Source: an uncultured Gammaproteobacteria bacterium (GTDB lineage Bacteria; Pseudomonadota; Gammaproteobacteria; SZUA-229). From it: 51,460 nucleotides of DNA. Numbering within the stretch: position 1 is the first letter of the stretch; each line of letters opens with the position of its first letter. Shown piece after piece: positions 1-51,460 of this stretch. Location of the stretch: positions 1 to 51,460 of the forward strand of contig CALLCZ010000024.1 in assembly GCA_937998645.1 (NCBI GenBank). Reading direction: 5' to 3'. Position numbers and translations under genes: made by a program. The notes beneath the pieces were generated by a model. It saw nothing but the letters and a program-made list of their open reading frames with translations, ran no database searches and had not been told where the DNA came from.

Positions 1-2285
<2,285 letters not shown>

Positions 2286-2364
2286 TCAGGCTTTTAAGCA
2301 CAATACGTTGTAGCGACACACTACTGTTAGATAATATAAATACACTATCTCAAAACAGAGAACT

Positions 2365-3435
2365 TTAATTCATATTCCCCTGTTCCACGTGGAACATGCG
2401 AACATCAGACCAACCCTGCAGATCTATTTGATCTGGTTCTATAGCAGACAGAAATAGCTGTATCGGCATCGACTTTAAAACCGACAATATTTGTTTTCGA
2501 TGCTCTTTGTCCAGTTCTGCGGCCAGGTCATCGTAAAGAAGTATGCAATGCCGTGCTGCTGATTGACTGAACTGCTGAACCTGCGCGAGTTTCAACAAAG
2601 CCACCAGCACCTTTTGTTGGCCACGCGATATTCCTGTCTGAGCTGATTTTCCATCGACCTGTATATATAAATCCGCCCTGTGTGGACCCGCCTGAGTCAT
2701 TCCCCTTTTCAAATCCCGTTCAAACGTCTGTTCCAGCACAGTTCGAAGACTTTCTTCTTTTTTCCAGCCTCGCCTGTACTCCAGCTTCACATGCTGACTC
2801 GGAAAGAACTGCTCAATCAGGTTCAGATAGAACGGATAAAGATCCTGAATGTATTTTTCTCTTTTAAGATCGATATGATTTGCTGACTGTTCGAGTTCCT
2901 TATCCCAGAGTTTGCAATAAGACGGTTTTTGCCCGGATCTTAGTGCTGCATTCCTTTGTGACAATGCTTTCTTGTAGCGCTGCCAGGCTTCAAAAAAACC
3001 CTGTTCCACGTGGAACACCCCCCAGTCTATATATGCTCTTCTTTCACCTGGACTACCTGTAATCAGCCGATAACTGTCAGGGTGTATCGCCAGAACTGGA
3101 AATATAGCGGTAATATCGGCAACGCGCTGTATGGGTTTCTGGTTCGCGCGAACTTCGAGTGAGTCTTTGCTTCGTTCAATCCCGATGGGAATTTGATTAT
3201 CGAGTTGATCTGTTGCTTTTGCCAGTAACTGCAGACGGCTGGCATGGTGATTGATCAGATCTGAAAGATAGGGTGTTCTGAAAGATCTTAAGTGGCTTAA
3301 ATAATAAATAGACTCTAACAGGCTGGTTTTACCGGAAGCATTCAGACCATAAACGAGGTTAACGCCGCTACAGGGTTCAAATTCAATATCGACAAGATTA
3401 CGAAAATCACGAATCTTAAGATGTGATAATTGCAT
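2365..3435 (-). CDS. recF: DNA replication/repair protein RecF
   Basis: Walker A GLNASGKT, SFRT, SRGQQK, LLYDDLAAELD motifs; dnaN-recF-gyrB synteny. Confidence 0.97.
   Translation of the reverse strand: MQLSHLKIRDFRNLVDIEFEPCSGVNLVYGLNASGKTSLLESIYYLSHLRSFRTPYLSDLINHHASRLQLLAKATDQLDNQIPIGIERSKDSLEVRANQKPIQRVADITAIFPVLAIHPDSYRLITGSPGERRAYIDWGVFHVEQGFFEAWQRYKKALSQRNAALRSGQKPSYCKLWDKELEQSANHIDLKREKYIQDLYPFYLNLIEQFFPSQHVKLEYRRGWKKEESLRTVLEQTFERDLKRGMTQAGPHRADLYIQVDGKSAQTGISRGQQKVLVALLKLAQVQQFSQSAARHCILLYDDLAAELDKEHRKQILSVLKSMPIQLFLSAIEPDQIDLQGWSDVRMFHVEQGNMN
2381..2396. promoter_or_regulatory. parS site (TGTTCCACGTGGAACA) inside recF
   Basis: Perfect 16-bp parS consensus palindrome; parAB present in the window. 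Confidence 0.9.
3002..3017. promoter_or_regulatory. parS site (TGTTCCACGTGGAACA) inside recF
   Basis: Second perfect parS palindrome, 621 bp from the first. Confidence 0.9.
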
Positions 3436-3486
3436 GAAAACCGCTTTTTGTACTGAAGAACAATCTGATACCCAGATACCAGATTC

Positions 3487-3803
3487 TAACCCGCATTTCT
3501 TACCGGGATTTCGGATTCAGGTGCATCTGTAGTGTTTCTGAGTGCGCGTCTGGGCTGAAAAGCATAGCCATAGCTATGGTTTGATGGACTAATTCGCCTG
3601 GAGCGAATTAGTATGCCTATGCACCCGAAGGGTGAAACACAGGGACGTGTTTCATCAACATGCGTGCTGAGGGACGCTACAGATGTGCATGAAACGAAAT
3701 AGCGCCCCACCAAATAGACTATATTAGAATGAAATCGAGTTTCTGGTTTTCTAATCATACTGTTACTCGGGAGATACAGCGGCCTGGTGAGAAATGCGGG
3801 TTA
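3487..3803. mobile_element. MITE-like non-autonomous element with terminal inverted repeats and nested hairpins
   Basis: TAACCCGCATTTCT (3487-3500) and AGAAATGCGGGTTA (3790-3803) form a perfect 14-bp IR, extendable to 21 bp with 2 differences; terminal TA on both sides; internal 29-bp stem and several small hairpins; no transposase. Confidence 0.7.
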
Positions 3804-3807
3804 AGTA

Positions 3808-4908
3808 CTATAACCTCATCGGCATAATGACATACTTGCAATCAGGGTGGTCCGGGTATGTCATCAGGCAACTGCTGTTAGAGTCTCTTAAAGTACTCTG
3901 TACCGTGCTTGCATCAGTTACATTGAGTACATCGAGCATGTAATTAACATTGAAGCCGATCTCCAGCGTATCACCCGTATAGTTGACCTCTACTTCAACA
4001 TCAGCCTCTTCCTGGTCCGGGTTCTGAGCCTGCAGCAGCAAAATATCACCTTCAACAACCAGCCTTATGCCACGGTATTTTTCATTCGACAGGATGGATG
4101 CCCTGACCAGGGCCTGGCGTAGATTTTCTCTATCGGCAATGATTCTATTTTTTCCGTCTTCCGGTATGACTCTGTTGTAATCAGGAAAGCGACCGTCGAT
4201 TAATTTAGATGTAAATCTAATATTTCCAACTTCAATTCTTATGTGGTTGCTTCCCAGAAATATTTTCAAGGGTTCTTCGCTGTCCTCGAGCAGTCTGACC
4301 AGTTCCTGAATGCCCTTTCTGGGTACTATGACCTGTTTGATTTCAGCCAGATCACAGTCAGCCTGTTTTTCACAATAAGCAAGCCGGTGACCGTCTGTTG
4401 CAACTGCACGTATTAAACCCGTACTGACTTCCAGCAAAAGACCATTAAGGTAATAGCGTACATCCTGTAAAGCCATCGCGAATGAAGTCTTGTCGATCAA
4501 CTCTTTTAATGTTGTCTGAGGTAACTCAAATTCCGCCACGGTATTGATTGAATCCAGTGATGGAAAATCTTCAGCTGGCAAAGTTGAAAGTGAAAATCGG
4601 CTTCGACCCGATTTAATCATTGCCTTATTAGAATCTACTGTAATGCTAATACTTGATTCTTCAGGAAGCGCTTTGCATATATCAAGCAACTTCCGGGCAG
4701 GTAATGTGGTGTCACCCGCCTCATCTGCAACCATGTTCAGCGTGGTTACCAGTTCGATTTCCAGGTCTGTTGCCGTAAGGGATATTTTATCTTTATCAGC
4801 CTTGATAAGGATGTTGGACAATGCCGGCATCGTCTGGCGTTTTTCTACAGCACCGATAATTTTTTGTAATGGGATTAACAGATCTTCCCTCTGGATCTGA
4901 AATTTCAT
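3808..4908 (-). CDS. dnaN: DNA polymerase III beta sliding clamp
   Basis: MKFQIQREDLL start, QDVRYYLNG, ATDGHRLA, SKLIDGRFPDY, YVIMPMRL end. Confidence 0.98.
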   Translation of the reverse strand: MKFQIQREDLLIPLQKIIGAVEKRQTMPALSNILIKADKDKISLTATDLEIELVTTLNMVADEAGDTTLPARKLLDICKALPEESSISITVDSNKAMIKSGRSRFSLSTLPAEDFPSLDSINTVAEFELPQTTLKELIDKTSFAMALQDVRYYLNGLLLEVSTGLIRAVATDGHRLAYCEKQADCDLAEIKQVIVPRKGIQELVRLLEDSEEPLKIFLGSNHIRIEVGNIRFTSKLIDGRFPDYNRVIPEDGKNRIIADRENLRQALVRASILSNEKYRGIRLVVEGDILLLQAQNPDQEEADVEVEVNYTGDTLEIGFNVNYMLDVLNVTDASTVQSTLRDSNSSCLMTYPDHPDCKYVIMPMRL

Positions 4909-4914
4909 GCGAGC

Positions 4915-5150
4915 TACCTATTAGTATTATTTTTTATATATCTATCTAGTATTTATAATTAGTAACAGTCATTTCTGTGGATAAATCTAATATTATTAAT
5001 ATAATCAATTACTTAAGTTGTGAATATTAAAGCACTTAGTGGGAACTCAGCAGAGCTTTACTGTAGATGATCTGTGGATAACTTTTCAAGCTTTTATTGT
5101 CTACACTTTATCCACATTACACACACAGCTCATCTAGAGCTTGTTATTCT
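4915..5150. other. Probable replication origin oriC (dnaA-dnaN intergenic)
   Basis: Perfect DnaA boxes TGTGGATAA 4976-4984 and 5073-5081 and TTATCCACA 5108-5116; degenerate boxes at 5019, 5062, 5097; IHF consensus AATCAATTACTTA 5003-5015; very AT-rich DUE-like tract 4919-4965. Confidence 0.8.
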
Positions 5151-5153
5151 GTG

Positions 5154-6545
5154 CTAATTACTCAGAATCCGCATCATATTCATATAGTCTTCGTTAATTT
5201 TTGCATCAGATTCGCGCAATTCGGCTATTTTACGGCAGCCATGCAATATGGTGGTATGGTCTCTTCCACCAAAAGCCTCTCCGATCTCGGGCAAACTGTG
5301 GTTGGTAAGCTCCTTGGATAAGGCCATGGCGAGTTGTCTGGGGCGCGTAATCGAACGGCTGCGGCGATTGGATAGCAGATCTGAACTGCGTATCTTGTAA
5401 TATTCCGCAACGGTTTTCTGAATGTTTTCTATGGTTACGATACGGTCCTGTAAGGCAATCAGGTCGCGCAGAGTCTCCTTGGCAAATTCCATGGTTACCG
5501 GTTTACCGGTGAAATTAGCGGTTGCCATGACGCGACGGAAAGCGCCTTCAAGTTCTCGAATGTTGGAGCGAATGCGCTTGGCGATGAAAAATGCCACTTC
5601 ATTCGGAAAGTGAATACCTGATTCTTCTGCTTTTTTCTGCAGAATAGCGACACGGGTTTCCAGTTCGGGGGGTTCAATACAAACCGGTAATCCCCAGCCA
5701 AAGCGCGATCGTAATCTTTCTTCCAGGCCATCGACTTCTTTCGGATAACGGTCGCAGGTAAGGATGATCTGGTGCCCGCCTTCCAGCAATGCATTGAAGG
5801 TGTGGAAAAATTCTTCCTGCGAGCGCTCTTTGCCGGCAAAAAACTGGATGTCATCGATCAGCATGCAATCGAGAGAGCGGTAGTACTGTTTGAATGCGTC
5901 TATGGCATTGTGCTGCAAGGCCTTGATCATATGGCCGACAAAACGCTCTGAATGAAGATAAACAACTTTTGCATCGGGGCGATGCTTGAGCATCATGTTG
6001 CCGACTGCGTGCATCAAGTGGGTTTTGCCCAGTCCGACACCACCATAGAGGAACAGCGGGTTGTACGCGTCCCCCGGATTTTCTGCGACTTGCTGTGAAG
6101 CTGCTTTGGCCAGCTGGTTGGATTTACCTTCTACAAAGCTTTCGAAGGTGAAGGCAGGATTCAGGTTGCTGTCTATGGCCTGCCTGGGTTTCGCAACTTT
6201 TGTCGGAATACCAAAATCCGTGACAGGTGCAGATTTTTGCGGGGCTACGGGTTGGGGTTTTACAGGGCTTTCAGTTGCTGGTGCCGGTTTTGCCGGGCTT
6301 GATTGGGTGCCAATCTCAAGCAGTAAATTGACATCATCATCGCGGGAAACCTCGAGCAGAATATTCTCGATCTTGTCCCTGAAGTTCTGTTTTACCCAGT
6401 CGAGTACAAAACGATTGGGCGCCAGCAAGGTCAGTTGATGGTTATCCTCGCGTACCTGTAAAGGGCGAATCCAGGTATTCAGCTGTTGGTCAGACAGCTC
6501 CTGTTCAAGTCTTTGCAGACAATTCGTCCATAGTGCATTGTTCAC
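5154..6545 (-). CDS. dnaA: Chromosomal replication initiator DnaA
   Basis: [30 protein letters not shown] motifs; start set at GTG 6545 (VNNALW), preceded by GGAGG, rather than the track's 6635. Confidence 0.98.
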
Positions 6546-6625
6546 TCGAACCCAACCCTCCGATCGAATGATGATTAAGATATATAGGCAGGAAGAGCAC
6601 CGCATTGTATACCCGTTATTCTGGC

Positions 6626-6634
6626 TTATCCACA
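6626..6634. promoter_or_regulatory. DnaA box upstream of dnaA (autoregulation)
   Basis: Perfect TTATCCACA about 80 bp upstream of the dnaA start, near a minus-strand TACAAT at 6604-6609. Confidence 0.7.
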
Positions 6635-6682
6635 AGCATTTAATTATTTACTCAAAACATATAAAAAACAGCAGCTTCTGCT

Positions 6683-6711
6683 TTGACTCGGGCCATCCTC
6701 ATCAGTAAAAT
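6683..6711 (+). promoter_or_regulatory. Sigma-70 promoter of the rpmH operon
   Basis: TTGACT-N17-TAAAAT followed by GC-rich discriminator GCGCGG. Confidence 0.7.
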
Positions 6712-6749
6712 GCGCGGTTCGCTGAATACATAGGTACAGGTTCAAGGCA

Positions 6750-6884
6750 ATGAAAAGAACATTTCAACCAAGCCGAATCAAACGCGCAAGAACTCATGGT
6801 TTCCGTGCGCGCAGTCAAACACTGGGTGGTCGCAAGGTTTTAAAGGCGCGTCGTGCAAAAGGCCGCCATCGTCTGGCGCTTTAA
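6750..6884 (+). CDS. rpmH: 50S ribosomal protein L34
   Basis: Manual translation [44 protein letters not shown] (44 aa, below the track cutoff). Confidence 0.97.
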
Positions 6885-6899
6885 AGAGGCCGAAGAATA

Positions 6900-7259
6900 G
6901 TGCGCAGGGCGCGCTTGCAAAAGCGTGCCAGGTTGTTAAAGGCCTCCGAGTTCAACCGGGTTTTTGACAAGGCAGTGCGCTCAAGTGATCAATACTTCAC
7001 CGTACTTGCCAGACAGAATGAAACCGGGTTTCCGCGTTTGGGCCTGGCAATCTCAAAAAAAAGGGCAAAACTCGCAGTAACACGCAACCGGCTCAAAAGA
7101 ATCATCCGTGAAAGCTTCAGGCAAAAACAGCTCGAGATATGCTGTGCGGATTATGTTGTTCTGGCCGGGCACAAGAGCAGCACCGCGAATAACAGCCGCC
7201 TGATTCAATCACTGGAACAACACTGGCAGAAACTGAATAAATTATGCGCCAAATCCTGA
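6900..7259 (+). CDS. rnpA: Ribonuclease P protein component
   Basis: [25 protein letters not shown] motif; synteny. Confidence 0.96.
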
Positions 7260-7489
7260 TAGCACTGATAAAACTGTATCGTTATACGATCAGCCCTTAT
7301 CTGGCACCAAGCTGTCGTTATACGCCCACCTGCTCCAGTTATGCGATTGAAGCGGTTGAGCGTTTCGGAATTTTTCGCGGCAGCTGGATGGCGTTGCGTC
7401 GCATAAGCCGCTGTCATCCATGGCATTCCGCCGGCTATGACCCTGTACCTGGCAATAACAACCTGAGCATGACACGAAAGGATCACTGA
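7244..7489 (+). CDS. yidD: Membrane protein insertion efficiency factor YidD
   Basis: [22 protein letters not shown] motifs. Confidence 0.95.
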
Positions 7490-9174
7490 TGGAAAACCAG
7501 CGCCTGTTGTTGTATTTCACCCTGTTTTTCATCAGCTACCTGTTGTGGGCAGAGTGGCAGATGGATTATGGGCCGAAGCCGGAAGCGACTGTCGCCGAGG
7601 AAACAACACAAACCCTGAAACAGGATATCGCTGAAGTACCCGAAGCAGCAGCCACCCCGGATGAGGTGGCCTTTGTCGAAAGTAGTCAACAGCAGCAGGC
7701 CCACAGGCAGCGGATTAATGTCATTACCGATGTACTGGATATCGAGATCGATACCAGGGGTGGTGACATCAGAAAAGCAGTATTGCGCCAGTATTCGAAA
7801 ACAGCTGAAAACCCGGAAGAGAAACTGGTGTTGATGTCTGACACGGAAACCAACTTTTTCATTGCGCAATCCGGCCTGGTTTCTGTTAATGCTGATACTG
7901 CACCGACTCATAATGCTGTTTACGCTGCGGAAAAAACCGATTACCGGCTTGCTGAGGGCGTGGATGAAATCAGGGTGCCGCTGCAATGGACGGGTGAAAA
8001 TGGCGTTCGCGTCAACAAGATATATACATTTCGACGTGGTGAATATGTAATCGATCTGCAGCATGCTGTAGAAGCCGGCAGCGAGAACTGGAGCGGTAGC
8101 CAGTATATGCAACTGGTACGCACACCGCCACTAGAAGATGACAGCAATGCCTTTATAAGAACCTATACAGGCGGCGTAATATTCAATGATGTCATCAAAT
8201 ATGAAAAAGTTGATTTTGAAGACATTGCCGAACAGAATTTAAAATCAACAATTGGCGATGGTTGCCTGAATATCAATAACAGTCAAAAAGGCTGTGAATT
8301 AACGGGTGGCTGGCTTGCGATGATGCAGCATTATTTCCTCGCTGCATGGATACCCGAAGCCGGTATTGATAACCTGTTTTACAGCAAGAACCCGTCCAAT
8401 ACCTATAAATATCTCCTCGGTGCGCGTTCAACAGCACAGAAGATTCCTGCTCAGGGTACGGGCAGTTTTAATACCCAACTGGTTATTGGACCAAAACTGC
8501 AAAACGAACTGGAACAGATTGCACCTGGTCTTGAGTTAACCGTCGATTACGGTGTTCTCACGATTATTGCGAAACCCCTGTTCTGGCTGCTCGATATTTT
8601 TCACGGCTGGTTTGGCAACTGGGGCTGGGCCATTATATTTCTGACAATTACCGTTAAAGCCATCTTCTATAAATTGTCAGAAATGAGCTATCGCTCTATG
8701 GCTAAGATGCGCAAGGTTGCACCACGCATCAAGCAGATGAAAGAACGCTTCGGGGATGACCGCCAGGCCATGAGCAAGGCCATGATGGACATGTACAAGC
8801 GTGAAAAAATAAATCCAATGGGTGGGTGCTTCCCTATTCTTGTACAGATGCCGGTATTCATTGCCCTGTACTGGGTACTGCTTGAAAGTGTTGAAATGCG
8901 TTATGCACCCTTCATCCTGTGGATTGATAACCTGTCTGCAAAGGATCCCTATTTTATTCTGCCGGTCATTATGGGCGTTTCAATGTGGATACAACAAAAA
9001 CTCAATCCGGCTCCCGTTGATCCCGTTCAACAGAAAATCTTTCAGTACATGCCCTTCGTGTTTACGGCCATGTTCGCCTTCTTCCCTTCCGGCCTCGTTC
9101 TTTACTGGGTGGTTAACAACATCCTTTCGATTGCGCAGCAGTATGTGATTACCCGGCGCATCGATAGAGAGTAA
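7489..9174 (+). CDS. yidC: Membrane protein insertase YidC
   Basis: [40 protein letters not shown] motifs. Confidence 0.97.
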
Positions 9175-9193
9175 AAATCTTTTAAATCCTTTA

Positions 9194-10528
9194 ATGGATA
9201 CTATAGCGGCAATAGCAACACCACCCGGCCAGGGAGGTGTTGGTATTGTGCGTGTCTCCGGACCACAGGTTATATCAATCGCGAAAGCAATCCTTGGTCA
9301 TTGCCCGCAGTCCCGCATGGCTGAATACCTGTCTTTTAATGATGAAACAGGCAGCGTTATCGATAAGGGCATTGCGCTGTATTTCAAACAACCAAACTCG
9401 TTTACCGGTGAAGACGTGCTGGAGTTGCACGGCCATGGCGGTCAGGTCGTTCTTGATCTGTTGTTGCAACAAACAATAAAGCATGGCGCGCGTGTTGCGC
9501 GTGCCGGTGAATTTTCAGAGCGTGCATTTTTAAATGAGAAAATCGATCTTGCACAGGCAGAGGCAATTGCCGATCTTATTGCCGCTGAAAGTGAAGATGC
9601 CGCTCGGGCTGCGATACGTTCACTCAAAGGCGAATTCTCATCCAGTATACATGCGCTTGTTGAACAGCTTGTTCAGTTACGTATGTATGTTGAGGCAGCA
9701 CTGGACTTTCCCGAAGAAGAAATAGATTTTCTTGCTGACAAAGCAGTTGCTGAGAAATTAAATACAATCAATACACAGGTAACCACTGTATTTGAATCAG
9801 CCAAACAGGGGTGTTTGTTAAAAGAAGGTATGACTGTTGTTATTGCGGGCAAACCAAACGCAGGAAAATCAAGTTTGCTTAATCAGCTTGCACAAAGCGA
9901 AACTGCAATCGTAACAGATATACCAGGAACAACACGCGATGTATTGCGTGAGCATATTCAAATTGATGGTTTACCGTTGCATGTTATAGACACGGCTGGT
10001 TTGCGCGAATCGGAAGATGTTATTGAACAGGAAGGTGTAAAGCGCGCATGGAAAGAAATAGAAAAATGTGATCGATTACTGTACGTCATCGATTCACAAA
10101 CAAAAGAAGTATTGCCAGAGGATATATATAAACAGATACCGGAGACCACCGGGTTAAGTATTGTATTTAATAAAACGGATTTGAGCGGGGAGGAAAACCG
10201 TGTAGTCGAAAAAGATAATAATACGGAGATTTATCTGTCAGCAAGCAGTGGTGAAGGCATTGATCTGTTAAGACGGCACTTAAAACAGTGCATGGGTTAT
10301 GAACGGCATACCGAAGGTCAGTTTATTGCAAGACGCAGACATATAACGGCATTGAACAATGCATCGAATTATTTAAACAAAGCATCACAATGTTTGAAAA
10401 ATAATACGGGGGAACTGCTGGCCGAAGAACTCAAGCTGGCACAAAATGAGTTATCGAGCATTACCGGTGAATTTAGTAACGAAGATTTACTAGGAAGAAT
10501 CTTCGCTGATTTTTGTATTGGTAAATGA
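9194..10528 (+). CDS. mnmE: tRNA modification GTPase MnmE (TrmE)
   Basis: [32 protein letters not shown]-terminus. Confidence 0.98.
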
Positions 10529-10539
10529 TAAAGAAGTTT

Positions 10540-10569
10540 TTAACCGCTGAGGCGCAGAGAACGCAGAGG
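10540..10569 (+). repeat. Left arm of an ACCGC(A/T)GAGGCGCAGAG-type REP-like repeat
   Basis: TTAACCGCTGAGGCGCAGAGAACGCAGAGG; resembles 16672-16696 and the reverse complement of 12929-12958. Confidence 0.65.
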
Positions 10570-10792
10570 TTTTTGTAGGAGCGGGTCTATCCATGAAAAC
10601 AGTCTGTATGATTCATAACTGTCATTATCTGTAATAATTCAGACTTAAATTGACACAATACATAGTTGCTTCATGATTAATCTGACAATTCATTCCTAAG
10701 ATGAATGACTCGAGTCACCCTGAAAGCAGACACTCTAGATTATTAGTTTAACTTCCGAAATACTGGGGCCAGACCAATTAGCAGACGGTCGT

Positions 10793-10824
10793 AAAATAAA
10801 AACGGCAGCCTTCGCGACTGCCGT
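10793..10824 (-). terminator. Rho-independent terminator of the 10864-11166 gene
   Basis: ACGGCAG-N9-CTGCCGT stem followed on the minus strand by TTTTATTTT. Confidence 0.65.
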
Positions 10825-10863
10825 ATTAAATAGCCTGGATTGATGTAATTCTTTATTAATTCT

Positions 10864-11166
10864 CTAAAGGACCTCAACCACTTCTCTAGTTGCCTCATAT
10901 AGCTTTACCAACTTGCCTTCTATGCGGATTGTTATCAAACCGCGTTTATCGACTGGCACCACTACCTGGCCATGTTGATAGATTTCCTTATCCAGCACCT
11001 CTCCTTTTGCCAACTTCTTTTGCCACCCAGGAGGGAGAGATTGACCCCTTTCAACTTTTTTCTGCAATCCTGGTGGTAATTGCTGATCCTTGTCTTTTTT
11101 TGCATATACTGGGCCCGCTATTAAACCGGCTAATACCAGCAGTGTAATAATGTGCTTGATTTTCAT
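10864..11166 (-). CDS. Small secreted hypothetical protein with repeated LPPG(L/W)QKK motif
   Basis: Signal-peptide-like MKIKHIITLLVLAGLIAGPVYA; LPPGLQKK and LPPGWQKK; start set at ATG 11166. Confidence 0.8.
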   Translation of the reverse strand: MKIKHIITLLVLAGLIAGPVYAKKDKDQQLPPGLQKKVERGQSLPPGWQKKLAKGEVLDKEIYQHGQVVVPVDKRGLITIRIEGKLVKLYEATREVVEVL

Positions 11167-11385
11167 AGTACTACGCATCCCTTTAGAAATGTTTCGGTCA
11201 CTGCGATGTGCCAGCACTGCCTACAAGGTCATTCAGAGAAGATTGGTCTGGCACATGCGGAATTTGATAATTTTCGTCAATTGCTGGACCCTGAAGATAG
11301 ATCGAGCTTTCTACTCAATTAATGGGCCTAAAACAAGTATAGTCCAATAATGATTATTGAAAGATTTTGTGATTACAGTTCTCAA

Positions 11386-11490
11386 TCAGCTTTCTTGAGG
11401 TCGATTTTAGTCATCTGGCGATAGAGATTGAGTTATACGGACCAAGAGTTTTCTGACCGCCAGCAATCGGCCATTATAGCTGCCGTTCGC
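11386..11490 (-). repeat. Cassette-boundary hairpin element, copy 1
   Basis: Minus strand GAACGGCAGC-TATAATGGCCGATT-GCTGGCGGTC hairpin right after the ORF stop, followed ~60 nt later by AAATCGACC. Confidence 0.55.
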
Positions 11491-11491
11491 G

Positions 11492-11854
11492 TCAACCTAC
11501 ACGGGCCGAGCTACGCCTGAGTTTCCAATTCGCCGCATACAGCGCCGCAATAAGAAATAGCGGGGTAGTCATCACGAAGTAGACCGATGTCGGAAAACGA
11601 CCCCAGCCCCACCCAATGTATACCACTGCAAGTACTGGGCATGCCAGAGCGCCAATCCATTCCCGACGCCACGCCGCGAAAACGAGCAATCCCAATATCA
11701 TGGACGGGATATTGTGAAGGACGAACCCAAACGCAATTTCCAACGCGCCTTTGCCCTCTTCAAAGACGTCGAAAGAGAAAATGACCAGGAATAGTGCGAA
11801 AACGATAAGCAACAGCCTTGGTGCCCATAGGAGGGCTTTTCTGCTTGTTGTCAT
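11492..11854 (-). CDS. Small 4-TM membrane protein of unknown function
   Basis: Four hydrophobic segments; W-x-x-R start of TM1 and WRREWIG loop; GAAGG RBS-like element upstream. Confidence 0.8.
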   Translation of the reverse strand: MTTSRKALLWAPRLLLIVFALFLVIFSFDVFEEGKGALEIAFGFVLHNIPSMILGLLVFAAWRREWIGALACPVLAVVYIGWGWGRFPTSVYFVMTTPLFLIAALYAANWKLRRSSARVG

Positions 11855-11901
11855 TATCTTTAACCTTCGTAGAGGGAGACACTAGAGTCTTTAGTGTAAC
11901 G

Positions 11902-11984
11902 GAAACATCTGCTATGTGTTGTTACCAGCCGGTTGACTGAATGCGGCTTTTTGACTATTCAGAAAAATCTCAGGTCTGCTAGGT
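11902..11984 (-). repeat. Cassette-boundary element, copy 2 (degenerate)
   Basis: Minus strand TAGCAGACCTG ... TAACAACACATAGCAGATGTT, aligning to AATCGACCCGAAGCTGCCATT of copy 3. Confidence 0.45.
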
Positions 11985-12335
11985 CAGGTTTGCCCGCGGA
12001 GTGTGTCGAGTTAGCATCCAGTAGATCAAATACAGAATCGTCGGCGGCAAAACTCCAATCCAGAACCACAGGCCAGACATCGACTCTGGCTGCAAGACAA
12101 ACTGAACTCCCACCCCCAGAACCACTATTGCGCCGCCCAGACCTTCACGCCAAAGGGCAATCGCGAACCCTAAGACCGGGCTGATCGGGAAGGCCAGGAA
12201 ATTTACAATATTACGCAAACCCTCGAGTCCCAAACCCTCATCAACAAGACTTCCTCCGAGCATGATCGAGACGAAAGCGAGAATCGCCGTACCCCAAATA
12301 CGAGCAATCCACCTAATCACAGTTGCTATCTTCAT
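11979..12335 (-). CDS. Small 4-TM membrane protein of unknown function
   Basis: MKIATVIRWIARIWG..., four hydrophobic segments, LWREGLGG loop; the track's upstream extension runs through a repeat and is probably not real. Confidence 0.75.
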   Translation of the reverse strand: MKIATVIRWIARIWGTAILAFVSIMLGGSLVDEGLGLEGLRNIVNFLAFPISPVLGFAIALWREGLGGAIVVLGVGVQFVLQPESMSGLWFWIGVLPPTILYLIYWMLTRHTPRANLT

Positions 12336-12410
12336 TTGTCTATTATACGTCTTCAAGTTCATTCGTAATGAGTAGCTCGGTGATCCAAGGTACTTCGGGA
12401 GTATTTCATT

Positions 12411-12475
12411 GAATGGCAGCTTCGGGTCGATTTCAGGAGTTGAGTATAAAATCATGTACGTCTGCTTATGAGTAG
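12411..12475 (-). repeat. Cassette-boundary element, copy 3
   Basis: Plus strand GAATGGCAGCTTCGGGTCGATTTC (12411-12434) and second half ACGTCTGCTTATGAGT (12458-12473). Confidence 0.55.
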
Positions 12476-12781
12476 TTTGAGTCAATGCTAACTATCAGGG
12501 TATTTCGGGAGCGGCATACTGTTCTGTCAGGGCAGGTCTGAGCTTCTATACATAATCCTGATTAAAATATATTAAACACTATTATTACAACTGATCAGAT
12601 AGTATTAACTTTAAAGGGACTTGAAATTACAGAACACAAATCATGCAACGTCCGCAGATAAATATGCCGGGCGCCACTGCTGCGCCACATAAGAGTGGTG
12701 CAGTTCAATTTAGGACTGTTAGTAAAACAATTTTATGTACCGCAGCGTTCAATGAACATGAAAATCAAAAACAGAAATTTA

Positions 12782-12868
12782 CGCCATACCTGCGAAAGCG
12801 GGTATCTCTTAAGTCCTTGAATGTGCAAAAAAGAGTGCCTGGAGATTCCCGCTTACGCGGGAATGACG
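12782..12868. repeat. REP/dRS3-like palindromic doublet (GTCATTCCCGCG..GCGGGAATC type)
   Basis: CGCCATACCTGCGAAAGCGGGTATCTC and inverted GAGATTCCCGCTTACGCGGGAATGACG, each itself a hairpin; the right arm contains ATTCCC-N8-GGGAAT. Confidence 0.8.
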
Positions 12869-12928
12869 CGTAAGTGTGACAGTAGTGGATCCGGATCCTT
12901 TACTTCTTTTTGTTGAATAACTTAATAT

Positions 12929-12958
12929 CCTCTGCGCTCTTTGCATCTTCGTGATTAA
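12929..12958 (-). repeat. Right (inverted) arm of the ACCGCAGAGGCGCAGAG-type repeat
   Basis: Reverse complement TTAATCACGAAGATGCAAAGAGCGCAGAGG matches 10540-10569 at 22/30. Confidence 0.55.
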
Positions 12959-12992
12959 ATCATCTGCTGTGATCAATCTATTCTGATAATCA

Positions 12993-13748
12993 TCAGGCTT
13001 TCATTAGCAGTGCGGTACCGCTCCCCAGCAGTAATACGCTAATCAACCTGACGAACGTGTCCCGGCCCAGAGCAGAGTGTATTTTGCCGCCGAAAAACAA
13101 ACCCAGCCCTGCGACAGGTACAGCCAGGGCCATATAACTCAACATTTCCAGCGTGTAGAACCCTTTCAATGCGTAGCCTGCCAGCCGCATTGCGCCATCG
13201 ATCAAAAACAGGGCGGCGAATGTAGCGCGGAAAGCGCTTTTATCGAGATGACGAAGGTTCAGATAAATAACGTAGAAAGGTCCGCCGGTACCAAACAAGG
13301 TACCAACGAAGCCGCCGAAAAAGCCTGACGGTACAGAAATGATCCGGTTTGCCTGACACAGTTTCATCGGCAGTAACTGGTAAATAGCAAATAATATGAT
13401 GAAACCACCTAGCGCAACTGAAAGCATTTCCGGTTTTACCGACTCCATTATATAAAGTGATACTACAACCCCTATCAATGAAAATGGCAGCAGCGGCCAG
13501 ATTTCATTCCATCGTATGGATTCACGATTATTCATTCCCTGGCTCGCCGAACCAAGATAATCAAGAAACACAACCAGCGGAACAACGATGGTTAATGGCA
13601 AGGTCAAAGCCAGTAGCGGAACCGCGATCAGTGCGGAGCCAAATCCGGCGACCCCTCGTACCATATAAGCAAAAAATAATACTGAAGCTGGAAACAGTAA
13701 CGACAGAACGGTTGTCGCCAGTTCCCCTTGGCTGGATATATCAATCAT
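12993..13748 (-). CDS. Sulfite exporter TauE/SafE family membrane protein
   Basis: GVAGFGSALIAVPLL and GTLFGTGGPF repeats, FRAT motif, about 8 TM segments; start uncertain (13748 or 13805). Confidence 0.85.
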   Translation of the reverse strand: MIDISSQGELATTVLSLLFPASVLFFAYMVRGVAGFGSALIAVPLLALTLPLTIVVPLVVFLDYLGSASQGMNNRESIRWNEIWPLLPFSLIGVVVSLYIMESVKPEMLSVALGGFIILFAIYQLLPMKLCQANRIISVPSGFFGGFVGTLFGTGGPFYVIYLNLRHLDKSAFRATFAALFLIDGAMRLAGYALKGFYTLEMLSYMALAVPVAGLGLFFGGKIHSALGRDTFVRLISVLLLGSGTALLMKA

Positions 13749-13874
13749 TGTTGGATCCTGAATTTTTGTTAATATCACCTGAAGATTGCTCGAAGCGGAT
13801 TGCATTAATTGCTTCGGAAGCGAATACTCCCCTAATTTGTACGATAATGAAATATAAAATTAGATCAATAGCTT

Positions 13875-14648
13875 ATGGCGCTTTGGTTACAATTCGGTTA
13901 CAAAAAAAACATTATGTTAGGTGTGCTTAATGGAGACACGATAGATATTTACAGCGGTGAGTTATTTAATGACCCGCAAGCTGTCGGCGATACCTGCCGA
14001 CTCGATGAAGTAGATATACTTATGCCCTGCACACCGGGAAAGATGCTCGCGCTGTGGAATAACTTTTATTCACGCGCCGAACATGAAGGATGGGACATAC
14101 CACCCGAGCCGCTCTACTTCGTTAAAACATCCAATTCGTTCAATGCTCACAAACTGCCGATTATTCGGCCACGATCCTATGACGGTCCGGTTTTCTTTGA
14201 AGGCGAGCTGGGCATTGTTATCGGTAAAACCTGTAGCCATGCTTCAGAAATGGAAGCCGCCGATTATATCTTTGGCTATACCTGCATCAACGATGTTACC
14301 GCTAAAGACATTCTGAAGCGTGATCCATCTTTTCCGCAATGGACACGCGCCAAAGGATTCGACACATTTGGCGTATTTGGGCCATACATTGCCACGGGCC
14401 TGGATGTGGATACACTTGTTATTCAATCCTGGTTAGACGGTGAGTTGTTACAGAATTATCCGGTAACGGACATGGTGTTCAGGCCACACAAGCTGGTAAG
14501 TATGATCTCGCAGGATATGACCCTGTATCCGGGTGATGTCATTGCCTGTGGAACAGGCCTGAATGCAACGGCCATGGAAGATGGTCAGACCATAGAAGTA
14601 TCTATCGATGGCATTGGCGTGTTATCAAATAAAATGGCAGCCACCTAG
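13875..14648 (+). CDS. Fumarylacetoacetate hydrolase family protein
   Basis: EGELGIVIG, GYTCINDVTA, WTRAKGFDTF, TLYPGDVIACGT motifs. Confidence 0.92.
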   Translation: MALWLQFGYKKNIMLGVLNGDTIDIYSGELFNDPQAVGDTCRLDEVDILMPCTPGKMLALWNNFYSRAEHEGWDIPPEPLYFVKTSNSFNAHKLPIIRPRSYDGPVFFEGELGIVIGKTCSHASEMEAADYIFGYTCINDVTAKDILKRDPSFPQWTRAKGFDTFGVFGPYIATGLDVDTLVIQSWLDGELLQNYPVTDMVFRPHKLVSMISQDMTLYPGDVIACGTGLNATAMEDGQTIEVSIDGIGVLSNKMAAT

Positions 14649-14860
14649 CAACAAGAGTCATTTGCATTTGATATTTGTATCGAAGGACAGGGAACAGTTC
14701 CATAGGAACAAAACACGCAGCAATCCCCTGCTTCAGGCTTTATTAACTGTTTGCATTGCCTGCATTCATGAAAGTACAGGCACGAATCGGTTGGCATGGT
14801 TAGCGTTTCAGCATAACCACAGTATGGACAGGTCAGCCTTGATTCAGGGATAATTTTCAT
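14645..14860 (-). CDS. GDCCVxC domain-containing Cys-rich protein
   Basis: TCPYCG, MPTDSC, ECRQC, GDCCVFCSYGTVPCP. Confidence 0.9.
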   Translation of the reverse strand: MKIIPESRLTCPYCGYAETLTMPTDSCLYFHECRQCKQLIKPEAGDCCVFCSYGTVPCPSIQISNANDSCC

Positions 14861-14874
14861 CGGACGTATTCTTC

Positions 14875-15585
14875 TCAATCCTGACCGCTTGCCGGTTTGT
14901 CCCTCCCCGTCGCAAGCTCATAGATATTTAACAGGTCCTCTTCAGATACTGTAACCAGGGTATCGATCTGGCTAAGCGCATAAACCAGGTCGGCATGTGC
15001 AATCGGTGGGTAATGATCATCGTGTACTATTGTTTGTGCACTCGCTTTTGTATGCAGTGCCGGGTATCGGTAATACTCGAACAAGGCGTTGAATACGATA
15101 GCGATACCCAGTATCACAATGGCGTTGATCAATACCGGTTGCAGGACATAGGTATAGCCCATTTCATGAACCATGGGCCCGCCAATTACGGCGCTCAGCG
15201 CTGTTGCACCGCCCGGTGGGTGAATACATCTCAGGTAATGCATGGCCGCGATGGCACAGCCGACACTCAGTGCTGCAGCCAGCAATATATCCGGAATGAA
15301 ATGAGCACAGCTGACACCGATCAGTGCGGATATCAGGTGCCCGCCCATAACATTCCAGGGCTGGGCCAGCGCTGAATGCGGCACCGCAAACAGCAATACC
15401 GCAGATGCACCCATGGAGGCAACCATCAAGGCCGTTGCCTGTGCATGCAACAAGGCATCGCTTACAAAATAAACCCCGAGAATACCGCAGAAGCCACCAA
15501 AGCTGGTGATAAGTCGTTCTTTATGACTGACTGTCTGGCGGTTAAAGCCAACCAGGTCAAGAATGTTGTTGATTCTGTTATTCAT
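14875..15585 (-). CDS. HPP family membrane protein (no CBS domains)
   Basis: ASMGASAVLLFAVPHSALAQPW and CIHPPGGATAL motifs. Confidence 0.92.
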   Translation of the reverse strand: MNNRINNILDLVGFNRQTVSHKERLITSFGGFCGILGVYFVSDALLHAQATALMVASMGASAVLLFAVPHSALAQPWNVMGGHLISALIGVSCAHFIPDILLAAALSVGCAIAAMHYLRCIHPPGGATALSAVIGGPMVHEMGYTYVLQPVLINAIVILGIAIVFNALFEYYRYPALHTKASAQTIVHDDHYPPIAHADLVYALSQIDTLVTVSEEDLLNIYELATGRDKPASGQD

Positions 15586-15793
15586 ATCAGCTCCAGTGAT
15601 CGAATTAAATTCTACAGTTCTCGCAGATATGTGGCACCATGATAGATAATTTTATCGAGTCCGGCTGTAAAGAGCGAAACAAGTTATAAGCTGTACCGGC
15701 ACCCGTGAATATTTTCATTGTTACTGAGCAAATCCACGTTCCATGATAACCTTTCAATTGTAAAAGAAGCCACTGTGAAGTTATAAGCATAGT

Positions 15794-16663
15794 ATGAATA
15801 CAAGCAGTAAAAAATCCGCGATATTTTTGATTCATTGCAAGGATCAGCCGGGAATTGTCGTATCAATAACAGACTTTATTTTCAATAGCGGCGGTAATAT
15901 TCTCAGCCTGGATCAGCATGTTGATTCAGAGCATCAGAAATTTTTTATGCGGGTTGAGTGGGACCTGCAAAATTTTTCTATAGCACCAGACAGTATCGGT
16001 ATGGAATTCGAGAAAGGCGTTGCATCACGTTTTGGCATGCAATGGCAATTGCATTTTTCCAGTGATGAGCCGCGTATAGCCCTGTTCGTGTCGAAATTGC
16101 CACACTGTTTTTACGATATCCTGTCACGTTATGAGGCGGGTGAATGGCAGGCGGAGATACCGCTGATTATAAGCAATCACAATGACATGGCCGCTGTCGC
16201 CGGGCGATTCGGCATCGATTACTTTTATTTGCCTGTTAATAAGGACAATAAACAGGAACAGGAAGCAAAACAGCTGGAGCTGCTGGAAAACTACAGGATC
16301 GATTTCATTGTGCTTGCACGTTATATGCAAATATTAAGTGAAAGTTTTATACAGCATTACCCGCAGCGAGTTATCAATATTCATCATTCATTCCTCCCTG
16401 CTTTTCCCGGAGGGCGCCCGTATCATTCGGCTTATGAGCGTGGTGTAAAGATCATAGGTGCCACCAGCCATTATGTAACCGCGGATCTCGATGCCGGCCC
16501 GATTATTGAACAGGATGTGGTTTACGTTAGCCATAAAGACACGGTAGATGACATGGTGCGAAAAGGCCGGGATCTAGAGAAGGTCGTATTGGCACGTGCG
16601 ATATGGCACCAGCTTAATCACAATTTGCTGGTATGTGAGAACCGCACGATCGTGTTTGACTGA
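15794..16663 (+). CDS. purU: Formyltetrahydrofolate deformylase
   Basis: N-terminal ACT domain (CKDQPGIV), LARYMQIL, INIHHSFLPAF, GVKIIGATSHYVT, DAGPIIEQ. Confidence 0.96.
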   Translation: MNTSSKKSAIFLIHCKDQPGIVVSITDFIFNSGGNILSLDQHVDSEHQKFFMRVEWDLQNFSIAPDSIGMEFEKGVASRFGMQWQLHFSSDEPRIALFVSKLPHCFYDILSRYEAGEWQAEIPLIISNHNDMAAVAGRFGIDYFYLPVNKDNKQEQEAKQLELLENYRIDFIVLARYMQILSESFIQHYPQRVINIHHSFLPAFPGGRPYHSAYERGVKIIGATSHYVTADLDAGPIIEQDVVYVSHKDTVDDMVRKGRDLEKVVLARAIWHQLNHNLLVCENRTIVFD

Positions 16664-16671
16664 TTTGATCT

Positions 16672-16750
16672 ACCGCAGAGGCGCGGAGACGCAGAGATTT
16701 TTTAATTATTTGTAGTAAACCTGTAATATCCTTCGCGCCTCTGCGGTTAA
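16672..16750. repeat. Intact REP-like inverted doublet, probable bidirectional terminator
   Basis: ACCGCAGAGGCGCG (16672-16685) and CGCGCCTCTGCGGT (16734-16747) form a perfect 14-bp IR between convergent genes. Confidence 0.75.
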
Positions 16751-16785
16751 AAGCAGTAAGTTTTGCGTTTTTTGCAGCTGGATGC

Positions 16786-17388
16786 TTACGCGTTACCTTT
16801 GCCGGTAATTGATATTCGCGCGTATACCTGCTGATAATATTTTTCATAACGTACGGCAAGCTTGTTTAACCATGCCTTGCGTTTGGCATTGGTTTCTTTT
16901 TCTTCAAGCTGTTTTGCAAGGTGGCTTATCACGCGCAGGATGTTTGACTGGCTGAGTAACAGGTCTTTTTCGAAGTCATCTGTTTCAAGCAGCAACTCTT
17001 TCGCGGTCGCGATGCGTAATGAATCAAACGTGGCCTTGCCTATGGAGTCATCGGAAAATTCCTCGAACACGATTGTCGGCCTGGCTGCTGCAAATTTTTC
17101 AAGATCGTCAAGCGCCTGCTCGGATGTATCGGCGATTTCATCAACAAGCCTTGTTGATTGATCACTGATGCCTTCAAATGCAAGCACCAGCTTGACCCGC
17201 CTGAGGGTTGTCAGATGCTGCTCATCTTCAAGAAACAGTTTGAGTGCGCTGTATCCGGAATCAATGGTATCCGCTTTTTGCTTACTGGCGCTAATAGCGT
17301 GGGTATTGGTAAAAACAAGAATGCCAAGCATGCTCGTTATGAGCATTAAGCTGAAAGGTAAAGACATTAATATACGGTTAATTTTCAT
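16786..17388 (-). CDS. Hypothetical exported, largely helical protein
   Basis: 200-aa ORF with N-terminal hydrophobic/signal segment; no motif recognised. Confidence 0.7.
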   Translation of the reverse strand: MKINRILMSLPFSLMLITSMLGILVFTNTHAISASKQKADTIDSGYSALKLFLEDEQHLTTLRRVKLVLAFEGISDQSTRLVDEIADTSEQALDDLEKFAAARPTIVFEEFSDDSIGKATFDSLRIATAKELLLETDDFEKDLLLSQSNILRVISHLAKQLEEKETNAKRKAWLNKLAVRYEKYYQQVYARISITGKGNA

Positions 17389-17594
17389 CGGTAATAAAAG
17401 ACTTTGGCTAACGAAAAGAGTTCAATCTATAAAGATCTAGATTAAAGCAATGAGTTGATGATGAACATTCTACCAAGGAGGTATGTTTGCAGACAGCCAG
17501 CAGAAAGGATCGTGGCTACTGTAAAAAACAAAAAGAAATAAGCGCATGATTACATTATAATTTGCGGTCTGAATATATTTTTCACCGGGCAATA

Positions 17595-19478
17595 ATGTTC
17601 TATAGCGACAGTTTTGATGTGATAGTGATTGGCGGCGGTCACGCGGGGACCGAAGCCGCGCTTGCTGCTGCACGCATGGGGGTCAAAACCCTGCTGCTGT
17701 CGCACAACATCGAAACCCTGGGGCAGATGAGCTGCAACCCTGCGATCGGCGGTATCGGCAAAGGCCACCTGGTGAAAGAGATCGATGCTATGGGCGGCGT
17801 CATGGCAAGGGCAGCTGACCGCGGTGGTATTCAATTCCGTATTCTCAACAGGCGCAAGGGGCCTGCGGTGCGCGCTACCCGGGCACAGGCTGACCGTGTG
17901 CTGTACAAGGCCGCTGTTCGACAGGCACTGGAAAACCAGCCGAATCTTTCCATTTTTCAACAGGCAGTAGATGACCTGATTATTGCCAGTGATGGCCAGG
18001 GCGATCGCGTCTGCGGTGTCATTACCCAGATGGGGCTTAAATTTCGTGCACCTGCGGTGGTATTGACTGTAGGCACCTTCCTCGGCGGCAAGATCCATAT
18101 CGGTGAAAGCCACCATGCAGGCGGCCGCGCCGGTGACCCGCCATCGATAACGCTGGCGCAACGCCTGCGCGAGCTGCCTTTTCGCGTCGGCCGCCTGAAA
18201 ACCGGCACCCCGCCCCGCATCGATGGCCGCAGTATCGATTACTCCGGTTTACAGCAACAACCGGGCGACGAGCCTGTGCCGGTGTTTTCCTTTACCGGAT
18301 CGGTCAGCGAGCACCCGCAACAGATCTGCTGCCATATCACCCATACCAACCAGCGCACACATGACATCATTCGCGGCGGTCTTGACCGTTCGCCTATGTA
18401 CAGTGGCGTTATCGAGGGCATCGGCCCACGTTACTGTCCGTCGATCGAGGACAAGATCGTACGTTTTGCGGACAAGGAATCACACCAGATATTTATCGAA
18501 CCAGAAGGCCTGAATACTCATGAGGTCTACCCTAACGGTATTTCGACCAGCCTGCCGTTTGATGTCCAGTTTGAATTCGTGCGCTCGATGAAGGGTTTTG
18601 AAAATGCCCACATCACCCGCCCCGGTTATGCGATCGAGTATGATTACTTTGATCCACGTGATCTCAGGGCATCGCTGGAAACCCGCTTTATCGGTGGCCT
18701 GTTCTTTGCCGGGCAGATTAACGGCACTACCGGCTATGAAGAAGCCGCGGCACAGGGTCTGCTGGCCGCGATCAATGCTACACGCCAGGTGCAGCAGCGG
18801 GAACCCTGGACACCTGCCCGTGACCAGGCCTATCTGGGTGTGCTGGTCGATGATCTGATTACTCGCGGCACCACTGAACCGTACCGCATGTTCACCAGTC
18901 GAGCCGAATACCGCCTGATTTTGCGCGAAGACAATGCCGATTTGAGGTTGACGCCTGTCGCACGCGAGATGGGCCTGGTCAGCGATGAGCACTGGGGGGC
19001 ATTTGCACAGAAAAGCGGTGCCATTGCACATGAGCAACGCCGTTTGAGCGGGCTTACGGTACTGCCCGATTCAGAACCCGGCGAGCAGTTATCCAGCTAT
19101 CTCGATAAACCGCTGTCACGCGATTACAAGGCCAGCGATTTACTGCGCCGCCCCGAAATTGACTATCAAAGACTCACTGCTGCAATTGGCGGTGCAGTCA
19201 GTGATGATGCCGTGGCAGAACAGGTGGAAATACAGGCCCGGTATGCAGGCTACCTGGAGCGTCAGCATGCCGAGATCGAGAAGGCGCGTCGTCATGAGCA
19301 GGCATCAATTCCAAACCTGATCGACTATCAATCCGTACGCGGCCTTTCGGCCGAGGTATGCCAGAAGCTATCGGATTATCGGCCCGAGACCATCGGTCAG
19401 GCCAGCCGTATTCCGGGCATGACACCCGCAGCAATATCATTGTTGATGGTGCATCTGAAAAAAACAGCTATGAAATAA
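17595..19478 (+). CDS. mnmG: tRNA uridine 5-carboxymethylaminomethyl modification enzyme MnmG (GidA)
   Basis: [48 protein letters not shown]; start set at ATG 17595. Confidence 0.98.
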
Positions 19479-19491
19479 GTTTTAATAACTT

Positions 19492-20127
19492 GTGGAAAAC
19501 CTGTTAATAAAATTAAAAACCGGTTTGGAAATCATGGGTATAGAGCTGCCCGAGGCAGCCCCTGGCAAGCTCATCGATTACCTGGGTTTGCTCATTCACT
19601 GGAACCGGGCCTTTAACCTGACCGCAATTCGCAACAGTGATGAAATGTTGAGCAAGCACCTGCTTGATAGTCTTGGCGTGCTGCCCTACATCGGCGAAGG
19701 CATGATTCTGGATGTGGGCAGCGGTGCGGGTTTGCCGGGTATTCCGCTGGCGATCGCAATGCCGCATAATCGTTTTGTGTTAATTGACAGTAATGGCAAA
19801 AAAACCCGGTTCCTGACACAGGCTCGAATTGCGCTGGGACTGGATAATGTCGAAATCGTCAATCAACGAGTCGAAGCGTATTCACCCATGAAGGATGATC
19901 ATAGGATATACTTCGACGCAGTGGTTGCACGCGCCTACGCGAGCAGCAATGAAATAATAAAAAATACAGCGCATTTGCACAAACCGGAAACCCGGATATT
20001 GATTATGCAGGGCAAGCTGGACGAATCAATAGATGTTCCAGGTTATGTTTTGAAACAATCACATACGTTGAATATCTATGGGCTGGACGCTGAAAGGCAT
20101 TTACTCGAAATTGAGAAGACATACTAA
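19492..20127 (+). CDS. rsmG: 16S rRNA m7G527 methyltransferase RsmG (GidB)
   Basis: WNRAFNLTA, HLLDSL, LDVGSGAGLPGIPLAI. Confidence 0.96.
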   Translation: MENLLIKLKTGLEIMGIELPEAAPGKLIDYLGLLIHWNRAFNLTAIRNSDEMLSKHLLDSLGVLPYIGEGMILDVGSGAGLPGIPLAIAMPHNRFVLIDSNGKKTRFLTQARIALGLDNVEIVNQRVEAYSPMKDDHRIYFDAVVARAYASSNEIIKNTAHLHKPETRILIMQGKLDESIDVPGYVLKQSHTLNIYGLDAERHLLEIEKTY

Positions 20128-20128
20128 T

Positions 20129-20938
20129 ATGACTCAAGTACTTGCGTTGGCAAACCAGAAAGGCGGCGTTGGCAAAACCACCACCAGCGTTAATCTTGCC
20201 GCATCACTCGCAGCCACCCGGCGCCGGGTGCTGCTGGTCGACCTGGATCCACAGGGCAACGCCACCATGGGTGTTGGTGTGGACAAGAATTCCCTCGAAA
20301 ATACCCTGTGCGATGTGCTGTTGCAGGGTCTTGATGCGCGTGATTGTATGCAACACATTGAAAATGTGGGTATTGATCTGTTGCCGTCCAACAGCGATCT
20401 GACCGCTGCGGAAGTCGAGCTGATGCGCTCAAGCGGTGCCGAAACGCGATTGAAAGACTGTCTTTCAGATATCAAGCATGACTACGAATTTGTGATTCTG
20501 GATTGCCCGCCGGCGCTGAACATGCTGACGCTGAACGCGATGGTTGCATCCGATGGCGTAATCATCCCGATGCAGTGCGAGTACTATGCGCTGGAAGGCC
20601 TGACATCCCTGATCGATACCATAGAACAGGTGCGCTCATCGGTTAATCCCAGTCTCCAGATCGAAGGCCTGTTGCGCACCATGTATGACCCGCGCAACAC
20701 CTTGTCCAATGATGTGTCTTCACAGTTAGTCGAGCATTTCGGCGACAAGGTGTACCGCACCATCGTGCCGCGAAACGTGCGTCTCGCAGAAGCCCCGAGT
20801 TATGGCCTGCCCGCTTTGCTTTACGAGAAAACATCACGTGGGGCGCTCGCCTACCTGGCGCTGGCCGGTGAAATGCTGCGCCGTGATTCTCAATATTCAT
20901 CGCCGAGCAGATCGACAGAACCGTCGGCGATGGCCTGA
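20129..20938 (+). CDS. parA: Chromosome partitioning ATPase ParA (Soj)
   Basis: NQKGGVGKTTT, DLDPQGNAT, DCPP, QCEYYALEG, RLAEAPS; start set at ATG 20129. Confidence 0.96.
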   Translation: MTQVLALANQKGGVGKTTTSVNLAASLAATRRRVLLVDLDPQGNATMGVGVDKNSLENTLCDVLLQGLDARDCMQHIENVGIDLLPSNSDLTAAEVELMRSSGAETRLKDCLSDIKHDYEFVILDCPPALNMLTLNAMVASDGVIIPMQCEYYALEGLTSLIDTIEQVRSSVNPSLQIEGLLRTMYDPRNTLSNDVSSQLVEHFGDKVYRTIVPRNVRLAEAPSYGLPALLYEKTSRGALAYLALAGEMLRRDSQYSSPSRSTEPSAMA

Positions 20939-20981
20939 GCCATAACTTAGACTTAACGCAGAATTCTCAACGGTAAATTAG

Positions 20982-21845
20982 ATGGCAACGAAGAAAAAAG
21001 GACTGGGTCGCGGATTGAATGCCCTGCTTGGCGGTACTGAAACGGTAGCTGTCATGACTACAGTTCAACACGAAGATGAACTGCGCGAACTCGCGATTGA
21101 CCTGATCAGGCGCGGACCCTGGCAACCGCGCACACACTTTGATGAAGATTCACTCAACGAGCTGGCCGAGTCCATTCGTTCCCAGGGCGTGGTACAGCCG
21201 ATAGTCGTGCGTGCTTCCGCCGATAGCAGCTATGAAATCGTCGCGGGTGAAAGGCGCTGGCGAGCGGCCCAGATTGCCGGCCTCGAGCAGGTGCCCGCTG
21301 TTATCAAGCATTTTGATGACCAGACCGCGGCGGCGGTTTCCCTGATCGAAAACATTCAGCGAGAAAACCTGAATCCACTGGAAGAATCGGTTGCGTTACA
21401 GCGACTGATCGATGAATTCAGTATGACCCATCAGCAGGTGGCCGACACCGTGGCGCGCTCACGCGCAGCGGTGAGCAATCTTTTGAGGCTGCAGGATTTG
21501 AATGCCGACGTTAAGCAGTTGCTGGAAAATCGCACCATCGAAATGGGACACGCGCGCGCCCTGCTGGGGGTGACCGGTGCGGTACAGAGCCAGCTTGCGC
21601 GGGAAACCGCGAAAAAGGGGCTGTCGGTGCGTGAAACCGAACAGCTGGTGCGCAAGACATTAAATCCGCCGAAGAAGGCCAAAGCGGTAAGCAAGGATCC
21701 GGATATTAAAAATCTGGAGAATGATTTGTCAGAAAAGCTGGGGGCGGTGGTCAATATACATCAGAAAAACAAAGGCAGGGGCCGCCTGGAAATCAGCTAC
21801 AGTTCACTGGATGAACTCGAGGGTATCCTCTCGCATATACATTAA
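20982..21845 (+). CDS. parB: Chromosome partitioning protein ParB
   Basis: GLGRGL, QPR, AGERRWRAA, ENIQRENL, HTH. Confidence 0.97.
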   Translation: MATKKKGLGRGLNALLGGTETVAVMTTVQHEDELRELAIDLIRRGPWQPRTHFDEDSLNELAESIRSQGVVQPIVVRASADSSYEIVAGERRWRAAQIAGLEQVPAVIKHFDDQTAAAVSLIENIQRENLNPLEESVALQRLIDEFSMTHQQVADTVARSRAAVSNLLRLQDLNADVKQLLENRTIEMGHARALLGVTGAVQSQLARETAKKGLSVRETEQLVRKTLNPPKKAKAVSKDPDIKNLENDLSEKLGAVVNIHQKNKGRGRLEISYSSLDELEGILSHIH

Positions 21846-21883
21846 AATACGCCGATAAAATTCTTTTATAACAACATATTAAC

Positions 21884-21912
21884 TTGACCATAAAGGGCAC
21901 GCTACTTATAAT
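21884..21912 (+). promoter_or_regulatory. Sigma-70 promoter of the atp operon
   Basis: TTGACC-N17-TATAAT followed by a GC-rich discriminator. Confidence 0.75.
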
Positions 21913-21967
21913 CTGCGCGCGTTCCAAAGCCGCGCAATACTGTTTCCTGCGCTGAAGGTTAACACCG

Positions 21968-22366
21968 TTGTCGACTGAATCGATTAATCGGAATACAGCC
22001 AGGCAGGCCAGGGGCTTCGTCATTGCGCAACTGGCTATAACATTATTATTGTCAGCTATCCTGCTGGGCTGGTATTGGCCGAGCGGCTGGACAGCGGCCT
22101 ATTCGGCACTGACCGGCGGCATGATCGCAACCCTGGCAAACGCCTGGTTTGCATACCAGGTTCTCGGTCCGAGTCAGTCTGACGAACCGGCAACCGTCCT
22201 CAGGGGCTTCTACTGGGGCGAGTTGAATAAGATTTTATTCACGTGCGCGATGTTTGTTGCAGCCTTCGTGCTGATCAGGCCCGTGAATGCAGCAGCCTTA
22301 CTGGCTGTTTATTTTTTTGTACACATGACACCTGCTGCTGTAAATATATTCAGCAGACGCAAATAA
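21968..22366 (+). CDS. atpI: ATP synthase protein I
   Basis: Hydrophobic 4-TM ORF with FYWGE..K motif, first gene of the atp operon; TTG start uncertain. Confidence 0.85.
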   Translation: MSTESINRNTARQARGFVIAQLAITLLLSAILLGWYWPSGWTAAYSALTGGMIATLANAWFAYQVLGPSQSDEPATVLRGFYWGELNKILFTCAMFVAAFVLIRPVNAAALLAVYFFVHMTPAAVNIFSRRK

Positions 22367-23290
<924 letters not shown>

Positions 23291-23302
23291 CGAATTAATT
23301 AA

Positions 23303-23566
<264 letters not shown>

Positions 23567-23596
23567 CTACGACTTTATTAGATACGGTACTAGCGT

Positions 23597-24067
23597 ATGA
23601 ATATCAATTTAACGCTGATTGGGCAATCGATCACTTTTGCCCTGTTTGTGTGGTTCTGTTACGCATTTATCTGGCCACCCCTGATCAATGCGCTTGCTGC
23701 CCGCAAGAAGCAGATTGCTGATGGCCTGGCCGCAGCAGAGCGCGGTGAGCATGAGCAGGAACTGGCGAAGAAAAAAGCGGCTGAGCAATTGAAAGAGGCG
23801 AAGGGTCAGGCGGCAGACATCATTGCACAGGCACAGAAGCGTGCGAATGAAATTGTCGATGAAGCCAAGGACGATGCAAGAACCGAAGCCGAGCGTATCA
23901 AGCTGGGAGCCAATGCCGAGATCGAGCAGGAAGTAAACCGCGCTCGTGAGCATTTGCGCAAGGAAGTCGTTGTACTGGCAATCAGTGGTGCCGAGAAAGT
24001 GCTCAAGCGTGAAGTCGATACCAAAGCACATGCTGCCACGCTCGAAGAACTGGCTGCACAGCTCTAG
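23597..24067 (+). CDS. atpF: F0 subunit b
   Basis: [22 protein letters not shown]. Confidence 0.97.
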
Positions 24068-24085
24068 GCTGGGGTCAGACGAATA

Positions 24086-24622
24086 ATGGCAGAATACACG
24101 ACTTCAGCACGACCCTATGCAAGAGCGGTCTATACCCAGGCAACAGAGACATCGTCTGTGGAGAGCTGGGGCGAGGCGCTGACTTTGCTGGCGGCTGTTG
24201 CTTCAGATGCAAGCATGCAGGAATTGCTCGACCAGCCTCAACTCAGTAAAGAGCAGAAAGGCGAACTGATGCTCAAGGTTGTCTCTGACAAGCTGAATAA
24301 GCAGCAGCAGAACCTGGTCAGGCTAATGGCTGAAAACGACCGACTAAAAGCACTCCCGGAAGTTGCCCATCAGTTTGAAGTTTATCGCGCAGAAGCCGAA
24401 GGCAAAGTAGAAGCTGAAGTTATCTCTGCATTCGCCCTGACCAGCGAACAGGAACAGGCTATTACCAAAATGCTGAAAAGCAAACTGGGCCGTGATGTAT
24501 CTATCACCACATCGACCGACGAGTCACTCATAGGTGGTGTCATTATCAAGGCCGGAGACACAATTATCGATGGTTCAATGAAATCCCAGCTCGAATCGCT
24601 GGCGATCAACCTGAGCCGTTAA
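24086..24622 (+). CDS. atpH: F1 subunit delta
   Basis: ARPYARA, LIGGVII, IDGS. Confidence 0.96.
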
Positions 24623-24635
24623 GAGGAAAGAAAAA

Positions 24636-26177
24636 ATGCAGCTGAATCCATCAGAAATCAGTGAACTCATTAAATCCAGAATCGAGAGTTACGATTCTAC
24701 CGTCGAGGCCCGCACCGAGGGTACCGTGGTCAGCCTGACTGACGGTATCCTGCGTATCCACGGCCTGGCCGATGCCATGCAGGGTGAAATGATCGAATTG
24801 CCCGGTGATACCTATGCCATGGCGCTCAACCTCGAGCGTGACTCCGTTGGTGCGGTGGTGATGGGTGCTTACGGCCATCTGTCTGAGGGTGACACCGCCA
24901 AGTGTACGGGTCGTATTCTTGAAGTGCCGATTGGTGAAGCAATGCTTGGCCGTGTGGTCGATGCGCTGGGCAACCCGATAGATGGTAAGGGTCCCATCGA
25001 TAGCAAGCTAACGGCACCCATTGAAAAAATAGCACCGGGTGTTATCGAGCGTAAGTCTGTTGACCAGCCGGTGCAGACCGGGCTGAAATCAATCGACGCC
25101 ATGGTACCGATCGGGCGCGGCCAGCGTGAGCTGATCATTGGTGACCGCCAGACTGGTAAGACCGCGGTTGCGATCGATGCGATTATCAACCAGGCGAAAT
25201 CCGGCATTAAATGTATTTATGTGGCTGTTGGCCAGAAGGCATCGACGGTAGCTAATATCGTGCGCAAGCTTGAAGAGCACGATGCCATGCAGCACACCAT
25301 TATCGTAGCTGCGACCGCATCAGAATCAGCCGCGATGCAGTTTATTGCACCCTACTCCGGCTGCACCATGGGTGAATTTTTCCGTGACCGTGGTCAGGAT
25401 GCGCTGATTATTTATGATGACCTGACCAAGCAGGCCTGGGCCTATCGCCAGGTGTCATTGCTGTTGCGTCGTCCGCCCGGTCGTGAAGCCTACCCGGGTG
25501 ATGTCTTCTACCTGCACTCACGCCTGCTGGAGCGTGCTGCCCGCGTCAATGCTGAATATGTCGAAGAGTTCACTAACGGCGAAGTCAAAGGCCAGACCGG
25601 ATCATTAACCGCGCTGCCAATCATCGAAACCCAGGATGGTGACGTATCAGCTTTCGTTCCGACCAATGTGATTTCGATCACAGATGGTCAGATCTTCCTT
25701 GAATCAGACTTGTTCAATGCAGGTATCCGTCCTGCGATTAACGCGGGCCTTTCGGTATCCCGTGTTGGTGGTGCGGCACAAACCAAGATCGTCAAGAAGC
25801 TGGGTGGCGGTGTTCGTCTGGCACTGGCCCAGTTCCGTGAACTTGCAGCATTCGCCCAGTTTGCATCCGACCTCGATGATGCAACCCGTGCACAGCTGGA
25901 GCGTGGTGAGCGCGTTACCGAACTGATGAAACAGGCGCAGTACTCGCCGATGACGGTTGCTGAGATGGCGTTTTCACTGTTTGCCGCCAACGAGGGCTAT
26001 CTGGATGATGTTGATACTAACAAGATCGTCAGTTTCGAGGCCGCAATGCAGGCGCACCTGAAGAGCAGTAATGGCGATTTGCTGGACAAGATCAACGAGT
26101 CCGGTGATTACGATGACGACATCGAAGCAGCAATGCGCGCGGCGCTGGATAATTTCAAGGCCAACGGCGTTTACTAA
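24636..26177 (+). CDS. atpA: F1 subunit alpha
   Basis: [31 protein letters not shown]. Confidence 0.98.
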
Positions 26178-26208
26178 GCGGCTTATAACGGGATTACGGG
26201 ACAGATAA

Positions 26209-27072
26209 ATGGCAGGCGCTAAAGAAATACGCTCCAAGATCAAGAGTATCCAGAATACTGCAAAGATCACCAAGGCCATGGAAATGGTTGCTGCGAGCAA
26301 GATGCGCAAGGCGCAGGATCGCATGCGTGCCTCGCGCCCGTATGCCGAAAAGATTCGCAATGTACTGGCGCATCTGGCGCAGGCGAACCCCGAGTATAAG
26401 CACCCGTACCTGGTTGATCGCGAAGAAGTGAAGCGCGTTGGTTACATCATCGTTTCCACCGATCGTGGTCTCTGCGGTGGCCTGAACACCAACATGTTCA
26501 AGGCGGCGGTAAAAGAAATGATTGAATGGGATAGCCAGGGTATAGAGGTCGACGTTTGTGCAATCGGCAGAAAAGCGGTCGGCTTCTTTGGCAGGTTCAA
26601 ATGCAACCTTGTCTCGCAGGCGGACCACCTGGGCGACAGCCCTTCGATGGAAGACCTGATTGGCACCGTCAAAGTCATGCTCGATGCCTATGACGAAGGC
26701 AAGATCGATCGCCTGTACCTGGTGCATAACGTATTCGTAAACACCATGACACAGCAACCGCGAATTCACCAGATGGTTCCGGTCAGTGGTGAAATCGATC
26801 AGGAACTTGAACACCACTGGGACTACATATATGAGCCTGATGCCAGGCACATCATCGATGGCCTGATGTTCCGCTTCATCGAGTCGCAGGTTTACCAGGG
26901 CCTGGTTGAGAATATTGCCAGTGAAATGTCAGCCCGCATGATTGCGATGAAGAGCGCGACCGACAATGCCGGCGAAATCATTAAAGAATTGCAAACCGTT
27001 TATAACAAGGCGAGGCAGGCCGCGATTACCCAGGAAATCTCGGAAATCGTCAGTGGTGCCGCTGCTGTTTAA
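26209..27072 (+). CDS. atpG: F1 subunit gamma
   Basis: [33 protein letters not shown]. Confidence 0.98.
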
Positions 27073-27084
27073 ACGCTTTGCTGA

Positions 27085-28497
<1,413 letters not shown>

Positions 28498-28517
28498 CAG
28501 GCGAAGAGTGATATAAA

Positions 28518-28937
28518 ATGTCAATGACCATGCACGTAGATATCGTCAGCGCGGAAACCGAGATTTATTCTGGTACGGTTATCGAGTGCTATGCGCCGGC
28601 GGAAATGGGTGAAGTCGGTATTCACCCTCGCCACGCCCCGTTGATTACCAAGCTGAAGCCGGGCGAAGTGCGTATCGTTCTTCAGGATGGTGATGAAAAG
28701 TCATTTTTCGTTAATGGCGGTATTCTAGAAATTCAGCCTCATGTTGTAACCATCCTGTCAGACACAGCCATAAGAGCTGCAGATATCGACGAAGCTGCGG
28801 CGATGGAGGCTAAATCCAGGGCTGAAGCTGCAATGGCGGACAAGAAATCGGATCTGGATTACGCACGCGCCAAGGCTGAACTGATCGAGGCGGTTGCCAA
28901 GATAGAAACGATCAAGAAACTGCGCAAGAGAAAATAA
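28518..28937 (+). CDS. atpC: F1 subunit epsilon
   Basis: [26 protein letters not shown]. Confidence 0.97.
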
Positions 28938-28977
28938 TCAAAGCCCGTCATTGAAACAGCATATAAGCTAATATTAT

Positions 28978-29003
28978 AAGGCCGGTATATACCGGCCTTT
29001 TTT
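28978..29003 (+). terminator. Rho-independent terminator of the atp operon
   Basis: AAGGCCGGTATATACCGGCCTT palindrome followed by a T-run. Confidence 0.85.
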
Positions 29004-29024
29004 ATTTTATTTATGGCTATTATT

Positions 29025-30383
29025 ATGAAACTCAGTGTGATTATTCTTGCCGCCGGTCAGGGCACGCGCATGAAAAGTGCATTACCAAAAGTGATGCACA
29101 AGCTTGCGGGCATACCCATGCTTGAGCATGTGTACAATCGCAGTCTTGAACTGGGGGCCGAAGATATTCATATCGTATATGGTCATGGCGGTGAGCACCT
29201 GCATGACTATTGCAGTGACTTCGATGTCGAGTGGGTGTTACAGGATCAGCAGCTCGGCACAGCTCATGCAGTACAACAGGCGAGTCCAGGCATCGCCGAT
29301 GATCATATTGTGTTGATACTGTATGGCGACGTCCCGCTTATAAAATCAAAAACACTCAAGGCGCTGATCGACAATGTCAGCTCAGATAGCATTTCCCTGC
29401 TAACCGTTGTTCTTGAAGATCCGTGCGGGTATGGAAGAATTATTCGTCATGACGGCGAGGCTGTTGCCATCGTTGAACATAAAGATGCAACTGAGGAACA
29501 AAAGAAAATTACTGAAGTAAATACCGGCATACTCGCATTACACGCCGGTTACCTTAATGAATGTTTGAATAAAATTGATAACAGAAATGTTCAGGGTGAA
29601 TACTATTTAACAGATGTAATTCAGTTGGGAGTTAAGGACGGGAAAAAAATAATAACGTCACAGCCGGATAATACATACGAGGTGGAAGGTGTGAATGATA
29701 GAAAGCAATTGTCGAAACTCGAACGAATTAAACAGCAGGAACAGGTCGAATTGATTATGGCTGAAGGTGTTTCAGTGGCTGATCCAGCAAGAATCGATAT
29801 ACGTGGTGAGCTTGATATCGGCAGTGATTCCTTCATCGATATCAATTGTGTTTTTGCAGGCAATGTGACTGTAGGCAGGAATGTAACGATAGGCCCTGGT
29901 TGTGTTATCAGTGACAGCACAATAGCGGATGGATGCATTATCAAACCCTACTCCGTAATAGAAAAAGCCACCATTGATAACAATGTAGAAGTCGGGCCTT
30001 TTGCACGTCTGCGCCCGGGCGCGCACCTTAAGCAAAACAGCAGAGTTGGTAATTTTGTTGAAGTCAAGAATACGCAGCTAGGAGAAGGGAGCAAGGCCAG
30101 CCACCTTAGCTATTTAGGTGACACCGAGGTCGGCAGTATGGTCAATATCGGCGCAGGCACAATCACATGTAATTATGATGGTGCGAACAAGCACAAAACC
30201 ATCATCAAGGATGGCGCGTTTATTGGGTCGGATACACAGCTTGTTGCACCGGTAACAGTAGGAAAGAATGCGACGATTGGTGCCGGCAGCACGATTACCA
30301 GGGATACAGAAGACGAGAAATTAACTTTGAGCAGGACAGCGCAAAAAACCATCAAGGGCTGGGAGCGGCCGAAAAAAATATAA
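29025..30383 (+). CDS. glmU: Bifunctional UDP-GlcNAc pyrophosphorylase / glucosamine-1-phosphate acetyltransferase
   Basis: ILAAGQGTRMKS, GEYYLTD, hexapeptide repeats, CNYDGANK; start 29025 or 29013. Confidence 0.97.
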   Translation: MKLSVIILAAGQGTRMKSALPKVMHKLAGIPMLEHVYNRSLELGAEDIHIVYGHGGEHLHDYCSDFDVEWVLQDQQLGTAHAVQQASPGIADDHIVLILYGDVPLIKSKTLKALIDNVSSDSISLLTVVLEDPCGYGRIIRHDGEAVAIVEHKDATEEQKKITEVNTGILALHAGYLNECLNKIDNRNVQGEYYLTDVIQLGVKDGKKIITSQPDNTYEVEGVNDRKQLSKLERIKQQEQVELIMAEGVSVADPARIDIRGELDIGSDSFIDINCVFAGNVTVGRNVTIGPGCVISDSTIADGCIIKPYSVIEKATIDNNVEVGPFARLRPGAHLKQNSRVGNFVEVKNTQLGEGSKASHLSYLGDTEVGSMVNIGAGTITCNYDGANKHKTIIKDGAFIGSDTQLVAPVTVGKNATIGAGSTITRDTEDEKLTLSRTAQKTIKGWERPKKI

Positions 30384-30743
30384 CTGTCTAATCTCGCATT
30401 TATCTATGTGTAGTTATTGTAATAGTCCGGACATGATCTGACATCTATCACCGGATTTAAAAAGGTCGAAACCAGTCCACAGTGGCAGAAACTTAACGTT
30501 TATCCTGCATTTTCGGCATTAACCTGTGGCCTTGTAAGCGGTATAAGCCGTTTATTTCAACATGGAATGAAGCTGTCGGTTTGGCATTTAATGTACTTAT
30601 GTGGCGCAAATTAGCAAGAAGACATCATAAGTAACTGATTGTTGTCAATGATTCGCATTGAAATTAGCATATTGCCAGTGCTGAGGTTGGTAATTTAAAC
30701 CGCAGCTAATTAAAATAGCCGCTTCCCTGAAATAACAGGAAGC

Positions 30744-33700
30744 ATGAAATTGGCTACGGTAATGACATCACAAACAAAATATACTCGCCCTGAAAGAAGA
30801 GCAGTAGATCAACGTCAGATATTGCTCGAGCATATCTGTCTACAACTTGCAGCAATGGGGCATCGCTGCGAGCTTAATACTGATCGTAGTTATCTATCGA
30901 TTGCTGACAGCCTGCTGAAAAACTATTCAGAACAGAGGCGACTGCTGGCAGAATACCGCTGCCCTGCTGACCAGCGTATACAGGATTTCATTAATAGCTA
31001 CTATGCACGCAACGGTGTAGATGTATCGATCAAGCTACCCGGTGAAACATTTACACTGAATGCGCCAGGCACCGCACGCGAATTATCGTTGCCATTTAGC
31101 GGGAACAAGTATCAATCATCCTTGCTTGAATCATATCGTGTTCAGCAAGGTGTACTGCATAATCCAAAAAGTGACCGGCGTACAACAGCCGGTGTCTTTC
31201 ATATTGTGGAAGGTGGCTTGCCTGTACCTGCGGACAAAAAGGCGGTCCCGGTGAATGTGCATGCCAATTTGCTGCAAGCTGCACTGGATCCACCTGAAGA
31301 ATTAATGGGGCTGCCTATATCAAGTAACTTTCCTCATCCAATTAACCTCTGGGTGTCACTTTTGGTCAGGCCTATCGTACGGCCGGAAGTGGAAGGTGTT
31401 ATGCCGGCGAGGAGCCTGGAAACACGAATGTTCGCACCCGGTAGCCTGATTGCGAATCTTGATTTTGTAGAATCAATATTTGGTAATGCAGGTGATCCAT
31501 TCCTTTCTGAAAATGACGCCGCGCTCGATATTGATCACTGGACAGGGCACAGTGGTTGCATAATTCTTGCACCTCATCTGATCAAGCTGGGCAAAAAGGC
31601 TCTTGGTCTGCCGCACTTTGATGATGCTACTGAACGCCAGCGTAAAGACGGCATGTGCTGGAAAGATGCTGATGAACTCTATAATGATGGCAACGCATTC
31701 AAGATCGTATGTCGTGATATGACGGGAGTGGTTGTTACAATTATCGCTGATAACTATTTTGGTTATAGTAAAAAGGAAATCAAGTCACAGATAAGTTATT
31801 CGGCAAACCTTTTCGGTGGTGTTGAGGAAGAACATGCAGGTGGTGCCCTCGCCTTCCCGCGCTTCAATCTTGGTGAGGTATATTTGCCAAGGATTGAAGA
31901 GGAAATGAGTGACCATACTTTTGATCGACTATGTAAGCAGCTGGAAGGCGGCATAGAAATCAAGCAAGAAGGATATGCCGTTGACGTGAATTATCCGGAT
32001 ATTATCTATATTCCCGAGAATGCTCATATCGACATGCAAAAGCAGCGTGTTAGCTGGCACAAAGACGGCGTGCTGCAGCATATAAAGTTGTTGGCTAAGC
32101 ATGCATATCTCTATCCCAGCGGTTTCAAGGTTCACATGGAGAAGCACCCAAGTGCACCAAGCTGGCGTCTTATAGGGACCCTGGGGGAAGGTACCTTTTG
32201 CCATAAACCCAGCACGGTTTCGGGGGGCGGAAAATCAGAAATTTCGAAATCGATTCAGGACTCGATGCTAAGTGGGCCGATATTTATCGGTGATTATGAA
32301 AAAGATCTTGAACAGGTTGAAGCGATTTTTAACAGGGATTACTCTGACAGGTTTAAAGACCCATCGAAAAAAGATAATCGATCTTTATTGAGTAGTGAGC
32401 GTAGTCTTGGTTCGGTCATAAAATTACTGACACCATCCCCGCTATTTACTGACGAACATAATCAATGGCTTGAAACCATACATCAGCATATTTTTGCACT
32501 GGTTTTTCTTATCAAGCGTTTCTATAACCCGGTGTGGGGTAATAACTGGCGCAAGCATTTCTCAGTTGATGAAGTCAATGGTAATCCCGGTCATGAACTG
32601 AAATACGATGGACGTACACTGATTACCGGCTATTTGCGTGTTGGTACTCACAGTGATGGTACCTGGCGTGTTTACAAGATGAGACAGGACTTTGTCGCAG
32701 CTAAAAAAGTGCAAACAGAAGATGATATATCGGCGTCCGTTGTGGTACCAACGAAGCATGTAAAGGGTCTGAATAAACACATCAATAGCGAGAGTATCAA
32801 GCTGGTAGTTAATTGTGAAAACCACCTGTTCCAGCGTCCTGATGATGCGATTAATCGCGGACTGGATAAACAAACAGAGTCTGACCTGGCCGGGAACAAT
32901 AATTTTATTTCTAACTTCGAGCCCTTAACCAGCCGGGATGCGCGTGAGCTGGTTGAGGATGCAATACATTTCCAGGATTATTCTGCACCCATGCGGAAAA
33001 GAATTCGTGATGCTGCAAAGAAGCCGGATAGTGAATACTTTGTATCATCGGCACATCCGCGAATCGTTAATGGCAAGCCCAGCCCGAACATGCGCTATTT
33101 GCAGAGACGTCCCGATCTGGCCAATCCAAGGCACAAGTATCTGGCGGTGATGGGTACACGACTGGCACGTGGCCTGACACTTGAACAACCTGTACATTTC
33201 CCGGTTAATGCAGTGCTGCAGGGGCGTCGTAATAACCCTCAGGATAAAGAACGTGGCATTCGACCATTGGCAGTATACAACCCGATTCATTACCAGGAGC
33301 TACCCGAGTTATTCATGGACCTGATTTGCAGTCTGACTGGAAAGTCACCCTCTACTACGGGTGCTGGCTCCGAAGGCGCGCTTACAAAAGGCCCGTTTAA
33401 TGCGTTATCAACTACTACAGACCTGAATAATGCACTCGTGTCCTTTATTTTATGCGGGCATGATGGTTTCTCATCAGCAGCCGGATATATCGGATCACGA
33501 CGCCGTATTGATCATGATATCAGTATGCTGATTCCGGAAATCTGGTGCCGCTTTCCGATCGAGCAGCGCGAACCACAGTACCTTATCGAGCATGGCTACC
33601 TGGAAAAGCTTGATGATTTTGAGTTCAAGGGTAAAACTGTATACGCCAGCAGGCTTGGATACCGCATCACGCATAATTTTGTACATGCCTATTTTGGCAA

Positions 33701-34211
33701 GTTATTTGATAGTCCTACCATCGTATTTGATGAAGCTATGTTACGGCCTGAAACGCAGGATATGGATGCCTATGTTGACGGTATTAACAATATCACTGAA
33801 GCACAACAGCGCGTGGCTAAAGCGTATTTTGAAGATGATTCTATTAACGATGCCTGTCCCCCATTACAGGCAATACTCCATATAATGGCAAACGGCCATT
33901 ATGATGGAAAGACTGTTGATGATCCCGCGATACGAGGGATGTTTACTCGTGAATACCTGATGCAAAGCGACTGGTACCAGGAAAGACTCAGGATCAAGCA
34001 GGAGCGTGATGCTGCACTCTGGCAGATGAATAGAGACTACGTAGAGCAGAAAATGGATGAATTAAAGGAGGATGACACTGAAAAATGGGCTGACTTGCAG
34101 GGACGTATCGAAAAAGCAGAGCAAATGATCGAGTGGGTAAGCAGCCAGAATTACCTCGATCAGCTACAAGGTACTCTGGGGGCTGACTGGGTACACAGAG
34201 AAAACGCCTGA
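30744..34211 (+). CDS. PPi-dependent phosphoenolpyruvate carboxykinase (PEP carboxytransphosphorylase) family protein
   Basis: 1155 aa; LHNPKSDRRTT.GVFHI.EGGLP, NLDFVESIFGNAGDP, EEHAGGA, TVSGGGKSEISK, GKSPSTTGAGSEGALTK motifs recalled from the PPi-PEPCK family. Confidence 0.85.
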   Translation: MKLATVMTSQTKYTRPERRAVDQRQILLEHICLQLAAMGHRCELNTDRSYLSIADSLLKNYSEQRRLLAEYRCPADQRIQDFINSYYARNGVDVSIKLPGETFTLNAPGTARELSLPFSGNKYQSSLLESYRVQQGVLHNPKSDRRTTAGVFHIVEGGLPVPADKKAVPVNVHANLLQAALDPPEELMGLPISSNFPHPINLWVSLLVRPIVRPEVEGVMPARSLETRMFAPGSLIANLDFVESIFGNAGDPFLSENDAALDIDHWTGHSGCIILAPHLIKLGKKALGLPHFDDATERQRKDGMCWKDADELYNDGNAFKIVCRDMTGVVVTIIADNYFGYSKKEIKSQISYSANLFGGVEEEHAGGALAFPRFNLGEVYLPRIEEEMSDHTFDRLCKQLEGGIEIKQEGYAVDVNYPDIIYIPENAHIDMQKQRVSWHKDGVLQHIKLLAKHAYLYPSGFKVHMEKHPSAPSWRLIGTLGEGTFCHKPSTVSGGGKSEISKSIQDSMLSGPIFIGDYEKDLEQVEAIFNRDYSDRFKDPSKKDNRSLLSSERSLGSVIKLLTPSPLFTDEHNQWLETIHQHIFALVFLIKRFYNPVWGNNWRKHFSVDEVNGNPGHELKYDGRTLITGYLRVGTHSDGTWRVYKMRQDFVAAKKVQTEDDISASVVVPTKHVKGLNKHINSESIKLVVNCENHLFQRPDDAINRGLDKQTESDLAGNNNFISNFEPLTSRDARELVEDAIHFQDYSAPMRKRIRDAAKKPDSEYFVSSAHPRIVNGKPSPNMRYLQRRPDLANPRHKYLAVMGTRLARGLTLEQPVHFPVNAVLQGRRNNPQDKERGIRPLAVYNPIHYQELPELFMDLICSLTGKSPSTTGAGSEGALTKGPFNALSTTTDLNNALVSFILCGHDGFSSAAGYIGSRRRIDHDISMLIPEIWCRFPIEQREPQYLIEHGYLEKLDDFEFKGKTVYASRLGYRITHNFVHAYFGKLFDSPTIVFDEAMLRPETQDMDAYVDGINNITEAQQRVAKAYFEDDSINDACPPLQAILHIMANGHYDGKTVDDPAIRGMFTREYLMQSDWYQERLRIKQERDAALWQMNRDYVEQKMDELKEDDTEKWADLQGRIEKAEQMIEWVSSQNYLDQLQGTLGADWVHRENA

Positions 34212-34260
34212 CATCCCGATATCGCTCATAATATTAAGGGCTTATATGATAAAAATTTCG

Positions 34261-34288
34261 TTGACGGGGACAGGTTGCCGTGTATAAT
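34261..34288 (+). promoter_or_regulatory. Sigma-70 promoter of the cold-shock gene, giving a long AT-rich 5' UTR
   Basis: TTGACG-N16-TATAAT about 145 bp upstream of the start codon. Confidence 0.65.
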
Positions 34289-34432
34289 TCTGATTAGCCT
34301 GAAATATATGGCAGTATTTATGTACACCATTACGATGTTTGTTATCAGTAATTCGTCCTGCAACTCATAAGTAATACCTGTATTTCTTAGCAATAACCAA
34401 CATAAGTAATTTTATTTAAACAGGTAATATCC

Positions 34433-34642
34433 ATGTCAAACACAGTTACAGGAACAGTTAAATTCTTTAATGATACCAAGGGTTTTGGATTCATCGAACA
34501 GGAATCAGGTCCAGATGTCTTTGTGCATTTCAGCGCAATCACTGGCGAAGGCTTCAAAACGCTGACCGAAGGCCAGAAAGTTGAATTTACAGTAACCCAG
34601 GGTCAGAAAGGCCCCCAGGCTGAGAACGTAAAAGCGGTTTAA
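34433..34642 (+). CDS. Cold-shock protein (CspA family)
   Basis: KGFGFI (RNP1) and DVFVHFSAI (RNP2). Confidence 0.97.
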
Positions 34643-34670
34643 TACCCCCCCTCTTTTGAGTTTGAATTTG

Positions 34671-34705
34671 AGCCCCCGGAAGACATAAGTTTTTCGGGGG
34701 CTTTT
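34671..34705 (+). terminator. Rho-independent terminator after csp
   Basis: AGCCCCCGGAAGA...TTTTTCGGGGGCT followed by TTT. Confidence 0.8.
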
Positions 34706-35031
34706 CATATCCGGCTAAAAACTATCGAAATAATTGAAGCGGCTGGATAAGAGCCTGCATGCGCGGCTTTCTAGATACAGGCTGAAGCCTGTTGCATTAC
34801 ATGCACAATCCCTCTAAAGACAGTGCCCGACTGCTATATCAGCCTCAAATGAGCCGCCTGCAGCTGTTCAACGGGCGCCGCACAGACCCGCGTCACAATA
34901 TAAATTCATAATTATCAATATGTTATAAATGTTTAGTGCAGTATATCCTGATGCAAATTATTGACAAATAGCACCTGATATATTAGAATTTGCTAATATA
35001 CAGATTGCGGCTTGCTGCCACAGGTAATGTT

Positions 35032-35706
35032 ATGAGTAGTATCAGGAATATATTTATCGGGCTGGTTTTATCCATAGTTTCGGCTTCCGCCATTGCGGAA
35101 GAAGAAGTTTGTGCACCCTTCAAAGATGGTGTCGTCGATGGGTCAGTCGTTTCGAAAATGCTGTCAGCGGCTAACGACGGCCACTTGTATCGAATTAATC
35201 CGGCCTCATCAAAAATTGGCTTTTGTATCGACAGCCCAGTGGGCTTGATCGAAGGTGAATTCAAAGATTTCACCGGTGGACTCACCTTTTTACAGGAGGA
35301 TGCATCTACTGATGAGCAAGCACTGGTTATGGTAAATACAGCCAGTCTCGAGACTGACGGATCTTTTATTGAGGGTTTGCTTAAAGGCAGGAAATTCTTT
35401 GATGTCGAAAATTATCCCGAAATCCTGTTTGTGAGCACCGGTTTTAAATGGGTCAGCGAAACCGAGGCGGTTCTGATGGGTGACTTAACAATGCACGGTG
35501 TCACAAAAGCAGTAGGGTTCCATGTGGAATTAATCGAACAGCCAGGTGATGATGAGCCGGGTAGTCTTGAGCAGGAGCAGCGGATCCTGGTTAGAGCGAC
35601 GACTCGCATTCTCCGCTCTGAATTTGGACTGACCGCTTTGTCTCAGATGGTGGGCAATTCAGTTAATTTGTGTATGAGCGTTGACGCGGTTAAATACAGC
35701 GCCTGA
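35032..35706 (+). CDS. YceI family (polyisoprenoid-binding) periplasmic protein with N-terminal extension
   Basis: Signal peptide; FFDVENYPEILFVST, GDLTMHGVTK, RSEFG; start set at ATG 35032. Confidence 0.88.
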   Translation: MSSIRNIFIGLVLSIVSASAIAEEEVCAPFKDGVVDGSVVSKMLSAANDGHLYRINPASSKIGFCIDSPVGLIEGEFKDFTGGLTFLQEDASTDEQALVMVNTASLETDGSFIEGLLKGRKFFDVENYPEILFVSTGFKWVSETEAVLMGDLTMHGVTKAVGFHVELIEQPGDDEPGSLEQEQRILVRATTRILRSEFGLTALSQMVGNSVNLCMSVDAVKYSA

Positions 35707-35750
35707 TACAAAACCCGTACGATTGCCTCCTTTGTTGTAATGTTGAATCT

Positions 35751-35779
35751 ATACCGGCCCTTGATACGGGCCGGTTTAT
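35751..35779 (+). terminator. Probable terminator between the yceI paralogues
   Basis: ACCGGCCC-N7-GGGCCGGT followed by TTATT. Confidence 0.6.
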
Positions 35780-35861
35780 TCTCCTGGTTTTGATATATCG
35801 CATTCCTGCGGTGTAGACTGTTCATTATAATCGACTCATCGAGGTTGATTCGAACAAGTAA

Positions 35862-36518
35862 ATGTTGAAATTCATTTTTCCAGTCCTGCTTCTTTTCTCC
35901 AGTATTGCTAATGCAGCTGATAATCGTATCTGTGCGCCTTTCAGGGACGGTATAGTTGATCAGGCGCTGGTGGCAGAAATGCTGGAAGCGGCGAAAGACG
36001 GGCATCTTTATCGTATTCACTCGATGACATCAAGAGTCGGCTTTTGTGTCGATAGCCTGATCGGGCGGGTTGAAGCCGAGTTTGAGGGATTTCGAGGTGG
36101 GCTCGCCCTGCGTCGCGAAGTCTGGGGTGATGAATCGCAAATGCTGGTGATGATTGATTCGGATAGCCTGAAAACGGATTATGACTTCATAAAAGATATG
36201 TTGAGAAGTGAACGCTTTCTTCATGCGCAAAAATATCCAAAAATATTATTTGTAAGCACCGCCTTAAGGTGGGAAAGTGATACCAGTGCCAGGCTGTTCG
36301 GTATGCTGACGATGCATGGTATAACCAGGCCTATCAATTTTAGAATGGAGTTAACCGATATTATTGGCGAACGTGCAGATCATGAGCAGGAAATTGTAGT
36401 TACCGGGCATGCAGATATTCGACGCTCGGATTTTGGCATGTCAAACCTGTCCGGGTTTGTCAGTGATAATGTTGAACTTTGTATGAGTGTAAGCGCATTA
36501 AGATTCCAGCAGCAATAG
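35862..36518 (+). CDS. YceI family periplasmic protein, paralogue 2
   Basis: Signal peptide; YPKILFVST, GMLTMHGITR, RSDFGM. Confidence 0.88.
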   Translation: MLKFIFPVLLLFSSIANAADNRICAPFRDGIVDQALVAEMLEAAKDGHLYRIHSMTSRVGFCVDSLIGRVEAEFEGFRGGLALRREVWGDESQMLVMIDSDSLKTDYDFIKDMLRSERFLHAQKYPKILFVSTALRWESDTSARLFGMLTMHGITRPINFRMELTDIIGERADHEQEIVVTGHADIRRSDFGMSNLSGFVSDNVELCMSVSALRFQQQ

Positions 36519-36679
36519 TGATCAAATTTGCTCAAATCATATTTTCATCAGTGTAGACGCGTTTGAGCATTAACGGATATTCATAAAAAATTATGAGTCG
36601 CGAAGATCGCAAAAAACCATAGTTATTTAGATTTTGCTTTATTGGCGTTATTTGCGGACAATATGGTTCTTGTCTGTGT

Positions 36680-37462
36680 TTATCTGTGTGAATTCCACCA
36701 TGCGGGCAAATCTGCAATAGAATCAATCACATCATAGGGCTTGATACCAAGCTCCAGGTCGCTTTGTTGAAACTTGCCTGTTGTTACCAGCAAGCCTTTA
36801 ATGCCGGCATTCTGTGATCCCTCGATATCACCCCGGATGTCATCTCCAATCATGATTGTCTCGCTGGATTTACAGCCAAGCCTGTTGAGTGCACTGGAGT
36901 AGAATTCTTTAGAGGGCTTCCCTAATACGATGGCCTCGCGCCCGCTTGCGTGTTCCAGTGCTTTTACAAAGGGTGCTGCATCCAGTCTGAGGCCGTCTTC
37001 TGATCGCCAGTAACGGGTCATGCCCAGGGCAATAAGTTTTGTATCGGTTTTACTCATCAGCAGGCGAAATGCCCGGTTCAGTGTTTTGAAATCCCAGGCT
37101 TCACCCAGGTCGCCAATGATGACTGCTTCAGCACCTTGTTCAGCCTTGTGTTCGCATTGCTCGAAATCTGCAAATTCATCGCGTGTTGCCTCAGGAATGA
37201 ATAGCGCAATCTTTCCGTTTATGTTGTTGTGCAACCATTGCTGTGCTGCAATTGCCGGAGTCAGGAAGTCATCAGGGTCAGCTTTGATATGAAAATTTGC
37301 AAGTTTATCTACCAGGGCTGAGCGTGGGCGTGAGGTGGTATTTGTAAGGAACAAGTGGGGGATGGCATTATCCTGGCACCATTTTATAACTGATGCTGCG
37401 CCCTCGACGGCATGACTACCCGTATAAAGTACGCCATCCAGATCAAATAAAATAGCTTTCAT
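36680..37462 (-). CDS. HAD-IIA hydrolase, LHPP/HDHD2-like
   Basis: FDLDGVL, LTNTT, GKPS, MIGDDIRGDI, TGKF. Confidence 0.9.
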   Translation of the reverse strand: MKAILFDLDGVLYTGSHAVEGAASVIKWCQDNAIPHLFLTNTTSRPRSALVDKLANFHIKADPDDFLTPAIAAQQWLHNNINGKIALFIPEATRDEFADFEQCEHKAEQGAEAVIIGDLGEAWDFKTLNRAFRLLMSKTDTKLIALGMTRYWRSEDGLRLDAAPFVKALEHASGREAIVLGKPSKEFYSSALNRLGCKSSETIMIGDDIRGDIEGSQNAGIKGLLVTTGKFQQSDLELGIKPYDVIDSIADLPAWWNSHR

Positions 37463-37729
37463 ACTTTAGCGCCAATCATTTATTGATTACCAGATATCAA
37501 TAACAGGTCGTCATATGACGAGCGGTATAATATATGGCAGTTACCAATCTAGCGAGAATAGATCACGAGTGCAAATATGATGTTAACCATGCTTTGCTTA
37601 CTGTGGTTAACATTGTGTATGTTTAGTCAGGCATGAAGCCGCTGGATGTGGACAGGTCGGTATATCACAACCTGCTGGAGCTACTGGAAAAAAGGATTGA
37701 TACACTGGGGGCGCTGGTTTGAACCAGGA

Positions 37730-37765
37730 GCCTGATCCGATCTGATTTTTAAAGACGGGTCAGGC
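37730..37765. other. Stem-loop, possible terminator
   Basis: GCCTGATCCG / CGGGTCAGGC 10-bp stem. Confidence 0.45.
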
Positions 37766-37876
37766 AAATCCGCAAAATCCGACGTAGCCACACCCTCTTC
37801 CGCTCAGCAGAGCGCCAGGCGATCCGCTGAGGGCTGGGTCCACATCCAGTCTTGATATTATTTGTGAATTGAATGT

Positions 37877-38212
37877 TTAACTACAACCTTTTGGTCGTGG
37901 CAGACCGGCAATCTTGTTGGCACATTTGATCAGGCCGGTAGGAAACAGTGAATAAATATATTTTTGATCACTACGGTCCTTGCCATACTTTTTCTTCATG
38001 ATTTTTGAGAATGAGCGTGGCTCGCATACCTGTCCATTGTCGATGAAATATTCTCGTGCTTCGTTGATGATATCCCAGTGCTCTTCGGTTAATTCATCAA
38101 TTTTTTCATTTTTTGCAATTTCTACAGCGAGTTCTTCGCTCCATTCATCCAGATTTTCCAGCCAGCCGGCCTCACTTAATTGAATGACCTTGCCGTTAAC
38201 TTCAGCCTGCAT
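37877..38212 (-). CDS. TusE/DsrC family sulfur relay protein
   Basis: W.EE.A, LTEEHW.II, LFP.G, KIAGLPRPKGCS with penultimate Cys. Confidence 0.92.
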   Translation of the reverse strand: MQAEVNGKVIQLSEAGWLENLDEWSEELAVEIAKNEKIDELTEEHWDIINEAREYFIDNGQVCEPRSFSKIMKKKYGKDRSDQKYIYSLFPTGLIKCANKIAGLPRPKGCS

Positions 38213-38324
38213 CTTAATACCTCGAATTAATAACCTAGTAAACTAGTCGGGTATTATAACGGATCGCTTGAATGATATAAATATTACTTTAATTGTGGTT
38301 TTAACGTACCAGGTCAGGCCAGCA

Positions 38325-38873
38325 TTATCTGACCAGCTGTCTGTTGACTTCATCCCTTTTCGCCTGTCCTTCGAGCAACTCTATCAGTGTAAGCGCGAAA
38401 TCCATCGCGGTGCCCGGACCCCTTGAGGTGACTATTTTGCCGTCAATTTCAATGGCCGTATCCTTCACGTCTATTTGCTCGTTGTTCAGCGCTTCAAGCA
38501 CGCCCGGGTATGCGGTTGCCTTCTTACCGTCGAGCAGGCCGGCAGCAGCGACTGCTTTTGGCGCTGCGCAAATGGCGCCGATGTATTTCCCCTGGTCGGC
38601 ATGGTTTTTCAACAACGCCTGAATGTTGTCGTCTTCCTTTAAGTGGTCGGCTCCAGGCAGTCCTCCCGGTAGCACGATCAAATCAAAAGTCTGGTCGAGT
38701 ACGGTATCAATAGAAGTATCGGGAATGATGGTGGTGCCACGTGATGCGGTGACAGGCAGATCATCGAGACCGGCAGTAGTAACCTCTATACCTGCACGCA
38801 CCAGCAGGTCGGTTATGGTAATTGCTTCCAGTTCTTCACAGCCCTGAGCCAGTGGTACCAGTACTCGCGACAT
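38325..38873 (-). CDS. DJ-1/YajL/ThiJ family protein
   Basis: GCEELEA, LPGGLPGA, AICAAP, TSRGPGTA; start set at ATG 38873. Confidence 0.93.
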   Translation of the reverse strand: MSRVLVPLAQGCEELEAITITDLLVRAGIEVTTAGLDDLPVTASRGTTIIPDTSIDTVLDQTFDLIVLPGGLPGADHLKEDDNIQALLKNHADQGKYIGAICAAPKAVAAAGLLDGKKATAYPGVLEALNNEQIDVKDTAIEIDGKIVTSRGPGTAMDFALTLIELLEGQAKRDEVNRQLVR

Positions 38874-39633
38874 TTTCCAGTTCCTCACGGTTATATTTAT
38901 CGGCGATTAATTCTGAAACAGCAACGAGCTTGATGCCCTGCTCTTCAAGCTCACCGAGATGCTGTTTGATAAATTGTAGGGTGTGAGGATGTGGATGTGC
39001 AATAGCAATAGCATACCCGGTCTGCCTGGCCCTGTTAATAAAACGCGTGAATTCTCTTCGAATGGTTTCCGGTCTGAAGTCAGGATCAAGAAAAATATCC
39101 CGGTCGAGATGTGGCACATTATGTTTGTTCGCAAACAGCGAGGCCACTGATTTTGTAGTAGTCCTGCTGTCAATAAAATAAAGCCCGCCCTCTTCTGCCA
39201 GAGCCGACATTAACCAGTCCATATGCCCGGGGTGCTGTGTCAGCAAACTACCCATGTGGTTGTTGATGCCTTTGATATGAGGAATTGATTCGATATCTGA
39301 TTTAAGCTGTCGGGTGAACTCGGCATGTGTCATGTGCAGTTTCAAAGTTCCGGGCGTGTGGCTGTGATGGCTTACAGATTGTAGCGGCAAATGCAGCATA
39401 ATCTCTTTACCTGAGCTGTGTGCCTTGAAAGCAAGATTACTGGCAAAATCAGTATGTGGCAGGAAGGCGAGCGTAATCGGTGCGGGCAATTCTATAGCCA
39501 TATTGCCGTATTCAAGATTGTTGCCAAGGTCGTCAATGATAATGCTTGCCAGCTTATCTGCGTATCCTGCAGGCATAAAAAAGGCGACCAGTAAAAGCAG
39601 TATTACTGGTCGCCTGTATTGTCTAAACAGCAT
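38836..39633 (-). CDS. Divergent polysaccharide deacetylase family protein (YibQ-like)
   Basis: IIIDDLG, LHLP, GINNHMGS, FIDSRT, RDIFLD, AIAHP. Confidence 0.93.
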   Translation of the reverse strand: MLFRQYRRPVILLLLVAFFMPAGYADKLASIIIDDLGNNLEYGNMAIELPAPITLAFLPHTDFASNLAFKAHSSGKEIMLHLPLQSVSHHSHTPGTLKLHMTHAEFTRQLKSDIESIPHIKGINNHMGSLLTQHPGHMDWLMSALAEEGGLYFIDSRTTTKSVASLFANKHNVPHLDRDIFLDPDFRPETIRREFTRFINRARQTGYAIAIAHPHPHTLQFIKQHLGELEEQGIKLVAVSELIADKYNREELENVASTGTTGSGL

Positions 39634-39643
39634 CGAGTGCCAA

Positions 39644-40963
39644 TCAGGATCTACCGAGTATCGTCAATCCTTTTAACAACAGAAGTGCTTCATGAAGCTG
39701 GTAGTCTTCCGTAGCCAGGATCTTGTCACCCTTGGTTTTTTTAGAGGCCTTTTCAGACTTTTTGATCTCTTCATCCGACATGGTTGGATTGCTGATATGG
39801 TTGCTCAAGTCAGCTTCTTTTATGCTCGCAAGCGAATCTTCCTCGGCAGATGTAACTGTGTATTTATCAAGTACGATATCCGGTGTTATACCGGCACCCT
39901 GGATGGACCTTCCATTTGGAGTAAAGTAGCGAGCAGTGGTTATCTTGACTGCACCGCCACTTCTGAGTTCCTGTATGGTTTGTACTGAACCTTTGCCGAA
40001 TGATTTACTGCCCATAACAATAGCGCGTCTATGATCCTGTAGTGCTCCGGCTACGATCTCGGATGCGGAGGCTGAGCCGCCGTTGATCAGTACGACCACA
40101 GGCGCACCATCAAGAATGTCGCCGGGTTTGGCGTTGTATTCATAATGCGAGTTATCGATACGGCCTTCAGTGTAAACGAGTTTGCCTTTATTTATAAACA
40201 GGTCTGAAACTTCAGCAGCCGCATTCAACACACCACCAGGGTTGTTGCGCAAGTCAAGCACAAGCCCTTTGAGGTCGGCCTTGTTCTCTTCTTTGAGATC
40301 GTTGAGCGCTTCCAGCAGTTGAGGTGCTGTTCTTGACTGGAAGTTACTGATGCGAATATAGCCGTAACCAGGATCGAGCATTCTGTTCTTGACGCTTTGC
40401 ACCTTGATAATGTCGCGGGTAACAACGAAGGTTAGCGGTTTATCATTGCCTTCACGAACAACAGTTAATTCTATATCGGTGCCCGGCTTGCCACGCATGA
40501 TTTTTACTGCATCATTCAGCGTCAGTCCTTTGACGGTTTGTTCATCCAGGCGGATGATCAGATCCCCTGCTTTCAGTCCGGCCTTGAATGCGGGTGTGTC
40601 ATCAATTGGCGAAATGACTTTTACGAAGCCGTCTTCCATGCCGACCTGTATCCCAAGTCCGCCAAATTCACCGGATGTGCCGATGCGTAGCTCATTGTAC
40701 TCGTCAGGACTCAGATAGGTGGAATGCGGGTCCAGTCCGGAGAGCATGCCGCGAATGGCGTGTTCCAGAAGCACTTCGTCTTCTACGTCTTCAACATAAT
40801 CTGATTTGATACGGGAAAAGATGTCTGAAAAATTGCGTAGCTGATCCAGCGGTAATCCTTTTGCTTCTTCTTTATTGGCAAGCACGTTGCCTGTCAGTGA
40901 AGCCGAGATTCCTAAAAATATGCCGAAGACCAATACCAGCGCGGTCTTGAATTGTTTGCTCAT
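39644..40963 (-). CDS. ctpA: Carboxyl-terminal processing protease (S41, CtpA-like)
   Basis: LDPHS, PDZ GLGI, DLRNNPGG, SASASEIVAGALQD, FGKGSVQ. Confidence 0.94.
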   Translation of the reverse strand: MSKQFKTALVLVFGIFLGISASLTGNVLANKEEAKGLPLDQLRNFSDIFSRIKSDYVEDVEDEVLLEHAIRGMLSGLDPHSTYLSPDEYNELRIGTSGEFGGLGIQVGMEDGFVKVISPIDDTPAFKAGLKAGDLIIRLDEQTVKGLTLNDAVKIMRGKPGTDIELTVVREGNDKPLTFVVTRDIIKVQSVKNRMLDPGYGYIRISNFQSRTAPQLLEALNDLKEENKADLKGLVLDLRNNPGGVLNAAAEVSDLFINKGKLVYTEGRIDNSHYEYNAKPGDILDGAPVVVLINGGSASASEIVAGALQDHRRAIVMGSKSFGKGSVQTIQELRSGGAVKITTARYFTPNGRSIQGAGITPDIVLDKYTVTSAEEDSLASIKEADLSNHISNPTMSDEEIKKSEKASKKTKGDKILATEDYQLHEALLLLKGLTILGRS

Positions 40964-41092
40964 GAATATCTCCAGGCCAACATGGCCCTGTCCATCAATA
41001 CTATAGCCCAGTTACGCATAATTTCGTATCCAGTGCTAGACATTATTATATATAGAGCTGTCGGTCGTCCAGTTGTTCCCGATAAGAGGTTA

Positions 41093-42286
41093 TTATAGCT
41101 TTGCCTGGTGTTTTGCCTTTCTGGAGCACCAGCTGCCCGGATTCACCGGTTTTCCCCTTGAGCGGATCTCGAAATAGACACCAGGCATGGGCTGTCCCCC
41201 GCTGTCACCGCTGGTGGCTACAACCTCGCCGGCATTAACCCAGTCACCGGCCTGTTTGATCAGGGTTTCATTATGTCCATAGAGGCTCATATACCCCTCG
41301 CCATGGTCAATAATAGTAATAAAACCATAGCCTTGTAACCAGTCGGCAAAGGCGACACGGCCACGGCTGACGGCACGAACCGGGCTGCCATGGGCTGTGC
41401 TAATGAGAACGCCGTTCCATTTCAGCCCGCCCTGATTACGCGGTTCTCCATACGTGGCAAGAAACGGGCCGGATGCAGGCCATGGCAGTTTCCCCTTTTG
41501 CAGCTTGAATGGTTGTGAGTCAGACGGGCTTTGCGGAATATCTGCGAGCAGCTCGCCGAGAGACATCAACAGATTCTCGATCCGGTTTCGGCTGTCTTCC
41601 AGTTCGGACAGGTTTTTCTCCTGGTTGCTGATTTCCCGCTCCAGGCGAGCGAGTAGCTGATTTCTCTTAACTCTTTGACTTAACAGGGTATTTTTCTGTT
41701 TTTTCCTTGTTTTCAGGCTTTCATCGTGTTCTTTCCGGGTTGTCTTCAACGCCGCTTCCACGCGTCGTTTTTCCGAGATACTGTCGAGAAAGTCAGCAAT
41801 GTGCTTCTCGCGTGCCCGATTGAGGTAATCAAAATATACGATAACGCGTCCCATTTCAGCGGGATCCTGCTGATTAAGCAACATTTTCACCTGCTGCTGC
41901 CGCCCTATCGCATAAGCCGCACGTATCTGCTCAGACAGGCTCTGGCGCTGTGTATTCAGTTTGCGTTGCAGTTTTGCGAGTTCGTTTCGCAAATCAGAGA
42001 TGTTGTTATCAAGCCGGTCTATTCTTGCTTCGGTTTTATCCAGCTCCGCTGAATTCTCGCTGATCTTGCTTTCGAGCTGCTGTAATTCTGTTACAACATG
42101 TCCGCGCTTGTATCGCGTGCTTTTTAGATGATTTTTTACCTTTTCGATACTTTTCTGGACCATCTCCAGCTTTTTCTGATAACGTTCAAAATCATCATTG
42201 TCGGAGGCAAAAACAGGAGATTGAAGAAATAGCAGAAGAAATAACAGGATATGGATGCAGTTTGAGGTGCTGTTGCTGAGGTACAT
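41093..42286 (-). CDS. envC: Murein hydrolase activator EnvC
   Basis: Long coiled coil plus degenerate M23 domain (LPWP, WNGVLI, YMSLYGHN, YFEIR). Confidence 0.9.
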   Translation of the reverse strand: MYLSNSTSNCIHILLFLLLFLQSPVFASDNDDFERYQKKLEMVQKSIEKVKNHLKSTRYKRGHVVTELQQLESKISENSAELDKTEARIDRLDNNISDLRNELAKLQRKLNTQRQSLSEQIRAAYAIGRQQQVKMLLNQQDPAEMGRVIVYFDYLNRAREKHIADFLDSISEKRRVEAALKTTRKEHDESLKTRKKQKNTLLSQRVKRNQLLARLEREISNQEKNLSELEDSRNRIENLLMSLGELLADIPQSPSDSQPFKLQKGKLPWPASGPFLATYGEPRNQGGLKWNGVLISTAHGSPVRAVSRGRVAFADWLQGYGFITIIDHGEGYMSLYGHNETLIKQAGDWVNAGEVVATSGDSGGQPMPGVYFEIRSRGKPVNPGSWCSRKAKHQAKL

Positions 42287-42458
42287 ATGTGTTTTTAATG
42301 TTGCTCTGGATTTAGAACAAGGCGAATTGCGCCGCTAAAAAATACATAAAATGCTGCCCGTTTTCTGATATTTGGTATTTTTTTTAAATAAAAAACGTGT
42401 ATTATTGTATCGCTGTTTACTTATATAATTATAATAATACTTAAGTCAGGTCACTCTC

Positions 42459-42797
42459 ATGATGAATGTTGCAAATCTAGAAACTACTGTTTTGATGACC
42501 CGCGAAGAGGACATCAATCGCGCCTCCCGCTCCCTGAAAGCCATGTCTCACCCGTTAAGACTTAGAATACTCTGTACCCTGGGCGACCAGGAAGTGAGTG
42601 TACAGGATATTGTTGAATCGGTGGGAACATCACAAAGCAATATTTCCCAGCACCTGGCTATTCTGCGTGATAAGGGAATTCTCGCTTCACGTAAAGACGC
42701 CAACAAGGTGTTTTATCGTGTGAGTGATACACGTACACTGCGCTTGATTGGCATGATGCAGGAAGTGTTCTGTTCTGCCAAAAAGATACATGATTAA
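42459..42797 (+). CDS. ArsR/SmtB family regulator (BigR/SqrR/YgaV-like)
   Basis: LKAMSHPLRLRILC, SQSNISQHLA, C-terminal VFC; two Cys in the persulfide-sensor positions. Confidence 0.9.
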   Translation: MMNVANLETTVLMTREEDINRASRSLKAMSHPLRLRILCTLGDQEVSVQDIVESVGTSQSNISQHLAILRDKGILASRKDANKVFYRVSDTRTLRLIGMMQEVFCSAKKIHD

Positions 42798-42851
42798 ACC
42801 TGTTCAGGGTTGGTGTGTTTATAAAATCTGCTTATAAATGATCCAGGTTCT

Positions 42852-43277
42852 ATGGAACAATTAATCGAATTTGCAGGCAACCACATGCTCATGGTTGGTG
42901 CCTTTTTTGTGGTTTTGGCGCTTGTTATCAAGGCTGAATTCGAACACCAGTCGGGCAGGGCAAACCAGATGGACCCGACGGCTGCGATTCGGCTAATGAA
43001 CAATGATGACGCTGTCGTACTCGACGTACGTGAGGCGACTGATTTTAACAACGGTCATATCAAGAACGCTAAAAATATTCCGATTACATCACTAAAAAGC
43101 CAGCTTGATAGCCTGATAAAAGACAAGAACAAGCCTGTCCTGGCCTATTGCCGCAGTGGTAATGTATCAGGCAAAGCCTGTAGAATTTTGAAAAGTTCGG
43201 GCTTCAGTGATGTACATAATCTTGCCGGCGGAATTCTGAACTGGCAAGAGGCTAATTTGCCGCTCACCAAAAAATAA
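42852..43277 (+). CDS. Membrane-anchored rhodanese domain protein (YibN-like)
   Basis: N-terminal TM, LDVRE, GHI, active loop YCRSG, LAGGI..W. Confidence 0.92.
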   Translation: MEQLIEFAGNHMLMVGAFFVVLALVIKAEFEHQSGRANQMDPTAAIRLMNNDDAVVLDVREATDFNNGHIKNAKNIPITSLKSQLDSLIKDKNKPVLAYCRSGNVSGKACRILKSSGFSDVHNLAGGILNWQEANLPLTKK

Positions 43278-43306
43278 TCATCAAACATTAATCTAGAGAA
43301 ATCATC

Positions 43307-43807
43307 ATGGCCGAGGAAAATCAACCAGCTCATGGGCAAGCCGAGGGCAGGGCGCAGGAACAGCAGTTTTCAATACAAAAGCTGTATTTGAAAGACGTAT
43401 CATTCGAGTCGCCCAATGTGCCTGCAGTTTTTGCTGATGGCGAGTGGCAGCCAGAAGTAAATATTCAACTGAACAGCTCAAATAAATCAATCGGTCAGGA
43501 TGCATTTGAGGTTGATCTGAAAATCACCGTGACTGCAAAACAGAACAAGAAAACGGCATTTCTGGTTGAGCTGACGCAGTCAGGCATATTTACCGTCGCA
43601 GGTTTCGAGCAGGATAACCTGAGAGGCATGCTTGGCGCATATTGTCCGGAAACGCTTTTCCCGTTTGCGCGCGAAGCCATAGCCGAACTCGTGAGCAAGG
43701 GTGGTTTTCCACCGCTGCTACTGGCACCGGTGAACTTCAATGCGCTGTATATGCAACAGGCGCAGCAGCAACAGGCAGCGGCAGCTGCTCAGGATACTGC
43801 TCACTAA
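43307..43807 (+). CDS. secB: Protein export chaperone SecB
   Basis: IQKLYLKDVSFESP, CPETLFPFARE, GGFPPLLLAPVNF. Confidence 0.97.
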   Translation: MAEENQPAHGQAEGRAQEQQFSIQKLYLKDVSFESPNVPAVFADGEWQPEVNIQLNSSNKSIGQDAFEVDLKITVTAKQNKKTAFLVELTQSGIFTVAGFEQDNLRGMLGAYCPETLFPFAREAIAELVSKGGFPPLLLAPVNFNALYMQQAQQQQAAAAAQDTAH

Positions 43808-43815
43808 ATCAACAC

Positions 43816-44829
43816 GTGAGTACGCAGCATAAAACCGTTGCTGTTCTGGGTGCAGGCTCATGGGGTACTGCGCTTGCGATTCATCTGGCGCGGGCAGGAT
43901 TGAATGTCCGGCTTTGGGGTAATCACCCGGAACATATTCAGGCCCTGCAGAAAGAGCGCTGTAATCAAAAATATCTCCCTGACGTAGTTTTCCCGGATAA
44001 CCTGGCGCTGTGCAGCAGCCTGGAAGACGCGCTGAGCGGTGGCAGTTTGCTGGTTCTGATTGTTATACCCAGTCATGCCTACCGGTCTTTTCTAAAATCT
44101 TCTTCTTCACTTTTCAACGAAGGCATGTCTATTGCATGGGCCAGTAAGGGCCTGGAAGAGGGTACCGGAAAGCTGTTGCACCAGGTTTTCAATGAAGAAA
44201 TACCTCAGTGCAACAGGCTGGCTGTCATTTCCGGTCCAACATTTGCTAAAGAGGTTGCGCGTGATTTGCCAACGGCGATAACTGTCGCTTCTGATATGGA
44301 AGAAGTGGCAAATGAGTGGCGCGACTGTCTGCATAATGGTTATTTTCGCGCCTACACCAGCAATGATGTTACCGGCGTTGAGCTTGGTGGGGCTATGAAA
44401 AATCCGCTGGCTATCGCGGCGGGTATTGCTGACGGCCTCGGTTTTGGCGCTAATTCCAGGGCTGCGTTGATTACTCGCGGCCTGGCCGAGGTGATGCGCC
44501 TGGGTGAGGCCATGGGCTGTAATCGTGATACCTTTATGGGGCTTGCCGGTTTGGGTGATCTGGTGCTGACCTGCACGGATGATCAATCGCGTAATCGGCG
44601 TACCGGACTGTTGCTGGCACAAGGTCTGAGCAAACAGCAAATTGCCGAGAAAATCGGTCAGGAAATCGAGGGGGTGCGTTCTTCCCTCGAATCAGTCAGG
44701 CTTGGTCAGAAGTACCAGGTCGAATTACCCATCATAGAGCAGGTCCATAAAGTGCTGTATGAAGGCTTTCATCCGCACGATGCAGTGCGTTCGCTGCTGG
44801 AGAGAAAATCCATCGCCGAACTTATCTAG
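43816..44829 (+). CDS. gpsA: NAD(P)H-dependent glycerol-3-phosphate dehydrogenase
   Basis: VLGAGSWGTALA, SGPTFA, GLGDLVLTCTDDQSRN; start set at GTG 43816 because the track start overlaps secB. Confidence 0.96.
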   Translation: MSTQHKTVAVLGAGSWGTALAIHLARAGLNVRLWGNHPEHIQALQKERCNQKYLPDVVFPDNLALCSSLEDALSGGSLLVLIVIPSHAYRSFLKSSSSLFNEGMSIAWASKGLEEGTGKLLHQVFNEEIPQCNRLAVISGPTFAKEVARDLPTAITVASDMEEVANEWRDCLHNGYFRAYTSNDVTGVELGGAMKNPLAIAAGIADGLGFGANSRAALITRGLAEVMRLGEAMGCNRDTFMGLAGLGDLVLTCTDDQSRNRRTGLLLAQGLSKQQIAEKIGQEIEGVRSSLESVRLGQKYQVELPIIEQVHKVLYEGFHPHDAVRSLLERKSIAELI

Positions 44830-44852
44830 TCCGTCTTGGTGTATTTAGTGGG

Positions 44853-45323
44853 CTAGAGTAGTTTTACTGTTTCATCAGTAAAATTGTTCTGTCTCAATCC
44901 CTCATATACAACGATGGCCACTGCGTTGGACAGATTCAAACTGCGGCTGTTTTTCAGCATCGGAATACGAAGTATCCTGTTCTGATCGAGTGAGTCCAGG
45001 TAACTGTCAGGCAGTCCTCGTGTTTCAGGGCCAAAAACCAGTGTATCTCCAGCCCTGATACATGCATCAGTGTATGATCTGGAACCTCGAGTCGATATTG
45101 CATAAATATTGCCGCTGGTACTGCATGCCGATACCAGGTCAGGGTGCGTTTCGACCTCTGCCCATTCATGGTAATCCAGTCCGGCACGCCGTAACTTCTT
45201 GTTATTCAGGTCAAAACCCAGGGGCTCGACCAGCTGGAGATGGCAACCCGTGTTCGCACACAGGCGGATAATATTTCCGGTATTGGGTGGTATTTCAGGC
45301 TGGTACAACACGATATTGAACAT
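44853..45323 (-). CDS. trmL: tRNA (cytidine/uridine-2'-O)-methyltransferase TrmL
   Basis: PEIPPNTGNIIRLC, RRAGLDY, FGPETRGLP, RSLNLSN. Confidence 0.96.
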   Translation of the reverse strand: MFNIVLYQPEIPPNTGNIIRLCANTGCHLQLVEPLGFDLNNKKLRRAGLDYHEWAEVETHPDLVSACSTSGNIYAISTRGSRSYTDACIRAGDTLVFGPETRGLPDSYLDSLDQNRILRIPMLKNSRSLNLSNAVAIVVYEGLRQNNFTDETVKLL

Positions 45324-45445
45324 GGAAGGATTGTATCTTTTATTTTGGCTTCAATCGCCCTAAATGCATGCAGAAAACAGTATTAATAGTGTGTTCTGCT
45401 ATATATGGTAGATGGGGGACACATTTGCTAAAAACGGGGCGAAGT

Positions 45446-46870
45446 ATGCCTGAAATTGCGATGAAACAGGACATAGAACACAAATCTACATTGCTGCTTG
45501 TCGATGACGATCCATTGATTGTTGAAAGTCTTGGCTTTATGCTCGGACAGTATTATCATGTGGTCACAGCAGGTACCAGAGAAGCTGCCAGGAGGCAGTT
45601 AGCAGTGCTGGTACCCTGCCCGGACATGGCGCTGGTCGATCTCGGCTTGCCACCATACCCGCACAAGCCAGAGGAGGGCTTCGAGTTGATCAAGGAACTG
45701 ATTAACAATAATCCAATGATGAAAATTCTGGTGCTGTCAGGCCAGGATAATGATGTCAATATCCAGCATGCACTGACATTGGGCGCCGTAGATTTTATTG
45801 CCAAACCGGCAGACCCCGACTTGCTACTGAGCCGCTTACAGCATCAGCAACGACTCCATACGATTGAGATCAATCGCGAAACGCATGCAGATACACGCCT
45901 CATAGGTTACAGCGCAGGCATTGAAGCTGTACGCAACCAGATTCAACAATTTGCTGATTCGCCGTTTCCGGTGCTGATCGAAGGTGAATCGGGAACAGGT
46001 AAAGAAATGATTGCGAAGGCGCTGCATGAAAACAGCAAGCGCATGCATGAACCCTACATGGTGATTAATTGCGCATCCATTGCGCCGGACTTGCTGGAAG
46101 CGCAACTGTTCGGACACAGAAAAGGCGCATTTACCGGTGCAGAGCGTGAGCACAAGGGCTTCTTTATCGAGGTTGGTAAAGGCACCTTGTTTCTGGATGA
46201 GATTGGCGAGTTGCCTCTGGAATTGCAAAGCAAACTGTTACGGGTACTTGAAACCGGTGAATTTTATCGCGTAGGAGAAACGCAGGTTTATCAATCACAG
46301 GCCCGAATTGTTGCAGCGACAAACAGGGTTTTAACCGAAGAGGTATCAAAGGGAAGTTTCAGGACAGATCTTTATCACCGTCTTGGCATCCTTCATATTC
46401 GCATGCCGCCATTACGTGATCGCGAGGAGGATAAACAGTTACTGCTAGATCACTTCCAGCAGTTTTATGCAGATACCGTATCACCATTCACACTTGATGA
46501 TGAAGCATTGAAGCTTTGGAATAGCTATACCTTCCCGGGTAATGTTCGAGAACTTAGAAATATCGTTATTCGATTGGGCACCAAGTATCCGGGCGGTATC
46601 GTGTCGCGTAAGCAGTTGAATGATGAGCTTGAAACTCAACTATCGGCCGAAACATTAAGCGAGCAAAGCCCGTTGCTTACGGATGAATATATTGTTGGCC
46701 AGATTGAAGCAGGTGAACTCAAACTTGATGATTTATTGGGCGATATAGAAAGCCGCTGTATACGTATCGCACTCGAAAAATACAACAATAACATCAGCAA
46801 GGCAGCCGAAGCCCTGCATGTTAACAGAACTACCCTGTATAGCCGGGTTCAAAAATTGGGGCACAGTTAA
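45446..46870 (+). CDS. Sigma-54-dependent response regulator (NtrC family)
   Basis: Receiver (LLVDDD, DLGLPP, KP), AAA+ (GESGTGKE, GAFTGA, LFLDEIGE), Fis-type HTH; start uncertain (45446 or 45461). Confidence 0.93.
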   Translation: MPEIAMKQDIEHKSTLLLVDDDPLIVESLGFMLGQYYHVVTAGTREAARRQLAVLVPCPDMALVDLGLPPYPHKPEEGFELIKELINNNPMMKILVLSGQDNDVNIQHALTLGAVDFIAKPADPDLLLSRLQHQQRLHTIEINRETHADTRLIGYSAGIEAVRNQIQQFADSPFPVLIEGESGTGKEMIAKALHENSKRMHEPYMVINCASIAPDLLEAQLFGHRKGAFTGAEREHKGFFIEVGKGTLFLDEIGELPLELQSKLLRVLETGEFYRVGETQVYQSQARIVAATNRVLTEEVSKGSFRTDLYHRLGILHIRMPPLRDREEDKQLLLDHFQQFYADTVSPFTLDDEALKLWNSYTFPGNVRELRNIVIRLGTKYPGGIVSRKQLNDELETQLSAETLSEQSPLLTDEYIVGQIEAGELKLDDLLGDIESRCIRIALEKYNNNISKAAEALHVNRTTLYSRVQKLGHS

Positions 46871-48294
46871 TGTATCTTGAACATTTCGGGCTTGATCGGC
46901 CGCCATTCAAAATAACACCCGACACCAGCATGTTTTATGAAGGCAGTAAGCGTGGTGCAGCACTTGATGCATTGATTTATGCGATTAAATCAGGCGAGGG
47001 CATCATCAAGGTGGTTGGCGAGGTAGGCAGTGGCAAGACAATGCTTTGTCGTATGCTGGAGCTAAAACTGTCTGAAGTCGTTGATATCGTTTACATAGCC
47101 CACCCGAGTCTTTCACCGGATAACATACTGCATGTCATTGCGCACGAACTGCATCTTGATGTGCGAAATGATGACAGCAAGCTGGATGTCATGCAGAAAC
47201 TGCAGGATTATCTGTTAAAAAAACATGCGAGTAACCGCCAGGTTGTTGTATTTGTTGAAGAAGCCCAAAGTATGCCGGCTGAAACCCTGGAAGAAATCCG
47301 TTTTTTGAGTAACCTCGAAACAGACCAGCACAAGTTGCTGCAGATGGTGCTGTTTGGGCAGCCGGAACTGGATGACAAGCTTGCACAGCCGCAAATCAGG
47401 CAATTAAAGGAACGGATTACACACGGCTTTTATCTAGACCCATTCCCGCCGGAGGACACCCTGGATTATCTGAATTTCAGGTTACGTTCCGTTGGTTATC
47501 GAGGACCCAGTATTTTCAATCAGCGCACCGCAAACGCAGTAGAGAAGTACTCCGGTGGACTGTCCAGGCGTATAAACATTATTGCAGACAAGGCATTAAT
47601 GGCATCTTTCTCCGAGGGAACCCATGAGGTGAGTGCTCGCCATGTCTCTACAGCAGCAAAAGACAGTGATTTTACCAGGCCGTTCAGTTTTAAACCCATG
47701 TTAAAGGCAGGCGGAGTCATTATTGCGTTGCTACTGGCGCTATGGCTTGGATCGATGCTGCCAGGGTGGGTAAACCCTGGTGGAGACAGTGCAGCATTTG
47801 AGATGCCAACAGACAGCAAGCAGGCTACCTCAGGCAATGCTGATGCCGCTGTTCAGCCAGTACTGACAGCCCATAATGAAGAGACATCCGAACGAATTGT
47901 ACAGCTTGAGGCTGAGAATGGTAATGATGAAGCCGTCATGGGAAGTGGAATCAAGCAATCATTGCTCGATCAGCGCCTCAATGAAACTGAAAAATGGCTG
48001 GGGACAGTAGCTGATGATCATTACAGTATTCAGCTCTTCATGACACAGATAGCGGACGTAACAGCACTCGAGGATTTTCTGCGTGACCCGTCCGATCTTC
48101 TTGATTTTCAAAAGATTTACGTCTATGAAACTAGGATCGGAGGAAGTCGTATGTACAGCGTTTTGTATAACGATTTTGACTCGCGAGAAACTGCCCGTTC
48201 CATACTTCAAAATCTGCCGGCAGAGATGAAGGCTAGCAAGCCATTCTTGCGTCGTGTAAGTGCGCTCAGGAAGGACCTTGAGTCAAGCGGTTAA
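46870..48294 (+). CDS. ExeA/MshM-like AAA ATPase with TM segment and C-terminal SPOR-like domain
   Basis: MYLEHFGL..PF.ITPD, GEVGSGKT, LFGQPEL; C-terminal YSIQL...YSVLY..F.S...A. Confidence 0.88.
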   Translation: MYLEHFGLDRPPFKITPDTSMFYEGSKRGAALDALIYAIKSGEGIIKVVGEVGSGKTMLCRMLELKLSEVVDIVYIAHPSLSPDNILHVIAHELHLDVRNDDSKLDVMQKLQDYLLKKHASNRQVVVFVEEAQSMPAETLEEIRFLSNLETDQHKLLQMVLFGQPELDDKLAQPQIRQLKERITHGFYLDPFPPEDTLDYLNFRLRSVGYRGPSIFNQRTANAVEKYSGGLSRRINIIADKALMASFSEGTHEVSARHVSTAAKDSDFTRPFSFKPMLKAGGVIIALLLALWLGSMLPGWVNPGGDSAAFEMPTDSKQATSGNADAAVQPVLTAHNEETSERIVQLEAENGNDEAVMGSGIKQSLLDQRLNETEKWLGTVADDHYSIQLFMTQIADVTALEDFLRDPSDLLDFQKIYVYETRIGGSRMYSVLYNDFDSRETARSILQNLPAEMKASKPFLRRVSALRKDLESSG

Positions 48295-48344
48295 GCTTTT
48301 AGCGTGATCAGTAATGAAAATGCGTTTATTTACCTGGTAATTTG

Positions 48345-50009
48345 ATGGATATAAGAATAATAAAAAGCAGTTTGTTATTTGGGCTATTGGCGGTTGCAGG
48401 ATGTGGGGCGTCCAATCCGCCTCAAGTGTCCGACGGGCATCTCATTTTTGAAGAGCCAGAAGCAGAGAGCATTCCGGAGCCTGTCGCGCATGTTGCTGTG
48501 CTGCCAAGGCCGGAACAAAGGCCAGATCTCGAAACATACACAGTGGTGGTGCATGATGTGCCAATTCGTGAATTGCTTTTTTCGATGGCGAGAGATGCAA
48601 AGCTGAATCTCGATATTGATAATGATATACAGGGCAGCGTCACGATGAATGCGATTGACCAGACACTGCCTAAAATACTCGATCGAATTTCACAGCAAAC
48701 CAATATCCGCTATCAGCTTGTTGATGACACCTTGCGGGTAGAGGCTGATGCCCCTTATTTAAAAACATATAGCATCGGATATCTGAATATAGCGCGCCTG
48801 AGCACGGGATCCGTTGAGGTTTCGTCAGAGATCAGCTCGACCGGTACGGCTGATGTGGAAGGTAGTGAGAGTGGCGGCGGTGGAGGCAAGAGCGGTAACG
48901 ATTCGAGTTCTACTGTACAGAACAGTTCAAACAACCGGTTCTGGAGATCACTAACCTTAAATATCTCGAGTATTATCGGTGAAGCAGTGAAAGCCGGTAG
49001 CAGTGAAAACATCGATACCAGCGACAAAATTATTGTTAACAGAGAAAGCGGCATGATCGCGGTTAAAGCGACTGCCAAGCAGCATGAACAGATAAAGGGC
49101 TTTATTGACCAGGTTCTTGACAGTGTACAAAGGCAGGTGCTTATAGAAGCAACAATAGCTGAAGTAAGGCTTAGCGACCGCTACCAGGCTGGTATTGACT
49201 GGACACTCGTAACCAGTGATCCAAACACAGCAGCGACGCAGGATTTGCTCGGCGGTAATCTCGGACAGACGCCGTTTTTCTCATTTAATATTGCAGAGAC
49301 TGTTAATGGAAATCCGTTGAATATTACCTTGAAAGCACTGGAAACATTTGGCGATGTGAAAGTGCTATCAAGCCCGAAGGTGATGGCGATCAACAATCAA
49401 AGCGCACTGTTGAAGGTTGTCGATAACGAGGTTTATTTTACCACCGATGTGGAAGCTGTACCCGGCTCGGTCAATCAGAACTCCACAGTGGCAATTGATA
49501 CTAATGTTAATACGGTGCCTGTCGGCCTTGTTATGGCAGTCACGCCTTTCATCGATCAGAACGAAGTAGTTACCTTGAATGTCAGGCCAACCATTTCTCG
49601 AATTATAAGTTTCGTTGCCGATCCAAATCCGGCGCTGGCAGATGCAGGGGTTGTAAGTGAAATACCTGTGATACAGGTGCGTGAAATAGAGTCAGTACTG
49701 AAGATTGAAAATGGTGATACAGCAGTCATTGGCGGTTTGATGCAGGATCAGATTGATAAATCGACAACGGGGGTGCCTATTTTATCCAGTATCCCGATAC
49801 TGGGATCCCTGTTCAGGTACCAGGATGATACGTATGTCAAATCAGAACTGGTTATATTCATTCGTCCGGTTGTAACTAAAGATGCAAGTTTGACCGGCGA
49901 TTTCAAGGAATACAGAAAATATCTGCTGGAAGAACTGCATGAAGAAAACAAAAACAAGTTAGAAACTGCGCGGGTGAGTGAAAGTGGCTCAAACGAGGAC
50001 GAGCAGTAA
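48345..50009 (+). CDS. Secretin, MshL/GspD family lipoprotein
   Basis: Lipobox AVAGC, QVLIEATIAEV.L, VLSSPKV, IGGLMQ, GVPILSSIPILGSLF, KSELVIFIRP. Confidence 0.92.
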   Translation: MDIRIIKSSLLFGLLAVAGCGASNPPQVSDGHLIFEEPEAESIPEPVAHVAVLPRPEQRPDLETYTVVVHDVPIRELLFSMARDAKLNLDIDNDIQGSVTMNAIDQTLPKILDRISQQTNIRYQLVDDTLRVEADAPYLKTYSIGYLNIARLSTGSVEVSSEISSTGTADVEGSESGGGGGKSGNDSSSTVQNSSNNRFWRSLTLNISSIIGEAVKAGSSENIDTSDKIIVNRESGMIAVKATAKQHEQIKGFIDQVLDSVQRQVLIEATIAEVRLSDRYQAGIDWTLVTSDPNTAATQDLLGGNLGQTPFFSFNIAETVNGNPLNITLKALETFGDVKVLSSPKVMAINNQSALLKVVDNEVYFTTDVEAVPGSVNQNSTVAIDTNVNTVPVGLVMAVTPFIDQNEVVTLNVRPTISRIISFVADPNPALADAGVVSEIPVIQVREIESVLKIENGDTAVIGGLMQDQIDKSTTGVPILSSIPILGSLFRYQDDTYVKSELVIFIRPVVTKDASLTGDFKEYRKYLLEELHEENKNKLETARVSESGSNEDEQ

Positions 50010-50045
50010 ACACTGTTTTGAGTTTTATCAAACAAGAGTGTACAC

Positions 50046-51308
50046 ATGAGCCTGTTACTGGATGCCCTGAAAAAAGCTGCTCAGGAAAAGCAAATTGCAG
50101 ATTCTGCAGACATAAAAGCAGAGGCTTATGCCGGGCCAGGTCTGGAAGATGATAATGATTTAGAGCTGCAGCAGAATGATGATGGCTATGAACAGGCACA
50201 GCTGCCCGAAGAGCTTGACCTCGTTCTCGACGATGATGCGCATTCTCCAGCTGAAGAATATCACTACGACCCTGTCGCAGAAAATAAACAGGAGCCAGGT
50301 CGTGGGTTTCAAGAGCAGAATATAAGCCCAATACCCTCAACTGTTACAGATGAGGCCTTACAGCTACTCATACATAAAACCAATAACCAGCATAAAAAAT
50401 CTCGAGTGATGACATGGGGTGGTGTGGTTATAGGTGCCTTGTTTATATTATCTTTCAGCGGCTCATTCTTCTATTTCAATATGGTAGAAGAGATAGAGTC
50501 AATGGAGCGCAAACATCAGATTGCACTGGCAACGCTAAAGTCAAAAACAAAGATTGAGGAAAATCTGACCTCATTGGCGGTGGTTCCAGAGACAGATAAG
50601 CAGCTGGAAACAAACATTAAGTCTGACAATAGAGCGAAAAGCTCAGAAAATGAGTTATCAGACAAGGCGGCCAAATCCAGCTTAAGCCAACAGGCAGATA
50701 AGACGTTCTCTGTGCAGCGCGCAGAAAAGCGGGATCCAGTGAGTGAGGCGCTAGAACGTGGCTGGATGTCTTATCAGAAAAAGGATTATGCATCATCGAA
50801 AAGAGAATATAAGAAAGTACTGGAGAATGAACCGAATAATCACGATGCCCTGCTTGGTATAGCGGCTATTTCCTTGCAGCAGGATGAGGTGGCAACAGCC
50901 AGGGACATATATATCAAGTTGCTTGAACGCGATCCTCGAGATCCTCATGCACACGCAGGGCTCGCAAATATAGCTCAGACACACGGCGCCAATTTAAGCG
51001 AGTCAAAACTCAAGCAGTTAATAGAATACCGCCCTGATGACGCTCACCTTCAGTTCGCGCTGGGTAATGTGTACGTACAGAGGAAAAGCTGGCCTGAAGC
51101 TCAGCAGGCGTTTTTTAATGCCTGGAAAGCAGATAATAGCAATGCCGATTATGCATATAACCTGGCTGTAAGCCTGGATCAGATTGGTAAGCACAGGGAG
51201 GCAAAAGCCTATTATGAGGACAGTCTGAAGCTCGCGGCTGGAAAAAATATCAGCTTTTCTACAGATGCTGTTAAGAACAGGCTTGCATATCTCGGGGCCA
51301 GGCAGTAA
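50046..51308 (+). CDS. MshN-like TPR protein
   Basis: MSLLLDALKKA N-terminus, single TM, C-terminal TPR repeats; lies between the secretin and the ATPase. Confidence 0.8.
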   Translation: MSLLLDALKKAAQEKQIADSADIKAEAYAGPGLEDDNDLELQQNDDGYEQAQLPEELDLVLDDDAHSPAEEYHYDPVAENKQEPGRGFQEQNISPIPSTVTDEALQLLIHKTNNQHKKSRVMTWGGVVIGALFILSFSGSFFYFNMVEEIESMERKHQIALATLKSKTKIEENLTSLAVVPETDKQLETNIKSDNRAKSSENELSDKAAKSSLSQQADKTFSVQRAEKRDPVSEALERGWMSYQKKDYASSKREYKKVLENEPNNHDALLGIAAISLQQDEVATARDIYIKLLERDPRDPHAHAGLANIAQTHGANLSESKLKQLIEYRPDDAHLQFALGNVYVQRKSWPEAQQAFFNAWKADNSNADYAYNLAVSLDQIGKHREAKAYYEDSLKLAAGKNISFSTDAVKNRLAYLGARQ

Positions 51309-51310
51309 TC

Positions 51311-51460
51311 ATGAACGCACCAGCAGTTATAAAGAAGAAAAAGCGGCTCGGTGAAGAGTTGATTGAAAAAGGCCTGGTTACCTATGACCAGGTCGAGATC
51401 GCACTTACCGAGCAGAAAAAAAATTACAGGTTGATTGGTGAAATACTGGTATCGCTAGGC
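51311..51460 (+). CDS. GspE/PilB/MshE family ATPase, N-terminal part (truncated by the window end)
   Basis: Manual translation MNAPAVIKKKKRLGEELIEKGLVTYDQVEIALTEQKKNYRLIGEILVSLG matches the MshEN motif RLGxxLxxxGxx...LxxQ. Confidence 0.8.
   Translation, partial: MNAPAVIKKKKRLGEELIEKGLVTYDQVEIALTEQKKNYRLIGEILVSLG

Follow-up and report, generated by a model that had tools for sequence, protein, structure and literature searches.

The window, a stretch of 51,460 nucleotides (contig CALLCZ010000024.1), belongs to a 3.25 Mb assembly (94.5% complete) of an uncultured gammaproteobacterium. It contains mnmE and a TauE-family gene separated by a spacer of 2464 nt. In all seven genus relatives that carry both genes on one contig the two are neighbours, with spacers of 28–641 nt. 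The genes between mnmE and TauE in the window are extra compared to the genus relatives and lie inside one three-gene cassette. The spacers of the seven relatives contain almost nothing that aligns with the window flanks, except for one repeat arm in relative G003, and no clean alignment to an exact pre-insertion (empty) site was found among them.

All three genes are encoded on the minus strand. The first, orfA (10864–11166), codes for 100 aa with a signal-peptide-like N-terminus and LPPGxxKK repeats. The protein matches no Pfam family, and its similarity to the CigR family stays below threshold (33 bits, cut-off 78). Downstream of orfA lies a terminator-like hairpin with a T-run (10802–10824, minus strand), the only terminator-like site found between 10500 and 13100. 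The second gene (11492–11854, 120 aa) encodes a DUF7670 membrane protein (PF24709, cut-off 29 bits; E 5.8e-25, 88 bits). The third (11979–12335, 118 aa) encodes another DUF7670 protein, a very distant paralogue (E 3.1e-8 and 34 bits with the same model and cut-off), which BLASTP relates to gene 2 with an E value of only 0.083. These are the two co-oriented single ORFs that an earlier note on this DNA had reported. Both have a GC content of 52%, compared to 42–44% around them. DUF7670 scores above the cut-off in a single one of 97 genomes of the bacterial family, which is the genome studied here. Gene 2 shares 65–76% amino-acid identity with single genes of Woeseiaceae and other gammaproteobacterial metagenome-assembled genomes (MAGs), and one MAG homologue is 83% identical at the nucleotide level across 337 nt. 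Relatives of gene 3 adjoin none of 33 gene-2 homologues, so we rejected a conserved tandem partner for DUF7670. As judged from their sequences, the passengers comprise one small secreted protein plus a pair of distantly related DUF7670 membrane proteins, carried as one unit.

Just past the mnmE stop codon lies a REP/BIME-like arm (10540–10574), an array of CGCNRRGG-type units. This arm has more than 100 blastn matches in its own genome and also opens the mnmE–TauE spacer of G003; it belongs to the old spacer and is not part of the mobile element described below. Further, unrelated dispersed repeats fill positions 12563–12892 of the old spacer. They have blastn matches in contigs C109, C80, C133, C76, and C37 of the same assembly as well as in relatives, and include an ATTCCC-N8-GGGAAT palindrome near 12846–12869. 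A 76-aa ORF at 12643–12873 overlaps these repeats, matches no Pfam family, and is probably no real gene.

Sequences flanking the DUF7670 genes

The earlier note had read the stretches next to the two DUF7670 genes as three copies of one two-part hairpin element, forming a site-ORF-site-ORF-site array. The strings quoted for these copies do occur where described, except that the short "proximal halves" are shifted by about 1 nt. Their kinship did not hold up: the best match between the three stretches is at chance level, and two of them have no other copy in the genome. The sole real resemblance connects CTTGAGGTCGATTTTAG (at 11394) with CTTCGGGTCGATTTCAG (at 12420), which agree at 14 of 17 positions. 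This pair is one of 14 direct-repeat families of comparable quality within 1451 nt, and its ungapped score was equalled by 77 of 300 dinucleotide shuffles. The middle "copy" (11904–11924) does not align with the other two sites.

The genome likewise holds no family of such motifs. The stretches 11167–11491 and 11855–11978 match only themselves in the 3.25 Mb assembly, and blastn-short searches with the site sequences returned only chance matches of 13–17 nt. With up to two mismatches, the two 14-mers taken from the note occur 31 and 43 times, and reversed patterns used as a control 30 and 22 times. For the two-part pattern AGCAGAC..AAATCGACC, the single occurrence is the one in the window. Single-stranded folding of the three sites is no better than that of shuffled sequences (z = −0.14, +0.11, and +0.68); the 45-nt hairpin alone reaches z = −1.86, and 9 of 200 shuffles fold equally well. 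The sites downstream of gene 2 (11386–11491, minus strand; z = −0.14) and between the two DUF7670 genes (11855–11978, minus strand; z = +0.11) are ordinary, unique intergenic DNA.

The third site (12412–12469) is real, but it does not stand alone. It is the inner part of a longer dispersed element, which we call E1 (12406–12550, plus strand) and which holds both halves of the site (12412–12433 and 12459–12469). A profile built on E1 finds no match in 11386–11491, even at E ≤ 100, and none in 11855–11978.

Terminal repeats, target duplications, and relatives

About 145 nt of E1 are conserved. A search of the 2464-nt spacer with the E1 profile (nhmmer) returned only two regions: 12406–12558 on the plus strand (E 4.8e-35) and 10623–10761 on the minus strand. 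The latter contains E1b (10630–10761, minus strand), the diverged inverted partner of E1. The E1b match is weak (20 bits, profile positions 38–165; E 3e-7 within the spacer and 4e-4 genome-wide). Both E1 and E1b finish in a 27-nt repeat (TGTAGTAG...), located at 10630–10656 (TGTAATAATTCAGACTTAAATTGACAC) on the left and at 12524–12550 on the right. These inverted repeats bracket 1921 bp (10630–12550), and all three passenger genes are read from the E1 end toward the E1b end. Immediately outside lie the 7-mers CATTATC (10623–10629) and CATAATC (12551–12557), which agree at six of seven positions and fit the target pattern NNTNANN. Each terminal repeat of this element differs from the consensus at 6 of 27 positions. 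At this tolerance (up to six mismatches) the terminal 27-mer occurs 58 times in the genome, compared to zero for the reversed pattern, and the pair 10630/12550 is among the inverted pairs.

The same terminal repeats delimit an autonomous insertion sequence (IS) in another gammaproteobacterium (G277, contig C24, 29520–30719). This IS is 1199 bp long, has the termini TGTAGTAG...CTACTACA, starting with TGT and ending with ACA, and is flanked by a perfect 7-bp duplication (CCTTATC). It encodes a 369-aa DDE transposase that matches the IS481 model NF033577 (279.3 bits, cut-off 224) and contains the Pfam domains HTH_29, rve, and rve_3. The left end of the window element is identical to the left inverted repeat (IRL) of this IS at 23 of 27 positions, the right end to its right inverted repeat (IRR) at 19 of 25, and E1b copies share the signature ...CTGACACATTGC with the IRL. 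A transposase 77% identical to that of G277, with the same terminal repeats, is present in G042, which belongs to the same bacterial family as the window. We rejected an autonomous partner in the genome studied here: the rve model finds only an IS3-type transposase in C35, and the best tblastn match to the IS481 transposase has an E value of 0.78. Two small contigs that start in the repeat (C73 and C64) carry ordinary genes and no transposase.

E1 occurs in four full copies in the genome studied here, with sharp boundaries common to the copies. E1 is present in 9–10 and E1b-related sequence in 14 of 97 family genomes, this one included, and the 27-nt terminal repeat in 33 of the 401 genomes sampled across the class. 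Several sister elements have similar ends, no transposase, and different content. In the same assembly, contig C146 (3210–5406) carries genes for a CHRD protein, a 90-aa membrane protein, and an outer-membrane-protein barrel. Other examples are a 2.9 kb element with a PEP-CTERM protein and DUF218 (G008, C362), a 1.2 kb element with a single 163-aa ORF and the perfect duplication ATTAATT (G056, C10), a 7 kb element (G034, C102), and a 5.1 kb element that encodes a single 1587-aa STAND-like NTPase, with the perfect duplication GATTAGG (G264, C9). MITE-type sisters, 195–437 nt long and non-coding, have the same terminal repeat and 7-bp duplications, and occur both in this genome and in relatives; the shortest is a cargo-free 195-nt version (G008, C255; duplication TTTTATT).

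Target duplications were assessed on 19 inverted terminal-repeat pairs from this genome and from fetched loci. The flanking 7-mers agree at all seven positions in 11 pairs, at six in three (including the window element), at five in two, and at three or fewer in three. Among 342 mismatched combinations of left and right flanks, none agrees at seven positions and three agree at six. Three pairs have no duplication, among them a perfect 305-nt palindrome at C69, so some pairs must have other origins. A pair on contig C35 lacks the E1 terminus and has the IS3 inside, and we therefore consider it rearranged.

A probable passenger-carrying IS481 derivative and the alternatives

We consider it probable, on the sequence features described above, that 10630–12550 represents one non-autonomous, passenger-carrying derivative of the IS481 family, of the type called mobile insertion cassette (MIC). 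The passengers are bracketed by two inverted repeats that have relatives at the ends of an autonomous IS, a target-site duplication (6/7) is found at the junctions, and a transposase gene is present neither inside nor nearby. In this scenario, the element would have inserted into the AT-rich core of the REP-type spacer between mnmE and the TauE-family gene. Its ends, E1b of IRL type and E1 of IRR type, comprise about 130–145 nt each, and the 27-nt repeat of the IS (5'-TGT...ACA-3') closes both. The two ends would be bound by a DDE transposase of the IS481 family, provided in trans, and inserted at an NNTNANN target cut with a 7-bp stagger; gap repair would then leave the duplication seen here as CATTATC and CATAATC. 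The three passenger genes would travel as one unit, with no recombination sites for individual genes. Since the cassette has no recombinase or transposase of its own, it must be moved in trans; this movement, like the route by which the cargo was acquired, is what we infer, whereas the sequences themselves show the ends, the duplication, the recurrence with different cargo, and the autonomous relative. With a duplication of 6/7 and two degenerate terminal repeats, a single insertion event is likewise deduced rather than proven. Because of the 6/27 mismatches in each repeat, the one-mismatch duplication, and the lack of a matching transposase in the assembly, the copy in the window looks old and is probably immobile.

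It seems unlikely that the bracket is a coincidence, with the genes having come in by illegitimate or repeat-mediated recombination, and E1b and E1 being independent solo ends or truncated MITEs that face outwards. The spacer is a hot spot for repeats, where two or more further families accompany the REP arm, E1b, and E1, and the duplication is imperfect. The cargo is also mosaic: the GC content of the DUF7670 genes deviates, and orfA with its flanks (10861–11369) has a 78% identical counterpart, without E1 or E1b, at an unrelated locus of relative G010. Furthermore, many E1 copies have no partner in the 1.5 kb fetched on each side, and with solo ends this common, chance pairing is not negligible. 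On the other hand, only 3 of the 342 mismatched controls reached agreement at six of seven flank positions, one end is of IRL type and the other of IRR type, a complementary pair correctly oriented outwards, and the E1b...E1 bracket recurs with other cargo at least five times in three genomes, two of these cases having perfect duplications.

Far less probable is a role of E1 as a small RNA gene or as a cis-regulatory leader conserved upstream of genes, in place of a transposon end. Such a role would agree with the conservation of E1 across genera at non-syntenic places, and with the orientation of neighbouring genes: for 10 of 15 copies, the gene that adjoins E1 on its inner side has its start toward E1. 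However, RNAalifold, applied to 13 E1 copies, detected no shared structure for either strand (−1.6 and 0.0 kcal/mol), and an Rfam search of 10000–14000 returned nothing at E ≤ 1; a structured RNA was rejected on these grounds. E1 also contains no terminator. Moreover, an IS481-family IS has the outer 27 nt of E1 as its terminal repeat, and copies are flanked by 7-bp duplications. Inspection of the alignment by eye led us to reject two further candidates: a small conserved ORF, since the single open frame is disrupted by stop codons and by a 2-nt deletion, and E1 as a symmetric MITE, since its inner end has no inverted match to the outer end and its partner is the separate E1b. A consensus scan of 10500–13100 yielded two promoter-like sites, fewer than the shuffle mean of 4.8, and placed none inside E1, so a promoter there was also rejected, although one inside the transposon end would be compatible with the MIC explanation.

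The integron-like array merits next to no credence. It would make every ORF a cassette with its own two-part hairpin site, on which a recombinase or HUH nuclease encoded elsewhere would act while the DNA is single-stranded and folded. The ORFs are small, co-oriented, and missing from relatives, genes of the gene-2 type occur singly in other genomes, and the genome encodes four Y1/HUH transposase-like proteins (Y1_Tnp), but none of these is linked to the sites or to the element, site similarity and folding are at the level of chance, two of the three sites are unmatched by the E1 profile, there is no Rfam match, and no integron integrase scores above the cut-off (TIGR02249, best 79 bits against 265; four matching stretches in two Xer-like genes on C52 and C65). 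Because the motif has no other genomic copies, a finding that the earlier note itself had named as decisive against it, we regard this reading as refuted. Individual genes have no boundaries of their own, and an array is absent. The proposed recombination on folded single strands has no support. The attC boxes and a nearby recombinase are absent, as the note had said: no recombinase gene was found near the two ORFs, and no RYYYAAC..GTTRRRY pair spaced 50–150 nt occurs on either strand of 11200–12650. Its general idea, genes in a cassette without its own recombinase that would be moved in trans, also survives, in a different shape and at different coordinates. This cassette is one three-gene unit (10630–12550) that would depend on a double-strand DDE transposition system of IS481 type rather than on single-stranded sites of each gene.

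Implications and comparison with known systems

With these results the claim of a new recombination system gives way to a concrete, testable element. The IS481-derived cassette family has defined ends, a 7-bp NNTNANN target, varied cargo, and no transposase in any copy examined. Its cargo includes envelope proteins and, in another genome, a large STAND-like NTPase. Given how many class genomes contain the 27-nt repeat, such elements may be a common way, missed by annotation, in which environmental Gammaproteobacteria gain genes on a small scale. Their ends could serve to flag accessory genes in fragmented MAGs, and the family accounts for some of the repeat clutter at which this assembly breaks. 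Seen from biology in general, this is an ordinary result of modest interest.

A bolder view, rather unlikely in our estimate, holds that elements with E1b and E1 ends are a dedicated gene-shuttling platform and more than decayed IS derivatives. About 100 nt inside each terminal repeat are conserved and contain the phased direct repeats AGTTGAGCC, AGTTTGAGCCA, and AGTCTGAGCTA. These regions might combine transposase sites with an inward-directed promoter or regulatory site, and the conserved ends might act as handles for cargo swapping by homologous recombination. Such a role would account for the nearly uniform reading of the cargo from E1 toward E1b and for its enrichment in envelope proteins. 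If true, uncultured sulfur-oxidising Gammaproteobacteria would possess a functional equivalent of integron cassettes that is based on a transposon.

MICs are an already known kind of mobile DNA, exemplified by MIC231 of Bacillus cereus and mic-qnrD of Proteeae plasmids; what is new here is this IS481-derived example. None of the papers listed in literature searches was devoted to an IS481-derived MIC or to DUF7670. In the passages of PMC3913671 devoted to them, MICs are described as passenger genes without a transposase, framed by inverted repeats related to an autonomous IS and by a target duplication, and presumably mobilised in trans. The window element is alike in all these respects. In contrast to MIC231, whose ends derive from IS231 (IS4 family), and to mic-qnrD with its 24-bp repeats, its ends come from an IS481-family IS. 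It is also distinguished by a 7-bp duplication, by long conserved ends (130–145 nt beyond or including the 27-nt repeat), by a cargo of envelope or membrane proteins, and by its host, an uncultured sulfur-oxidising gammaproteobacterium.

Cargo-carrying transposons of the IS481 family include TnRErm46/ISRe46 of Rhodococcus equi. Passages in PMC6794481 report cargo genes in IS481 members, and the account of target duplications in PMC10045372 gives lengths of 2–15 bp, mostly 6 bp. The autonomous relative of the window element conforms to this family by its TGT...ACA termini and its NF033577 transposase. The window element differs in having no transposase and hence in not being self-mobilisable, and by the latter account 7 bp is not the commonest duplication length of the family.

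The terminal repeat and 7-bp duplication are those of the MITE-type sisters, but MITEs are short and non-coding, whereas the window element measures 1.9 kb and contains three genes. An IS200/IS605-type (HUH) element is inconsistent with the lack of excess folding and with the presence of terminal inverted repeats and 7-bp duplications. Integron cassettes (attC/IntI) are similar in that they are small, promoter-poor, co-oriented accessory genes without an adjoining recombinase. In contrast to these, the window has no attC boxes, hairpin signal, IntI, or site for each gene, and its passengers are bounded by terminal inverted repeats and target duplications.

The IS481-type bracket

The segment 10630–12550 is most plausibly derived from an IS481-family insertion sequence; it carries three genes and no transposase. 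Its right end, E1 (12406–12550), is a discrete element of ~145 nt with a sharp outer end, ...GTCTGAGCTACTACA, as revealed by the alignment of its copies. The stretch 12412–12518 matches contig C35 of the same assembly (267–373, 74% identity, E ~1e-12) and recurs in further genera of the window's bacterial family (9/97 genomes with the window's copy as query, 10/97 with a more typical E1 copy). The genes beside E1 copies are unrelated housekeeping genes, and a search for conserved secondary structure among the copies found none. Within the own genome, an nhmmer profile built from 23 copies recovers four complete ones, as well as a weak one in inverted orientation at 10623–10761 (E 3e-7 within the spacer, 4e-4 genome-wide). 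This diverged left end is called E1b. The final 27 nt of E1 are common to several other short repeat families. Allowing six mismatches, this 27-mer occurs 58 times in the own genome (reversed control: 0); allowing three, it is found in 33 of the 401 genomes sampled from the class (control: 0). The 27-mers at 10630 and 12550 form an inverted pair spanning 1921 nt.

We compared 19 inverted terminal-repeat pairs (≤8 mismatches, 100–8000 bp apart) from the own genome and fetched loci, with mismatched flanks as the null (n = 342). The 7-bp flanks agree at 7/7 positions in 11 pairs (null 0/342), at 6/7 in three (3/342), at 5/7 in two (35/342), and at three or fewer in three (218/342). These duplications conform to NNTNANN. 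The window pair is flanked by CATTATC (10623–10629) and CATAATC (12551–12557), an agreement of 6/7.

A relative with its own transposase is present in another sampled genome, G277. Here, one gene lies between inverted 27-mers 1199 bp apart; its 369-aa product matches the IS481-family transposase model (279 bits, cut-off 224) and contains HTH_29, rve and rve_3 domains. The target duplication of this element, CCTTATC, is 7 bp long and perfect. The same terminal repeats accompany a 77% identical transposase encoded in G042, a genome of the window's own family. The left end in the window is 23/27 identical to the IRL of the G277 element, whose ...CTGACACATTGC signature is common to E1b copies; at the right end, 19/25 positions agree with the IRR. 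IS481 members are described with TGT...ACA termini and duplications of 2–15 bp, mostly 6 bp (PMC10045372), and as able to carry cargo genes (PMC6794481). No matching transposase was found in the own assembly or in 10 genus relatives. We infer that the window element was transposed in trans.

The proposed per-gene sites

The earlier note had described two co-oriented minus-strand ORFs, ORF1 (11492–11854) and ORF2 (11979–12335), as an array in which copies of a two-part hairpin site (11386–11491, 11855–11978 and 12412–12469) delimit each gene. Both ORFs and the quoted strings are present; the strings form no repeat family, and no common element underlies the three sites. The best match between sites (11394–11410 versus 12420–12436, 14/17 identical) was equalled in 77 of 300 dinucleotide shuffles and is itself among 14 comparable direct repeats within 1451 nt. 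The middle site could not be aligned to the other two. With up to two mismatches, the proposed 14-mers are about as frequent as reversed-pattern controls (31 versus 30 and 43 versus 22), and a scan for further copies showed the two-part pattern to be unique to the window. The third site does belong to a real element, E1. The other two gave no match to the E1 profile even at E ≤ 100, and no second copy of 11167–11491 or 11855–11978 was found in the own genome. Folding of the three sites as single-stranded DNA is no better than that of shuffles (z = −0.14, +0.11 and +0.68). As the note had stated, attC boxes are absent: a search for core-site pairs found none. No integron integrase scored above cut-off in the own genome, and the region has no Rfam match. 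The note correctly took these genes for accessory, cassette-like DNA whose mobilising enzyme is encoded at another place; its sites, its gene-by-gene layout and its hairpin mechanism on single strands were wrong.

Cargo and insertion site

Both ORFs encode DUF7670 proteins (ORF1: 120 aa, Pfam E 5.8e-25; ORF2: 118 aa, E 3.1e-8) with only remote likeness to each other (BLASTP E 0.083). They are the only DUF7670 genes in the own genome (3.25 Mb, 196 contigs), which is also the only one of 97 family genomes with this domain above cut-off. Their GC content is 52%, versus 42–44% in the surroundings. The ORF1 protein is 65–76% identical to products of single genes in Woeseiaceae and other gammaproteobacterial MAGs, one of which shares 83% DNA identity; none of 33 ORF1-homologous loci has an ORF2-like neighbor. 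The third gene, orfA (10864–11166, minus strand, 100 aa, signal-peptide-like start), together with its flanks (10861–11369), has a counterpart of 78% identity at an unrelated locus of G010. The cargo of the window element is mosaic. The orfA product appears secreted, with LPPGxxKK repeats and a sub-threshold CigR-family match (33 bits, cut-off 78). Within 12336–12350, a TATAAT hexamer stands only ~9 nt ahead of the ORF2 ATG, and visual inspection shows no Shine-Dalgarno motif. Either the transcript is perhaps leaderless, or translation may in fact begin further upstream, where a TTG at 12485 would give an open frame of 168 aa.

The region lies between yidC and mnmE (7489–10528, plus strand) and a TauE-family gene (12993–13805, minus strand); mnmG (17562–19478) follows downstream, past further housekeeping genes. 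The segment is an insertion. The mnmE and TauE genes are adjacent, 28–641 nt apart, in all seven genus relatives with both on one contig; their distance in the window is 2464 nt. No clean empty site could be aligned, because the relatives' spacers are filled with different repeats. The REP arm that opens the window's spacer is also present in G003, which suggests that the insertion target was the core of a REP-type palindrome.

Such REP/BIME-like arms of CGCNRRGG-type units occur at 10540–10574 and at over 100 sites across the own genome (e.g. C69:10505–10557). At C69:10429–10733, two arms form part of a perfect 305-nt palindrome; IS481-type terminal repeats close it on both sides, and its flanks show no target duplication (0/7). 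Four Y1_Tnp (HUH) transposase-like genes (C181:3402–3725, C142:2007–2336, C84:15772–16059 and C49:16938–17237; open frames of 184–237 aa, all above the Pfam cut-off) may encode REP-associated, RAYT-like partners of these abundant arms. At least two more dispersed repeat families occupy the rest of the spacer (12563–12892), where a 76-aa ORF overlapping them (12643–12873) is probably spurious. Among these repeats is an ATTCCC-N8-GGGAAT palindrome near 12846–12869, which is found again in several genus relatives.

The same bracket with other cargo

Further E1b...E1 pairs, with termini outward and no transposase, enclose different genes. In the own genome, C146:3210–5406 carries a CHRD protein, a 90-aa membrane protein and an OMP barrel, and C35:260–6582 is a rearranged bracket with an IS3 within. 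In other genomes we found a PEP-CTERM protein with DUF218 (G008:C362, 2.9 kb), one 163-aa ORF (G056:C10, 1.2 kb, duplication ATTAATT), a PEP-CTERM protein between two eroded termini (G056:C7, 1.3 kb) and nine genes (G034:C102, 7 kb). A cargo-free version of 195 nt sits in G008:C255 (duplication TTTTATT). A 5104-bp element in G264 (1092–6195 of locus L118, G264:C9:13000–20300), bounded by the same terminal repeats and a perfect 7-bp duplication GATTAGG, carries one gene for a 1587-aa STAND-like NTPase. This gene, whose product shows a weak nSTAND1 match, may be a mobile defence gene. The cargo almost always runs from E1 to E1b, as do all three window genes.

The C35 bracket (C35:1–6600, loci L016 and L108) includes an OMP-barrel gene, a DUF4410 lipoprotein, IS3-type orfA/orfB, a metallo-beta-lactamase-fold protein, a 208-aa tyrosine-recombinase fragment and a second TauE-family gene; C35:2038–2097 resembles the terminator region beside E1b (10766–10824). 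Contigs C73 and C64 (first 140 nt of each) and C32 (1–27) start or end within one and the same MITE, which makes repeats of this kind one cause of assembly breaks.

A single-event origin of the window element would rest on the 6/7 duplication and the recurrence of the bracket. Since its ends are degenerate, this copy is probably a fossil. By the published definition, a mobile insertion cassette (MIC) lacks a transposase, is bounded by inverted repeats and is flanked by a target duplication (PMC3913671). With all three of these features, the window element 10630–12550 is an MIC in this sense.
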